The translations under genes and the position numbers were made by a program. DNA of 64,000 nt, taken from a bacterium. GTDB taxonomy: Bacteria > UBA8248. How positions within the stretch are numbered: position 1 is the stretch's first letter; each line of letters begins with the position of its first letter. The stretch is from positions 160,001 to 224,000 of the forward strand of contig OY843592.1 of assembly GCA_963692865.2 (NCBI GenBank), read 5' to 3'. A model generated the notes under the pieces. It saw only the letters and a program-made list of their open reading frames with translations, had not been told where the DNA came from and ran no database searches. Of the stretch, positions 1 to 64,000 are shown piece after piece.

Positions 1-2
1 AC

Positions 3-503
3 GCCCCCTTCATATTGGCGAACGACGTCCTCCAGGGGGAGGGGGAGCGCGCCGGGACCACCCTGAACCGGTTTCTGATCAACACCACTCTGGGAGTGGG
101 GGGACTGCTCGACGTGGCGAAGGGGATGGGTTTCGCGCATCACGACGAGGATTTCGGCCAGACCCTGGGCGTCTGGGGTATGGGAGAAGGGGTATACCTC
201 GTGCTCCCCATCATCGGTCCCTCGACAATTCGAGACGGCCTAGGCAAGGTGGGAGACGCCTTCATCAATCCGCTCAACTACATGAGCACCGCAGGCGACG
301 ACGCGGAGAAAGTTTTCTTCGGGCACAGCCACAACATGGCGGATTTTCTCTTCGGGCTGAGGCTCCTGGAAGGCATCGACGCGCGCGAGCGCCTCATCGA
401 ACCCATCGAACTGCTCAAGAAAGATCCCCTCGCCCTGGACTATTACACCCTGATTCGAAGCGTCTTCCTCCAGCACCGCAAGAAAGAGATCCTCAACAAA
501 TAA
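3..503 (+). CDS. mlaA: MlaA/VacJ family lipoprotein (5' partial; frame open from window edge)
   Basis: RFLINTTLGVGGLLDVA, EDFGQTLGVWG and YLVLPIIGPSTIRD motifs typical of VacJ/MlaA. Confidence 0.88.
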   Translation, partial: APFILANDVLQGEGERAGTTLNRFLINTTLGVGGLLDVAKGMGFAHHDEDFGQTLGVWGMGEGVYLVLPIIGPSTIRDGLGKVGDAFINPLNYMSTAGDDAEKVFFGHSHNMADFLFGLRLLEGIDARERLIEPIELLKKDPLALDYYTLIRSVFLQHRKKEILNK

Positions 504-569
504 TCGGCTCCGCCGGGCGCGCCGCCATCTCTCGCGCCATGCGCGGCATGGAGGGGAAACCGGGATTCA

Positions 570-1448
570 CTAGCCTATGTCCTTTCCCTCGTAGACTTCG
601 ATGACGCGGGCGGCGTCGTCTTTGCCCCAGCCCGCGTCCAGAGCGCGCTGGAACATCTTGCGGCCCGCCTTGACGATTTCGAGGGCGATTCCATTCTCCC
701 GCGCCAGCTCGATCGCCATGCCCATGTCCTTCACGAAAATTTCGACAGCCCCCCTCGGCGCAAAATCCCTCTCGAAGATCCTCGGCGCCGTCTGCTCAAG
801 CATCGCTCCGCGCACGGAGCCTTTCTCCAGACAGCGCATCATCGTTTCATGGGAAAGCCCGGCCCGCTCGCCGGTCAGGATTACCTCGGCCAGAAGCGCC
901 ACCGACGCGTTCACAAACAGGTTCGTGACTATCTTCATGGTGGCGCCCGTACCGCTCTCGCCCGTGTAGTCGAAGCCTGCGGTGATGGGTTCGAAAATAG
1001 GCCGGACGCGCTCGAAAACCTCCTTTTTTCCTCCCACCATCATGGTGATGGTTCTGTCCATCACCTTGGGATGCGAGCCCGAGATGGGGCAATCGAGCAT
1101 GTCGATCCCGTGCGCGCCGAGCCTTTTCGCCAATTCCGCCTGCCAGCTCGGAAACATGGTGCTCATCTCGATATAGATGATCCCGGATTTTCCGGCGGAG
1201 ACGACCCCCCGCTCCCCGAAGGCGTTCTCCTCGATGTGCTCGGGTTTCAAGAGAATCGAGCAGACGACGTCCGCGTTCTCGGCCACCTCTCTGCCCGAGT
1301 CGAACGGGCGGCCCCCGGCGTCCGCCAGCATCCGCTTGCGCTCCTCGTCCACGTCGTAGCCGCATACCTCATGACCGTCTTCCAGCAGAACCTTCGACAG
1401 GGCCAGCCCCATTTTCCCCAAGCCGATGTAACCAATCCGCCCACCCAT
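570..1448 (-). CDS. NAD(P)-dependent oxidoreductase, 3-hydroxyisobutyrate/6-phosphogluconate dehydrogenase family
   Basis: IGYIGLGKMG Rossmann motif, LDCPISG, G..MKIVTN with catalytic Lys; start placed at ATG 1448 after AGAGGA. Confidence 0.85.
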   Translation of the reverse strand: MGGRIGYIGLGKMGLALSKVLLEDGHEVCGYDVDEERKRMLADAGGRPFDSGREVAENADVVCSILLKPEHIEENAFGERGVVSAGKSGIIYIEMSTMFPSWQAELAKRLGAHGIDMLDCPISGSHPKVMDRTITMMVGGKKEVFERVRPIFEPITAGFDYTGESGTGATMKIVTNLFVNASVALLAEVILTGERAGLSHETMMRCLEKGSVRGAMLEQTAPRIFERDFAPRGAVEIFVKDMGMAIELARENGIALEIVKAGRKMFQRALDAGWGKDDAARVIEVYEGKDIG

Positions 1449-1588
1449 GGCTTCCATTCCTCTTTTGTGTGATGACGATTGTGATATACGAACCCCCCTT
1501 GTATCACGCTTCCTATTCGCACGCCTCTTTTCATGCGCGGGAGAATGCTGCAATATGGGGCGGAGATTTTATTCATCCGGAGGCTTTT

Positions 1589-2176
1589 TTGGAAATTCTA
1601 GTTCCCATCGTCATCGTGGGGTGCATCGCCTACGACATCGGTTCGGTCTCTCCCGCCTGGTTCGCCGCCAAGGCGCGGGGGATCGATTTGCGCATGTACG
1701 GAAGCGGCGCCCTCGATTTCGCGAACGCCTGGATGGTGCTGGGGGATCGCGTGGGCGCGCTGGTGTTCATCGCCGATTTCCTGAAGGCGCAGCTGGCGCT
1801 GGGTCTGGCCTGGTACATGAGCGACTCTCCATGGATCGTCGCTCTGGCCTGCGTCGCCGTGGTGGGCGGCGAAATGTGGCCGGTGTTTCACGGGTTTTGG
1901 GGCGGCGGACGCGGAACGGCGAGCACGGCGGGCGCGCTGCTCGGCGTATCGCCCATGTCCCTGGTTATCTGCGCGACCATCGCGCTGCTCGTCACTGCAG
2001 TAGTCGGCAGGCGCGACCACGCGGAACTCCTCTCCATATTGCTGCTGCCCGCCGTCGTCGTTTTCGTGAGCAAGGGAGACATTCCCCTCATGAGCACTAC
2101 CGTCGTCATCACCGCGCTGCTGCTCTGGAAACGCAGGGAGTTGGTAGAGGAGTTGCTCGGCATCGGGAAAGAGTAA
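1589..2176 (+). CDS. PlsY-like (glycerol-3-phosphate acyltransferase family) membrane protein with degenerate motifs
   Basis: GIDLRMYGSG, DFLKA and PVFHGFWGGGRG resemble PlsY; multi-TM; TTG start after GGAGG. Confidence 0.7.
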   Translation: MEILVPIVIVGCIAYDIGSVSPAWFAAKARGIDLRMYGSGALDFANAWMVLGDRVGALVFIADFLKAQLALGLAWYMSDSPWIVALACVAVVGGEMWPVFHGFWGGGRGTASTAGALLGVSPMSLVICATIALLVTAVVGRRDHAELLSILLLPAVVVFVSKGDIPLMSTTVVITALLLWKRRELVEELLGIGKE

Positions 2177-2200
2177 GACCAGACAAGCGAGTCTATAACT

Positions 2201-3199
2201 TCAGGGTTTCAGCACCACCTTGATGGCTGCGTCCGGCTGGTCCTGTATGGCGAACGCCTCGGGCGCATCATCCAGGTCGAGGGCATGGGAAATCAAGGGC
2301 CGGCGCTGGACCTTGCCGCTTTCGACAAGTTCGATGGCGCGGCGATAGTCGTCCCCCGTCCAGGTCCAGGACCCATAGATTTCAACGTGCTTGCGAACCA
2401 CCTGGTTGAAATTCAAATCCGCCGCGCGTTCGAACAGGGCGACGAATACCAAACGGCCGTATTCCTGCTTCAGCATGAGCAGGCCCTCATTCGGCGAAGA
2501 CGGCGCGCCGGCGCAGTCAATCACCAGGTCGGCGTTGCCGCCGCGAACGCCGAAGCGCTCCACCGGCTTCGCGCCGCCGGTAAGTTCGATCACGGCTTCC
2601 ACCGGGTCGGTTTCGGTCAGGTTGACGACCTCGTCAGCGCCGAGCCGCCTGGCCATGTCCAGGCGGCGTTCGGAAGAGTCTACGGCGATGATGCGGCAGT
2701 CGGCGCTCGCCCGGATGGCCTGGACGCAGCCGAGGCCGATAATGCCCGCGCCCAGTACAACCACCGTTTCACCGTCCGCGGGCCGTCCCAGGGACACGCC
2801 GTGCAAAGAGGTGGCCAGCGGTTCAAGCGTCGCACCTTCCTCGAAGCCGATGGACTCCGGCAGGACGTGCGGGCTGCGTTCGGTAACACGAACCGCCGCG
2901 TACTCCGCGAAGCCGCCGTGCCCCAACCCGGTGATGCGGTCCCCGACGGAAAAGCCGCCGACCTTCTCTCCCAACTCGACGATTTCGCCGCTCATCTCAT
3001 GACCCATAATGCGGCGTTTGTCGCCAATCCGGCGCCCCAGCACCTCGAACATGCCGAGGCGGTACATATGCAGATCGGAACCGCAAATGCCGCACGCCCT
3101 AACCCGCACCAAAACGTCATTATCGCCAGCACGCGGCCGCTCCACCTGCTCGACGTGGATGTCCCGAGGTCCGTGGTAAACCGCCGCTTTCATTCGCAT
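2201..3199 (-). CDS. Zn-dependent medium-chain alcohol dehydrogenase (sorbitol/threonine dehydrogenase-like)
   Basis: CGICGSDLH, GHE, EPLA, GAGIIGL; the four-Cys structural Zn lobe is absent. Confidence 0.88.
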   Translation of the reverse strand: MRMKAAVYHGPRDIHVEQVERPRAGDNDVLVRVRACGICGSDLHMYRLGMFEVLGRRIGDKRRIMGHEMSGEIVELGEKVGGFSVGDRITGLGHGGFAEYAAVRVTERSPHVLPESIGFEEGATLEPLATSLHGVSLGRPADGETVVVLGAGIIGLGCVQAIRASADCRIIAVDSSERRLDMARRLGADEVVNLTETDPVEAVIELTGGAKPVERFGVRGGNADLVIDCAGAPSSPNEGLLMLKQEYGRLVFVALFERAADLNFNQVVRKHVEIYGSWTWTGDDYRRAIELVESGKVQRRPLISHALDLDDAPEAFAIQDQPDAAIKVVLKP

Positions 3200-3302
3200 G
3201 CGTCGTCCCTCTTGCTTCGATTGCGCCGGGTCGCCTGAATCAGCGAATCATTGGGGCGGCCCGGTGCGGGAAAAGAATACAACCAGGCGACCGACCCTCA
3301 CA

Positions 3303-3537
3303 GGGGTTTTTGAAAAAGCCCCCCGAAGAGGGAAAGAACCCCGATCATCGAATTGTTTACCGTAGGGACAGGCCTCCGTGCCTGTCCTGACGGAGGCCTT
3401 CGTCCCGATGAAGACGCAGGACAACCGCGGAGGACAGGACAGGCACGGAGGCCTGTCCCTACAAAACCATCGCGTCCTCCCACGCAAAGAGAACCTCCAT
3501 ACCGCCTGCTTCCGAAACGGGCTTTTTCAACAGCCCC
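3303..3537. mobile_element. MITE-like element carrying an inverted GTAG-type REP pair
   Basis: Ends GGGGTTTTTGAAAAAGCCC / GGGCTTTTTCAACAGCCCC; flanks TCACA/TTACA; GTAGGGACAGGCCTCCGTGCCTGTCC at 3362-3387 and its exact reverse complement at 3437-3462. Confidence 0.75.
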
Positions 3538-4965
3538 TTACAATGCGGGACGCCGATTCCGCAACTCGGGGGTCGCCTTCTCGTAGGCGTGGACCGCGCG
3601 CAGCACCGCCGCCTCCTCCCAGGGTCGGCCAATCACTTGAAGCGAGAGGGGCATGCCCTCTTTTTCCGAAAACCCGGTGGGAACCACCGCCGCCGGGAAA
3701 CCCGTCAGGTTCTGGTGGGTGAGGAACGGCATGGTGAGCGCCAGTGAGTAGCCCACCTCCTCGCCGTTGATCACGGCCTTCAAATCGTCGAGTCGCGGGG
3801 CGATGCACGGCAGGGCGAGGGTGAGGATGACGTCCACCTGCTCGAATAAGTCGAGCACCTTGCGCCTTAGAATCTCGCGCTCGCGCCCCGCGCGGATGTA
3901 TTCGTCCAGATCGGCCCCCGTGAGGCTCGCCTCCACCCGCTCCCGCGTCGAGGCGCCGTAACCGTCCGGGTCCTGCTCATAGAGCGGCCTGTGGAACTCG
4001 GCGAATTCGCATTGGATGATGACGCGGTTCACGCGCATCAAGCGCTCCGCGTCGTCGAAGGGCAGCGTCTCGACCCGCGCCCCCGACTCCCGGAAGGCGT
4101 CGACGGCCCGCTCGAAGGCCCCCGCCACCTCCGCGTCCGCCTCGAAGCCGCCCGAAAGCCCGGGGCAAAGGCCCACCCGTAGACCTTCCGCGCCCTCATC
4201 GATCCGGGCGGAGAAGTCGGGAACCGGCATGTCGCGGCTATAGGAGTCCTCAGGGTCGTAGCCCGCCATCCCCTGCAAAAAAAGAGCGGCGTCGCGCGCG
4301 GAGCGGGCGATCGGCCCCACGTGGTCGTAGCTCAGGCAGTTGGGGCACACGCCGCGCAGGCTCACCCGCCCGTGCGTGGGCTTGAGTCCCACGAGACCGC
4401 ACAGCGCCGAAGGCCCGCGGATGGAGCTGCCCGTGTCCGTCCCGATGGCCGCCGGGCAAAGGCCCGCCGCGACCGAAGCGGCGGAACCCGTGCTCGATCC
4501 ACCCGTCATGCGGTCGGTGTCCCACGGGTTGCGCGCCGTGCCGAAGTGGACGTTTTCGCTCAGAGGACCTGAGGCGAACTCCTGTGTGTGGCACTTGCCG
4601 AGCAGAATCGCGCCGGCGCGCTTGAGGCGCGCGACGCACTCCGCGTCCGCATCGGGCACATTGTCTCGAAAAAAGCTCGACCCGCGCGTCGTCCGCACGC
4701 CCGAGGTGTCGATGATGTCCTTGACCCCGTAAGGGATGCCGTGCAAAGGGCCCAGCCTGCGGCCTGCGGCGATTTCCTCTTGCGCGCGCTTCGCCTCGGC
4801 CAGCGCGACTTCGGCCGTCACTTCGAGAAAGCCCATGATAACGGGATTGAGCGAATCGATGCGGCGCAGGAACGCCTCGACCACGTCGACGGGAGAGAGT
4901 TCTCCCGCCCCGATTCGCTCTGAAAGCTCGTGAAGCTCAAGCCGGCAAATATCATCTGCGCTCAT
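3538..4965 (-). CDS. Amidase signature family enzyme (GatA-like amidase)
   Basis: GPLHGIPYGVKD, TGGSSTGSAA, GTDTGSSIRGPS (Lys-Ser-Ser triad). Confidence 0.92.
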   Translation of the reverse strand: MSADDICRLELHELSERIGAGELSPVDVVEAFLRRIDSLNPVIMGFLEVTAEVALAEAKRAQEEIAAGRRLGPLHGIPYGVKDIIDTSGVRTTRGSSFFRDNVPDADAECVARLKRAGAILLGKCHTQEFASGPLSENVHFGTARNPWDTDRMTGGSSTGSAASVAAGLCPAAIGTDTGSSIRGPSALCGLVGLKPTHGRVSLRGVCPNCLSYDHVGPIARSARDAALFLQGMAGYDPEDSYSRDMPVPDFSARIDEGAEGLRVGLCPGLSGGFEADAEVAGAFERAVDAFRESGARVETLPFDDAERLMRVNRVIIQCEFAEFHRPLYEQDPDGYGASTRERVEASLTGADLDEYIRAGREREILRRKVLDLFEQVDVILTLALPCIAPRLDDLKAVINGEEVGYSLALTMPFLTHQNLTGFPAAVVPTGFSEKEGMPLSLQVIGRPWEEAAVLRAVHAYEKATPELRNRRPAL

Positions 4966-5016
4966 GGCATAGTCTCCCCGAAAACGCGCTCCGCCCTCCC
5001 GTAGGCCAGGAATAAA

Positions 5017-5703
5017 TCAACCCTCCGACCCGGCGGACGCCGGGAGCGCTTCTTCCGCATCTTCGGATGGGCCCTCTTTCGCCCACCAGCACTCGTTCAT
5101 GAAATCGGAAAAATCTTTTTTGTCGATCACGGCGGATTTGGTGAACAGGGTCATCTGGTCATCGCCTTCGAGGTCGGTCTCGAGCGCGTCGGTGAAGCGG
5201 TTCCACATGTTGAAATAGCCCGACACGAGCGTCGCCTCGACGATCTGGGCGTGATCGTAGTGTTTCTTCATGTTCTCAAGCGCATCGGGGTTCCGGGCGA
5301 AGGTGTATTTCGTCAGGTGATACGCCCAGGCGATGGCCGCCTTCTCGGCGTCGGTGAACAGGTCCGAATCCTGATACGCGTCGTCCCTCACGGCGTCAAT
5401 CTGGGCATCAGAAAGCCCGCACGCTCGACCGAACGTGACGTTGTGGGCCGTTCAGTACTTGCACCCGTTTTCCATCGAGGTCTTGAGGATCAAGAGCGCC
5501 TTGGTCCTGGCGTCGAGCACGTCTGTGATCTCCGCCCGGCACAGCGAGATCAGAAAGCCGAACAGCGGCTGAAGCATCCTCGGGCTGGCCGAACTCACGC
5601 GGATGGCGTTCGCCACGCGGCCGAACATCCTGCGGCTCGCGTCGAACACCACGGCGGCCTCGGGGCCGGCCTCCTCATCGCTCAGAATCGGTAGTTGCGC
5701 CAT
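5017..5703 (-). CDS. AhpD/carboxymuconolactone decarboxylase family protein; predicted selenoprotein (CxxU, TGA at 5454-5452)
   Basis: ORFs 5452-5709 and 5017-5391 are in one frame separated by a single TGA, giving NGCKY-U-TAHN at the NGCxYC site; SECIS-like hairpin follows. Confidence 0.82.
5415..5451 (-). promoter_or_regulatory. Bacterial SECIS-like stem-loop
   Basis: After UGA: GCCC..CACGUUC-GGUC-GAGCGUG-C-GGGC; apical loop GGUC begins 21 nt after UGA. Confidence 0.72.
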
Positions 5704-5825
5704 CGACATCTCCTCCTTATCAAGATTTCAAAATGAGAATTATATCCTTGAGTTTACGACTTCTTGGTGCTGGTCAATTCATAATTTCTTCTCCAAAACC
5801 ACTCCCTCATACCTGGGTTTCTCTC

Positions 5826-6005
5826 ACTCCCCCTTGAGGGAGTTGTTGAAAATGCCCACAGAAGGAGCACACCGATTTTCACTCCCCCCTTGAGGGTCTG
5901 GCTTCCCGAGGGGAAAGCCAGACCCTCAAGGGGGGAGTGGTTATATCGTTCCCCTTCGAATCCAGAACCCGGAATCCAACTGTCGGGTCATGTCTATAAT
6001 TCCCC
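5826..6005. repeat. Intergenic palindromic repeat cluster (ACTCCCCCCTTGAGGG...CCCTCAAGGGGGGAGT) plus a tail repeated in inverted form at about 10537-10619
   Basis: Inverted pair 5881-5938; related copies near 21323, 21496 and 43909; 5925-6005 aligns with the reverse complement of about 10537-10619. Confidence 0.6.
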
Positions 6006-6012
6006 TCAGAAT

Positions 6013-6753
6013 TCAGTTCACGGGCGGCCAGAGGCGGCGGCCCACGCTCGGGCTGCCGGGCGCGTGGACGAGCGATCTCACCACCCGGCCCGACCACCCG
6101 CTCTCATCGAGCGAGAGGCTCTCGTGCTTCTGGAAACCCTCCTCCCTCGCCTCGAGCGAGGTGAACTCGTACATGATCGAATGCTTGGCCCAGCCCGCGG
6201 CGGAGAGCAGCTTCCTCGCGCCGATGCACCCGGGCATCCCCTCCATGAACTTGAGGCGGTACTGCGCGTACCAAGCGCCCAAGTCGTGCTCCGCCTCCGC
6301 GTCCCGGGAGATGAACTGCCCCATCTGAATCGCGGGTCCGGGCGTGATGCCGGGACCTCTGGAGTCCACGTCGGGACCGTCGACGCGCGCCTCCTCGCTG
6401 AATATGCATTCGCGATATCCTTCGCGAAGGCCCAGCATGGCCCTCGCCTCGTCGTCGTGTTCTTTCGCGATATCCGCGAGTGTGGGATCAAAAAACACAT
6501 GGGGCGACACCGCCCCGAACAGGATCACGTACCCCGTGCCGCCGGGAAGCGCATCGGGCGCGGCGTATGTGAGGGCCGTGTTCTTCACCTGCTCCATCTG
6601 CGCCCCGTCGTGTTCGACCTCGTAATGCGCCGCCCACAGAAAGCCCGCCCGCTGCCGCATGGCGGGCAGGTGACGCCCGTGCAGCCAGGCGCAATAATCA
6701 TCTTTTTCGTCTTCGGGCAGATCGTACCAGGACGCCCAGATTCCTCGATCCAT
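6013..6753 (-). CDS. Tandem EthD/DUF4286-like dimeric alpha/beta-barrel protein
   Basis: Two repeats of a W...H/R...PG pattern (AWLHGRHLPAMRQRAGF; AWYAQYRL..MEGMPG); start MDRGIW at 6753. Confidence 0.6.
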   Translation of the reverse strand: MDRGIWASWYDLPEDEKDDYCAWLHGRHLPAMRQRAGFLWAAHYEVEHDGAQMEQVKNTALTYAAPDALPGGTGYVILFGAVSPHVFFDPTLADIAKEHDDEARAMLGLREGYRECIFSEEARVDGPDVDSRGPGITPGPAIQMGQFISRDAEAEHDLGAWYAQYRLKFMEGMPGCIGARKLLSAAGWAKHSIMYEFTSLEAREEGFQKHESLSLDESGWSGRVVRSLVHAPGSPSVGRRLWPPVN

Positions 6754-6785
6754 TATATGACTCCATCCAAAAGGTTGGTGAGACG

Positions 6786-7169
6786 CTACTGCACGAAGGT
6801 CGTGCCCGCCTTGTCCTGGTGGGAACAGTTCCCGTAGGTGGCGATGAGCTCGGCCGGCTCGGTCTCGCTCGGGTTCTCCTGCCCGTGCGGCTCGCCGGCG
6901 GGCGCGTAGCAGAAATGCCCCGCCTCGACAAGGATTTTTTCGGGATTTTCGGGATCCCCGCAATAGACGTAGATCGGCCCCTTGTTCACGTAAAACACCG
7001 CGTCGCACGTATGGGTGTGCATCTTGTTCTTCCCGCCGGGGGGGATGATGGTGCGCTGCATGGTCATGACCTTCGTGTCGGTCGTCTCGTCGTTCACCCC
7101 CCACATGATGGAGTAGGGAGGTTCGTAGGCGTTGTCCTTGTCCACGCTCATGGAATTGATGATCTTCAT
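6786..7169 (-). CDS. Cupin domain protein
   Basis: HTHTCDAVFYV..G and PAGEPH..EN cupin motifs; RBS AAGGAG. Confidence 0.85.
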   Translation of the reverse strand: MKIINSMSVDKDNAYEPPYSIMWGVNDETTDTKVMTMQRTIIPPGGKNKMHTHTCDAVFYVNKGPIYVYCGDPENPEKILVEAGHFCYAPAGEPHGQENPSETEPAELIATYGNCSHQDKAGTTFVQ

Positions 7170-7360
7170 GAATCCTGGTCTCCTTGAATCCGCACACCGC
7201 GGGGGCGGGGGCGCTCCTCCAAAAGGAGGGAATGAAAGTTTGCTACGGCCATCCGATTCGTGAATAATACGCAAATCCTTGGAACGAAACCACTTCATCG
7301 GGCGATGAGGAGCGCTCCCGGGTCGGCGGAAGATAACGACCCCATGAGACAGGACAGCCC

Positions 7361-7939
7361 ATGGCTTCGGACAACGAACCGGCGAACGCGCCAAGCCCCA
7401 CGATGCTGCGCCTGGAGATATGCCTGGCCGCGGCAATGATGCTCCTCGCGGCGGGCTTCGCCGTCTTCATGCCATATCTCATCGCGACGGGCGGCATCTC
7501 CGCCGCGCAGGATTTCCTCCGCCTCACGCCCGTCTTTTTCCCGAGGCTCGCCTTCGCCGTGCTGGCCGCCCTGTGCGCGTTCTATCTGATAGACGTCTGG
7601 CGAAGGGCGCGCCACGTCCAATCCGCCGAGAACCCGGGCGAGGCGGAACGCTTCGGGCGCGGTGTGCTGATGATCGTCATCGTCGCCGCCTATTCTCTTC
7701 TCGTCTCGGCGCTGGGCTACGGCCTTTCGACGCTTTTGATGGCGGGCGCCGTCATCTGGTACCTGGGCATCCGGCAGATTTGGATCGTCGCATCCGTCTC
7801 CATCGTAATGCCCATCGTCGTGCGCTTCATCTTCGAGAGATTGCTGCTCATCTCGCTTCCGAGGAGCGATTACGAGGCCATCGCCGTCGTCGAGGATGTG
7901 ATCATGAAGTTCCTCTCAGGCCTTTTTCTCGGGAAATAG
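7361..7939 (+). CDS. tctB: Tripartite tricarboxylate transporter small subunit TctB
   Basis: Multi-TM; FFPRL and IFERLLLISLP motifs; directly upstream of tctA. Confidence 0.78.
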   Translation: MASDNEPANAPSPTMLRLEICLAAAMMLLAAGFAVFMPYLIATGGISAAQDFLRLTPVFFPRLAFAVLAALCAFYLIDVWRRARHVQSAENPGEAERFGRGVLMIVIVAAYSLLVSALGYGLSTLLMAGAVIWYLGIRQIWIVASVSIVMPIVVRFIFERLLLISLPRSDYEAIAVVEDVIMKFLSGLFLGK

Positions 7940-7951
7940 GGAGACCCGGTC

Positions 7952-9457
7952 TTGCTCGACGCCTTCCTTCAAGCTTTCACCCTTCTGATGCGCGTGGACA
8001 CCTATCTCTACATCTGCGCGGGATTGACCATCGGCATGTTCGTGGGCGCGATGCCGGGCCTCACCACCATCCTCGCGATGTCGGTTCTCCTGCCGATTTC
8101 CTTCAAGCTCGAACCCATGCTCGGCATCCCTTTTCTGATCGGCATCTACAAGGGCGGCATCTACGGGGGCAGCATCCCGGCCATACTGGTCGGCATTCCG
8201 GGAACGGGCGCATCCATCGCCACCACCTTCGACGGCCCGGCGCTCACGCGCAAGGGCGAGGGTCGAAAGGCGCTCGAGATGGCATTGTTCTCCTCCACCA
8301 TCGCCGATACGCTGTCCGACATCTTCACTCTGGCGCTCATCGGCCCCATCGCCATCATCACACTCTTGATCGGCCCGCCGGAGGTGTTCGCCGTCATCAT
8401 CTTCTCGCTCGTGCTCATCGCGAGCGTTTCGAGCGATTCGGGCCTAAAGGGCGCCATCGCCGCCTGCATCGGCATGGGGCTCGGCTTCATCGGCACCGAC
8501 GCCACCACCGGCGCGACGCGCATGACGTTCGGCCTCGAAGCCCTGAGCGGAGGCATTCCGCTCATCCCGCTGGCCATCGGCATCTTCGCGATGCCGGAGG
8601 TGCTCGAGGCGGTCGAGACGCGCACCGTGCGCTTCATCAGCGAGCACGTGGACCTCGCCAAGGCGGGAGAACGCCTGCGCTGGCGCGAGTTCAAGGCGTC
8701 TATCCGCTCCATTTTGCGCTCGACCGCCATCGGGACGGGCATCGGCATGGTGCCGGGCGTGGGACAGGTGGTGGCCGCCTTCATCGGCTACAGCGCGGCG
8801 AAGCGCGCGGCGAAGAACCCGGAGAACTTCGGCAAGGGCGAACTGGACGGCGTCGCGGCGCCCGAGGCGGCGAACAACGCCGTGAACGGCCCCACGCTGG
8901 TCCCCCTGCTGACGCTCGGCATCCCCGGAGACAACGTGACGGCCATCCTGCTCGGCGCGTTCGTGGCGCACGGCATGCGGCCCGGACCCCAGATATTCCA
9001 GGAACAGGGCGCGCTCATGTACGCTCTCATCCTCACGATGGTGCTGGCGAACGTGCTGTTCTTCTTCCTCGGCTATGTCCTGCTCAAGCCCTTCGCCCGG
9101 GCCATCCAGTTCAAAAAAGCGTATCTCATCCCCGTCATCGTGGCGCTCGCCTTCGTGGGCACGCTCTCCACGGGAGCGAACACCGACGTGATCCTGATGG
9201 TCATCATCGGCGTATGCGCCTATATTCTCAGAAAATTCAAATTCGACCTGGCGCCCCTCATCATCGCCTTCGTGCTGGCCGAGCCGATAGAGTATCGTTT
9301 GAGCCAGTCGATGCTGTATGCTAAGGGAGCGCCGTTTTCGTACCTGTTCGTACAAAGACCGATAGCGTCCGCCTTTCTCATAGCGGCGCTGGTCTGGATC
9401 GCATTTCTCATTCTTCGCCCGATGTGGCAGCGCGCCAAGGGGTCCGCCGTCTCATGA
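7952..9457 (+). CDS. tctA: Tripartite tricarboxylate transporter large subunit TctA
   Basis: GAMPGL, YGGSIPAIL..IPGT, GVAAPEAANNA, PLLTLGIPG. Confidence 0.93.
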   Translation: MLDAFLQAFTLLMRVDTYLYICAGLTIGMFVGAMPGLTTILAMSVLLPISFKLEPMLGIPFLIGIYKGGIYGGSIPAILVGIPGTGASIATTFDGPALTRKGEGRKALEMALFSSTIADTLSDIFTLALIGPIAIITLLIGPPEVFAVIIFSLVLIASVSSDSGLKGAIAACIGMGLGFIGTDATTGATRMTFGLEALSGGIPLIPLAIGIFAMPEVLEAVETRTVRFISEHVDLAKAGERLRWREFKASIRSILRSTAIGTGIGMVPGVGQVVAAFIGYSAAKRAAKNPENFGKGELDGVAAPEAANNAVNGPTLVPLLTLGIPGDNVTAILLGAFVAHGMRPGPQIFQEQGALMYALILTMVLANVLFFFLGYVLLKPFARAIQFKKAYLIPVIVALAFVGTLSTGANTDVILMVIIGVCAYILRKFKFDLAPLIIAFVLAEPIEYRLSQSMLYAKGAPFSYLFVQRPIASAFLIAALVWIAFLILRPMWQRAKGSAVS

Positions 9458-9482
9458 GGGCACATCATCAAAGGAGACCATC

Positions 9483-10463
9483 ATGAAAAAACGCTTCTTC
9501 GTCATCCTGGCCGCGCTGGCCTTCATCGTCGCGCTGGGAGCCCCCTCCGCGAGCACGGCGGCCTATCCGGACAGGCCCATCACGCTCGTCCTGCCCGTGG
9601 GCGCGGGCGGCAGCCACGACCTCCACGCGCGCGGCATTACCAGCATCATCGCCGACATTCTCGGCCAACCCATGGTCGTGAAGCTCGTGCCCGGCGGCGC
9701 GGGCATGAAAGGCACCGGCTTCGTCGCCAAGGCCAAGCCGGACGGCTACACCCTGCTCTTCACCCACAACGGCTTCGACCAGCTCGTGCCGCAGACCCGC
9801 AAGGTGCCCTTCGACACGCTGCGCGATTTCTCGGCCGTCGCCAAGATCAACCACGGGCAGCCGGTGTTCTTCTCCCTGGCGAACAGGCCGTGGAAGAACA
9901 TGAAGGAATTCGTCGCCTACGCCAAGAAAAACCCCGGCAAGGTCAACTGGGGCCACAGCGGCGTCTGGGGCGCGGGCCACGTGCCCTCCATGCAGTTCGT
10001 TCGCGCGGCGGGCATCAAGGTGAACTTCATCCCGCATAAAGGCGGCGGCCCCGCGCTGCGCGCCGTCCTCTCGGGCCAGGACGACGTGGGCATCGCCTTC
10101 CCGACCCAGCTTCGCCCCCACAAGAAGGCCGGAAAGGTCACCGTGCTCGCGCTCACAGGCGATATGCGCCTCTCGAAGGACAAGGACTTCAAGGAAGTCC
10201 CGACCACGACGGAACTCGGCTACAAGGGCGTGGGCTTCACGATGGACCGCATCTTCATGGCGCCATCCAAGACGCCCGCCGACAGGCTGAAGAAGCTCCG
10301 CGACGCATTCGAGAAGCTCACGAAGAACAAGTCCTTCAAGCGCTTCATGCGCAGCATCGGCGAGAACGTGGTGTTCGTGAGCGGCGCGAACTACGAGAAG
10401 ACCAGAAAGCCGAACTTCGACGGCTACACGCAACTCATCAAGGCCATGACGATGAAGAAATAG
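9483..10463 (+). CDS. tctC: Tripartite tricarboxylate transporter substrate-binding protein (TctC/Bug)
   Basis: Signal peptide; YPDRPITLVLPVGAGGSHD, KPDGYTL, PHKGGGP. Confidence 0.92.
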   Translation: MKKRFFVILAALAFIVALGAPSASTAAYPDRPITLVLPVGAGGSHDLHARGITSIIADILGQPMVVKLVPGGAGMKGTGFVAKAKPDGYTLLFTHNGFDQLVPQTRKVPFDTLRDFSAVAKINHGQPVFFSLANRPWKNMKEFVAYAKKNPGKVNWGHSGVWGAGHVPSMQFVRAAGIKVNFIPHKGGGPALRAVLSGQDDVGIAFPTQLRPHKKAGKVTVLALTGDMRLSKDKDFKEVPTTTELGYKGVGFTMDRIFMAPSKTPADRLKKLRDAFEKLTKNKSFKRFMRSIGENVVFVSGANYEKTRKPNFDGYTQLIKAMTMKK

Positions 10464-10485
10464 GTTCATAGGGCCAGGCATTACC

Positions 10486-10536
10486 GGGGGGTGAGCGGCG
10501 CGCGTCTAAGCTACTGCCGCTCATCCCCTTTGTTTT
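10486..10536 (+). terminator. Probable rho-independent terminator after tctC
   Basis: GGGGGTGAGCGGCG...TGCCGCTCATCCCC stem followed by TTTGTTTT. Confidence 0.5.
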
Positions 10537-10617
10537 GGGAATTATATACATGACTCGGCAGCGGGTTTCCGGGTTCCGGATTCGAAAGGGAGCAATGTAA
10601 CCATTCCTGTCTTGAGA

Positions 10618-10836
10618 GGGTTATTAAAAAAATCCCCCCGCTGAGGGTATTCACCGTCATTCCGGCAAAAGCCGGAATCCATTTTTACGCCTTTTGCCTT
10701 TCTTCAGGATTCCCGCGCATCGGTGGAGGAATGGAATGCGCCGTTCATTCACCCGCACCCGCAAATGGATTCCGGCTTTTGCCGGAATGACGGCTGGGGG
10801 TGAATTCGGAGCGAAGAGGGGAAATTCAACAACCCC
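10618..10836. mobile_element. Degenerate MITE-like element carrying an inverted CGTC-type REP pair
   Basis: Ends GGGGTTATTAAAAAA / TTCAACAACCCC; CGTCATTCCGGCAAAAGCCGGAATCC at 10655-10680 and its inverse ending at 10792. Confidence 0.55.
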
Positions 10837-10887
10837 GTATGCGACCCCTGCAATCCCTCCCGCATGGGTCGAGGCCGTCTACACCGC

Positions 10888-11103
10888 CGTCATTCCGGCA
10901 AAAGCCGGAATCCATTTTCGCCTTAGTCTTTTCGCCCCTTCGTTCAGACAGCTTTGTCCCTGACGGAGAGGGTCGGAATCGAACACAAAAACGAAAGGTA
11001 AATTCTCTGGATTCTGGATCCAGATGCCGCGCAACAACGAGTTCGTTGGCCGCCCCCATCTGATGAAAAGTCAAAATGGATTCCGGCTTTCGCCGGAATG
11101 ACG
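10888..11103. repeat. Inverted pair of CGTC-type REP palindromes
   Basis: CGTCATTCCGGCAAAAGCCGGAATCC at 10888-10913 and GGATTCCGGCTTTCGCCGGAATGACG at 11078-11103. Confidence 0.8.
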
Positions 11104-11326
11104 GCCAAAACCGGAAACCGGGCGGGGGCGCAGGCTTAATTTTCCCCGCCTGAGGCGTATCATTCCCTGTTGAAACACAGGCGGGGCTCGACCCGCTGCG
11201 TGCCAACGCGATTCCCGGCCCCCTGCGCCGCTTGGCGAAACGAAGACTCCAAGCTATATTTCCCCCGAACGAGGGGAGACCGCATTTCCACACTCTCGAA
11301 AACCCACGCGCAGGGAGGCTCCTGTC

Positions 11327-11746
11327 TTGGCAGACATCATCACAGGCATGATCAAACGCTACGCGGCAGACGACCGCTTCACGCCCGAACCCGACCCTTC
11401 GGGCCGCTCCATCCGGCTCGTGGTGAACGACGTCTGCTGGTTCGAGTTCGAGAAGAACGAGGCCGAGGGCAAAATCCGCATCAGCTTCGCCACCAAAGAC
11501 CGCTACATGAACGAGGACATCGAGCTCGCCATCCTCGACAGCAAGGACCCGATTGACGATTTCGTCTACGACGGCATGGAGGAAGCGGGCGAGGAGGAAG
11601 AACACAAGGTGGAACACTACCACGACGGCGTGTTCCGCTACGCCATCGACCTGCCCCTCGACAAGCCGGGCGTGGACGAGCAGGCGGCGCGGGTGCTCGA
11701 CGGACTGTTCTACACGTTCGAGGAGTTCGCCGAGGGCGACGATTAG
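11327..11746 (+). CDS. Hypothetical acidic protein
   Basis: TTG start after GGGAGG; host-like codon usage; no family recognised. Confidence 0.7.
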   Translation: MADIITGMIKRYAADDRFTPEPDPSGRSIRLVVNDVCWFEFEKNEAEGKIRISFATKDRYMNEDIELAILDSKDPIDDFVYDGMEEAGEEEEHKVEHYHDGVFRYAIDLPLDKPGVDEQAARVLDGLFYTFEEFAEGDD

Positions 11747-11827
11747 CCTTTCATACTTCGCTGCGAGATTCCGGGTATTACCATATCCAGTCGTTACGTC
11801 TTCGGGCGCGCTTCCGGCGGCGACTGA

Positions 11828-12250
11828 TCAGGGCGCATCGCCCAGAACCTGCACCTCCACCCGTCTGCTCCTCGGGCGGTTGTCGAAATCGACCAGGACG
11901 ATCTGCTGCCACGTTCCGGTGGCGAGCGCGCCTCCCCGGACGGGCAACGCCAGACTCGGCCCGAGCAGAGCGGCGCGGACGTGGGAGAAACCGTTCCCGT
12001 CCCCCCAGCGCGCATCGTGCGCATAGACGATACCCTCGGGCGCGAGGCGGGCGACCGCGTCTTTCAAATCCGAAACGGCGCCCGGTTCATACTCTATCGT
12101 CGTGAGGCCCGCCGTCGAGCCGGGCGTGAAGACGAGGACGATACCGCTCTGCACCCCGCTCGCCGAAACGGCGCGCTCCACCTGCGGGGTGACGTTCAGA
12201 ACGTCCGTCCATCCCTTCGTCTCGACCACGAAACCCTCTTCGAACGCCAC
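11828..12250 (-). CDS. yjbQ: YjbQ / UPF0047 family protein
   Basis: GSTAGLTTIE, YAHD..WGDGNGFSHVRA, LATGTWQQI..DFD. Confidence 0.9.
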   Translation of the reverse strand: MAFEEGFVVETKGWTDVLNVTPQVERAVSASGVQSGIVLVFTPGSTAGLTTIEYEPGAVSDLKDAVARLAPEGIVYAHDARWGDGNGFSHVRAALLGPSLALPVRGGALATGTWQQIVLVDFDNRPRSRRVEVQVLGDAP

Positions 12251-12628
12251 GGAGTTGCCTCCTCGGTTCCATATCGCACGGGGACAAACCGGATGCCAAA
12301 AAGAAGAGAAAAATATACCCGATTATCGGTAGCGTCTCAGTTTGAAATTTCTGAGAGGTTGGAGGAGTAACCTCCATGAAGGTTTCAATCTACGACGGGG
12401 TATCCCCATCTCACCGCAACACCATTCCTGGTGATTTCCTTTCGGCGTTCTGTAGACGGCTAACCGGCCCGCGCCTTGACGCCTTTGCAAGCGATTACTC
12501 GATCCGGGATTTGAGATTCGGTAATTTCACCTGCCGCAATCTTCGCGACCCTAAACCGCGCACCCTATGGCGTCGCTCGGTCTTTCCTGTCCATCCGGTC
12601 CTCCGGCCATTACCGTGCCCTCTAGGTT

Positions 12629-12790
12629 TTATCGTGCCGTTCTCTCGATCAACGTTTCAAGCGCAAGGCGCTGATTGTCGAGTTCCTTGTCTCTTCTCGC
12701 GGATGCCTGTGCCATTTGGCGGAGTCCGAACCATATAAGGCCCAAGCCGGCATATTGTCCGATGATGCTGAGAATTTCATAGGTGGTCAT
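12629..12790 (-). CDS. Small membrane-anchored protein (53 aa; one TM segment plus short coiled coil)
   Basis: AAGGAG RBS; MTTYEILSIIGQYAGLGLIWFGLRQM...ALETLIERTAR. Confidence 0.55.
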   Translation of the reverse strand: MTTYEILSIIGQYAGLGLIWFGLRQMAQASARRDKELDNQRLALETLIERTAR

Positions 12791-13143
12791 GGCACGCTCC
12801 TTGACGGGTTTGTCGATTATTCTGCTCGCGTCATATTTTGTCAATGCCCTTTTCAGACACTCCCTATCGACATCTGATTCCCGCAAGCGGCAACTCGTTC
12901 TCACATCAAACAAGCCACAAGGTCAATGCAAGTCGAGCCGCCTGCTGAATACAATACCGCATCCTTCCGGGAATAGGCGGGACTCCCTTTTCTATGAATT
13001 GTTTGGAAACCGACCCAGCTTCAAAGGGAGGCCCGTCTCACACGAGGAGAAATCGTCATGTTCAAGAACCCTTGCGAATAAAGCCAACCCAGGGTATCTC
13101 CCAGCCAGTCAAGGATATAGTTCTTCCAGGAAGAGCGCACACG

Positions 13144-13175
13144 AAAAAAGCGGCCCTCGCCCGAGAGCCGCTTTT
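13144..13175 (-). terminator. Rho-independent terminator of the citrate synthase gene
   Basis: AAAAAAGCGGC.CTCG-loop-CGAG.GCCGCTTTT hairpin just beyond the stop; T-run on the minus strand. Confidence 0.7.
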
Positions 13176-13192
13176 CGGTTTCGCGTCTTTTT

Positions 13193-14362
13193 CTAGCCGC
13201 GCTCGGCAATCGGCGTGTACTGCGCCTCCAGGTCGCCGATGTAGACCGCGCGGGGCCGGAAGAGCCGGTTATCGGGCAGGTACTCCAGAATGCGCGCCGA
13301 CCACCCGGCGATGCGCGGCACGGCGAAGATGGGCGTGAACATGTCCGTGTCGATGCCCATGGCGTCGTAGATGACGCCCGAGAAGAAATCGACGTTGGGG
13401 AAGATGCCCTTGCCCCCTAAGTCCGCCACCACGAGGGCTTCGAGCTTTTTCGCGATCTCGTAGAGATGCCCCGTGCCGGCGCGATCGGAGAATTCCTTGG
13501 CGACGGGGTCGAACAGACGCGCCCTCGGATCGTAGGCCTTGTAGACGCGGTGGCCGAAGCCCATCACCTTCACCTTCTTGGATTTCGCCTCGGCGAACCA
13601 ATCCTCGGTCGTGGCGGGGTCTCCGATCTCCTGGAACGTGCGCAGCGTGGCCTCGTTCGCACCTCCGTGCAAAGGCCCCTTGAGCGAGCCGACCCCTGCC
13701 ACGATGGAGCTGTAGAAATCCGTCAAAGAGCTGTTCGTGACCATCGAGGAGAAAGTCGAGGCGTTCATGCCGTGTTCGGCGTGGATGATGAGGGCCATGT
13801 CCATCACCTCCACGGTGCGGGCGTCCGGCGTCTCGCCCGTCATCATGCGGAGGAAATCCTCGGAAAGGCCCTTCGCGGGGTCGGGCTCGATGAGGAACTC
13901 GCCCCTTCTCGCCCGCTGGATGGCCGCCACGAGGGTGGGGAACTGCGCCGTGAGCGTGAGGGCGATGTCGAAATCGTTCTCCACCGTTACCTCGAATTCC
14001 TTCGGGTTCAGGCAGCCGAGCATGGAGACGGCGGTGCGCAGCGTGCTCATGGGGTGGCACTTGCCTGCGATCTGCACGATCAGATCCTTCACTTCCTGGG
14101 GGATGGCGCGACGGGTGGCCAGATCCGCGTTGAAGGCGTCGAGTTCGCTCCGGGTGGGCAGTTTCCCGTTCAGCAGCAGGTAGGCCGTTTCCTCATATCC
14201 CCCGCCACCGGCGCAGAGGTCGTCGATGCTGTACCCGCGGTAGATGAGCTTCCCGTTCGCTCCATCCACGTAGCTGATGGCGCTCTCGTTCGTGATGGCC
14301 CCCTCGAGACCCTTCTTGAATTCCACGCTGCCAACGAATTGGCGGGGTTTTTCTTCTGCCAT
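13193..14362 (-). CDS. gltA: Citrate synthase (short type; 2-methylcitrate synthase not excluded)
   Basis: GLEG, LIYRGY, HAEHGMNASTF, GPLHGGANE, GFGHRVYK, PNVDF. Confidence 0.9.
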   Translation of the reverse strand: MAEEKPRQFVGSVEFKKGLEGAITNESAISYVDGANGKLIYRGYSIDDLCAGGGGYEETAYLLLNGKLPTRSELDAFNADLATRRAIPQEVKDLIVQIAGKCHPMSTLRTAVSMLGCLNPKEFEVTVENDFDIALTLTAQFPTLVAAIQRARRGEFLIEPDPAKGLSEDFLRMMTGETPDARTVEVMDMALIIHAEHGMNASTFSSMVTNSSLTDFYSSIVAGVGSLKGPLHGGANEATLRTFQEIGDPATTEDWFAEAKSKKVKVMGFGHRVYKAYDPRARLFDPVAKEFSDRAGTGHLYEIAKKLEALVVADLGGKGIFPNVDFFSGVIYDAMGIDTDMFTPIFAVPRIAGWSARILEYLPDNRLFRPRAVYIGDLEAQYTPIAERG

Positions 14363-14670
14363 GGGCGTCTCCAAGCGCAAAGTGAAATATATGCTCTAAA
14401 AATACTTTTATATATCAGCGGGTTTCGTAATTTAGCTCTTCCGCACGAAACCATCGCCGCTAAAAGTATACTGTATACAATTCAATAAATCATATATTTA
14501 AGATTACTATACAGATATTTCACCTTGCCATGCAAACGGGATTGTTAGAATAAAACAGGCGAGAATGGCCCTTGACAGCCCTACTTACGTGACCCTAGAA
14601 ACTTTATTCGAGGAAAATCTCGGCGCTTGACCTGAAAATAGTAGCCGCCCCCCCGCAGGAAATCTGAACC

Positions 14671-15405
14671 ATGGCCCGACTGACCGATTACCGCGTACTG
14701 ACGTTCGACTGCTACGGCACCCTCATCGACTGGGAGAGCGGAATCTGGGACGCGCTGCAGCCGCTCATCATGGGAGGCGACGACTCAGGCGTGACGCGAG
14801 AGGCCGCCCTCCTCGCCTTCGCGAAATGGGAAGCCCGCCACGAGCACGCCTCGCCCGAGCTTCGCTATCCCGACCTCCTGGCCAGAGTCCACCGGAGCAT
14901 GGCGGAGAGCCTGGGGCTCGGGACGAGCGACGCGCTCGATGAGGCGTTCGGCGCATCGGCGCCGCTTTGGCCGGCGTTTCCCGATACCGCGGACGCGCTG
15001 CGGTTCCTCAAGCGGCATTACAGGCTCGTCATCCTCTCGAACGTCCACCGCGAGGGCTTCGCCGCCTCGAACCGCAAGCTCGGCGTCGCGTTCGATGCCG
15101 TCTACACCGCCGAGGATATCGGCTCCTACAAACCCGCCGACGCCAACTTCGAGTATCTCTTATCGCATCTGAAGTCCGACTTCGGCCTGGAGCGCGCGGA
15201 CGTCCTGCACACCGCACAGAGCCTGCGCCACGACCACGCTCCCGCGAACCGCTTCGGCCTCGCCAACGCCTGGATCGACCGCCAGAGGCTCTCCCAAGGC
15301 GGAAGCTGGGGGGCGACGGAGAAAATCGAGACGATGCCGACAACCGACTTCATCTTCTTCTCGATGGCGGAGATGGCCGCGGCCGTCGAGGCGGAGGGGG
15401 GTTAG
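14671..15405 (+). CDS. HAD-superfamily hydrolase, haloacid dehalogenase type II-like
   Basis: TFDCYGTLIDWE, LSN, SYKP, HTAQS..HD. Confidence 0.9.
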   Translation: MARLTDYRVLTFDCYGTLIDWESGIWDALQPLIMGGDDSGVTREAALLAFAKWEARHEHASPELRYPDLLARVHRSMAESLGLGTSDALDEAFGASAPLWPAFPDTADALRFLKRHYRLVILSNVHREGFAASNRKLGVAFDAVYTAEDIGSYKPADANFEYLLSHLKSDFGLERADVLHTAQSLRHDHAPANRFGLANAWIDRQRLSQGGSWGATEKIETMPTTDFIFFSMAEMAAAVEAEGG

Positions 15406-15546
15406 GGGGAGCGAGTGCTTTGGTGTATGGGGAACTGTAGTTTGTTGAATGAATGACTCGCTGTTCTGAGCTCACTAGATTGGTACGGTGATTCGGGGCA
15501 AAATTATTATATTGCTGCATATCAATTATGTAAGGAGGTATGGTCG

Positions 15547-16335
15547 GTGAAAGTCAAGAGTGAAGACTACCAGTCACACAGTGTATTTAAGGAACTTGAA
15601 CGCTACATCGACTTCTACGATATGTTTTCTTTTTCCGTATTTTCGTTTGCTACAAGTGGAACGAAGGCGATCGTAAACATCGACTCCTATGCTTACTCCT
15701 CGATGCAAGGCACACTAGACTCTATCCGCAGGATCCTCCTAGAAGGCCGCATCAACGATGCCTATGCCCTACTTAGAAAATACTACGATTCGATAATAAT
15801 AAACATATATACTAATCTATACTTGGAAGAACACTTCAGTATAGAAAATTTTATCGTTGAAAAAATTCAAAAGTGGCTAAATGGAAAGGTGAAATTGCCT
15901 CACAATAAGGACATGAGCGAATATATTCTGCAGTCCCAAACGCTCAAACCTGTAACCTCTATCCTGTTATCCGATGACCACTACAAACATATCCGTGATC
16001 GATGCAACGATCACACTCATTACAATTTTTACCAGTATGTTTTGCTTAATGATAACGAAATTTCCATACCTACTCGCCTACAATACCTGGAGCTATTTCG
16101 TAAAGATGTGCGGGACCTGGTTATCTTGCACCTTGGACTTATCTTTTACCTTAAGGATGTATACATGTCGTCTAGTGATTATCTCGATGCACTCGAATGC
16201 GGCATACAGCCAGAAGCTGATTCACAGTACTGGGTTGCAACTTTTGTGCAAGAAATTTTTGATGAAATTGTGACTCCATATCGACCCGAAGTCACAACCT
16301 TGATAAAAAACTCCTCAGAGATGCAGCTAACTTGA
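15547..16335 (+). CDS. AT-rich hypothetical protein, possibly HEPN/DUF5677-like
   Basis: Visibly AT-rich insert; AAGGAGG upstream; mostly helical with DAYALLRK and RDRCNDHTH motifs. Confidence 0.65.
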   Translation: MKVKSEDYQSHSVFKELERYIDFYDMFSFSVFSFATSGTKAIVNIDSYAYSSMQGTLDSIRRILLEGRINDAYALLRKYYDSIIINIYTNLYLEEHFSIENFIVEKIQKWLNGKVKLPHNKDMSEYILQSQTLKPVTSILLSDDHYKHIRDRCNDHTHYNFYQYVLLNDNEISIPTRLQYLELFRKDVRDLVILHLGLIFYLKDVYMSSSDYLDALECGIQPEADSQYWVATFVQEIFDEIVTPYRPEVTTLIKNSSEMQLT

Positions 16336-16431
16336 CGTGGTTAATTCATCGTCGTCAGCGTTGGCAAGCGGCGCCTGCCGATATTCCAGCTGACGACCCT
16401 GATCACTTCGGAAGTCCTGCTCTCTCCCGCT

Positions 16432-16791
16432 TCACCCCCGCCGCGCGAGCCACCACGCCGCCGCCCAGACCGGCAGACTCAGGAATATCGCGAAGACGGC
16501 GATGGCTATCGGGCCGAGCAGTCCCGCCACCAGCGTCGTCGCCAAAGTGAAAATGCCAAGCAATACCCCTGCCGCCCAGGCGTCGCGGCGATAACCCAGC
16601 CGCCACAACCGCCGGCAGCCCAGCGCCAGCGGCAGGCCGCAGGGCGCGACCGGGATAAGCGAGACCATCGCCATCGGCATCTGCGCCCAGATGGCCGGAT
16701 CGGCCCCGAAACGCACGATGACGGTCGCGACCATCCCGGCCGGCAACCACAGGAGCGCCAGCGCCCAGAAGCCGAGCCGCCACTTACGCAC
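16432..16791 (-). CDS. Small multi-TM membrane protein
   Basis: Hydrophobic segments; GTG start just downstream of the relic copy of the speB 3' end. Confidence 0.6.
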   Translation of the reverse strand: MRKWRLGFWALALLWLPAGMVATVIVRFGADPAIWAQMPMAMVSLIPVAPCGLPLALGCRRLWRLGYRRDAWAAGVLLGIFTLATTLVAGLLGPIAIAVFAIFLSLPVWAAAWWLARRG

Positions 16792-16799
16792 CACCCCCC

Positions 16800-16856
16800 T
16801 CACGCCCCCATCACCAGTGTGAGTACGCGCACCAGCTTCGCGGCGGCTATGGGGCT
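16800..16856 (-). repeat. Degenerate duplicate of the last 57 bp of speB (partner 17636-17692)
   Basis: Reads SPIAAAKLVRVLTLVMGA* versus speB SAVAAAKLVRELALVMGA*. Confidence 0.85.
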
Positions 16857-16892
16857 CAGGGCGGCCTTTCCCGCAACAGAAGTCATCCGGAT

Positions 16893-17516
16893 TCACCAGT
16901 TAGCAGGCTTGGTGATGTTGGTTCCCGGAATCGGGGACGGGAGCTGGTTCTTTTGTAACGCTCTCTTTTGAATCCGGCGGGAGAAGTCGGCATGGGCCAT
17001 TAACTCTCGAGATGTATGACTCGCTCCGGGTGTTATCAGTCCAATCCATTTTCTTTTGTGCTGTTTCACGAGGCGCATGCCCTCTGCGATATCGCTGTCA
17101 TTCGTAACCACAATCGCGCAGTCATAGTCATCCAACCACGCATCGTTCAAGAGATGCACGGCGAGATTGACATCCGATCCCTTCTCTTCGGTCCTGATGA
17201 CATTTACCAGCCTCGTTCTATTGCCGGTATCAGCAAGCGGCGCCCGAACCTTGTGAGTCAGAAAATGACCGAAATAGACTTCAACTTCCGGGCAATGGTG
17301 TTGCAATGCGCGCAAGTAGGTGTCTTGGCGTTGCGGTTCAGATAGGTCGTCAGGCCGTGCTGAGACACGCGCCGTGAAGTATTTGATTTTGAGGATATCG
17401 TGGTGCGGCATCAATACATTATGGAACAGACCGGAGAGATCCAGCCATTTGAAAGGCGTTTGCTTCAGCGAGCGGTAGTAGAGGTTGAATCCATCGACGT
17501 AGATATAAGTCCGCAT
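16893..17516 (-). CDS. NYN (PIN-like, LabA/DUF88) domain ribonuclease
   Basis: YVDGFNLYY, EEKGSDVNLA, VTNDSD acidic catalytic motifs. Confidence 0.9.
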   Translation of the reverse strand: MRTYIYVDGFNLYYRSLKQTPFKWLDLSGLFHNVLMPHHDILKIKYFTARVSARPDDLSEPQRQDTYLRALQHHCPEVEVYFGHFLTHKVRAPLADTGNRTRLVNVIRTEEKGSDVNLAVHLLNDAWLDDYDCAIVVTNDSDIAEGMRLVKQHKRKWIGLITPGASHTSRELMAHADFSRRIQKRALQKNQLPSPIPGTNITKPANW

Positions 17517-17524
17517 GTCTTACC

Positions 17525-17618
17525 TAAAAAAGCAGGGCCTCGTTCGAGGCCCCGCGCCCAGCGGTCAAAACCCCTGGGGGAGTAGTGAAATAATGCCACT
17601 CTACGGAGCCTTCGTCAA
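17525..17618 (-). promoter_or_regulatory. Sigma70-like promoter and structured leader with terminator hairpin in front of the NYN gene
   Basis: TTGACG-17 nt-CATTAT with extended TG; then GGGGCCTCG-AA-CGAGGCCCTG-CTTTTTT ending about 8 nt before ATG. Confidence 0.6.
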
Positions 17619-17635
17619 CAGGAAAATACAGCCCC

Positions 17636-18493
17636 TCACGCCCCCATCACCAGGGCCAGCTCGCGCACCAGCTTCGCGGCGGCGACGGCGCTCGCGCCTG
17701 TGGGGTCCCACTCAGGGGCGAGTTCCACCACGTCGGCGCCGATGACCCGCGCGCCCGAGGCGTCGAGAACGCGGATGCACTCGATGAGCGCGTCAAGCCC
17801 GGGGCCGCCGGGTTCGGGGCTGCCGGTTCCGGGCATCTCGCCGGGGTTTATGACGTCAACGTCGAGGGTGAGGTATACGGGGCCATCGCCAACCTCCTGC
17901 AACGCCGCCGCCACCGCCTCAGGACTCAGCGGGCGCATGGTGTCGTTCGCCCGCATCCATTCGAACTCCTCCCTGGCGCCGGAGCGGACGCCGAACTGTC
18001 TAAGAGGCCCGACGCCATCAATCTCCAGGATGCGCCGTACGGCGCAGGCGTGCGAGAGTTTCTCTCCGAGATAGTCCTCTCTCAAATCCGCGTGCGCGTC
18101 CCACTGGAACACGGCCAGACCCGGAAAGAGTTCGAGCGCCGCCTCGGCGGCGGGCAGGCTCACCAGATGCTCCCCGCCCAGGAATACGGGGCGCTTGCCA
18201 GCCTGAAAAACCGCTGAGGCTTCGGCCTTGATGGAAGCGAGTACGGCTTCGGTGTCGTCGGATGAAAATTCAACGTCGCCCATATCGCACAGGGCGGCGT
18301 CGCTCAAATCCTTGTCCAGATGCGGGCTGTAGGTTTCGAGACAATCCGACGCCTCTCGCATCGCATCGGGTCCCAGGCGCGCGCCTCGCCGGAAGCTCGC
18401 CGTCTCATCGAAAGGGCAGCCCAGCAGCGCGACGCGCGCTGATTCGAAGGGGCTCCCGGCGCAGAGAAAACGCGGGCGGGCCTCCCCGCCCAT
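17636..18493 (-). CDS. speB: Agmatinase (ureohydrolase family)
   Basis: GGEHLVS, WDAHADLR, LSHAC, LDVDV.NP..MPGTGSPEPGG. Confidence 0.92.
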   Translation of the reverse strand: MGGEARPRFLCAGSPFESARVALLGCPFDETASFRRGARLGPDAMREASDCLETYSPHLDKDLSDAALCDMGDVEFSSDDTEAVLASIKAEASAVFQAGKRPVFLGGEHLVSLPAAEAALELFPGLAVFQWDAHADLREDYLGEKLSHACAVRRILEIDGVGPLRQFGVRSGAREEFEWMRANDTMRPLSPEAVAAALQEVGDGPVYLTLDVDVINPGEMPGTGSPEPGGPGLDALIECIRVLDASGARVIGADVVELAPEWDPTGASAVAAAKLVRELALVMGA

Positions 18494-19350
18494 CAGCCCA
18501 GTATCTCCGCCACATAGGGGGGATGCGTGAAGGCGGCCGCATGGACCTCGGGGGAGTAGTAGTGGTTCTTCACATCAAGGGGCAGCGTTCTCGGCTTGGC
18601 GCGGACGTCCGTTCTCCTCGATTTGGGCGCGAGCGCGAACGACCATATCCCCCCCGGATAGGTCGGCACGTTCGCGAGATACGTCGCAGCGCCCGGAAAC
18701 ACCCGCCGGATGCGCCTCGTGATACGCCGCATCCTGTGACCCTCGAACACGGGGCCTTGGCTTTGCGCGGCGTAGAGCCCGCCGGGTTTGAGGGCGCGCT
18801 TCGCCGCGCGGAAAAAGGAGACCTGCGTGAGCGGGTTCGCCATGGCGACGGGATCCGTGGAATCGACCAGGATGACGTCGAACGCAGCCTCACAACCCTC
18901 GATGAACTTCACCCCGTCCTCGATCCGCACCTCCACGCGGGGGTCGTCCAAGCCTCCCGCAATGGATGGCAGGAACTCGCGGCAGCAATCCACCACCATC
19001 TCGTCGATCTCGACGAGGGTGACACGCTCGATAGTTTCATGCCTCAACGCCTCGCGGACGCAGCCGCCGTCCCCGCCGCCGACGATGAGGACATTCCCGG
19101 GTTCAGGATGTGCGCACATAGGAACGTGGACCAGCATCTCGTGGTAGACGAACTCATCGCGCTCGGTGGTCTGGATGATGCCGTCCAAGAGAAGGACGCG
19201 CCCGAAGTCCTCGGTCTCCACGAGGGTAATCTCCTGAAACGCGCTTTTGGCGGAATAGAGCGTTCGCAGCACCTTCATCGTGAGGCCGGTGCCGGGACCG
19301 TGGTACTCGGTGAACCATGTCGCCGGCTTGCCGGGAGGGCTTTCGGGCAT
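18493..19350 (-). CDS. speE: Polyamine aminopropyltransferase (spermidine synthase)
   Basis: LLDG..QTTERDEFVYHEML, VGGGDGG, DVILVDSTDP, PTYPGG.W. Confidence 0.93.
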   Translation of the reverse strand: MPESPPGKPATWFTEYHGPGTGLTMKVLRTLYSAKSAFQEITLVETEDFGRVLLLDGIIQTTERDEFVYHEMLVHVPMCAHPEPGNVLIVGGGDGGCVREALRHETIERVTLVEIDEMVVDCCREFLPSIAGGLDDPRVEVRIEDGVKFIEGCEAAFDVILVDSTDPVAMANPLTQVSFFRAAKRALKPGGLYAAQSQGPVFEGHRMRRITRRIRRVFPGAATYLANVPTYPGGIWSFALAPKSRRTDVRAKPRTLPLDVKNHYYSPEVHAAAFTHPPYVAEILG

Positions 19351-19364
19351 GAAGGGGGCGCGCG

Positions 19365-19832
19365 TCAGTTCCAAAGGATGACTCCCGCGAAGGCGGCGCC
19401 GGTATCCATAACGACGTGCTCGGCGGTGACGCTCCTGATCTCGCGGATACTCACGCCGCGATGCGCCATGCCCGCCTCCGCCATGCGCCGGGCTTCTTCT
19501 TCCACCCGCGCGCGGGGGGCGTGGCCGTGATGCTCCATGATGAGGCCGGGGTGCGCCTCGTCCTCGGGAATGGCGACCGCCACGGCCGCGGTGATCACCT
19601 CGCCAGGTTTGGAGGAAGTCACGGACGCGTAGGCCGCCGGCACCAGCGCGCCAGGCGGCAGGGGGGGAGGCTCCATCTCCTCGCATCCGGGCGGCAGGAT
19701 GCTGCTCACCCGCACGAGGTTCGTGTCGCCCACGCCCGCGCGCAGGAGCGCCGCGTCGAAGGCGTTGAGCTCCGTCACCCCCTCGGCGCTCCCGTGGGCC
19801 AGGAAATACCTGGTCGGCGTCTCAACGATCAT
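19365..19832 (-). CDS. pdaD: Pyruvoyl-dependent arginine decarboxylase
   Basis: [23 protein letters not shown] with the Ser-Ser autocleavage site. Confidence 0.88.
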
Positions 19833-20266
19833 CGCCCGCGCCTCTCCCCGCTCTGAACGGAAAGGGAGGCCTCCCCTCCTCCGTTCGAGGCGAAAGGCGC
19901 GTTCACCGGCGCCTTGGGTTGTTGGATGACCCCGCGCGGCACCTCTTTCGTCTCGAAGCGCGAGGGTGCGAGGTGTTCCGCGAGATGGCGCACCGCCGCG
20001 TCGCAGTCCACCTCGCCGCAGGAGAAATAATCCACCGCCGCGTAGCTGTACTCGGGCCAGGTGTGCACGGCCAAGTGGCTTTCCTCCACCACGACCACCC
20101 CGCTCACCCCGTGGGGGCTGAAGGCGTGGAACACGCTCTGCACGACGGTGGCCCCGCTCAGGCGGGCGGCCTCGTTCATCAACTCCTCGATTCGCGCAGG
20201 ATCGTTCAAAGCGGGGGATTCACAATTATAGAATTCCGCCAGCAGGTGGCGGCCCAGGGAATTCAA
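19829..20266 (-). CDS. speD: S-adenosylmethionine decarboxylase proenzyme
   Basis: [33 protein letters not shown]; TTG start after GGAGG. Confidence 0.9.
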
Positions 20267-20318
20267 CTTAGGCTTCCTCCAAAAACGAATCGACGAACCA
20301 ACCTCAAACCTCCTGAAA

Positions 20319-20918
20319 TCAAAAACTCGGCGGCGTGGACACCCACAGGAGCCTCGCGCGCTTCTTGTAGGGGTTCGCCACACGGTGGTTTCTGTCCGAG
20401 GCGAAATAGAACCACTCGCCCCTTTTCGCCTTGGCGCGCGTCTCCCCGAAGGTGATCTGCACCTTGCCCTCCAGGACGTAGCCGAACTCCTCACCCGCGT
20501 GCGCGTCCTCGGCTATCGACTCGCCCGCCTCCATCGTGACGAGGGCGGGCTCCATGTTGCGGTTCGCCGTTCCGGGCACCATGAGCTCGAAGGCGCTCAC
20601 TTCCGCGTAGGTCGCAGCAATACGCGAATCCTCCGGGCCGAAGGCGACTCTCCCCTCCTCGCGGCCCTGAAAGAAGCGGACGATGTCGGTATCGAGCGCC
20701 TGGAGAATTTCGAGCAGGCTCTCCAGAGAGGGGGAGGTCAGGTCGCGCTCGAGCTGTGAGATGAACCCCTTGGTCAGGTTCGAGCGGCCCGCGAGTTCTT
20801 CCTGCGTCAGGCCGTGGGAAAGACGCAGGCCCCGGATGCGCGCGCCCACGCGCAGCATGCTCTCGACGGAGCGGCTCATGCCGGTTCTGTTCGGCTTTTC
20901 CTGGAACTCGTGCGCCAC
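20319..20918 (-). CDS. XRE-HTH plus cupin transcriptional regulator (PuuR-like)
   Basis: [21 protein letters not shown]; [12 protein letters not shown]; heads the polyamine operon. Confidence 0.85.
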
Positions 20919-21176
20919 CTTCTCACCCGCTCCAAGTCCGGCCGCTCAGGGGCCTGCGCGAACCGGCGCGACTGTCAGTCCGATCGATCCGACCGCACGA
21001 TTCCGCAAGCTGTGAGGGGGTCGGGCGGTCGAACCGGTTGTTTAGCAAAGAATGATTGCAAAAATATGTTTCCTAAACAACAGGGAGGAAATGTATATAG
21101 TTTTTGGGCCCCGGTGTCAATAATTCGCATCGCGCGGGACGCTCCTTTCTGTCCGGTTGTGATTGGCGGTTTTGAC

Positions 21177-21597
21177 GTCATTCCGGCTTTCGCCGGAATG
21201 ACGGGCGTAGGGGCCTGTCCGCTACAAAACCACCCCCCCTACCCCCCCTTGTCAGGGGGGTAAAAGCAATGCGCCCGGCAAAGGATTGTTATAAAAGTCC
21301 ACAGAAGGAGCGCGCCGAATTTCACTCCCCCCTTGCGGGTCGGGCATCTCCTCATCGGGATGCCCGACAACGAGGCAAGGGCAAAGCCCGCAGGCGAGTT
21401 GGTGGGGGGAGCTTTTTCTGTGGCATGTCCCCCCACCGCATCAGCCTTCGCATAAATCGCTCGGCTTCTGTCGGGCTTTCCCCTCGGGAAGCCCGACCCC
21501 CTCAAGGGGGGAGTGAATTTCTCTCTCGACGGACGGCAAGAACCCTCGAGGAGGGAGTGATTCGTCCCGACTCGGCAAGGAGTTCCCAACAACCCCG
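21177..21597. repeat. Composite intergenic repeat mosaic
   Basis: Palindrome CGTCATTCCGGCTTTCGCCGGAATGACG, CCCCCCTACCCCCCCTTGTCAGGGG unit, ACTCCCCCCTTG..CAAGGGGGGAGT pair, and a MITE-like end CAACAACCCC. Confidence 0.65.
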
Positions 21598-21701
21598 TCC
21601 GGATGACGATTGCGCGGCGTTTTGTTATTTTATGGGCGATTCGGCGCCTCATGGGAGACGCGCCCCTATCGACCATCCATATCGTCTTCATGGAGAGAGA
21701 A

Positions 21702-21953
21702 ATGGCAGCAAACATCGAGGTCTACACCACCGAGCCCTGCACCTTCTGCCTGGCCGCGAAGAATCTGTTGAAAAAGCGCGGTCTCGAATGGACCGAGCAC
21801 CTGGTGTTCGGCGGCACGCCCGAATGGGACGCCATGATCGCGCGCACCGGCGGCAAGTCGGTGCCCCAGGTCGTCATCGACGACGAGGTCATCGGCGGCT
21901 TCCCGCAGCTTCAGGCCTACGACAAGGAAGGAAAGCTGAGCGAGCTGGCTTAA
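21702..21953 (+). CDS. grxC: Glutaredoxin 3
   Basis: YTT.PCTFC, SVPQV.I, IGG. Confidence 0.85.
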   Translation: MAANIEVYTTEPCTFCLAAKNLLKKRGLEWTEHLVFGGTPEWDAMIARTGGKSVPQVVIDDEVIGGFPQLQAYDKEGKLSELA

Positions 21954-21967
21954 AGACTGAACCGACA

Positions 21968-22009
21968 GGGCCGTCCACGCCATAAAAGCGAGGGCGGCCC
22001 GGTTTTTTT
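21968..22009 (+). terminator. Rho-independent terminator after grxC
   Basis: GGGCCGTCC...GGGCGGCCC stem followed by a T7 run. Confidence 0.65.
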
Positions 22010-22025
22010 GTTTGCGCCCCCATGG

Positions 22026-22209
22026 GGGATTGTTGAAAAAGTCTGTGATAACGGTGACGGGATACCGCCTTGCCGGAGGGTGTGTAGGGGCCGCATATTA
22101 TGCGGCCCACTGTCGGCAGGTGAAAAAGGCAGGGTCGCATACTATGCGACCCCTACAACTTCACATCCGTCGAACCGAATGACGAAATCAGGGGTTTTTC
22201 AACAACCCC
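22026..22209. mobile_element. MITE-like element with GTAG-REP pair and 5-bp flanking repeat CATGG
   Basis: GGGATTGTTGAAAAA / TTTTTCAACAACCCC; CATGG at 22021-22025 and 22210-22214; REPs at 22084-22108 and 22132-22156. Confidence 0.78.
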
Positions 22210-22314
22210 CATGGGCGGCGTTTCACCGAAGCGCCAAAGAAGATACCCTGTCCACTCTCTGACAACACACGAAGCCGCCCCGAGGGCGCGGCTTCGAGCC
22301 GGGAGGAAAGCGCC

Positions 22315-23751
22315 ATGCCGCTCATGAGTCCGAGTGAATACAAGCGAAGCCTGAATGACGGCCGCGTCGTCTACTACCGGGGCGAGCGGGTGGAGGACGT
22401 GGCCGCCCACCCCGTCATCGGCGTCGCTGTCGATCACGCCGCCATCGACTACGAGATGGCCGAAGACGAAGCAGACAAGGAACTGGCCTTGGTCGACGGC
22501 CCGGACGGCCCCTACTCGCGCTACTACCACATCCCCGAATCCGCGGACGACCTCCTGAAGCGCAGCGCCCTCATCGAACGCGCCACGAACTTAGGAGGAA
22601 CGCTCGTCGTCCTGATCAAGGAGATCGGTACCGACGCGCTGTTCGCGCTCCGCCTGCTCGCCTCCTACATGGACAAAAACATGGGGACGAGCTACCTGGA
22701 GCGCGTCCAGAAATTCCACGACCACTGCCGCGAAAACGACCTCGCCGTCGCCGTCGCCCAGACCGACGTGAAAGGCGACAGGGGCAAGGGACCCGCCGAT
22801 CAGGCGCATCCCGATTACTACGTCCGCGTGGCGGCCCAGGATGAGGAGGGAATCACCCTGCGCGGGGCGAAGGTGCACACTTCCGTCTCTACCAATGCGC
22901 ACGAGATCATCGTGCTGCCCACGCGGAACATGCGCGCGGGCGATGAGGCCTACGCGGTGGCCTGCGCCGTGCCCGCCAACGCGCCGGGCCTCACCATGCT
23001 GGCCAGCGGCTACGGGGGCAGGAAGGGGACGGCGTTCGAAAACCCGATTTCCTCCAAGCACAAGATGATGGAGACGCTCACCGTCTTCGACGACGTGAAG
23101 GTTCCCTGGGAGCGCGTTTTCCTGAACGGCGAGGTGGACATGGCGGGGCCGCTTGCGAAGACGTTCGTGGAGTTCCACCGCTTCACCGCCGTGAGCTACA
23201 AGCTGCCGCTCGTGGATCTGTTCGTGGGCGCGTCGCACCTGATGGCGGAGTACAACGGCATCCTGCGCGCGGGCCACGTGCGCGACAAGCTCGCCAGACT
23301 CATCTCCTACGCGCAGATCTGCCGGGGCATGACGCGCGAGGCCGCGCGGGAATGCAAGGTCATGGACGGCGTCGCCGTGCCGAACGCGGAGATCATCAAC
23401 ATCGCGAAACTCCACTTCGCCACCGGCTACCACCAGGCGCTCGCCTGGGTGCAGGACATCGCGGGAGGGCTGCTCGTCACCGGCCCGAGTGCGGAGGACC
23501 TGGACGACCCGAGGCTCGGCGAGCTCATCGACAAGTACCTGGGCGCATCCCCCGCCGCCTCGACCCTGGATCGCTTAAGGCTCATGAACCTGATCGCGGA
23601 GATCACGGCGTCCGATTTCGCGGGCTATCAGGCCGTGCTGGCGATTCACGCGGAAGGCAGCATCGAGGCGGAGAAGATGACCATCTGGCGCGAGCACGAG
23701 GTCGCCTCATCAATCGACTACGCGAAACGCCTCGCGGGCATCGAACAATAG
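22315..23751 (+). CDS. 4-hydroxyphenylacetate 3-hydroxylase / 4-hydroxybutyryl-CoA dehydratase family flavoprotein
   Basis: Y..SL.DGR.VYYRGERV, TDVKGDR, GAKVHTS, VFDDVKVPWERVF. Confidence 0.85.
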   Translation: MPLMSPSEYKRSLNDGRVVYYRGERVEDVAAHPVIGVAVDHAAIDYEMAEDEADKELALVDGPDGPYSRYYHIPESADDLLKRSALIERATNLGGTLVVLIKEIGTDALFALRLLASYMDKNMGTSYLERVQKFHDHCRENDLAVAVAQTDVKGDRGKGPADQAHPDYYVRVAAQDEEGITLRGAKVHTSVSTNAHEIIVLPTRNMRAGDEAYAVACAVPANAPGLTMLASGYGGRKGTAFENPISSKHKMMETLTVFDDVKVPWERVFLNGEVDMAGPLAKTFVEFHRFTAVSYKLPLVDLFVGASHLMAEYNGILRAGHVRDKLARLISYAQICRGMTREAARECKVMDGVAVPNAEIINIAKLHFATGYHQALAWVQDIAGGLLVTGPSAEDLDDPRLGELIDKYLGASPAASTLDRLRLMNLIAEITASDFAGYQAVLAIHAEGSIEAEKMTIWREHEVASSIDYAKRLAGIEQ

Positions 23752-23762
23752 GAGAGCAAGGG

Positions 23763-24470
23763 ATGGATCCGACCCAGGCGCTCGTCGCCATCTGGCTGAA
23801 CGTCGCCGAAGAAAACAAAGAAGAGTTCAGAAAGTGGCACAACTGCGAGCACTCCACCGACAGGATGGACGGCCCCGGCTTCCGCGCCGGCTACCGCTAC
23901 AACGCGGTGGATGAGAACACGAATCACAACATTCTCTGCACCTTCGAGGGCGACACCCTCGCGGCGTTTGAGAGCGATTACTACAAAGAATCGCGTGACA
24001 ACCCAAGCCCATGGACCAGGAAGTGCATGGCCTTCATCAAAAACGCCGAGCGCGCGGTCTATAGCCTGCAGGTCTCGATCGGCGCGCCGCACCGTTTTGA
24101 TGCGCCCTGGCTCTACATGGTGAGCCCCAATCCCGAGAGTGAGGAGATGAAAGAGGAGATGCTCGCCTGGTACCGCGAGGAGCACCTGGAGCGCCTGTAT
24201 GAAGTCGATGGCATGACGCGGGGGCGCGTGTACCAGCTCGAAACCGGCGCGACGGGCGGGGCGACGGCGGAGGCGGAGATACAGGAGACCCGGACGGGCG
24301 CGCGGCGCATCATCGCGGTCTACGAGGTGGAAGACCCCGCCATCCCGCAGTCTGACGCCTGGGAGGAAGCCGCCTACGGCACGCCCAGAAGCGCAGCGAT
24401 GCGGCCGAATCTCAAGAACGCGGTGCGGGAGATGTGGTGGCTGGATTTTGTGAAGTGGAAGAGGGGGTGA
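23763..24470 (+). CDS. Tandem EthD/DUF4286-like protein
   Basis: FRKWHNCEH...PGF and WYREEHL...VDG repeats; similar architecture to 6013-6753. Confidence 0.65.
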   Translation: MDPTQALVAIWLNVAEENKEEFRKWHNCEHSTDRMDGPGFRAGYRYNAVDENTNHNILCTFEGDTLAAFESDYYKESRDNPSPWTRKCMAFIKNAERAVYSLQVSIGAPHRFDAPWLYMVSPNPESEEMKEEMLAWYREEHLERLYEVDGMTRGRVYQLETGATGGATAEAEIQETRTGARRIIAVYEVEDPAIPQSDAWEEAAYGTPRSAAMRPNLKNAVREMWWLDFVKWKRG

Positions 24471-24494
24471 GGGGATGAGACCCTAATAACTTAG

Positions 24495-25325
24495 GTGAAT
24501 ATAATGTCAGATACTACACGTTTTAGTTTGTTGACTATTATCGAAGCAGCTAACTTACTCACTTATCTAACCCAAGCAGAATTTAATAACTTTCTTCTCC
24601 GGTTATCTGTCGACCAATATGTACCCATGAGGCTAGATATAAGCAAGGATAACAAGGCAAATAAACTAATTGAGTTCGCCAAAGAAAATCCACTCCACCA
24701 AACTGTTTTAGGTTCGAATTTAGTGGATGAGATAGTGGAACGAGCAATCGATATAGTGAAGCAAATAAAATGCTCGGGGGGAAATAGCCAGCAATATGAA
24801 ACCTTTATTCATTCTCTGGCACGAGATGGATTCACATTAACGGATGAGGAGATACTCCAAAAAGCTCTTCCTCCAATAGCCGATCTTCCTGAAGCCGATG
24901 ACGAACTCCACGAACTCCTAGACAAACTCAACATGGCTCAGGCCAAAGGGCATTTGGATCAAGCCATTGACAATCATTCACGAGGACAATGGGCAGCGGC
25001 CAACGGGCAATTGAGAACATTTCTGGAAGATCTATTTAATGAAATATTCCGGCGCCTGGAACCGACGAGGGCCAACGACCAGTTGTCCAGCGAGAATCGT
25101 AGAGAGATATTGGCATCAAGACAATCACCCTTCTTTCAAGAATCACTGGGCGAGTCGGGCCAGCAAGGAAAGAATTTTGTGAATGGCGTATTCAAGCGAC
25201 TTCACGGAAAAGGGTCGCACCCAGGACTCTCTGACGAAGAAGACTGCACCTTTCGACTACACTTGGTTTTGATAGTGGCACGGTATTATTTGCGGAGAGC
25301 ACAGCATTACATAAACACACCATAG
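24495..25325 (+). CDS. AT-rich hypothetical protein with abortive-infection C-terminal/HEPN-like domain
   Basis: HLDQAIDN...AANGQLRTFLE...RLHGKGSHPG helical pattern; lower GC than neighbours. Confidence 0.55.
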   Translation: MNIMSDTTRFSLLTIIEAANLLTYLTQAEFNNFLLRLSVDQYVPMRLDISKDNKANKLIEFAKENPLHQTVLGSNLVDEIVERAIDIVKQIKCSGGNSQQYETFIHSLARDGFTLTDEEILQKALPPIADLPEADDELHELLDKLNMAQAKGHLDQAIDNHSRGQWAAANGQLRTFLEDLFNEIFRRLEPTRANDQLSSENRREILASRQSPFFQESLGESGQQGKNFVNGVFKRLHGKGSHPGLSDEEDCTFRLHLVLIVARYYLRRAQHYINTP

Positions 25326-25469
25326 TCTAGAAATCACACGAATAACACCGCGGCACTCAATAGGACAACATCTATTGGCGTTTGTACGAGACGCTGTTCA
25401 AATTTTCGAAGAAGAGGAATGAGGCAACACAAGCTATTGCAATTCCACCCCCACGAGGGTCTCTCAGTC

Positions 25470-25596
25470 CGTCATTCCGGCGCATGCCGGAATCCAGTGA
25501 CTTTGTCTTTGGTTTTGCGCTTTACCGTTGTTTATGGACGCCCAGCGGAGTCAACATCCTTATCGGCTCTGGATTCCGGCATGCGCCGGAATGACG
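25470..25596. repeat. Inverted CGTC-type REP pair between convergent genes
   Basis: CGTCATTCCGGCGCATGCCGGAATCC and its exact reverse complement at 25571-25596. Confidence 0.8.
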
Positions 25597-25635
25597 AGCA
25601 AAGTCAAAACCACCTTCCCGTAAGTGATTCGCCGT

Positions 25636-26997
25636 TCAGAAAAGACCTCGCTCGAATTTGTCTTTCGCCAAGTATTCACGTACCAGTTCCACCGACCAGG
25701 GTTCCTTGAGTTTGTTGTTCTTGACATCTTCGACGAGCGTATCGACGGACGCGAAACTTCCGCTGAGAGACGTTCCGCGCCTCTCGAAAAATTCGGTTCT
25801 ACTGAGCACCACAGAAACGTCGTTTTCAGGCGCGCGCCATTCATACACGATAGCAGCGTGTTTCGAAGCTCTCTCGCCATCGTCGAAATACACCGCGCCA
25901 ATCAACCTCATCGATGAGGGTTCGAGTTGGAGCCGCAATTCCTCCGCGAGTTCCCGTACGGCGCAGTTGACGAGCGGCGCGCCGCCTACGGCATCCTCGC
26001 ATCGAACATGCCCACCGGCCCAGATCACGATCTTCTCATGAAGGGGATTATCGCTTCTTTTTTCACGTCGGCGGAGACGAAGTACGTCTCCGTCCGCATT
26101 CCGAACAACGACCACGGGAAGCGCCTGGACGCGAGAAGCGTCTGTTTCCACTTCATCTCTGGTCCTGAAATTACTGTCCTCACTTTCTTCGAAATGCCGC
26201 GCCAGTTCATCCGCTTTGGAAGCGTCAACAAAGCTCTTGTCTCCAAACAAGTCTTTTACGGTTTTCCTGGAGCATGAAAGTATGTTTTCCGCGAGTTGCT
26301 CTTCCACCAGGCCGAGAATGACATCGGTTACAGTTTCCGCCGTAGATTCCCGATCCAGGCCGGCGGCCCCGCTGGACGTATCGATGGTATGAATCCGGAA
26401 ATCCTCTTCGAGTTCCTTGGCGCAATCTTTATTCACTTCCCTGATTTTGCCAAGAATCTCAAGATTCATAATGGAGCCTTCTTTCGCGTTCGCAGGCCTG
26501 ATTCCCTGCTCGCGCGTCATCGCATCCTTCGGAGATACAAGCATCACAAACACGGCCGAGATGCGCTTCCTCCAGTCATCGATTGTCAGAAACTTTTGGA
26601 TTATTTCTTTTTCTTCTTTACGCAGGCGAGAGAGCCGCTCCATCATGGTCAACCAACAGATGGAATCGAAAAGCCCTCTGTCGAGAAAAAGAATCTGCGG
26701 ATCGTCATCCCGCGGCGGGTTTTGCGTCTTTTCCAGAATCTGCGCGAGCGTCGTGCATGCGGTCCAGACGTTGAAATTCGCATGCTTCTTGTCACGAATC
26801 GGGCATTCAGAAGCGCGCTCGATGACGATATCGGTATGAAAACCACAACGCTTGAGAAACGTCTGCACATGCGTAAGCGTCGTCGTCTTCCCCGCTTTCG
26901 GGACTCCCGCGAACTCTATGACCAACGGTTTGCGCGCCTTTTCGGCAAATTGTCCGGCCAAACGCTCTGCGCGCTCCTGAAGATTCTCCATGTGCAT
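25636..26997 (-). CDS. Thymidylate-kinase-like P-loop domain fused to a NUDIX hydrolase
   Basis: IEFAGVPKAGKTT (Walker A), LDRG; C-terminal GGHV..ED...RELAEEL Nudix box. Confidence 0.8.
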   Translation of the reverse strand: MHMENLQERAERLAGQFAEKARKPLVIEFAGVPKAGKTTTLTHVQTFLKRCGFHTDIVIERASECPIRDKKHANFNVWTACTTLAQILEKTQNPPRDDDPQILFLDRGLFDSICWLTMMERLSRLRKEEKEIIQKFLTIDDWRKRISAVFVMLVSPKDAMTREQGIRPANAKEGSIMNLEILGKIREVNKDCAKELEEDFRIHTIDTSSGAAGLDRESTAETVTDVILGLVEEQLAENILSCSRKTVKDLFGDKSFVDASKADELARHFEESEDSNFRTRDEVETDASRVQALPVVVVRNADGDVLRLRRREKRSDNPLHEKIVIWAGGHVRCEDAVGGAPLVNCAVRELAEELRLQLEPSSMRLIGAVYFDDGERASKHAAIVYEWRAPENDVSVVLSRTEFFERRGTSLSGSFASVDTLVEDVKNNKLKEPWSVELVREYLAKDKFERGLF

Positions 26998-27337
26998 TTA
27001 TCCCGATTAAGCACTGACTTACCGCGGCGCATTATTTCTTGATGATATCTCTCCAGGACTTGTTGAAATTATAGGCTGCCTTTTTCAGAAAACCATAGAT
27101 GCTTTATATTCCCGACGCACTTTTGAATCAAACCCGCATCGTGGTGCGGACAAGAAATTTCCCGACCTATTACGGATTGTTCTACTGCAAACCCGCCGCA
27201 ACACCCGCGAACCGGCAGCTTCAAAAAGAACGAAACGCACTGCGCGTATCCAGCGTCTTACTGATCATGTATTTTGCCATCCGTTCCAGTTTTCGCAATC
27301 ATCGCGCCGATGCGCCGCCGATAAAGGAAAACCAACC

Positions 27338-27514
27338 ATGCCGCTCACGCGGGATTTCAGGGAAACGATTCAGGCGCGGGTCGAGCGCGACTCAGGCTTC
27401 CGGCAGGAGCTTCTGAAAAAGGGCGTCGAATGCCTGCTCTCGGGCGAGGTGGAAGTCGGCAAAGCGGTGCTTCGCGATTTCATCAACTCGACGGGCGGCT
27501 TTCATCAGTCGTAG
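27338..27514 (+). pseudogene. Truncated addiction-module antidote / HTH regulator (N-terminal 58 aa only)
   Basis: MPLTRDFRETIQARVERD..FRQELL..GVECLLSGEVEVGKAVLRDFIN, then stop before any HTH; MITE-end-like palindrome follows at about 27531. Confidence 0.7.
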
Positions 27515-27866
27515 CAATCGCTCCCTTATCGGGGCTGCTGAACAACCCCGCATGCGTTCCCTGCAATGGACGCGGCAATGACTCCGCTATGAAAGGCGCA
27601 GACCCGCGAGCGCCCTTCGACAGGCTCAGGAATGCAGTTCCTCCTTTTTCAGTCGGAACTGACCTTCGGCGGCCAGCCAGGATGAGGCGGAGAGAGAGAC
27701 CGCCGCGCGGAGTGAGGCGGAAGGGGAGGCTGCCGCCTGAATGCCACGCCCCATCGGTTGCGAGACGAAATCTCATCTCTCCTTCGTGCGTGTTATCGAA
27801 ATGCAATGCTTCCAGCGAAATTTCCTGATATCTATAAAAAATAAACAAAATGCCCCTCAAAAAAAA

Positions 27867-27896
27867 TTGACATTCCGAAAATACGAAGCATAAAAT
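27867..27896 (+). promoter_or_regulatory. Near-consensus sigma70 promoter of the precursor gene
   Basis: TTGACA-18 nt-TAAAAT with an A-rich upstream region. Confidence 0.7.
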
Positions 27897-27924
27897 CAAC
27901 ACAATACAAGGGAGGTGTTGTTTT

Positions 27925-27973
27925 TTTGACCATTCAAAGGATTTGACCATTCAGGATTTGACCATTCAAAGGA
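27925..27973 (+). repeat. Triple tandem repeat TTTGACCATTCA(AA)GGA in the precursor 5' leader
   Basis: Copies at 27925-27941, 27942-27956 and 27957-27973; the last runs into the AAGGAGG RBS. Confidence 0.85.
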
Positions 27974-27981
27974 GGGTAGTC

Positions 27982-28233
27982 ATGAGAAGCGGCGATGAAA
28001 TGCTGAAGCAGGTTGTCGATAAGTCCGCCCTGGACGCGGATTTCAGGCGGCAGTTGCTCTCGGACCCGAAGTCGACCATCAGTGAGGAATTGGGCATTAC
28101 GATTCCCGATTCGATGAACATCATGGTCCACGAGAGCGACATGCAGACGGTACACCTCGCGTTGCCCCCGGACCCGAACATCACCGAGGAGCAACTCGAA
28201 GCCATCTCGGCCGGCCTTTGCTGCTGCTGGTAG
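27982..28233 (+). CDS. NHLP-leader RiPP precursor with core LCCCW (SrpE-like)
   Basis: D.DFRRQLLSDPK..I, VHE....VHLALPP and EEQLEAISAG double-glycine-type site, then LCCCW*. Confidence 0.93.
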   Translation: MRSGDEMLKQVVDKSALDADFRRQLLSDPKSTISEELGITIPDSMNIMVHESDMQTVHLALPPDPNITEEQLEAISAGLCCCW

Positions 28234-28288
28234 ACCAGAAACACCTGCCGGCGTGCGGATGCCTCGTATCCGCATGATTGAAAAGGTC

Positions 28289-28326
28289 AAAAATCCCCCC
28301 GCTCAACTTTGACGGGGGGATTTTTG
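28289..28326. terminator. Bidirectional terminator between the precursor and the convergent maturase genes
   Basis: AAAAATCCCCCCG..TCAA..TTGACGGGGGGATTTTT. Confidence 0.75.
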
Positions 28327-28348
28327 CTTTGCCTTGCTGAAGTGGGTC

Positions 28349-29467
28349 TCAGGTTGAGAGCGCTCCGGAAAGCACCATGAACACATAGGCCTTGGCTTGC
28401 CTGAGCCGATTTCCGGATATGACCAGCTTTATGTGGTGAATACCCCGCAGCAGTATAAATTGCCCGGATTTTGCGAAAAGCGTCGTCGGTTTCGAAACCC
28501 AGTCGGCAAGCGCCTCAATCTTCTCCGGAACAACAATCTCCTCATGGCGCAGGGCTTCCAGAAGGGGGAACCAATCGGTCAGGCCGTCGAGAAAATAACG
28601 TGAATCTTTCGTATATCTCCACTTGACGATGGGCGTCAGGCCGAGCGTCGGACCGACGCCCTCTTCCCGCACGTCGACGTTCGCTCCGGTCCTCACGACA
28701 TTCGCGCGTTCCCTGAAGCGCGTGAGCACGGAATCGACGGCCGATATGTCCCCCGGCCAACCGATATTCTCGAGATAAGAACAAATTTCCCCCTGCGATT
28801 TGAAGCCCATGACCGCCAGACGGGTCGTGCGTTCCCGAGACGGGAATACCCCGAACGAGTCCAGGCGCGTGTCTTCGGGCTGCGCCAGGTAAACCCGTTC
28901 GGCGCTTTCCCGTTCGGCGGCAATCTTTTCCCAGCCGAGGCAGGAGACGAGGGCTTCGACCACGATCCCTACGTCATTCTGGAGACCCGCGCCGCCGGAC
29001 AGCGTGCGTTCATTGGGCCGCAGGAACATTCCCGGCAGCGAATTTTTACCGCCCGGCGCAGAATCGATATCGTACTCCAGCATCAATTTGCGTCCCACGA
29101 TCTCCCGCAGAGGCGAGTTCGGCGCTTCCATTTCCCGGAACAGCCGCCTGACCGCTCTCGCCGTCTCATCCGTCTCGTCGGTCCGCGCCAGATCTTCGAA
29201 AAAATCGCCCGATCGGTTTCCGCTCGCCAGCGAGACGCCGAAATCCGCCGCCGGCCGAGCGTCATGCAGAGGCAGTTCGAAACCGAACGGCTGGGCGCCC
29301 ATGGTTACGGGAAGCCGGCTCGCGCGTTCGAGTATGCGCTCCCACTCCCGATCTCCGATAAGACTTGGAGAAATCCTGTTTCGAAAGCGCCCGAGCAATT
29401 CAGCCATCGCGCCGCCCTCTTGGACGAGACGGTCCTGGGTAAGCGCGACTGCTTCGTCGATATCCAT
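28349..29467 (-). CDS. RiPP-associated protein, putative ABBA-fold prenyltransferase
   Basis: FGFEL....ADFGV, LEYD, IGWPG and terminal HHIKL...AKAYV; the ORF is solid but the function is inferred. Confidence 0.5.
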   Translation of the reverse strand: MDIDEAVALTQDRLVQEGGAMAELLGRFRNRISPSLIGDREWERILERASRLPVTMGAQPFGFELPLHDARPAADFGVSLASGNRSGDFFEDLARTDETDETARAVRRLFREMEAPNSPLREIVGRKLMLEYDIDSAPGGKNSLPGMFLRPNERTLSGGAGLQNDVGIVVEALVSCLGWEKIAAERESAERVYLAQPEDTRLDSFGVFPSRERTTRLAVMGFKSQGEICSYLENIGWPGDISAVDSVLTRFRERANVVRTGANVDVREEGVGPTLGLTPIVKWRYTKDSRYFLDGLTDWFPLLEALRHEEIVVPEKIEALADWVSKPTTLFAKSGQFILLRGIHHIKLVISGNRLRQAKAYVFMVLSGALST

Positions 29468-29476
29468 ATCGCCTCC

Positions 29477-31795
29477 TTACGCGATCACGGGCGCGGGATT
29501 CAGATCGGCTTCGGCCAGGGGGCGCCTGCGGCGGCCCATGTCGACAGGCGCGTCATACAAGCGCCCAGGCGCGAATCTCGCCCAGAAATGGCGCATGCCC
29601 GGCACGATGACCCGCGCAACCGGCATGCCGATGTCCGGCCGCGTCTGGTCCAGCGCGAGGAACTCCATGCCCCTGGCTTCCACCAACCCCCGGCAATGCT
29701 CCACGTCGTCGCGCGTGTCCTCGGTTTCGATTACCGGATACTGTGAGCATTTCTTGAGCGGCGCGTCCGGCGCCGGGGCCAGCCAGGAACAATCGGCGAT
29801 TCGAGCCGTTTTCCACCATTCGAGCGCCAGCGGATCGTCGATCATGGGCCGGCCGCCGCCCCCTCCGGGTCTCGGCAGCCAGGTAAGGCACTGGTTCAGC
29901 TCGCAAACCGCGCGCAGGGCCGCCAGACGCGGGTCGGCATGGGCGCCCGCGCCGTAAATGATGTCCTCGGTTTCCGCGTCCGGCCTGCGCGAGAGCGCAA
30001 CGAACGCGGGAATGCCGATATCGGAAGTAACGTCGAGCATCCACACTTCCCGCTCGCAGCGGCCGTAATAATCCGCGGCCGTTGCGAGGAATTCGTCGTC
30101 AAAGCTTAAAAGATCGACCCCGGGCGCCCTCAGTCCGTTATACCACCAGATGGCGAACGCATCGCGCTCGACCAGTTCATAGAAGCCTTGCAGGATGGCC
30201 TCCTCCAGAGTGTTCCCGGCGGCGCAGCCGTTGGAGTCGGCAATCAGATCGGCGGCTCCGCGCTGTTCGGCGGACATGCCGTAGAGCATCGACGTCGGCA
30301 GATACCGATGCCGCCGCTGCGTGAACGACCACACGGGGGTCCAGTCGATTTCGGCGTCGGGAGCAAGACGCGGCGGGACGACGTTGTACGGGTGGCCTTT
30401 CGCGTTGATGCTTTCCGCGTTGTCGAGCTGATCCTCGCTGAACAGCTGCGCATCGTTGGGATGGATCGCCTCGTCTTCCGCGGCGAAGTCGATGAACCGC
30501 CTGCGGGTGCGTATCTCGTCTCCGCACCAGGCGCCCGAATAACGCTCTATCGCCTCGCAGAGGGCGCTGGCCTCGGATTGTTCACGCGTGCTGCCCTTGC
30601 CGGCGCTCTTGCTGCGCAGGCTGCGCCTGAGCGAACTCAGGCTCCGGCTTCTCGCGGCGAGATTGCTCCCGGCCCAATAGACGTGCAGCCAGGAGTCGTT
30701 CTCGTCGGTCGTGCGCGTGAGCCAGGTCACGACGCCGCTGATCGGGCTCACCAGGTGGTGGTATTTCGCCAGGGTGGCTTCCGGCGTCACGGCCCGCGCG
30801 CCGCCGCTGTTGCGATGGGCTTTGGGGCTCGCTTTCAGACGCAGCGGCGACGGCGATCGATCCGGCCGGTAGAGCGCCTCGTCGCCACAGGCCGGGCACT
30901 GCGGCCGGCGCGTCACCAGGTGCTGCGAACTCGCAAACGCGCCGACGTTCATCGCCATCGCCCGCTCGTGAATCGGGGCCGCCTCGTCCAGCGCCAGCCA
31001 TTTGACGATCTCGGCCGCGATCAACCCGTACAGCGACTCCAGCACTGCGGGCTCGGCGGCGAACGGCTTGAAGGCGGCTTCCTCGCCGGCGAAGCTGCGC
31101 AGGAAATTGTGGACCTCCTTATGGCTGCGCAGACGGTTCGCCAGGCATTCCCAGCAGGGTCCTTGCCCGTCCGCGCGAAAGACGGGGCCGAACAGCGCCT
31201 CCATGCCGCGCGGACGCACCAGAGTCCACGGTGCTTTCGCCTCGAGCCTGCGCCGGTTCACCTCTGCAAACCGCGCTTCGAGATAATCCTCGCAGACGAT
31301 GACGGTGAGCTTCGGATCGCCGGCCGTCACACCGACGCCGCTCTCTTCCAGATGCCGGACGAAGCGGCCGTCGTCGCCTTCGACGGCGACCCGTGCCTGC
31401 GCCAGCCGCCCTTCGACCCAGCGGGGCGACGCGCCGAGCGACGACCAGTAGGCCGCCCGGCGCCGGTCCATGCCGTGGTCGGCGGAGACGACGTAGCCCC
31501 TGGCGGAGAGCGAAACAATCGCCGCGTGAACGTCGGCGGCGGGGTGGCGTCCATCGAGGGCGGCGGCAATCCCGGCCAGCGGGCGCCGGTCGCCCAGAAG
31601 CGGCAGCAGATCGCCATACAGGCCGCCGTGCAGCAGGGTATCGAACGACTCGGAGACCAGCAGGGTCTGCCGCTCGCCGATTTCTTGGAACTGCAGGTGC
31701 GGGGTGAGCGCGGGGAACTCGACGAGGCCCCGGTCCGCAGGGGTCGTTCTCGTCAATATCCCGCGCCGGGGATTCGTTTTCGGCTGGGTTGACAT
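29477..31795 (-). CDS. Fused leader-binding (E1-like) / YcaO cyclodehydratase (SrpC-like)
   Basis: GP.F....GPCWECL, RRPQCPACG, GKG, EAIERY, SNGCAAGNTLEEAILQGFYELVERDA, Pro-rich C-terminus LNPAPVIA. Confidence 0.93.
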   Translation of the reverse strand: MSTQPKTNPRRGILTRTTPADRGLVEFPALTPHLQFQEIGERQTLLVSESFDTLLHGGLYGDLLPLLGDRRPLAGIAAALDGRHPAADVHAAIVSLSARGYVVSADHGMDRRRAAYWSSLGASPRWVEGRLAQARVAVEGDDGRFVRHLEESGVGVTAGDPKLTVIVCEDYLEARFAEVNRRRLEAKAPWTLVRPRGMEALFGPVFRADGQGPCWECLANRLRSHKEVHNFLRSFAGEEAAFKPFAAEPAVLESLYGLIAAEIVKWLALDEAAPIHERAMAMNVGAFASSQHLVTRRPQCPACGDEALYRPDRSPSPLRLKASPKAHRNSGGARAVTPEATLAKYHHLVSPISGVVTWLTRTTDENDSWLHVYWAGSNLAARSRSLSSLRRSLRSKSAGKGSTREQSEASALCEAIERYSGAWCGDEIRTRRRFIDFAAEDEAIHPNDAQLFSEDQLDNAESINAKGHPYNVVPPRLAPDAEIDWTPVWSFTQRRHRYLPTSMLYGMSAEQRGAADLIADSNGCAAGNTLEEAILQGFYELVERDAFAIWWYNGLRAPGVDLLSFDDEFLATAADYYGRCEREVWMLDVTSDIGIPAFVALSRRPDAETEDIIYGAGAHADPRLAALRAVCELNQCLTWLPRPGGGGGRPMIDDPLALEWWKTARIADCSWLAPAPDAPLKKCSQYPVIETEDTRDDVEHCRGLVEARGMEFLALDQTRPDIGMPVARVIVPGMRHFWARFAPGRLYDAPVDMGRRRRPLAEADLNPAPVIA

Positions 31796-31828
31796 CCGGG
31801 AATCCTGCGTCTGCTCGGTCGGCGCCTT

Positions 31829-34225
31829 TTAGGTGCGCGAAACGAGCGTATCGATCGAGGCGGCGGCGCTGGATGCGGTTTCGGCGACCGCCGACGCCAG
31901 CGCATCGAAATCCTCCTGTCCGCAAGCGTTCGCAACGAGAGATTTGGCCTTCGTCCCCGCCGCCGCCGCGTCGAATCCTTCCTCGCCGACGAGGCGCATG
32001 ACGCCCTGCAAATCCCGCCACGCGGCCGCAGCCTGCGCCAGCGGCTCGGCGCCGGCCGCTTCGAACACCGCCGCAGCGCTCGGCGCCGGGTCGTCGAGGC
32101 AGCTTCCGCCGCGCGACAACTGCAGGTAGCGCGCGGCCTTCTCGACGTCGTTCAGCCCGCCGCGCATCCGGGCGTACGCGGACACGTCCGCTTCGGCGGG
32201 GTCTTCCGTCCGCTCGCTCAAGCGGGCGAGCAAGGACTCGTTCGCGCCGCATTCGGCCAGTATCTCGCGCCGCGCCTCCTCGAAGCGGCCGGCGATATCG
32301 GAACCTTCATACTCGAACGCGCAGCGCGCCCTGGTGAGGAGGGGGACTTCGCCCGGAGCCGGATTTCCGAAACGCCCGGCCAGTTCTGAAAGCGGCAAAG
32401 CCTGAATGGAATTCGAGCCGGGCGGGACCGGGGAGAACAGCAGACTGTCCTTTGCCAGGTCGGCCAGGGCCTCCTGGAAACTCAAGCACATTTGCTCATT
32501 CTTGCCGGACTGCCGGCCGTCGTGGAGGATCAGCATTTCAATTCCAACGCCGGGATATGCTTCTCTACTTGCCAGATCGCCCAGCAAAACGGCGGCGACG
32601 CCACCCACGCTCAGCATCCCGAAGCGGTCGACGTAATCCGCGACCACGGAGGCGAGCACGGTCGAAATCGATGCTTCGGCGAGATTCGAGAGCGCCGTTC
32701 TCGCTTCCGCCGGTAGCAGGTTCCCGCGCACCACGTGCATACTGATCTGAAACGCCTTGTCGTTCGACCAGTTTCGCACGATTTCGGCGGTTTCCCTCGA
32801 ATCGGCCACCGGCAATTCGGCGACAAGCTCCTTCATTTCCTGAACGCCCATTTCGTACGTCCAGTAAACCCTCGCGAGCCCGCGCCGCGCAATCGATTCG
32901 TATTCATCATCCGGGCCGAACCCTTTCGGGAGGTCGAGATCGAGGAATTCCTGATCCTGCAGGTTATCGAGAAGTTCCGGGTTCCGTTCAATACATTTCG
33001 CAAGCCGAGGGGCGGCGCCGAAGATTTCGAGTATCGCGTCGAAGGCGTCGGGCCGCGCCGCGGCGATCGGACTGTCGTAGGGGCTCCAGTCGTCGATCTC
33101 CGGGTAGAAATGCTCGCGCCACTGGTCCACCAGCGGGTCCATCTTCTCGAACCAGCGCTTGGGCCGCAGCACGATGTTCATCATATCGGCGTAGGTTCCC
33201 GGCAGTTCCGGCGACTCGTCGAGGCCGCTGACCTGCAGCAGGGGATACTGGCGGGAAGCCACCGCGTGATGATCCGCATGACGCTGCATGTTGAAAAACA
33301 TCCAGTTGCTGAACTTCCAGTCGGCGCTCCAGGAATGGCGCGGCATCGCCTTCTCCCAGCGGCCGTTGTCCAGGCGGACCCGGCGCAGGCCGTAGTGCTG
33401 AAAGTAGTTGCTCATCTTCATCGAAAAGACGCAGGACAGGCCGAGGAAGACGAAGACCGGAACGGCCCAGATCCCGCCCATCCAGAAAACCAGTCCGCAC
33501 CAGAACGCGACGCCTACCGCGTAGCGCCAGAACGGATTGTCGTAATGCCACACGGGCAGACGGCGCCGCGTCAGGCGTTCTATGGCGACTTCCCAGGAAT
33601 GGACGAGGTTGCTGGCAACTTCCTTCGGGAAATATTTCCAGAAACTCTCCCCCTTCGGAGCGGACCCCACGTCATACGGCGTGCCGACCAGGGCATGGTG
33701 AATATAGACGTGTTCCGTGGCGTACTGCGGATAGGAGACGGAGGCGAGCAGGAATTCGCCGACCCGGCGTTCCCAGGTCGTGCGCCGATGAATCATTTCA
33801 TGGCCGACGACGAATACGGCTTGCGCTTCCATCGTCAATATGATCGCCAGGAGCGCGCCTTCCCAGATGGAGAATTGATCCGCCGCCAGGATTTGCCACA
33901 TGCCGAAAACGAGCGTCGGCGGCCACAGAAACGACCACGACCAGACCGGCAGGTTGTGCCAGAAGAGGCGGTGTTCCGGCGTATTCGAAGGGTCCATGTT
34001 TTGTCCGTCCCGACCCAGCGCCCGATCAAGATACCCCGCCAAACTCATGAAGACGAGCGGCGGCAACAACCACCAGCCTCCATAGAGCGCGCCGAGAAGA
34101 ATCAACGGAAAAACGGCCAACGGCAGATAATGCGGAAGAGCGGTCAGAATGGACGGCTCGATACGCCGAGTGGCCTCAGCGCCGCCTGGGCCGGAGCCAC
34201 CACTTGCAACCGGACTCTGTGGCAT
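31829..34225 (-). CDS. AlkB-type membrane di-iron hydroxylase fused to a degenerate GlnE-like nucleotidyltransferase module
   Basis: His boxes HEMIH, EHVYIHH, NYFQHYGL, QRHADHH; C-terminal ALSNLAEA, LGDLASRE and RGGLNDVE resemble GlnE. Confidence 0.8.
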   Translation of the reverse strand: MPQSPVASGGSGPGGAEATRRIEPSILTALPHYLPLAVFPLILLGALYGGWWLLPPLVFMSLAGYLDRALGRDGQNMDPSNTPEHRLFWHNLPVWSWSFLWPPTLVFGMWQILAADQFSIWEGALLAIILTMEAQAVFVVGHEMIHRRTTWERRVGEFLLASVSYPQYATEHVYIHHALVGTPYDVGSAPKGESFWKYFPKEVASNLVHSWEVAIERLTRRRLPVWHYDNPFWRYAVGVAFWCGLVFWMGGIWAVPVFVFLGLSCVFSMKMSNYFQHYGLRRVRLDNGRWEKAMPRHSWSADWKFSNWMFFNMQRHADHHAVASRQYPLLQVSGLDESPELPGTYADMMNIVLRPKRWFEKMDPLVDQWREHFYPEIDDWSPYDSPIAAARPDAFDAILEIFGAAPRLAKCIERNPELLDNLQDQEFLDLDLPKGFGPDDEYESIARRGLARVYWTYEMGVQEMKELVAELPVADSRETAEIVRNWSNDKAFQISMHVVRGNLLPAEARTALSNLAEASISTVLASVVADYVDRFGMLSVGGVAAVLLGDLASREAYPGVGIEMLILHDGRQSGKNEQMCLSFQEALADLAKDSLLFSPVPPGSNSIQALPLSELAGRFGNPAPGEVPLLTRARCAFEYEGSDIAGRFEEARREILAECGANESLLARLSERTEDPAEADVSAYARMRGGLNDVEKAARYLQLSRGGSCLDDPAPSAAAVFEAAGAEPLAQAAAAWRDLQGVMRLVGEEGFDAAAAGTKAKSLVANACGQEDFDALASAVAETASSAAASIDTLVSRT

Positions 34226-34305
34226 GTCAGCTCCTCAACGGTAAGCAGAATTGAACCCTTGGGCCGGGGCTATTTTATCCCCGAATTCCTTGACCTGCAA
34301 GGATT

Positions 34306-35604
34306 TCAGGACTGCAAGACGGCGAGGAGACGCACGAGGGCTTCGATACAAAACGCAGTGGTCACGGATTCGGAGCCATGTCCTATCTGTCCGAATGCGC
34401 CCCACTTCAGCGTTTGATCTCCGAACGCGAGAAGTTCCGGCCAGCTGCCGTCCTCGTGCTGCGAACCCGTGAACCTTTCCACCCGGCGTTTCGCGTCGAC
34501 CCCGTCGAGGCGCCCGGCAAGATGAAGCGCCGAGACGGCCTGAGCCGTTTGAAGGATGTTGCCGAACCCCCCCTCGTCGTCCTGTAAGTCCAGGATGCGA
34601 GCCGCAAATACCGGGCGCAGCCGGTCGAGGGCGGGCCGCGCGCGGACCATGGCGCGGGCGGTTGCATAGCAGATCGCGGCCTCGTCGGGATACCATTTGG
34701 AGGAGCCCTCGAGTTTGCCTTCGGTTATCAAGGCTTCCAGCCATCGTTGGGCATCCCTGGTTTCAGGATGGTCGCCGAGATAGGCGATGACGTTCGCATT
34801 GACTACGGGGTCGGCCTCGATGCGAAAGCGCGACACGACGTCGGGTTCGTCGTCCTCCAGAACCCAGGTCATGAAACGGCCTTCCTCGTCGCGGTTCGCC
34901 AGTATCCGCGGAACGTTCCTCCCCAGCAGAATCCAGGGGTGAGTCCCGATCACGAGTGAACACAGCGCGGTGCTGTCGAGATCCCGGGGCAGGTGCCGGT
35001 AGTAGCGCCACAATCCGGGATATTCGATGGTGTCGACGAGATACGCCCTGGTCGCGGCGCAGATGGCCCTGGCGCGCGCTTCCCCGCAGCATTCCAGGGC
35101 AAGGGCGCAGAAAGCCGATATGAAGGGAGGTTTTTCGAAATGCCGTGGTATGTCCGGATTGCCTACGTTGAACCGGATGCAGCGCCAGGCGCCGTTCTCG
35201 TCTATGGTGGATTCCAGGAAATCGAGACCGCGGCGGATGCTTTCTCTCCCCGCATTTACGAATGCTTCCGTGGCGGCGTTCTTCGGGACTCTCTCCCCTC
35301 GAGGCGCGGGCGGACGAAGGGGCGGCGCCGGAGCGTGCATGGTCTTGCGAAGAAACTCGATAGATTCCGCACCGGTTTTCGCCTCCTCCCGTTCCGCCCT
35401 GGTGAATTTGCTGCGAGGCGGAAGGACGACGTGCGTCGATTCATAGGTTTCTTCGTGGACGTGAATCTCATGGCCTTCGGCCATCGTCACGCCGAATTCC
35501 TCTTCGATGGTCTCTTCGGGTTTGGCGAGAAGACGTTCGCGAAAGTCGTGGTCGTCGCCGGCTCGCGATACGAGGAAATCGGCCAGGCCAAAGGGTTTCT
35601 TCAT
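34306..35604 (-). CDS. NHLP-leader-like domain fused to a prenyltransferase/squalene-cyclase-repeat (class II terpene cyclase-like) domain
   Basis: N-terminal D.DFRERLLAKP...VHEE....HVVLPP; DLDSTA (DxDD-like); QW-like repeats QDDEGGF and QHEDGSW. Confidence 0.78.
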   Translation of the reverse strand: MKKPFGLADFLVSRAGDDHDFRERLLAKPEETIEEEFGVTMAEGHEIHVHEETYESTHVVLPPRSKFTRAEREEAKTGAESIEFLRKTMHAPAPPLRPPAPRGERVPKNAATEAFVNAGRESIRRGLDFLESTIDENGAWRCIRFNVGNPDIPRHFEKPPFISAFCALALECCGEARARAICAATRAYLVDTIEYPGLWRYYRHLPRDLDSTALCSLVIGTHPWILLGRNVPRILANRDEEGRFMTWVLEDDEPDVVSRFRIEADPVVNANVIAYLGDHPETRDAQRWLEALITEGKLEGSSKWYPDEAAICYATARAMVRARPALDRLRPVFAARILDLQDDEGGFGNILQTAQAVSALHLAGRLDGVDAKRRVERFTGSQHEDGSWPELLAFGDQTLKWGAFGQIGHGSESVTTAFCIEALVRLLAVLQS

Positions 35605-35621
35605 CGATGTCCGCTCCATTT

Positions 35622-36036
35622 GGGGCTGTTGAAAAACCCGCCCCGCTCGTCATTCCACCGCCCTGAAAACCACCCCCCCCTACCCCCCCTTGTCAGGGGT
35701 CAAAACCGACCGAAGAGGGAGGTTTTGCAAGACGATGTGTTTCTCGTCAATGGCTTATGCAAACGCTCGTTCATCGGGGTTGTTGAAAAACCTGTCCCTC
35801 TCGGATCAACCACGTTTTACCCGTAGGGGCCGCATATCATGCGGCCCGGCCTTTTCGCCTTCACAATACGGGTCGCATGATATGCGACCCCTACAATAGA
35901 AACGACTATGACGGCAGTGGTCAATCCGAACGGGGAGGGGTTTTTCAACAACCCCTCCTCACTCGCGTTTGACCCCTGGCAAGGGGGGGTAGGGGGGGGT
36001 TGCCTTTACCCTCTCAGGGGCTTTTTCAACAACCCC
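35622..36036. mobile_element. Nested MITE-like elements (outer 35622-36036, inner 35776-35955)
   Basis: Outer ends GGGGCTGTTGAAAAA / TTTTTCAACAACCCC with exact CATTT on both sides; inner ends flanked by TCATC/TCCTC and enclosing a GTAG-REP pair at 35823-35894. Confidence 0.82.
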
Positions 36037-36100
36037 CATTTTCGCGTGTCCCGGCCGAACGCGCACTTTCCGCCGCCAGGTTGCCGTCTGCATGTTCGGA

Positions 36101-45965: not shown

Positions 45966-47135
45966 ATGGCGAAACCTGAACACGGGACACTGTCGAACCG
46001 AGCGGTCGGGAAGCTCGCGGTGGAGAAAGACACGGTGTACTGGGACCGGGAACTCACGGGCTTCGGCGTGAGGGTGTATCCCACCGGCTCGAAAGTCTAC
46101 GTCGCCCAGGCCCGGGGTCCCGAGGGTCCCAGGAGGGTGGCGGTGGGCCGCCACGGGGTGATCAACGCGGATGAGGCGAGGAAGCGCGCCGCCCACATCA
46201 TCGCGAGGATCAAGGCGGGCGAGGAGGCTATCCCCAAGCCGATGAAGCCAGTGGGAGGCCCCACGGTGACCGAACTCTGCGCGCGCTATCTTGCCGAATA
46301 CGTCTCGGTGCGGTGCAAGCCGGGCACAGCCACGCTCTACCGCTCGGTGATCGACCGCCACCTCCTGCCCGCCCTGGGCAGGACGCCGCTGGCCGCGCTT
46401 TCCCGCGCGCGGGTGGCGGAATTCCATGAAAGCCTGTACGAGACGCCCGCGGTGGCAAACACGGCGCTCCGCGTCCTGTCCGCGATGTACGAGCAGGCCC
46501 GGGGCTGGGGACTGCTGCCCGAAGGAACATCAAATCCCTGCCGAGCCCAGGTGAAATACCCCGAGCGCAGGCGCGAGCGGTTCCTGACGGATTCGGAGTT
46601 CATCCGCCTGGGAGAGGTCCTCGACGAGGCTGAGGCCCGGGGCGGCGCCTCCGCATCCGCGGTGGCGGCTATCCGGCTGCTCGCGCTGACGGGGTGCCGC
46701 AGGAGCGAGATACTCAAACTGCGCCGGGAAGACGTGGCGCTCGAAGCGGGCGAGCTGAGACTCCCCGATTCCAAGACGGGCGCGCGGGCCGTCGCGCTGC
46801 CGCCGCAGGCGGTCGAGCTCCTCGGAAGCCTCCTTGACGCCCACGACGGCCCCTGGGTCATCCCGGGCAGGAAGCCGGGGACGCGCCTTGCGAACGTCGA
46901 CGAGGCCTGGCGGGCGATCAGGAAGCGCGCGGGCCTCGAAGGCGTGAGGTTGCACGACCTGCGCCATTCCTACGCCTCGCGCGCCCTGGCGCTCGGTGAG
47001 CCGCTGCCCGTCATCGGGAAACTCCTGGGCCACAGCCGGCTGGAAACGACGGCGCGTTACGCGCACCTCGCGCGCGATACGGCGCAGGAGGCGGCCGAGC
47101 GGGTCGCGGAGAGCATCGCTGCGGATATACTTTAA
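45966..47135 (+). CDS. Second, paralogous tyrosine integrase with arm-binding domain
   Basis: YWDRELTGFGVRV, TGCRRSE, SKTG, HDLRHSYAS, LLGH, RYAHL. Confidence 0.93.
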   Translation: MAKPEHGTLSNRAVGKLAVEKDTVYWDRELTGFGVRVYPTGSKVYVAQARGPEGPRRVAVGRHGVINADEARKRAAHIIARIKAGEEAIPKPMKPVGGPTVTELCARYLAEYVSVRCKPGTATLYRSVIDRHLLPALGRTPLAALSRARVAEFHESLYETPAVANTALRVLSAMYEQARGWGLLPEGTSNPCRAQVKYPERRRERFLTDSEFIRLGEVLDEAEARGGASASAVAAIRLLALTGCRRSEILKLRREDVALEAGELRLPDSKTGARAVALPPQAVELLGSLLDAHDGPWVIPGRKPGTRLANVDEAWRAIRKRAGLEGVRLHDLRHSYASRALALGEPLPVIGKLLGHSRLETTARYAHLARDTAQEAAERVAESIAADIL

Positions 47136-47560
47136 AGCTATCGGGAAGTGTCCCTGCAAGCTCGTGTCAAACGGCGAACGGGGCCGGGGGCGCACACCGA
47201 CCCCCGGGGACTCTTGATGAACATTTTCAAACTGCTGACTCCTTGTGAAAATCCAAACCTGAAAACGATTGATTTGGACCGAGAACGGGCGGCCCGCCGC
47301 CACTGATGAGAGCGGCTTGGCACGGAGGAAAACAGCACCACTGCGCGGGTTGTGCCAATGGGGCGTATGGAAGGCCTTGTAGAATTCTGAGTAACTGGCA
47401 ACTCGTCTTGTTAGCTTCTAATCCAGGTTTGTGTTAGAGGGTGTATGCTTTATAGTCATCTAGGCACGACTGCTGATATCTTTCGGGCAGCTATCCATCA
47501 AAAGAAAATGGTCACCGCCTGCATATCATTGAGGTTTTTCGGTACAGCACTATTCTCAAG

Positions 47561-48760
47561 GTGAGGAAATACATGCATTTCACCGTTAGTCCCGCAGAGT
47601 TGGAATGCATCGTAAATAGCCTGAAATCTCAAACCAGACAAAGCGAACCCCAGATTGTGGAGTCATGCTTCACGAAGGCAGTTGAAAATGGATTCGCCGA
47701 TTATCCAGACATTCAAGACATTTTATGTTACTCGGATGCCCGGATAGAATCAATTTATCATGGGATATCTGTAGAGCGATGGTGCGAAATATTTTCAGTT
47801 CACAGGCGATATTTCTACCCAACACCACGCCGCAAACAATCGTCTGTTGATGGAGATTGCGGTGTCTCTGCAGAAGACTTGGCTGATTTATTGATATATT
47901 TAGAACGTACCGGTTACTCGATCGAGCCGCTTTCGCTTGTGACCAAGCTGTCATCCGAGCTGGCTGATCATGCGTTCGTTTCCCATGCAGGGCTTCATGT
48001 TCTCTGGTACGAGAAAACGAGACACAAAACCCCTCCTATTTTCTTCATGGTTGAATCAGACGAGGTGGGTCAGGGACGACGCGAAGAGAAATTCAAGACT
48101 GCAACAGGATACAAAGTCGAAGTTACCTGGAACAATGATTCCAGACCAATTGAACTTGTTGTCAAGGCTCCGAAATTTCGTTCGAGACCTGCTCAAGACC
48201 TCCTCAAAATTGGCTAAGTGCGAGGTCTGCGGCCTAGAGTGGTATCGTGGAGCCCCAGATTCCAGCGCCGAACACCGCAAAGAACACAAAAAACGTCTGA
48301 AGTACTTAGATCCAAAACCGAATCCTCGCTTCGGCAAGAAATACCAAGCTGAAGATGGTCTTTTACATATCATAGCCAATTCCCCGAAGTGGATGCATCG
48401 CGAGATTTATTTGCGCGCCTTGGCCTTCAAAGAGAACTTGGATACGACCTCGTCCAGTGGGGTGTTCCGAATAGTGATACAGATCCCAATGCCCGCGGAT
48501 ACCTGTTCATAAATCCCGAAAATATCGCCGCTGGCACCTGCGCGTTTAGATGGCGTGAATACGAAGACAAATCCTTCTGGTGCTTGCAATGGATATGGAC
48601 TACCTCCAAATATCGCCGAACAGGCGTGTTGAGTAAACACTGGAAAGCCCTTCGGCAACTTCATGGTGATTTTCTTGTTGAAGGTCCCGTTTCAGACGCA
48701 ATGCTTGCATTTATTGACAAGAAAGGTGACCAAGACCTCTTGAAAATCCCAAAGATATGA
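47561..48760 (+). pseudogene. Frameshifted gene: unknown N-terminal domain, Eco1/ESCO-like C2H2 finger and GNAT-like domain
   Basis: Three overlapping ORFs join via shifts near 48210 and 48430; CEVC-x14-HRKEH; LQWIW...YRRTGVL, VEGPVSDAM. Confidence 0.65.
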
Positions 48761-48950
48761 AAAAAGGAACAACTCCTTTCCAATTAGTATTGGAATATCC
48801 AAGGGGTAGCGTTATTCCGATCACAGGGCAAGAAGACGACAACACCCATCACTCCCGAAACATGCGCGCCCTGACACTGGGCAGCATCTCTGAAGGAGAG
48901 CGGCGCGGCCCCGCCCGGGGAATCGGAGAGGAAAGAACCACCGTCCAAGA

Positions 48951-49061
48951 GCCGTGAAGCTCATCGCCCGGGCGCTCGAGGACGCGGACGGCTGGATGAA
49001 CCTGGGCAGCGTCGATAGCCGCATTCTCGGGGCGCCGCCGTCTTCTCGATTCGGCCCGTAG
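48951..49061 (+). pseudogene. OST-HTH/LOTUS domain remnant
   Basis: AVKLIARALEDADGWMNLGSV.SRI resembles the LOTUS tail of NYN proteins; no start and early stop. Confidence 0.5.
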
Positions 49062-49094
49062 GGCGGTTCCAGGCGCAACTCCCCTGCGGTTTTC

Positions 49095-51932
49095 CTACAG
49101 TTCCATGCCCCGATCCGATCGGGTCTTCTCAATCACCGGCGTCCGCCTCTCCATTGCCTGCGTCGCCTCGTTCGGCTTCTCCGCCCCGATGCTCTCCGCC
49201 TTGCCCGCTCCTATCGCCTCGAGCGCCGCGACCCGCTCGCCCGTCGCGGCCTCCAATCGCTCACGCAGCGCCTTCGCGTCGTCGGTCACGAGTTCCGCCT
49301 TATCCCGGGCGCGGCTGATCTCGACGTAGAGCGTCTTCTGGTTGGTGAGGTCGGGGTGGTTGGCCTCCATGGCGGCGATGACGGTATCGACCGTCCGGCC
49401 CTGGAAGGCGTGGACGGTCGAGGCCCATGCGCGGTCGATATGGCGAAGCTGCGGAACGCCGGCGGCCATGACGATCGTGCGCCCGTCCTCGATGCGGAAG
49501 GTGACGCGGCCTTTCCTGATGCCCGTCACCTCGGCGGCCTGGCTGTTGACCAGGCCGAGTTCCCTGTCGTTCCGGGTCCAGCGGACTCTGTCGCCTGCGC
49601 GCAGCTCTATCCGCTCGACCTTGTAGACCTCGACACCTCCGGTACGCGCCGCGAGGCGGCCCGGCTCCCAGCGAACCTCCCCTCCATGCATGCCCTGCAG
49701 GATGACCGCGCCCTTCGCGTGATCCACGCCCTTCACGCGCAGCTCGTCTCCCTTCTCGACGCCCAGGCGCTTGTAGCGGCGTTCGAAGGCGACGACGTCG
49801 CCGGGCGAATAGTTCGCGGCGAGCGATTTCTCGGGGTTCGTGTAGCCGCGCGAGACGAGGCGATTCGTGCGGAAGGCCGGGCCGCAGACGGCGCCCTCCC
49901 GGACCAGGCGCTCGCGGACGATGGCGTTGATCTTCTCGCGGATCGCGTGGCTCGGCGCCATGAGCCCCGCCCGTTCGCGCGCCTCGGGCGGGAGCGCGAG
50001 CCAGCGCGCGGCGGCGGCGCCCGCGAGGTTGTCGGCCTTCACTTCGGCCACGTTGGAACCGAGCTTCTCGAAGGCGCGCCTTACGTCGCCCGCGAGGGTG
50101 GCCTCGACGGCGGCTTTCAGGTCCGGTTCGCGCTGGCGCATGATCTCGCTCATGGTGACCGTCTTCATGCCCGCGGCCTGCAGCTGCGCGAAGGGTTTCC
50201 CGGCGTCGACGGCGTCGAGCTGTTTCTCATCGCCCACCAGAACGACCCGCGGCATGCGCAGTACCTCCGAGATGCGGAGCAGTTCGCGCATCTCGCGCGT
50301 GGAAGCCAGGGATCCCTCGTCCACGACGAGAGCGGTCCTGCGCCAGGCGGAGCGCATCTTCTTCTCGCCCCCTCTCGTGAGGCGGCCTTGGGCTACCCCT
50401 GCGTTTCGCGCGAGGAAGCGCTGGAGCGTCTCGCTCTCGATCCCCGCTTCCGCTTCGAGCGTCCTTGCGGCGGAGGCCGAAGGCGCCAGGCCCCGGACCT
50501 CGTAGCCGCGTTTCTCGAACAGGGCGCGGGCGCGCTTGAGCATCTTCGTCTTGCCGGTGCCCGCATAGCCCTGCACGCCCACCACGCGATCAGGGTCCGC
50601 GAGGATCAGCTTGACCGCCTCTCTTTGGCCCTGCGTCAGCGGTCCCCTGTGCAGATGCCGATCCACCATCCAGCCCCGCATGGCGGGCGCGCCCCGTCCG
50701 CGGCCGGCCTCCACGAGGGCGATGGTCTCTCGCTCCGCCGCCGCGGCCTTCTCCGTCGTGAGCATGTCCTTCATTCCCGGCAGGTCCGCCGCGTGCAGGA
50801 CGCCCGATTTTTCGAGTCTCGCCACTTCTCGTTCGGCGCCCGCCATCGACACCGCGCCGGGCCGCCAGGCGAGCGCGCCCGCGAGCAGGGCCGCGCGGTC
50901 GAAGACCGCCTCTCGTTCCGCGAGGTGCGCCACGGCCCAGTCCACGGCCTCCCGGGCGGGTTCGACTTCCGCCGCGCTCAGACCTGCGTCGCGGGACATG
51001 GCGCGCCTCTCCATCGCCTGCGCCTTGAGGGCGGCGGCGTCGAAGCCCAGCTCCTTCGCCTGCTTCTCCCATACGGCCATGAGCGCCGACTTGTCGGCTT
51101 CCCGCTTGGGGTCCCTCGTCATGAGCGTCACCCGCTGGGCCGCGCGCTGGTTCCCGGCCGTCTTGCCGAGTCCGCGTTCTTCCATCGCCTTCTCGATCTC
51201 CGCCCGCCTGCTCGAGAACGCCTCGATCACCTCGCGCGATACGCCCTCGATCTCGAAGCGCCCGTCCGCGTGGGTCTTCTCGACCCGGTAGCCGAACCCC
51301 TCGAGGCCGCGGGCGAGTTCGGTCCGGTATATCGCGCCGATCAGCATCTTCTGGGCGTAGAGCTTCTCGTTGGACATCGTGCGCCACTTGCCATCGGCGC
51401 CACGCACCATGTTGGCGATGACCGCGTGCGTGTGGAGCAGGGGGTCCATGTTGCGCGAGGTGTTGTGCCTGAAAGTCGCGACGACGCTCTTCTGGTCGCC
51501 GACACGGATCATGCGCCCGGTCCCGGGCTCGCTCATCCTGGTCTCTGCGGCGTTGCGCTCCACCCAGTCCAGGGTGCCCGACACGGCCACCTCGTGGGCC
51601 CACATCGCGCGCCCGTCGCCCCCGAGGTAGGTCAGCAGCGAGACGGACTTGGGCGCCGAGAGGGTGAGGTCGCGGCCGGGACGGTGGTGGATGACGCCGT
51701 CCTTGCCCCTCTTCCCGAGCCTTTGTCCCGAGCCGTCCGGCACCACGCCCTCGAGCACGGAGCGCAAGACTTCCGGATCCACCGGACCCGACAGCCCCAG
51801 GTCCTCGGCGCCCCTGCCGCGCCAGGTGCTCGACTCCCGGTGGTGCGGGGAGTCCTTCGCGTAGTAGTCGTCGCGCTCGAAGTAGGCGACGCACTGCGCC
51901 GGCGCGGCGACGGCGCCGATCGATGCGACCAT
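49095..51932 (-). CDS. trwC: MOBF conjugative relaxase-helicase (TrwC/TraI family)
   Basis: YF..DDYY, DLTLSAPKSVS, HNTSRNMDPLLHTH (HUH); helicase QGYAGTGKT, VVDEGS, QGRT, YVEISR. Confidence 0.93.
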   Translation of the reverse strand: MVASIGAVAAPAQCVAYFERDDYYAKDSPHHRESSTWRGRGAEDLGLSGPVDPEVLRSVLEGVVPDGSGQRLGKRGKDGVIHHRPGRDLTLSAPKSVSLLTYLGGDGRAMWAHEVAVSGTLDWVERNAAETRMSEPGTGRMIRVGDQKSVVATFRHNTSRNMDPLLHTHAVIANMVRGADGKWRTMSNEKLYAQKMLIGAIYRTELARGLEGFGYRVEKTHADGRFEIEGVSREVIEAFSSRRAEIEKAMEERGLGKTAGNQRAAQRVTLMTRDPKREADKSALMAVWEKQAKELGFDAAALKAQAMERRAMSRDAGLSAAEVEPAREAVDWAVAHLAEREAVFDRAALLAGALAWRPGAVSMAGAEREVARLEKSGVLHAADLPGMKDMLTTEKAAAAERETIALVEAGRGRGAPAMRGWMVDRHLHRGPLTQGQREAVKLILADPDRVVGVQGYAGTGKTKMLKRARALFEKRGYEVRGLAPSASAARTLEAEAGIESETLQRFLARNAGVAQGRLTRGGEKKMRSAWRRTALVVDEGSLASTREMRELLRISEVLRMPRVVLVGDEKQLDAVDAGKPFAQLQAAGMKTVTMSEIMRQREPDLKAAVEATLAGDVRRAFEKLGSNVAEVKADNLAGAAAARWLALPPEARERAGLMAPSHAIREKINAIVRERLVREGAVCGPAFRTNRLVSRGYTNPEKSLAANYSPGDVVAFERRYKRLGVEKGDELRVKGVDHAKGAVILQGMHGGEVRWEPGRLAARTGGVEVYKVERIELRAGDRVRWTRNDRELGLVNSQAAEVTGIRKGRVTFRIEDGRTIVMAAGVPQLRHIDRAWASTVHAFQGRTVDTVIAAMEANHPDLTNQKTLYVEISRARDKAELVTDDAKALRERLEAATGERVAALEAIGAGKAESIGAEKPNEATQAMERRTPVIEKTRSDRGMEL

Positions 51933-52181
51933 ATCAGTGATTCCCCAGGTAATTACAGCCGTTCCCGTTCATATGCCCCTCTCCTTCGCGTTCGAACCCC
52001 TCGCCCCGAGCCTCCGGCGTCATGCGGACGGGGGCCCGCATCGCCCGCAGGCAGGACAAAATAAGGCAAAAAAAACCGTTGGCAAGGGTTTTTTCTAGCT
52101 GGTTGCCTGCGCTTTTTCCGCATACGCGCCCTCAAGTACCACCGGCTGCGCGGGGGCATGATCTTTTTTTTTCGCAGCGCC

Positions 52182-52697
52182 CCGCCCCGCGCCGGCGAGA
52201 GGCCGAGGCGGGCCGTGAGGGGGTGCGGGTCCGGGCCGGAGAGGCCGGGCGGCGCCCGCGATCCCCTCACCCGCTAACCCGGAGGCGCGACCCATGAGCG
52301 ACAAGAATCCATCCCCGTACGCCCGGGCCCTCGTCCTGGCGGGACCTGGCCTCGCACTCCTCGCCACAATTCTCTCCCTCGCGTCCGGGAGCGGTCTCCG
52401 CCTCCTGTGGGCCGTCTGGTTCTGTGCGGCTCTCTGGTGCCTTCTCACGGCCCTTCCATGCGTCCTGTGGCGGGGGTTCCGGGGCGGGGACTGGACCGCC
52501 TTCACCCGCTACCGGCTCCCCGGCGGGCGCGGCGAGCGTTTCGACTGGTCGACACGGACAGGCCGCTACGCCTGGCGCCGGGAGATCGAAGACCAGGAGC
52601 TTCACGCCCACGATCCGGACGCACCCTTCCCGCCGTAAAAGGCCTCCGGCCCGCTCCGCGCCGGCGAGAGGCGGAGCCTGGCCGGGAGGAGGCGCGG
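52182..52697 (+). repeat. 47-bp imperfect direct repeats (52182-52228 and 52651-52697) bracketing one ORF
   Basis: CCGCYCCGCGCCGGCGAGAGGCSGAGSCKGGCCGKGAGGRGGYGCGG with 7 mismatches. Confidence 0.7.
52294..52638 (+). CDS. Hypothetical two-TM membrane protein
   Basis: GGAGG RBS; two hydrophobic segments. Confidence 0.6.
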   Translation: MSDKNPSPYARALVLAGPGLALLATILSLASGSGLRLLWAVWFCAALWCLLTALPCVLWRGFRGGDWTAFTRYRLPGGRGERFDWSTRTGRYAWRREIEDQELHAHDPDAPFPP

Positions 52698-52758
52698 CCG
52701 GGCGTCCGGGAGAGGGCGTTCTTCGCCGCCATCATCCACCCACCCAAGGAGGCGCGCG

Positions 52759-53055
52759 ATGCGGAAACCAAAACCACAGGCGAACACTTTCCTCACCCAT
52801 CTCCTCAGCCAGGGCCTGGCGGACGAGCGATACGAGGTACGGCGCTACAAATCGACCGGGGGTGAAGTCCGTCCCGTGCCCGCAGGCGAGAAGGGCGGGC
52901 GCAGGAGGAAGCGCGTGACGGCATCGCGCCGTGCGGTCCGCGAGATGCGGCCTGCGCGGGACGAGCTCATCGTCTGCACGGGGCTCAAGGTCCCCGGCAG
53001 CGGGCTGCAACTCTGGGGCGAGCATCTCGTGTGGGGCAAGATGCTGTGCCGGTGA
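52759..53055 (+). CDS. Hypothetical basic protein
   Basis: AAGGAGG RBS; co-oriented with neighbours. Confidence 0.45.
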   Translation: MRKPKPQANTFLTHLLSQGLADERYEVRRYKSTGGEVRPVPAGEKGGRRRKRVTASRRAVREMRPARDELIVCTGLKVPGSGLQLWGEHLVWGKMLCR

Positions 53056-53142
53056 GGAAGTCCCCCTGGGGAGGGCTTCCACCCGCAAGACGTCTTGCCG
53101 GCCCGGCGCCGGCCGCCGGACTTCCAACACACGGAGGAAACC

Positions 53143-53955
53143 ATGCCCCACAAGAACCTGGATAGAAGACGCGCTTTCGAGCGCGAACGCCACAGGCGGC
53201 GGACGGCCGAACGCAAGGAGATGGGCCTTTGTCCAAAATGCGGCAGGAGAAACCCTGCGCCCGGGCGAAGTCTCTGCGAGGTCTGCCTCGAAAAAGGACG
53301 CAAGTCCGAGCAAGCCCGTTACGTCAGAGCCAGGGCAGAGGGCGCTCGATACGGCGGGCGCGATCCAGAGAGCCGCCGCCGCATGGCGCGGGAGCGGAAC
53401 AAAAGACGCAGGAGCGAACGCAGGGAGGCGGGACTCTGCACCGGTTGCGGAAAAGTTCCTCCCGTCGATGGAGGCGCCGTCTGCGAGACCTGCCGCGAAG
53501 AACGCCGGGCGGCCGAGAGAAAGCTCTACGCCGAAAGGCGCGCGCGGGGGCGCTGCGGCCGGTGCGGGGCGGAAGTCATCGGCAACGCCTCGACGTGCGC
53601 CTCGTGCGCCGCAAGGGACATGAAACGCCGTCCGCGCAAGAACGCCGCGAGCCGGGCGCGATATCATGCAAGGCGCGCCCTCGGGGCGTGTGTTGACTGC
53701 GGCGCCGATGCGGACGCAGGGGTGAGATGCGCGAGCTGCGCTCGCCGCTCGTATCTCTCCTCGGGCGAGCACAAGGGACTTCCCCTCTACCCGCCGCGCT
53801 ACACCGTCGTCGAGCTCGCCACGGGCGTCGAGCACGGCCCCCTCGACTCCTGGGAGGAGGTAGCGATGTGCCTCGCCTTCGCGAAGCTCTCGCGGGAGGA
53901 AGTCGAGATCGTTTCCGACGTGCCCCTCATGCCCACCATCGCTGCCTGGGAGTGA
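53143..53955 (+). CDS. Arg-rich protein with four repeated CxxC...CxxC zinc-ribbon units
   Basis: CPKC/CEVC, CTGC/CETC, CGRC/CASC, CVDC/CASC; GGAGGA RBS. Confidence 0.75.
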   Translation: MPHKNLDRRRAFERERHRRRTAERKEMGLCPKCGRRNPAPGRSLCEVCLEKGRKSEQARYVRARAEGARYGGRDPESRRRMARERNKRRRSERREAGLCTGCGKVPPVDGGAVCETCREERRAAERKLYAERRARGRCGRCGAEVIGNASTCASCAARDMKRRPRKNAASRARYHARRALGACVDCGADADAGVRCASCARRSYLSSGEHKGLPLYPPRYTVVELATGVEHGPLDSWEEVAMCLAFAKLSREEVEIVSDVPLMPTIAAWE

Positions 53956-54608
53956 GCGCGGGCGGCCGCGCCTGCACGTGCCGCCGTCCGCCCGCCGGCG
54001 GGGGGCAGGCCCGACCAGGAAGGAAGGGTTCGGCGCCGTCCTGCTGCGCTGCCGGCCCGCCGTCGAGGGTACGTATCGCCGACTTGTCGGCCGCGGGGGG
54101 TGCCAGCCGGACTCGGGGCTGCCGCGCGAGCCGTCGCCGTCGCTCCGGACCGGGGGGCCGCGCCCGCCCGTACGGTCGGCCAGTCGAACTCGCCACCGGC
54201 GACGAAGGCGCCGGGCGCAATCCCGGCCCGCCAGGCGGCACGGAGCCAACCCGGTTTCCATCGTCTCCGGCATCCCGTCGCCGGCAGCGCCGACGACCAA
54301 CCCCACCGGCGGTGACAAGAACACCGCTGCCCGAATCCCGCGCCTCCCGATGCGTCTCCCTATTCCCACACCTCGTCCAACCAAAACCCGGACCGGGGGC
54401 GCGCCCGCCTGGCGCCCGGTCCCATCCATTTCCGGTTCGACCCGGCGGGAGACGGAGGCCGTTCACGCTCCGTGGGCAGTCCCTCACCGGATGAGTACCT
54501 CCCCGGGAGAGTGAGAGCGAAGCGGGGAGCCGGGCAAAGGCCCGGCAGGGGAGAGGGAGACGGTCTCCCGGTCCCGCCGCCGGCGACAACCCCGAGAGGA
54601 GGCTGGCC

Positions 54609-54743
54609 ATGTACGAGAACGACTACGACGTCGACGTTCCCACCCCGGACGAACTGCTCGCGGAACTAGGGCTCGACGCGTACACGATCAGGAAGATCCG
54701 CGACGAGGCGCAAGGCGAGGCGGAGGAGTTCTGCAGCGTCTAG
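54609..54743 (+). CDS. 44-aa acidic microprotein (not in the ORF track)
   Basis: GAGGAGG RBS; MYENDYDVDVPTPDELLAELGLDAYTIRKIRDEAQGEAEEFCSV*. Confidence 0.6.
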   Translation: MYENDYDVDVPTPDELLAELGLDAYTIRKIRDEAQGEAEEFCSV

Positions 54744-54819
54744 GGCGAACCGGGGGGGTGGAGAAAGGCTCTCTCCCTCCCTTCAGTTTTTCACACTCAC
54801 ACCACGAAGGAGAATTAAA

Positions 54820-55266
54820 ATGGCATTCGGACTCAACAGGGCGGAACTGATCGGGCGTCTCGGCGCCGACGTCACCATCAACCACCTCGCGAGCGGGGGA
54901 CGCGTCGCCAACCTCTCGATCGCCACGGACGAGGGCTACGTCGACAAGCAGAGCGGCGACCGGGTGGAGAAGACCGAGTGGCACCGGATCGTGACCTTCC
55001 AGCCGGGCCTGGTGGATATGTTCGAAAAGCACGCGAAGAAGGGCCGCCTGGTCTACGTCGCGGGCAAGCTCCAGACCCGCCGCTGGAAGAAGGACGAGGA
55101 GGACTCCGATCGGTTCTCGACCGAGATCCTCATCGCGCCGGGCGGACGAGTCCAGTTCCTGGACAAGGTGAACGGGAACGGCAATGGCAACGGTAACGGC
55201 GCGCACGCCGAGACGGCTGACGTGGTGGCCACCGCGGAGGTAGCCGGGCAAGACATTCCATTCTGA
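54820..55266 (+). CDS. ssb: Single-stranded DNA-binding protein
   Basis: NRAELIGRLG.D, TEWHRIV, KGRLVYV.GKLQTR.W, C-terminal DIPF. Confidence 0.95.
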   Translation: MAFGLNRAELIGRLGADVTINHLASGGRVANLSIATDEGYVDKQSGDRVEKTEWHRIVTFQPGLVDMFEKHAKKGRLVYVAGKLQTRRWKKDEEDSDRFSTEILIAPGGRVQFLDKVNGNGNGNGNGAHAETADVVATAEVAGQDIPF

Positions 55267-55632
55267 TCACTCGGGGGGTCGGCGCCATGCGCTGGCCCCC
55301 TTTCATTATGCTCCGGATCCCGAGGAAGTCCGCCACGCCCCGAACACCCTCTCCCGCCTTGTCGACCCCCCTTATCTACAGGGAACTCCCGGTAAATCTC
55401 CGGTTCCGCGAACGATGAACCGTGTTCCCGGAAAATCGGCAGGCGCCTGCGATCATCCCATATTCAGGAGAGTGGCTCGATCTACCCCCCGCTGCGGGAA
55501 TTCCGGGCCGGAAAAGACGGCCCGAAATGACCCTCTCCGCAGCATGAGAGACTGTTTCCCGATGAGCTTCGCCTTCATCGTGAAACCCAAAGGCTCCTGT
55601 GTCCCGGTGGCGACACTACCCTCTCTCTCTTA

Positions 55633-55815
55633 GCGTCCCCATTTTAGCACGCACAGCGCGGGGTCAAGGGTGCTTTTGCAAAAGACGCAAAAGCATCTTT
55701 TTTTCAGAAAAAATCGGTGAAGCGTGGATTTTTTCCGCTGCGCGCCCTCCGGGTGAAAAAAAGACTGAAAACCGCCCCGGACGCCCGCGCCTAACACGTG
55801 CTGAAAATGGGGCGC
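55633..55815. promoter_or_regulatory. Frpo-like single-stranded-DNA promoter hairpin
   Basis: CCCCATTTTAGCACG pairs with CGTGCTGAAAATGGGG; two internal hairpins; the minus strand of the left arm reads TTGACC-15 nt-TAAAAT. Confidence 0.6.
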
Positions 55816-55855
55816 CAAGAAGCGCATCCGTTAACTCTCTGGAAAGGAGAAAGGC

Positions 55856-56230
55856 ATGGATACCACCGTGGTGAATTTGAACGAATATGTTGCACCGCAG
55901 TTCGGAGGTGGCTTGCTGGTCAGGATCGACCGCAGGACCAAGTGGGGAAACCCCTTCCGGGTCGGCACAGACGGCGACCGTGACGCCGTGATCGAAAAAT
56001 ACCGGCGATGGCTGTGGGAAAAAATCCAGAACGAGGAGGTGGATCTCTACCAACTCGCCGACCTCCACGGCTGCGAGCTCGGCTGCCACTGCCATCCCCT
56101 CCCGTGCCACGGCGACGTCCTCGCCCGCGCCGCTGAGTGGGCGGCCAAATACCTCGACGAAATGCCCAGGGAAGTGGGGCGCAACGAGCGCGGCTACGCG
56201 CTGCCCGAATTCAACCATCCCCTCGCTTGA
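55856..56230 (+). CDS. DUF4326 domain protein
   Basis: RIDR.TKWGNPF, L.G.ELGCHC.PLPCHGDVL. Confidence 0.85.
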   Translation: MDTTVVNLNEYVAPQFGGGLLVRIDRRTKWGNPFRVGTDGDRDAVIEKYRRWLWEKIQNEEVDLYQLADLHGCELGCHCHPLPCHGDVLARAAEWAAKYLDEMPREVGRNERGYALPEFNHPLA

Positions 56231-56280
56231 GGACAACCGAACCACTGGCTGAAAAACCCAATCACTGAAAGGAGTGAACG

Positions 56281-57234
56281 ATGACTGCCACACACGACCG
56301 CAAGGAGATGATCATGAACGAGCACACGGAACACGAAGCGCAGAACGAATCCTTCACCGCCATGGTCTGCGAGCAGGCCGCCCTGTTCGGCGCGACGCCG
56401 GGGCCCGACGAGTTCGACAACCGCCCCGTATGGGACGAGGCCGAGGCCACCGACGCCGTCATCAGAGCCTTCCACCTGGTGGCCGAGGCAGCGCCCGACG
56501 GAACACAGCTTGCGGATGAGCGGGCGAGCCTCCTCTGGGGCTTCGTCAACACCCTCGACGCGCAGACACAGCGCCTCGACCGCGCCGCCGACAGGCTCAT
56601 CCCCGGCATCCGCGAACTCCAGCGCGAGCAGGACGGCTCCGAGATCAGGTCCCGTGAACTCGAACTCGCGACCGACAGGGCCAACAACCTCACGGAACGC
56701 AGGGACGCCTTCGAGCAACTCAGGGACGCCGCCGCAGAGGCCTACCGCGCCGAGACCGGCGAGGTATGGCGGCCGAGGCGCGGCTCGCACGTCAGCCAGA
56801 CCGGCAAGCTCACCTCCGCCGTCATCGAGGCGCGCGACTTCCAACGGGCGAGAAAGGACCGCGCGAACACCGCGCACCTCCCCCAGGGAACCCTCGTCGC
56901 CGTCGCGGGAGGAAAGGAGTCGACCGATGCGGGAAAAATCATCGCGCATCTCGACAAGGTCAAGGCCAAGTACGCCGACGTCGTTCTCGTCCACGGCGGC
57001 GGTCCCGGCGCGGAGAAGATTGCGGCGGGATGGGCCGAGCGGAACGGCGTCCACCAGATCGTCTGCAAGCCCGACTGGGACGCCCATGGCCGGGCCGCTC
57101 CCTTCCGCAGGAACGATGAGCTGCTCAACCTCCTGCCCAAGGGCGTGATCGCGTTCCCGGGTTCTGGCATCACCGACAACCTCGTCGACAAGGCGAAAAC
57201 CCTCGGCATTCCCGTCCAGAAAATCGCCGCATGA
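56281..57234 (+). CDS. DUF2493 (YspA/SLOG-like) domain protein of plasmid type
   Basis: C-terminal VAGGK, LVHGGGPGAEKIA..WA, PDW..HGRAAPFRRN, AFPG.G.T. Confidence 0.85.
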   Translation: MTATHDRKEMIMNEHTEHEAQNESFTAMVCEQAALFGATPGPDEFDNRPVWDEAEATDAVIRAFHLVAEAAPDGTQLADERASLLWGFVNTLDAQTQRLDRAADRLIPGIRELQREQDGSEIRSRELELATDRANNLTERRDAFEQLRDAAAEAYRAETGEVWRPRRGSHVSQTGKLTSAVIEARDFQRARKDRANTAHLPQGTLVAVAGGKESTDAGKIIAHLDKVKAKYADVVLVHGGGPGAEKIAAGWAERNGVHQIVCKPDWDAHGRAAPFRRNDELLNLLPKGVIAFPGSGITDNLVDKAKTLGIPVQKIAA

Positions 57235-57691
57235 TGCGGGCGCTCAACGGGTCGCGTCGCAGCACCTTAACTGCGGCGCGGCCCGTTCTTGTCTTCCTCC
57301 GCTTGTGAATTGAAGCGCAAGCCACGACGCCTCGAATGCCCTCCGCTTGTGAATCCAGGCGCAAGTTCCGGCGCTCTCACTCTCCGTTGCCCTGCGCCTC
57401 CTCTCGCTCAATCGCCGCGACGGCTCCCGTTCGCCATTCTCGCCGGCAAGAATCCCCCAGTCGTTCGTTCCCGAAAATCCCTCCACCTGACGCCCTGCGG
57501 CGGCTCGTTCAGTACACCGGAACGCAGCGGGCTGCAAGGGGTCCGGCATGCGACGGCCGGGCTGCTGTTTCGTACCCTGGCGACGACACGGGACGCCCAG
57601 GGGCATAGCGGATCGAGCGTATTTCATAGAGCATACGGACTTCTTCTTATCCCTGCGGGCGCATGGCTGCGCATGTCGCGCACGGATACCG

Positions 57692-57757
57692 GGTGCGTCG
57701 CAAAATGGTGGCGCACCGTAACACGATGTGTTACGGAGTGTATTCCGATCGGAATAC
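57692..57757. promoter_or_regulatory. Cluster of inverted repeats; candidate oriT
   Basis: GGTGCG..CGCACC, CCGTAACAC-GAT-GTGTTACGG and the perfect palindrome GTATTCCGATCGGAATAC, upstream of an RHH-like gene. Confidence 0.35.
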
Positions 57758-57897
57758 GGACGGACCTGCGCTGCGCCATGACGGCCACCAGTCTGGTATC
57801 TCATGAATCAGGGCATTTTGAGGATGAATGCGCTCGAAATATAGCGACCCGATACAAGGAAACGCGATTTTTCCGGCCCATTTTACGAGCGAGCAGG

Positions 57898-58277
57898 GTG
57901 AAAATCCTCACGAAAGAAGCGGCAAAACCGATTACCCGGACGATACAAAAGAACACCAGAGTGAAGTCGGAGCAGTGGAGGCACTTCGAAAAAGAGGCGG
58001 AAAAGCACGACAAATCACCCAATCAGTTCGTGGTCGAACTCGTCATAGAAGCCTTGGAACGGCGGGAATGACCCCGAACGGAGGCGGGAATCCACTGTTG
58101 CGATCATCCATGTTCACCACGCAGGCCATCATTCGCTATATTGAAAGGAACGGACGCGAGGATGAAATCAGGCAAATCAGCAGGAACATTTCCGAAGTCG
58201 CGCCGGAATTGCAGGGGAAATCAGCGAATGGCGCGCGGGATTTGACGGATTTGACAAGTGGGGATATGCATGAATAA
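57898..58277 (+). pseudogene. Ribbon-helix-helix-like (relaxosome accessory type) gene with internal stop and frameshift
   Basis: IQKNTRVKSEQWRHFEKEA...SPNQFVVELVIEAL, TGA at 58069-58071, then a shift into LLRSSMFTTQAI. Confidence 0.55.
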
Positions 58278-58364
58278 AGTCGCTGATATCGGGAAGGACA
58301 AAGTAGCTGATGTATCTCGTAGTCTTGCGTTTACTCCCGAACCGTTCGATCAAAGTAACAATTG

Positions 58365-60650
58365 TCAGGCTGGTTCTATAGCTGCTTTTCGTTTTCGGGC
58401 AATACATATGGCTTCATAAGGCACTTCCCAATTGTCGATGCACCTCCCGAAGACACAGCACTCTTCTGATAGTGATTGCTCCAGAGCTTCGGATGCTAGT
58501 TGTTCCATAATTGTTCTATGGGTAGGACGCAATTCGTCTGGATACAAATAGAAGATCAACCGCGCTTTCCGATCCTTCTTCGGCTGGATTTGTAAGGAAT
58601 TTAGATGTGTTGGGTCGTGATAGTTTTTCCGGACCATCCCCTTCAGTTTGGCGAGGGCTTTTTCCAACTCCCGTTGTTCGGCATAGTCGGCTAAGTTGAG
58701 AAGATGCAAGCTAGCTATGGTCCACCCTTCTGGGCGTTTTTTAGATAGTCGCTCGATTATAGTGTTGAAAAGTGGTCGAAGCTTGATTCTGGGTTTGGGT
58801 AATTTCACACCAGCATCGCGTGAATTGTAATAGTGATCAATCGGTTCCGACAGTCCTGTGGCTACGAAAGCATCATTGTTCTTATCGAGCTCTGCCAGAT
58901 TGAAACCTGTTTCCAGGTAAAGTCCAAGAAAATCCATTTCATCGCCGATGATGTCGAATGACTTTTGCAAGAACCTCCTCTCACTCAGATAGTGGAGAAC
59001 GAAGACCGGATTATCGAGAATATCAACGAGGCATATGAAGTCTGCGATAGAAATCGTAGGCGCAAGGTCGTGATCGACGGGAATCCATCCAATCCGCTTG
59101 AATTCACCTTCTGCCGAGCTAAGAATCGAAAGATCATCAAGAGTAACCGATAGTCTGATGACGCGATCAACCTTGAATGGGTCAATGCCTAATTCTCTCA
59201 CGGTCGTTCTTGCTTTTTCATCACCGTTTTGCGCATCAACGATGAGTTTTTCCAGACGGCTTGACTGCACCGAGGGTTCCAGGACTAGTTCTTGGATATG
59301 CCTCTTCACGCGGTCAGGCGCACCTCTCAACCCCTCAGGAGTCAACCGACTCGATTTCGCTTCGGCAATGACAACCATCCTGTCAATTATTGCAAGGGAA
59401 TCATTTTCAAATTCCTGATTATCCCACCGCCATTTCAAGTTAGTGCTGATAGTGGCGCCAGGCAACGCGGTCTTAAGGACCTCACCGAGTTTTGACTCTA
59501 AAAAACGTGCGCGTGCCCTCTCAAGCTCTTTTTGCAAACCTGCTGTCTCACCCAGTTTGGCTATTATTGGATGTATATGACTGAAAAATGCTTGCGGCAT
59601 AGGGATGAAAAAGCTCTCTCCGAGATCGATACTTGGTGCGACCCATACCGGATTATTGAGAAACAGATACTCGGGTTTGGTATCCACGAGGCTTTCCAGC
59701 GGCAATGAAATTGCCCTTAAGATTGTTTCCACCATTTCTGGGGCGTGCCCTGTCAGCGTAGCGACCTCATCACTGTGATAGGTCGAACATTCATGAAGGC
59801 GAATATCCAGATGAGCCATCAAGAAGCCAAGCATGCCTTTCCGCTTAATCCCAGGTGGTAGCGCCGCGATCATTTCTTCAGGATTACCGATGAGATCCGG
59901 CACGTTCTTGTAGTAAAGCCTGGCCATTTGGCGAATATTTTTGCCGCGTTGAATTTTCTGTAAAATACGGAAATGTTCGTTAACTCGACGTTTGTATTCG
60001 GCAAAGACGGACTCCATCAATCGTACAAGGTCACTGATACTGAATCCATGGTGGGCCGAGAAATCTTCATCGAGTGCTCCATATAGCTCGGTTGTGATCT
60101 TAACAACTTCGCTGAAATAACCCCAATTGCGGACTGCATGTGTGTGAAACCGGATGCGCTCTTGAAGATATAGAATAGCTATTTTCTCTTCATCTTTAAC
60201 CTTCTGCCCCGCAAGGACACGCTGGAAGAAAAACGTCTCTGACAACTTTGGTGCGATGTCGAATACTGTCTGCATAACATCAGGGGTCAAAGGCTCCTTG
60301 CCCCACTCCTCTAACGGAATGGTCAGCAACACCGCTTGGAGTAACTCGGCATGATATTGTTCAATGTTTGGAAGAGCTTTTTGGTGATTACCATTATTGG
60401 TGACATTTTTCAGGAGACCATAAGTGGCGAACGATGCCATAATACCCAAGGGGTGACTTTGCCGAAATTGCTTTCTCACGCTCTCAAGCATTTCAGGAAA
60501 TTCGGCAACGCTATTCGCTGCAGTCTCTAGAATCGCGGTTTTAAACTTCTCAGGATCGCTCGGAGGATTAACGGTAGAAAACTTGATTGTGGGATCTTTC
60601 GGTCTGCGCACACGAGTTCGTTGTCGACGTTTTTTGTTCTTCTTTTTCAT
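58365..60650 (-). CDS. Large AT-rich protein with a NERD/PD-(D/E)XK nuclease-like motif
   Basis: FLE...ENDSLAIIDRMVVIAEAKS; intact 761-aa ORF. Confidence 0.65.
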   Translation of the reverse strand: MKKKNKKRRQRTRVRRPKDPTIKFSTVNPPSDPEKFKTAILETAANSVAEFPEMLESVRKQFRQSHPLGIMASFATYGLLKNVTNNGNHQKALPNIEQYHAELLQAVLLTIPLEEWGKEPLTPDVMQTVFDIAPKLSETFFFQRVLAGQKVKDEEKIAILYLQERIRFHTHAVRNWGYFSEVVKITTELYGALDEDFSAHHGFSISDLVRLMESVFAEYKRRVNEHFRILQKIQRGKNIRQMARLYYKNVPDLIGNPEEMIAALPPGIKRKGMLGFLMAHLDIRLHECSTYHSDEVATLTGHAPEMVETILRAISLPLESLVDTKPEYLFLNNPVWVAPSIDLGESFFIPMPQAFFSHIHPIIAKLGETAGLQKELERARARFLESKLGEVLKTALPGATISTNLKWRWDNQEFENDSLAIIDRMVVIAEAKSSRLTPEGLRGAPDRVKRHIQELVLEPSVQSSRLEKLIVDAQNGDEKARTTVRELGIDPFKVDRVIRLSVTLDDLSILSSAEGEFKRIGWIPVDHDLAPTISIADFICLVDILDNPVFVLHYLSERRFLQKSFDIIGDEMDFLGLYLETGFNLAELDKNNDAFVATGLSEPIDHYYNSRDAGVKLPKPRIKLRPLFNTIIERLSKKRPEGWTIASLHLLNLADYAEQRELEKALAKLKGMVRKNYHDPTHLNSLQIQPKKDRKARLIFYLYPDELRPTHRTIMEQLASEALEQSLSEECCVFGRCIDNWEVPYEAICIARKRKAAIEPA

Positions 60651-61087
60651 GTCAGTATTTCACCATGTAGGTTTTAACGTGTTCGCACAATGCAGAAATT
60701 GGCAATTCTGACATTGTCAACGCTGAGCCATTGCAATCATTCCCCGCTTCCATAAATTAGTTCCACCAAATCTAAAACGCGGGCCGTCGTAAGTCACGGA
60801 TATACTCGATTCACGAGTGTTCTGGAAGGACAGTTTTCCGCAGATTGTAAACGTGCGGGTATTAGGAAGCCACGCTCCGCTTGTCACCGTCGACCAGCAC
60901 TAATAGTGATTCCGACTTCGAGGCAGACAATATGACGTTACGGCCTGACCGGCGGTAAACACAGATGACCTCGTCGGGTCAGAGGTTTGAACAGAGCCGT
61001 TTTGGGAACACTTTCAGGCTATAAGCCGGACATTCAGGCAGTCTGCCTTAGATAACGGTCCGCTCCGCAATCGCCACTGCACAATCT

Positions 61088-62131
61088 CTAAACCAACAAT
61101 GCTCGACTACATGACGTCATTACATCAATCAGTTTCGCGGCCGTTTCATTAACCTCCTGCCTATCCTCTGAGAATCCTAACAGTCGCACGGGTGAATCAT
61201 TCATCTCCCGAGGTGGCATTTGAGGCATTAGGGGTGGCATTTGAGGCATTAGGCTTCCGAGAAGCTTGGCAGCTCGTTGATTGTCATTGAACTGCGCCCT
61301 TAAAGTTCGTCGCAAACCCGAGGCTAATAAATCAGCTATTTGAACACCTTGACTCTGCAACGAGTCAACAAATTCTATATCCTCTCCGATCAATTTTCCG
61401 ATGTTTAATTTGTCAGAGTCTCCGGTATCTATGCCATAAGAGGTCTTGAGATAGGTGGGAGCTCCGCCCTTTGGATATTCAAACCGCTTAAAAGCACTAT
61501 AGTCTTCTTTCTCCAGAATTATCATGGGGTTTCTCAGGGAAAAACTTTGCAAAAACGCAGGCGTTAGTATCTCAAATGCTTTTTCATACTTGGTTTTAGT
61601 TGAGTTTTTCTGATCTATTCGCCACCGGAATTTTCCAAGTTCATTCGGAAACCGTTGCACAAAATAGAAAACTCCATAACGTATAATTGTCTCGATCAAG
61701 ATGACTTGGCATTGTAATTGAATATACAACTGCGGTGAGAGATTCCGAACTTGATCGGAGAGGTCCCTCAATGCTTGTCGGCCGGATTCATATCGCATTC
61801 CATTTACATATCTGACAATTCTTTCTGCCTGGATGTTTCTATGCTTCTTTATTTGAGAAGTACTATTTAAACCCGCGTCGGTTGCTACAGAAAAAAGAAC
61901 ACCGTGCAATTGGCCAAGATGATTAAGGAAGTCGAAATAATTTCCTTCATTCAGATCCCTGAGTTTGATTTCATCTGAATGGCAAGTACCTGCATTTTTT
62001 TGCAGGTCAACCAAGGCTTGCTGAACTCGACTCCAATCGCATTCCGGCATCATGTAACTAACGATGACGTTCCAAGAATCCCGTTTCCGCGCGTTCACAA
62101 ACGATCCTGATTCGTCAATAAAAACATACAT
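61088..62131 (-). CDS. DUF3800 (RNase H-like fold) protein
   Basis: MYVFIDESG, EIK, VDS..S.GVQIADLLAS. Confidence 0.8.
   Translation of the reverse strand: MYVFIDESGSFVNARKRDSWNVIVSYMMPECDWSRVQQALVDLQKNAGTCHSDEIKLRDLNEGNYFDFLNHLGQLHGVLFSVATDAGLNSTSQIKKHRNIQAERIVRYVNGMRYESGRQALRDLSDQVRNLSPQLYIQLQCQVILIETIIRYGVFYFVQRFPNELGKFRWRIDQKNSTKTKYEKAFEILTPAFLQSFSLRNPMIILEKEDYSAFKRFEYPKGGAPTYLKTSYGIDTGDSDKLNIGKLIGEDIEFVDSLQSQGVQIADLLASGLRRTLRAQFNDNQRAAKLLGSLMPQMPPLMPQMPPREMNDSPVRLLGFSEDRQEVNETAAKLIDVMTSCSRALLV
61212..61253. repeat. Exact 21-bp in-frame tandem duplication inside the DUF3800 gene
   Basis: GGTGGCATTTGAGGCATTAGG twice, giving LMPQMPP LMPQMPP. Confidence 0.9.
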
Positions 62132-62141
62132 GAATGACACC

Positions 62142-62309
62142 TCACGCCCTTGATGAGAACATTGAACTACCGTCTAGCTGAGGTAGAACTGGCTCTAGAA
62201 CTAAATTCCAGAAATACTTCAATTGTGTTGTATTAAGCCTGCGATTTATATTCGCCTTAAATCTTACAAGCAGACCTAGCACAGGATTCTTTGAGTTACT
62301 CTCAGATCT
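62142..62309 (-). pseudogene. Probable 3' remnant of an AT-rich gene cut by the IS256 insertion
   Basis: Open frame ends next to the DUF3800 start; its 5' part runs into IS sequence. Confidence 0.35.
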
Positions 62310-63198
62310 GGTGTATGGGCGGAATTGAAGAAAGCGGTGCATTCCTACTGAAACGGGGTTTTTGGAATCCCGGTCATTCAGCAAATAGGAGATGCACCAC
62401 CATGCACAAAGATACGACGATTCCCTTTACGAATCCAGCCTTTCGGGACGAACTGAGCGAATTGGTGCGCGAGGGCAGCAACGAATCATCCGTCATGCCG
62501 TGGAAGCGGAGTTGGGGGCCTTCTCGGAGGAGCATTCGGGCGAGCGTGACGCGCGGGGCCGTCGCGCGCTCGGGCGCAACAGTTATCTGCCTTCGCGGGA
62601 GGTGTTGACGGGAAGCGGCCCGGTGTTTCCGCTCGGAGCTGTTGCCGCCGTATTTGAAGACGGTGTTCCCGCGCACCACGGTCCAAGCCTGCATCGTTCA
62701 TCTGATTCGCAATTCGATGTCGTTCGTCGCCTGGAAGGACCACCGGAAGGTCATGCCCGATCTCAAGGCCGGTCTGCCGGGCCGAAACGCTCAAGGCCGC
62801 GGCGGCTAGGCTCGATGAGTTCGAAGCCTGCTGGGGGGAGCGCTACCCGGCGGTGGCCCCCGCTTGGAGGCGCGCCTGGGAACACGTCGTGCCGATATTC
62901 GCCTTTCCGCTGGCCATCTGGAAGATAATCTATACGACCAACGCCTTGGAGAGCCTGCACCGCTCTTTGCGCAAGATTATCAAGACCCAGGGAATTTTTC
63001 CCAGTGACGAGGTGGTGGCCAAATTGCTGTTCTTGGCGATAGGTAACACCGGGATTCGCTGGTACCACCCTGTTGACTGGACCGCTGCGAAGGGACAGTT
63101 TGCCATTCTGTTCGAGGGTCGCTTTACTGGCTCAGCTAGCTGAGCCAGTAAGCCCAAAGGCTCGAGACCGTTGCTTACACAGAAAATCAGACATACCC
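62310..63198 (+). pseudogene. IS256-family transposase remnant (internally deleted and frameshifted)
   Basis: AVEAEL..RNSYLP.REV.TG.GPV; QACIVHLIRNS; IYTTNALESL.R.LRK; right end TACACAGAAAATCAGACATACCC; left boundary approximate. Confidence 0.85.
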
Positions 63199-63509
63199 GG
63201 CGACCACAGACCTACTCATTTCTATGCGTCCAACGGCGTAAATGAAATTCTGGTGGGCATCGAAACCCTCTCAGTGCTGGAGGCAGCCTTGCCCCGCAGC
63301 CTGCGGTCTAGTAATCGAGAGGGCTTTTATTTACCAAGACGAACTACGCGAAGCCTGTAGCCGAGCGAACAGCTTTGAACTACCCGGTAAGATCGCTCCT
63401 CTGGAGTAAGCCACGACACAAAAGGAACACGCGCTTCACGAAGCGCCACTACAGGTAGGAATTGCAACAATAGACAACCGATGCTTTTTGGATTTCTAAA
63501 CTTCAGCGT

Positions 63510-64000
63510 TCAATCAGTATTACGTTCAATCAGTATTAACTGAGAATTGAATTTCACGCCTGCGACTTCACAGGCCGTTTGGATATGGTGTCGGATTCGC
63601 GACGTACTAAGACTTGTCCCCATCCACCATCCATTCTCCAAATTCAGAGATGCTTTTTCCACAAACTTGGGGTCGGCGTAAAGGTCGTTGCGGTTTTGCG
63701 CCACTAACTGATTTTTCGTCCCCTTTGTTCTTTCTGCAAGGCGAGCTATAAATTCGGGATTGCGGTTTTGAAACTCTTTTAGTATTTCAGCCAGAGTTTC
63801 TCTGGCAGATTTTTTATTAAACTCCTCACCATCAAGGAAAAACCCGATAATCGTAGACTTTAGCTTGCTTGTCGATTGTGAAGAAGTGGCAGCTGATTTT
63901 TTCGGCTGGGATGGCGACGGAGAAGTTGATCTCTTAAACTTCGAGCGAGAGGGTGTCGATATGGTATTAAAATGTAGACCCTTCAAAAATGAATCCACAT
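63510..64000 (-). CDS. C-terminal part of an AT-rich gene (SeqA-C-like tail of the kind seen on HsdR-N-domain proteins); 5' end outside the window
   Basis: FFLDGE....SARE.L..IL, LENGWWMGT.LS...I...I..ACE.AG. Confidence 0.5.
   Translation of the reverse strand, partial: VDSFLKGLHFNTISTPSRSKFKRSTSPSPSQPKKSAATSSQSTSKLKSTIIGFFLDGEEFNKKSARETLAEILKEFQNRNPEFIARLAERTKGTKNQLVAQNRNDLYADPKFVEKASLNLENGWWMGTSLSTSRIRHHIQTACEVAGVKFNSQLILIERNTD

Follow-up and report, generated by a model that had tools for sequence, protein, structure and literature searches.

A probable CMD/AhpD-fold selenoprotein, with selenocysteine predicted at an in-frame TGA, at the end of a conserved three-gene cassette in a UBA8248 bacterium

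What does a reading frame encode when a stop codon sits in the middle of its redox motif? The question is raised by one locus of the window, i.e., of the whole 64,000-nucleotide stretch analysed here (positions 160,001 to 224,000 of contig OY843592.1, from a bacterium of the GTDB lineage UBA8248), where a single frame of 228 codons runs on the minus strand from 5703 to 5017 and is interrupted by exactly one in-frame TGA (5454-5452). The table-11 ORF list splits it into 5709..5452 (85 aa) and 5391..5017 (124 aa). We consider it very likely that the locus codes for one protein, a SECIS-dependent selenoprotein of the CMD/AhpD fold, which would be a thiol/selenol oxidoreductase of 228 residues and the last member of a three-gene cassette; this answer is built on computational observations of the recoded frame, of its Sec/Cys pairing and covarying hairpin, and of the Sec machinery, the protein fold and the synteny. 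The features of the gene itself are as follows:

5017..5703, minus strand: coding sequence of the putative CMD/AhpD-family selenoprotein (228 residues), closed by the TGA stop 5019-5017
5452..5454, minus strand: in-frame TGA, predicted to be decoded as Sec; codon 84 from ATG 5703, second position of CxxU
5461..5463, minus strand: TGC, codon 81, first Cys of the CxxU redox motif
5712..5717, minus strand: Shine-Dalgarno-like AGGAGG seen in the sequence, 8 nt upstream of ATG 5703

An alternative start is available at ATG 5709, just 2 nt from the AGGAGG (5717-5712). Because of this spacing (8 nt for ATG 5703 vs. 2 nt), and because the N-terminus is MAQ or MAH in 20/20 orthologues, we take ATG 5703 as the likelier start and 5017-5703 as the best gene model that the sequence suggests, which agrees with the first-pass annotation, where the frame had been started at this ATG and followed intact to 5017. 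When TGA is translated as U, the motif reads M-E-N-G-C-K-Y-U-T-A-H-N; a CxxU is thus obtained, and the TGA does fall, as had been claimed, exactly at the second redox position of NGCxYC. A promoter and terminator scan of 4900-6100 returned no sigma-70-like site and one terminator-like site, which is on the plus strand, inside the gene and at chance level.

The protein read across the TGA belongs to a recognizable family. Pfam CMD (PF02627) matches residues 52-129 of the 231-codon reading at 36.5 bits, for a cut-off of 23, and this domain spans the TGA. The NCBIfam model TIGR01926 (“peroxidase-related enzyme”) matches along its whole length (residues 6-178 on model positions 3-173 of 178) with a score of 38.4 bits that does not reach the curated cut-off of 81.8, so that the architecture is shared and the curated membership is not; NF053654 (“YciW-related (seleno)protein”, 52.7 bits vs. 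310) and NF041238 (23.9 bits vs. 175) do not reach their cut-offs either. At its C-terminus, the protein is extended by some 50 residues, among which a WW is almost invariant. A profile search of the PDB gave its best E values, 5.5e-24 to 2e-23, for Atu0492, PA0269 and 7xw1, a CMD-family chain of P. aeruginosa; Bmp8 followed over its full length at E = 2.7e-18 (query 6-181, chain 13-184), and weaker hits (E about 1e-14) went to D. radiodurans AhpD and to proteins termed “peroxidase-related”. The entry of 7xw1 is titled AhpD in Foldseek. The AlphaFold model, computed from an 11-row alignment, is all-helical with a mean pLDDT of 70.6 (80-95 in the core, poor in the N-terminal third and in the C-terminal tail), and the fold that it predicts is that of AhpD/CMD: the top Foldseek hit is Bmp8 (E = 2.7e-5, TM on target 0.75), and the search also finds P. 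aeruginosa AhpD (TM on target 0.84 over the core) and the chains 2oyo, 6k40, 3c1l and 2pfx (TM on target 0.68-0.71), M. tuberculosis AhpD (1knc, 1gu9, 1lw1) being distant (TM 0.47-0.55, E = 0.27-0.43).

These matches differ in what they share with the protein studied here. PA0269/P. aeruginosa AhpD (2ijc, 2o4d, 7xw1) and Atu0492 (2gmy) are the strongest matches to the catalytic core, with NGCxYC common to both and a TM on target of 0.76-0.84 for the group; they are, however, short single-core proteins of 145-165 aa without the N-terminal helices, they have Cys instead of Sec, and their second Cys and their His are one residue further apart. Bmp8 (6ohi, 6ohj), a marine-bacterial CMD homologue, is the best full-length match both by profile and by structure, and its GCMYCKSH aligns with our motif, including the His at +3 from the second redox position; the identity is only about 20%, and Bmp8, too, has Cys where Sec is predicted here. 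It has been proposed to debrominate its substrate by oxidising its cysteines to a disulfide, a two-electron reduction by the Cys pair (PMC5577590, in the portion of that paper drawn on here). The AhpD of the M. tuberculosis type, the reductant of AhpC, is a poor match in structure, and the scan of 10 neighbouring ORFs gave no peroxiredoxin partner for such a role.

The context consists of the following neighbours:

6786..7169, minus strand: cupin, first gene of the trio, 127 aa (Cupin_2, 43.5 bits)
6013..6753, minus strand: 246-aa protein without Pfam family, upstream neighbour, conserved in 16/16 loci
3538..4965, minus strand: amidase (Amidase, 374.5 bits), 51 nt downstream of the CMD-Sec gene

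The succession cupin, 246-aa protein, CMD-Sec is kept in order and orientation in all 16 loci compared among relatives, two of which come from distant relatives (71-73% identity), and the cupin is found at 74-99% identity in every one of them. The gap between the 246-aa gene and the CMD-Sec gene is 32-45 nt in 15 of the 16 loci; that of the window measures 309 nt and contains a palindromic repeat element (28-nt arms, 5880-5939) with 243 blastn hits across the genome. The 246-aa gene probably belongs to the same cassette as the CMD-Sec gene, as its conserved position suggests. Pfam searches at E up to 5 returned nothing for the 246-aa protein, nor for the ORF at 9468-10481; in the Atlas, the 246-aa protein falls in “hypothetical protein” clusters only, with a weak lead to EthD/DUF4286. 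The amidase was considered as a functional partner and rejected, its adjacency being limited to 3/16 relatives' loci (at most 334 nt from the CMD-Sec gene); it lies about 5.06-5.09 kb away in 9/16 and was not found in 4/16; in L052, the locus inspected for this, the two genes are separated by a block that codes for a Liv-type ABC transporter. A scan of the 10 neighbouring ORFs showed no peroxiredoxin, so that an AhpD-type partner is not supported by the context, and no halogenase or bmp-type gene. Elsewhere in the same genome, contig C1 carries ten TGA-bearing paralogues at 30-38% identity, and contig C6 one broken near-duplicate of the CMD-Sec gene. The paralogue own_C1_3198k has NGCHFC, hence a Cys, at the motif, and its “*” is near the C-terminus.

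One may therefore accept the selenoprotein and dispute its function. The protein could be a small-molecule reductase of the Bmp8 kind rather than part of AhpC/AhpD peroxide detoxification: the selenol would attack a halogenated or otherwise electrophilic substrate, Cys81 would resolve the adduct, and the cupin and the 246-aa protein would cooperate. We judge this unlikely, while granting that several observations lean that way. Bmp8 is first over the full length by profile and by fold, but the “peroxidase-related” chains 2oyo, 6k40, 3c1l and 2pfx score nearly as well and the sequence identity is low. The CxxCxxH spacing aligns with Bmp8 and not with PA0269, and the proposed cysteine-to-disulfide debromination would offer a chemical precedent; the Cys mutated in 6ohj (C82A), however, would be the first of the motif, and Sec is here the second. 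This placement of C82A rests on an offset of three residues between chain and published numbering, which is our assumption. What is conserved next to the gene is a cupin and the 246-aa protein rather than a peroxiredoxin, and some ten diverged paralogues per genome would fit a diversification of substrates; against this, the scanned neighbourhood has no halogenase or bmp-like genes.

Whatever the substrate, the selenoprotein reading depends on the TGA being translated. We searched the read-through protein against 61 genomes, 60 of them related ones and the last that of the window (4.15 Mb in 8 contigs, 97% complete, with 6.7% contamination). Orthologues were found at 81-93% identity in 19 of the 22 other genomes of the same genus and at 57-77% identity in 4 of 14 genomes from other genera of the family, each with one in-frame TGA, so that all 24 orthologous matches, the gene itself included, have one. 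The orthologue is absent from three same-genus genomes (G005, G015 and G017; 79-94% complete), which have paralogues only. In the ortholog loci that were fetched, the TGA is at the identical codon in 20/20 (own locus included), within the peptide NGC[K/E]Y-TGA-TAHNVTFGRACGLSD, and the peptide encoded by the 21 codons between the TGA and GTG 5391 is invariant. The dN/dS ratio (Nei-Gojobori, 190 pairs) is 0.085 before the TGA (codons 1-83) and 0.126 after it (codons 85-205); this purifying selection past the TGA indicates that the downstream part is translated.

The residue to be expected at this codon is suggested by the homologues that lack the TGA. Nine full-length public homologues cover the site, eight of them with 211-224 aa and 46-55% identity (P0002-P0009) and one more distant (P0011); all nine have a Cys, in NGCxYC, at the Sec column, and the full-length Cys homologues are colinear across the TGA. 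The alignment of homologues for Cys/TGA pairing, which the first-pass annotation had proposed as a check, thus gave TGA in 20/20 orthologues and Cys in 9/9 full-length homologues. In a maximum-likelihood tree of 24 rows, the clade of Sec orthologues (support 100/100) adjoins the Cys group (joint support 93/97), with Sec paralogues forming two further clades elsewhere; this tree is midpoint-rooted only and gives no direction for the change between Sec and Cys.

A genome that decodes TGA as Sec has to encode the corresponding machinery, and the set is complete in the genome of the window: tRNA-Sec (selC) at two places, with 76.7 bits for a cut-off of 47, selA (567 bits), selB adjoining selA (392 bits, model positions 1-580 of 581) and selD (335 bits), all above the curated cut-offs. 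The selD gene is itself of Sec type, with one in-frame TGA. Both tests by which the first-pass annotation could have been overturned, the Sec machinery and the residue found at the homologous position, were thus run on the sequence, and neither of them refuted the selenoprotein.

The third element is a signal in the mRNA. Numbering from the U of the UGA as nt 1, the region directly downstream contains:

5420..5437, minus strand: upper SECIS hairpin, its 7-bp stem formed by 5437-5431 and 5426-5420 and capped by the GGUC apical loop 5430-5427
5414..5449, minus strand: predicted extended SECIS, in which a lower stem joins 5449-5445 to 5418-5414 (nt 6-10/37-41), in this ortholog group only

In the minimum free energy fold, nt 18-24 pair with nt 29-35 around the loop G25 G26 U27 C28, the stem starting 14 nt after the TGA, and a G16-C36 pair closes it over an unpaired U17; the GGUC-loop hairpin that had been announced within the expected distance of the TGA is therefore there, with its loop starting at nt 25. 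Taken on this one sequence, the evidence that the hairpin differs from chance is weak to moderate: the 21-nt mini-hairpin has a dG of -8.6 kcal/mol (z = -2.34, 3/200 shuffles as stable), while the 41-nt (z = -1.17, 25/200 shuffles) and 76-nt stretches (z = -0.87, 39/200 shuffles) are not clearly beyond chance. Scanned permissively over 5250-5600, Rfam offered neither a SECIS nor any other credible family (best 12.8-15 bits, E = 4-7).

It is the comparative evidence, i.e., covariation among paralogues, GGT usage and frozen synonymous sites, that raises the hairpin above chance. We took 60 nt around each TGA in the 10 TGA-bearing paralogues of the genome (30-38% protein identity): 82.9% of the cells of the upper helix are paired, and both sides have changed in 5 of its 7 pairs (for example xUC/GAx vs. 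xUU/AAx, or CG vs. GC), with a covariation score of 0.357 vs. a mean of 0.159 for column shuffles, none of which reach that value in 500. When the partners are slid by 1-3 columns, the score is at most 0.152. The lower stem is not conserved among the paralogues (48% of cells paired). The apical loop is GGUC in eight of them, GGCC in one and GGC in one, and its Gly codon is GGT in 8/9 HN-type paralogues, a codon that makes up about 13% of the genome's Gly codons in long ORFs; the binomial probability of this enrichment, about 8e-7, is approximate, given a crude ORF set and paralogues that share ancestry. Among orthologues, the hairpin codons 89-96 have a synonymous diversity of 0.062 vs. a gene mean of 0.210 (rank 8 of 197 codon windows), the flanking codons vary freely at synonymous sites, and the sole change in the stem, CGA to CGG, keeps a U-G pair. 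One should add that the hairpin overlaps the conserved peptide xLGxxxG, so that its nucleotide conservation is partly protein-driven, and that the paralogues are not fully independent of each other.

The closest reference for such an element is the SECIS of E. coli fdhF, whose apical loop is also GGUC and starts at nt 22. Both hairpins are in frame and directly past the UGA, with a G-U in a small apical loop, but the loop G-U is here at nt 26-27, one codon further downstream, and the 7-bp upper stem begins 14 nt after the UGA, whereas G23/U24 are the loop bases of fdhF and its upper stem-loop is 11 nt from the UGA (PMC8659212, in the portion of the article drawn on). The same source portion describes a bulged U17 in fdhF; there is no conserved bulged U here at the fdhF distance, the equivalent column varying among paralogues, and the unpaired U17 of our hairpin is at a different distance from its loop. 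In the selD hairpin of this genome, the loop is a GGA triloop (nt 21-23) instead of GGUC, and a genome-wide GGUC rule is therefore neither supported nor contradicted.

These results also bear on the idea that the TGA is read through by other means, with a near-cognate Trp or Cys tRNA suppressing it or with TGA reassigned throughout the genome, the hairpin merely slowing termination. The inserted residue is indeed not identifiable from sequence data alone; yet the gene's own terminator is a TGA, so that TGA is still a stop codon in this genome, the selA/selB/selC/selD set is complete, the site is the redox Cys of CxxC in homologues, which is the classical Sec/Cys pattern, and the hairpin covaries with a conserved G-U-containing loop at SECIS distance. 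We regard such read-through as highly improbable.

Public annotation follows the split frame, as the first-pass annotation had anticipated when it stated that pipelines would call two fragments. A search for short proteins gave 60 short public proteins among 71 candidates, many being exactly the 83-aa N-terminal piece and others C-terminal pieces of 111-124 aa; one of the 83-aa proteins is 100% identical and comes from this genome's own contig. Public records give these fragments no name or that of “hypothetical protein”, except for one that is wrongly labelled a CopG-family regulator. That the TGA might be a true stop, leaving a pseudogene or two small genes (83 aa, and 124 aa from GTG 5391) just as the table-11 ORF list and the public gene callers have them as separate proteins, is practically untenable in the face of a TGA fixed in the same-genus orthologues and kept in other genera, of the selection downstream of it, of a CMD domain and colinear Cys homologues that span it, and of the conserved codons between the TGA and GTG 5391.

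Three contigs from RNA libraries bridge the TGA at about 93% identity (X1, 5334-5559; X2, 5060-5550; X3, 5014-5502). They come from three libraries of two studies labelled as sponge metagenomes, may derive from libraries that contain DNA, and cover parts of the locus only (5988-6800, for instance, is outside X1-X3); we read them as a weak hint that the gene may be transcribed across the TGA. The best-matching RNA libraries and the relatives of this lineage alike carry sponge-metagenome labels.

For the selenoprotein that we favour, the mechanism can be sketched as follows, Sec insertion, the redox cycle and the substrate being what we infer from the observations above. SelB with GTP and Sec-tRNA(Sec) would bind the predicted hairpin 14 nt past UGA-84, and the bound complex would deliver selenocysteine to the ribosome instead of termination. 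The redox motif would then be Cys81-x-x-Sec84-x-x-His87 (numbering from ATG 5703), and the mature protein would go from the reduced selenol/thiol form to one with a Se-S bond and back, passing two electrons to an oxidised substrate. This two-electron cycle from selenol/thiol to selenenyl-sulfide is the most likely chemistry; candidate substrates are a peroxiredoxin-type partner or a hydroperoxide, as for AhpD, or a small-molecule electrophile.

How much of this is new? The Sargasso Sea metagenome study reportedly catalogued CxxU selenoproteins of this sort, and the cataloguing of AhpD-like and CMD-like members goes back to 2005-2008 and continues in reviews of 2022 and 2026. AhpD-like (COG2128/TIGR01926) and CMD-like (PF02627) CxxU selenoproteins are established bacterial families in the parts of the literature that we draw on (PMC2398784, PMC13188914, PMC9312934): Table 1 of the GOS study counts 299 members of “AhpD-like 1” and 70 of “AhpD-like 2” (PMC2398784), and a 2026 review lists AhpD-like, CMD-like, AhpD-related and distant-AhpD forms (PMC13188914). 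The tables of these two papers bear out the earlier statement that Sec-containing CMD proteins are a known class. In Table 2 of the BSepDB paper, the part of it used here, three “Nitrospinota/Nitrospinae” MAGs of the GTDB phylum UBA8248 are among the top ten selenoprotein-rich bacteria, with 48-54 selenoprotein genes each, and the relatives of the window's genome are labelled as Nitrospinota or Tectomicrobia MAGs; this ortholog group may already be an entry in BSepDB. With the CxxU AhpD/CMD families long catalogued and MAGs of the same label listed as rich in selenoproteins, the novelty of the selenoprotein itself is low.

Like the known AhpD-like and CMD-like CxxU families, the protein has the fold, a Sec predicted at the second redox position, Cys homologues and a SECIS past the UGA; unlike the named families, it scores below the NCBIfam cut-offs and has the C-terminal extension and the conserved cassette. 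It would add a well-supported subfamily to the CxxU AhpD/CMD selenoproteins, backed by a covarying in-frame SECIS, by a sister group with Cys and by the three-gene context. In the portions examined of the literature on AhpD-like/CMD-like selenoproteins, we found no mention of the cupin/246-aa/CMD-Sec cassette, and an open-access keyword search returned no paper on this cassette or on the per-genome expansion; the conserved trio and the roughly ten CxxU paralogues per genome are what is new here.

The gene leaves our knowledge of Sec decoding unchanged. Deiodinases are selenium-dependent enzymes, and if the cassette and the ten or so CxxU paralogues were selenium-dependent small-molecule reductases (Bmp8-like dehalogenases or other electrophilic-aromatic reductases), which we rate as a long shot, they would form a bacterial CMD-fold counterpart of these enzymes. 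The conserved trio gives, through co-expression, a concrete handle on the long-standing question of what such proteins have as substrates. The practical interest lies in annotation: public gene calls cut or shorten this gene and some ten paralogues in each genome, and proteome and metabolic reconstructions of this uncultured lineage therefore lack a whole set of redox enzymes.

The intergenic stretch (window 5710-6012) upstream of the CMD-Sec gene, the AhpD/CMD-family gene whose in-frame TGA is very probably read as Sec, holds a repeat element that includes a palindrome. The gene on its other side codes for a 246-aa protein.
window 5880-5939: palindrome of the repeat element, 28-nt arms
window 6013-6753, minus strand: gene of the 246-aa protein

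The repeat element has 243 matches across the window's own genome, G000 (blastn), and depth rises about 100-fold at the element in the metagenome contigs. As the corresponding gap upstream of the CMD-Sec gene measures only 32-45 nt in 15 of the 16 relatives, the cassette (cupin, 246-aa protein and CMD-Sec genes) at this locus carries the element as an insertion.

In all the loci compared for gene order, the 246-aa protein is flanked by the cupin on one side and the CMD-Sec gene on the other. A Pfam family was not found for it; its nearest Atlas clusters are labelled “hypothetical protein”, with a length of about 250 aa, and EthD/DUF4286 is a weak Atlas lead only. On the downstream side, the amidase is about 5 kb away from the CMD-Sec gene in 9 of the 16 relatives; in the one such locus examined, L052, the intervening block (6690-11750) is a Liv-type ABC transporter on the opposite strand, comprising two ATPases and two permeases together with a periplasmic binding protein, a block that is missing from the corresponding place in the window.

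Elsewhere in G000, selD itself carries one in-frame TGA (KAGG-U-GSKLGP), after which comes a hairpin whose GGA triloop lies at nt 21-23, and a second tRNA-Sec scores the same as the first.
G000:C1:65915-66877, minus strand: selD
G000:C4:29719-29811, small contig: second tRNA-Sec

Beyond the window, G000 has nine more CMD-family paralogues, each with a TGA in frame at its CxxU position, and a broken near-duplicate of one of them lies on a small contig.
C1:101502-102161: TGA-bearing paralogue
C1:293374-293898: TGA-bearing paralogue
C1:522053-522367: TGA-bearing paralogue
C1:2351710-2352252: TGA-bearing paralogue
C1:2678235-2678762: TGA-bearing paralogue
C1:2988137-2988730: TGA-bearing paralogue
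C1:3416530-3417105: TGA-bearing paralogue
C1:3677854-3678393: TGA-bearing paralogue
C1:3935550-3936143: TGA-bearing paralogue
C6:2445-2986: near-duplicate of the paralogue at C1:3677854

The near-duplicate is broken by a 2-nt insertion 3' of the TGA; given the contamination estimate of 6.7% for G000, C4 and C6 may represent strain variants and not genuine second copies.

The C1 motifs are NGCAYU, NGCDYU, NSCAYU, NDCAYU, NDCEIU, ECNNU (twice) and FCNYU, and one paralogue (C1:3198412-3198951, NGCHFC) has Cys in place of Sec. Two diverged paralogues stand in tandem at C1:521400-522367, one with FCNYU and a TGA, the other with QDTYF replacing the motif, devoid of Cys or Sec. Each related genome within the family has 3-22 matches, and among the matches listed all carry a TGA.

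Follow-up and report, generated by a model that had tools for sequence, protein, structure and literature searches.

Why does an enzyme that resembles a terpene cyclase begin with a domain that resembles the leader of a RiPP precursor peptide, and what could such an enzyme do in a RiPP gene cluster? These questions are raised by a gene on the minus strand (34306..35604) of the window, the 64,000-nucleotide stretch of bacterial DNA analysed here. The gene, termed leader-cyclase below, encodes 432 aa from M6, comprising a leader-like domain and a putative class II terpene cyclase. Its ORF reaches further upstream (34306..35619, 437 aa) to an in-frame ATG at 35619; the homologues start at M6 (MKKP...), which matches coordinate 35604. 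Residues are numbered according to the 437-aa ORF, with M6 as the homologue start. An earlier note on this DNA described the ORF without giving its strand; every string that it quoted (DFRERLLAKP, VHEE, HVVLPP, EREEAKTGA and DLDSTA) is found in the translated ORF.

The leader-cyclase gene and the srp cluster

The fusion of the two domains is found in 79/80 genome loci from many phyla, every one of them within the published srp cluster of sponge symbionts, while in the remaining locus the gene is truncated by the end of the contig. The best 120 of 1071 homologues are all full length (431-466 aa), with 72-97% identity. The earlier note had considered that the junction might be absent in homologues; given its presence in 79 of the 80 loci, an assembly artefact or a gene-call fusion is ruled out. 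Two other candidates were also rejected: a giant precursor, because the leader is followed by a folded enzyme, and a real nitrile hydratase, because the genome's true nitrile hydratase alpha chain, with its VCTLCSC motif, is encoded elsewhere. P0123, from a 57%-identical leader-cyclase clade, was also scanned against metagenome contigs, and a single 1.9-kb fragment was returned.

The surrounding genes identify the cluster. On the plus strand, 27982..28233 encodes the 83-aa precursor SrpE, in which an NHLP leader ending ...EQLEAISAG is followed by the core LCCCW (TIGR03793, 65.5 bits, above the cut-off); an ORF ending AGLCCCW is present in 59/80 related loci. All other genes described here lie on the minus strand. 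An SrpC-type protein (29477..31795) fuses an E1-like/RRE region to a YcaO cyclodehydratase (YcaO, E 6.7e-90; TIGR03882, E 4.3e-40; TIGR03604, E 1.4e-78), with YcaO found in 70 of the 80 loci. The next gene (31829..34225; 68/80 loci) encodes a 798-aa protein with an FA_desaturase domain (Pfam, E 4.7e-26) fused to a GlnE-like nucleotidyltransferase region (E 2.2e-5). The export block at 36101..41800 consists of an NHLM ABC2 exporter (36101-39040; TIGR03797, E 5.4e-197), a C39 peptidase ABC1 exporter (39037-41247; TIGR03796, E 1.7e-254; Peptidase_C39, E 9.3e-34) and a short HlyD-like protein (41249-41800; TIGR03794, E 2e-5). It is followed by an SrpI-type flavin-dependent tryptophan halogenase (42348..43625; Pfam Trp_halogenase, E 1.5e-43), which occurs in 48/80 loci.

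Measured against PMC10858898 and PMC10286304, the locus has the SrpE-type NHLP precursor with an LCCCW core, the fused YcaO and the Trp halogenase. It is thus the published srp RiPP (proteusin) cluster of sponge symbionts, with SrpE, the SrpC YcaO and the SrpI brominase (Nguyen et al., JACS 2021, as described in those two papers). The LCCCW core is identical to that of published srp, which likewise has a fused YcaO, a Trp halogenase and NHLP-type exporters and occurs in many phyla of sponge-associated MAGs. Passages of PMC12426817 and of bioRxiv 10.1101/2023.06.09.544420 describe srp as one of the RiPP clusters most widely distributed and most strongly expressed in marine sponge microbiomes and call its product and role cryptic. 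In PMC10858898 and PMC10286304, thiazolines and 6-bromo-Trp are the only changes named for the SrpE core.

The leader-like domain and its junction

The earlier note had drawn a parallel between the first ~80 aa and the precursor leader, while allowing that the N-terminus might fail to match NHLP profiles. The match is there: TIGR03793 aligns to aa 16-71 (E 1.4e-10) with 40.8 bits, which falls short of the curated cut-off of 50.9 that SrpE passes. The N-terminal domain (residues 6-83; 35371..35604, minus strand) is assigned as a paralogue of the SrpE NHLP leader by TIGR03793, BLASTP and hhalign. In BLASTP against SrpE of the same window it shows 37% identity over 68 aa, gap-free, with E 1e-17, and the alignment ends with TG opposite AG, so that EREEAKTGA indeed sits at the position of EQLEAISAG. 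Profile alignment of the leader-copy family with the SrpE family (hhalign) gives 98.9% and E 1.6e-17 in the same register (columns 8-78 versus 8-78). The N-terminus also matches Pfam NHase_alpha (E 2.1e-5) and, among PDB entries, nitrile hydratase alpha chains (E 4.5e-8) and the NHLP NMR structure 8tb1 (E 0.0044). Together, the BLASTP, hhalign and PDB profile matches establish homology to the folded nucleus of NHLP leaders and nitrile hydratase alpha chains. The fold predicted by AF2 is one of three helices and a beta-hairpin.

The domain ends at Gly83, which is present in 79/79 orthologues and occupies the position of the cleavage-site Gly of SrpE. What follows is not a short modifiable core, as would be found in a precursor, but a junction that does not vary, and then a folded enzyme domain of 320 aa. 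The junction (residues 84-116; 35272..35370, minus strand), delimited by conservation among 79 orthologues, reads (A)ASLEFLRKTMHDPAPPLRPP... and continues into a variable linker. S86, L90, T93, P97, A98, P99 and R102 are identical in all 79, and the segment is conserved in the 57%-identical clade as well. The Pro-rich linker that had been described after the leader is present in the ORF as the stretch HAPAPPLRPPAP, and AF2 models a helix at 87-93 with a pLDDT of about 61-77.

Such a junction raises the possibility that the leader copy acts in cis, binding the cyclase of its own chain as an activating leader or as an autoinhibitory pseudo-substrate, with no docking elsewhere. The invariant segment ASLEFLRKTMHDPAPP could pack against the toroid of the cyclase domain, and the monomer model reaches a pTM of 0.81 for a two-domain protein. 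A precedent exists in enzymes engineered to carry a fused leader, which are constitutively active. Nevertheless, residues 51-100 are modelled at a pLDDT of just 52-77, and the cyclase domain works without a leader-like domain in stand-alone and fused relatives. We therefore regard cis regulation as unlikely.

The cyclase domain and the orf372 protein

Residues 117-437 (34309..35271, minus strand) form, according to PDB profile searches, AF2 and Foldseek, a class II terpene cyclase domain with a single alpha/alpha toroid. The profile of this domain matches the drimenol synthase AsDMS (E 6.6e-31), squalene-hopene cyclase (SHC; 1.2e-25), AstC (1.6e-19) and MstE (8e-5). The AF2 model of the whole protein has a pLDDT of 88.2; when it is used as a Foldseek query, 48 PDB matches are obtained at E <= 0.001, led by AsDMS (E 7.5e-12), MstE (E 1.3e-9) and monodomain SHC-like cyclases. 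Of the curated family models, Pfam SQHop_cyclase_C reaches 24.5 bits (cut-off 26.1) over aa 356-396 only, and the NCBIfam search of leader-cyclase reported no cyclase model, TIGR01787 included.

The acid motif D213-L214-D215-S216-T217 (34969..34983, minus strand) aligns with DLDTT of AsDMS and DVDDTA of SHC, which bears out the proposal that DLDSTA corresponds to the acid motif of class II cyclases and retains the general-acid Asp. In the D333N mutant of AsDMS, Asn stands at the second Asp of the aligned motif. All 79 orthologues share D213, L214, D215 and S216, and W204-R-Y-Y-R-H-L-P-x-D-L-D-S-T is invariant in a 15-sequence alignment. The QW-like repeats also proposed for this domain are confirmed in part only, in that the stretch around Q387-W393 aligns with a QW segment of SHC. 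Judged by its sequence, the domain looks like an active class II terpene cyclase of the single-domain type. AsDMS (9mhs, 9m7d), AstC and MstE are monodomain class II cyclases of the same fold, which cover nearly the full domain with the acid motif aligned, although identity to the three is about 17-20% (about 19% to AsDMS). AsDMS and AstC also differ in having a HAD phosphatase domain and in acting on free FPP, whereas leader-cyclase carries a leader-like domain and belongs to a RiPP cluster.

A candidate source of the cyclase substrate is encoded by orf372 (28349..29467, minus strand), a likely partner that resembles ABBA-fold prenyltransferases and is present in 71/80 loci. No Pfam or NCBIfam model matches the protein. 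Its AF2 model, with a pLDDT of 90.2 and a pTM of 0.90, is predicted to be an ABBA indole prenyltransferase fold: the top Foldseek matches are exclusively indole/aromatic ABBA prenyltransferases, with E from 1.6e-5. Furthermore, in proteins of 670 and 691 aa the N-half can be aligned with orf372 from end to end while the C-half matches the cyclase of leader-cyclase, and profile-profile comparison of orf372 with these prenyltransferase+cyclase fusion proteins gives 95.9% and E 5.7e-9 over 266 columns. At a second locus of the same genome, a paralogue of orf372 (34% identity, E 1.3e-42) lies beside another Trp-containing NHLP precursor. A complex prediction for full-length leader-cyclase with orf372 gave a score of 0.01 (mark 0.32), which counts neither for nor against an interaction. 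The ABBA-like fold of orf372 and the cyclase fusion of an orf372-type domain in distant relatives, as indicated by sequence comparison and modelling, are new; RiPP prenyltransferase-cyclases of the NctPC type and the srp cluster itself were already known. The earlier note passed over the srp identity, the prenyltransferase fold of orf372 and the existing RiPP prenyltransferase-cyclases.

Might the enzyme instead cyclise a free isoprenyl diphosphate, for example FPP to a drimenyl-type product, and yield a separate terpenoid or a cyclic donor, with the leader providing proximity only? The best solved sequence matches, AsDMS and AstC, are drimenol/drimenyl synthases. However, the identity to AsDMS (see above) is lower than the 30-47% shared with relatives in which an ABBA-like, P450, sulfotransferase or DUF2332 domain is fused on, and there is no HAD or phosphatase partner. 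The leader copy would also have no obvious use, and drimenyl diphosphate would presumably be a poor ABBA donor. A free-terpenoid cyclase thus seems to us distinctly unlikely.

A proposed role in srp maturation and its relation to known systems

We propose that orf372 and leader-cyclase are core srp maturases, a scheme whose chances we judge to be evenly balanced. [quoted passage not shown] The scheme is built on homology, fold, motif conservation, gene linkage and the fusion found in relatives, and from these we infer the prenylation site, the chain length, the order of steps and the binding partner of the leader copy. That a leader domain is joined to a terpene cyclase in srp suggests that the cluster product carries a cyclised lipid. 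Several points count against this scheme. Among the genes conserved in the cluster across the 80 loci, none for an isoprenyl diphosphate synthase was seen; the third Asp of DxDD is Ser in leader-cyclase, as it is Thr in AsDMS; and AsDMS, which is nearest in sequence among the solved structures, uses free farnesyl diphosphate as its substrate and not a peptide. Moreover, later papers that describe srp, among them PMC10858898 and PMC10286304, mention neither prenylation or a prenylated or cyclised product nor a cyclase or the leader-cyclase gene.

The fate of the leader copy is central to this proposal, since the earlier note had also suggested that it could make the enzyme a substrate of the C39/ABC exporters, cut at TG|A or GA| and active outside the cytoplasm. 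The invariant Gly83 and a Thr/Ala-Gly-Ala sequence akin to a double-Gly type site would suit such a role, as would the usual position of the gene directly downstream of the ABC2 exporter gene; in Nitrospirales loci, however, no exporter lies nearby. The usual cargo of C39/ABC exporters is far smaller than a 350-aa toroid. The recognition positions are also changed. In the L(X)4L motif, hydrophobic residues stand at -4, -7 and -12 before the double-Gly site, a pattern from which the leader copy departs in the 79 orthologues: -12 is still hydrophobic (F/L/Y/I in 77/79) and the Gly at -1 is kept, while Leu(-7) and Ile/Val(-4) of SrpE are replaced by R77 (78/79) and A80 (79/79). A cut at GA| would place Lys/Arg (75/79) at -4 and Glu at -7, and LahT, a C39 domain, does not process substrates charged at -4 or -7 according to a passage of PMC6363468. 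The stretch behind the Gly does not vary, and such conservation would not be expected of a new N-terminus. Because of these residues at -7 and -4 in either register and the invariant segment after the Gly, cleavage and export are disfavoured, and we consider them very unlikely. Least probable of all is a non-catalytic toroid that binds a lipid or the product as a carrier or immunity protein, for although DxDD is altered to DxDS and all matches to Pfam/NCBIfam cyclase models fall below their cut-offs, the proton-donor Asp and its surroundings are invariant (15 sequences), as are D213-S216 (79 orthologues), and AsDMS, going by PDB titles and the alignment, is active with DxDTT.

The N-terminal domain therefore appears to be a duplicated SrpE leader that has kept the folded nucleus and lost the L(X)4L/C39 recognition positions, and it is this loss that argues against a cleaved export signal. 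Canonical YcaO/RRE recognition likewise requires L(X)4L, which the leader copy has lost. A docking role is plausible. More tentatively, and with the chances against it, the leader copy could be a portable docking tag: a recognition-dead duplicate with which the cyclase, unable to read the leader itself, rides the leader-nucleus-binding surface of another srp maturase (the YcaO RRE or the prenyltransferase) or pairs with the SrpE leader. As a corollary, the pentapeptide made by srp would be brominated, rich in thiazolines and decorated with a cyclised terpene on its Trp.

For two core genes of srp that lacked annotation, a prenyltransferase and a terpene cyclase are now suggested as products, and this reading makes a testable prediction for the missing chemistry, namely a lipid-cyclised Trp. 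A leader copy on a tailoring enzyme would be a natural use of the substrate's recognition domain on an enzyme. The fusion bears on how long, folded NHLP leaders organise multiple enzymes and on leader engineering; a docking tag, if true, would be a previously undescribed natural mode of multi-enzyme assembly in RiPP biosynthesis.

Compared with the NHLP leader family (TIGR03793; MprE7, NMR structure 8tb1; Haft 2010, PMC2887384), the leader copy has a homologous folded nucleus, but it scores below the curated cut-off, has lost recognition at -7/-4 and precedes a 350-aa enzyme instead of a short core. In PalX/PalQ (PMC10853753), the C-terminal Trp of an NHLP precursor is prenylated by a dedicated enzyme, and srp shares with this system both the NHLP leader and a terminal Trp that is the (likely) site of prenylation. 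PalQ, however, has a trans-IDS/terpene-synthase fold and not an ABBA fold, and PalX/PalQ has neither a cyclase nor a leader-enzyme fusion. The nearest parallel is provided by the RiPP prenyltransferase-cyclases NctPC and ChrPC (Hubrich et al., Chem 2024), in the summary given by the review PMC13290415. There, NctPC consists of an ABBA P domain and an MstE-like C domain, and Trp is geranylgeranylated before cyclisation takes place. For orf372 and leader-cyclase we likewise propose a Trp prenyltransferase that works with a monodomain class II cyclase of the MstE type: an ABBA-like part accompanies the cyclase part (71/80 loci, by modelled fold), distant relatives of leader-cyclase have the ABBA-like and cyclase parts fused in this very architecture, and LCCCW ends in Trp, the putative prenylation site, in 59/59 SrpE ORFs. 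Hence, on homology and predicted folds, orf372 and leader-cyclase appear to be the split equivalent of the fused PC RiPP maturases; compared with NctPC as described in that review, P and C are separate genes in srp, and the C part bears an N-terminal copy of the leader.

Origin of the N-terminal domain of the leader-cyclase

The leader-cyclase protein, an NHLP-leader-like domain followed by a class II terpene cyclase domain, is encoded by a reverse-strand ORF of 437 aa (34306..35619), in which all the strings quoted in the earlier note were located. Met6 (MKKP...), at coordinate 35604, is the start in homologues. A word-based search gave 1071 homologues, of which the best 120 are 431-466 aa long and 72-97% identical, with query coverage of at least 97%. 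When one genome per species was scanned, a relative was detected in 270 genomes, and the 80 best loci of these were analysed. In 79 of the 80, the match to the query begins at residue 15 or earlier; the single exception (L062) is a gene cut by a contig end. Hence, the junction between leader and cyclase is not the assembly artefact that the earlier note had allowed for. The MAGs concerned are labelled Nitrospinota, Nitrospirales, Gamma-, Alpha- and Deltaproteobacteria, Binatia, Bryobacterales, Gemmatimonadota, Latescibacterota and others.

The proposed NHLP resemblance was borne out by the TIGR03793 leader model, which matches aa 16-71 with an E-value of 1.4e-10, although its score of 40.8 bits does not reach the curated cut-off of 50.9. 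Further matches of the N-terminus are to Pfam NHase_alpha (E 2.1e-5), to nitrile hydratase alpha chains of known structure (E 4.5e-8) and to 8tb1, an NMR structure of an NHLP (E 0.0044). A true nitrile hydratase alpha subunit (260 aa, VCTLCSC metal site) is found elsewhere in the genome (G000:C1:1070807-1073971) and accounts for two of its five NHLP-model matches.

SrpE, the NHLP precursor of the srp RiPP cluster (27982-28233, forward strand; 65.5 bits with TIGR03793), ends in ...EQLEAISAG followed by the core LCCCW. It aligns with the N-domain over 68 gap-free residues (37% identity, E 1e-17), the alignment ending in AG versus TG. Profiles of 47 N-domains and 56 SrpE sequences from related loci match with 98.9% probability (E 1.6e-17), columns 8-78 falling on columns 8-78. 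With this gap-free alignment and the matching columns, the N-domain is a paralogue of the SrpE leader and has its length, up to the Gly preceding the core.

Role of the leader copy

Positions -12, -7 and -4 of SrpE (I, L and I/V; the L(X)4L motif plus -4) align with leader-cyclase residues 72, 77 and 80. Among 79 orthologues, residue 72 is F/L/Y/I in 77, Arg occupies residue 77 in all but one (78, the exception having Gln), and residue 80 is always Ala; Gly83 is invariant, preceded at residue 82 most often by Thr (64), with Ala in eight. If the site is read as GA| instead, Lys or Arg occupies -4 in 75 of the 79 and Glu occupies -7. [quoted passage not shown] Portions of PMC12455567 and PMC12537861 describe SrpI, the Trp halogenase, as binding the L(X)4L motif, and the YcaO MprC as requiring it together with helix alpha1. 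Past Gly83, S86, L90, T93, P97-A98-P99 and R102 are identical in 79/79 orthologues and are also kept in a 57%-identical clade. Surface positions on alpha1, among them L16, R19, A20 and D23, are conserved as well.

A cleaved export signal should keep its recognition sites and can leave the downstream residues free, and the N-domain presents the reverse. We thus read it as a probably permanent part of the enzyme, which would have kept the folded nucleus and alpha1 surface and lost the motifs for competing with SrpE over SrpI, the RRE strand site or the protease. Folded leader nuclei are gripped elsewhere by a YcaO RRE (PMC12455567) and, as parts of PMC12715784 describe, by LanM enzymes and a prenyltransferase. 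By analogy, the most economical inference is that the N-domain docks on an srp enzyme or on SrpE. The main rival is that it acts intramolecularly rather than in docking. The export role also suggested earlier, in which C39 cleaves the leader copy as a signal, is disfavoured, given the Arg and Ala at recognition positions 77 and 80 and an invariant stretch past Gly83 that such a signal would not need.

The cyclase domain and orf372

The sole Pfam match of the C-terminal domain is a sub-threshold one to SQHop_cyclase_C. A search of 1.84 billion representatives gave 1154 relatives at E <= 0.001; for most of the best 150, the match is confined to residues ~115-435, and many of these are stand-alone cyclase-domain proteins of about 290-360 aa. 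Profile A2, built from 73 of the listed cyclase-domain relatives, matches the drimenol synthase AsDMS in the PDB across the entire domain (E 6.6e-31), followed by squalene-hopene cyclase (SHC; 1.2e-25), AstC (1.6e-19) and MstE (8e-5). The AlphaFold2 model (mean pLDDT 88.2, pTM 0.81) has 48 PDB matches at E <= 0.001 in Foldseek, led by AsDMS (7.5e-12), MstE (1.3e-9) and monodomain SHC-like cyclases. In HMMER alignments, the family's DlDd falls on AsDMS DLDTT and SHC DVDDTA, and the AsDMS D333N mutant chain has N at the second Asp of DLDTT. The leader-cyclase motif is D213-L-D215-S-T; by consensus, DLDDTA prevails among relatives outside the srp clade. The earlier note was therefore right that the general-acid Asp is retained, as it was in both domain assignments. 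Some other relatives carry a P450, sulfotransferase or DUF2332 domain in the same chain, suggesting that tethering to a further tailoring enzyme is the usual arrangement for the cyclase domain.

The product of orf372 (28349-29467, reverse strand) has no Pfam or NCBIfam match and no sequence match in the PDB; a language-model search linked it weakly to ABBA prenyltransferases, as a lead only. Its AlphaFold2 model (pLDDT 90.2, pTM 0.90) matches the ABBA fold, the top Foldseek matches being indole/aromatic prenyltransferases at TM about 0.4-0.57, including 6-DMATS (E 1.6e-5), 5-DMATS, PriB, IptA, CymD and NphB/Orf2. Among the distant relatives of the cyclase are proteins of ~650-700 aa whose C-halves match it. 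With the N-halves of two of these, orf372 aligns over its full length (P0236, E 7e-7; P0266, E 4e-6; 150-sequence database), and its family profile matches that of the seven-member fusion family (95.9%, E 5.7e-9, 266 columns). The fusion P0192 also gives a weak match to Trp_DMAT.

A second RiPP cassette in this genome, a minimal one outside the window (G000:C1:1163551-1165072), holds an NHLP precursor (TIGR03793, 61.7 bits) whose core after ...DIVAG, TQAPLDFVNAWNNLNQNI, contains Trp. An orf372 paralogue (424 aa, 34% identity, E 1.3e-42) directly adjoins it. No cyclase or exporter lies nearby, the neighbours being a DNA methylase and a permease, and a second cyclase was not found in the genome.

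The srp cluster and related systems

The cluster is recognisable as the srp cluster known from sponge symbionts by its core LCCCW, its YcaO SrpC and its Trp-6 brominase SrpI, all features described in parts of PMC10858898 and PMC10286304. By tblastn against the 80 best loci, many of them truncated by contig ends, orf372 recurs in 71, ABC2 and YcaO in 70 each, C39-ABC in 69, the desaturase fusion in 68, the HlyD-like gene in 52 and the halogenase in 48; the window's NUDIX gene and integrase recur in none. An ORF ending ...AGLCCCW is present in 59/80.

The desaturase fusion (31829-34225, reverse strand; 798 aa) joins a membrane fatty-acid-desaturase domain (E 4.7e-26) to a GlnE-like nucleotidyltransferase region; since the cluster has no SagB-type azoline dehydrogenase, this protein might oxidise or adenylylate the peptide or lipid. 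ABC2 (36101-39040, reverse strand; 979 aa), an exporter subunit whose N-terminal ~294 residues are neither covered by the TIGR03797 model nor matched by any Pfam family, is encoded directly upstream of the leader-cyclase in most loci. In the HlyD-like protein (41249-41800, reverse strand; 183 aa), the match to the 421-position TIGR03794 model is confined to the first ~50 residues; given its conservation in the 52 loci, this is a truncated but retained adaptor and not a broken gene.

ABC2 and the leader-cyclase are separated by an unusually long spacer (~480 bp), which carries four copies of GGGGYTGTTGAAAAACC, in both orientations, and 48-nt inverted repeats. This repeat looks like a REP/MITE-like intergenic element, with 11 copies in the window at up to two mismatches (0.01 expected), at 35622-36044 plus 3303, 3521, 22193, 27531, 42218, 44020 and 44200. 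Beyond the halogenase, the cluster is flanked by two tandem tyrosine integrases (44740-47135, forward; Phage_integrase E 1e-19 and 1e-22) and by a TrwC relaxase (49095-51932, reverse; E 4.6e-79), consistent with a cluster that is carried by an integrative/conjugative element and has spread across phyla.

Word searches of the available text found no mention of prenylation, cyclase or a leader-cyclase gene in PMC12615548 and PMC10858898, no 'terpene' in PMC12537861, and 'prenyl' in PMC10286304 in a reference-list entry only; bioRxiv 2023.06.09.544420 lacks 'cyclase' and names terpenes only as a BGC class. None of the three thus appears in the srp literature searched, a scope outside which the founding JACS 2021 paper falls. 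Two primary papers and supplements aside, the texts searched for these subjects hold neither a natural leader-enzyme fusion nor terpenoid chemistry in srp.

Taken together, the most likely reading is that orf372 and the leader-cyclase form a split prenyltransferase-cyclase pair whose target would be the C-terminal Trp of SrpE and whose docking module would be the leader-derived N-domain. The homology, folds, acid motif, gene linkage and fusions behind this reading are observed, and what we infer is the chemistry of the pair and what the leader copy binds. The srp cluster itself is already published, as is peptide prenylation followed by cyclisation. In the relevant part of a 2026 review (PMC13290415), NctPC combines an ABBA prenyltransferase domain with an MstE-like cyclase domain, geranylgeranylates a Trp in a ribosomal peptide before cyclising the attached chain; the distant leader-cyclase relatives with fused ABBA-like and cyclase halves have this architecture.
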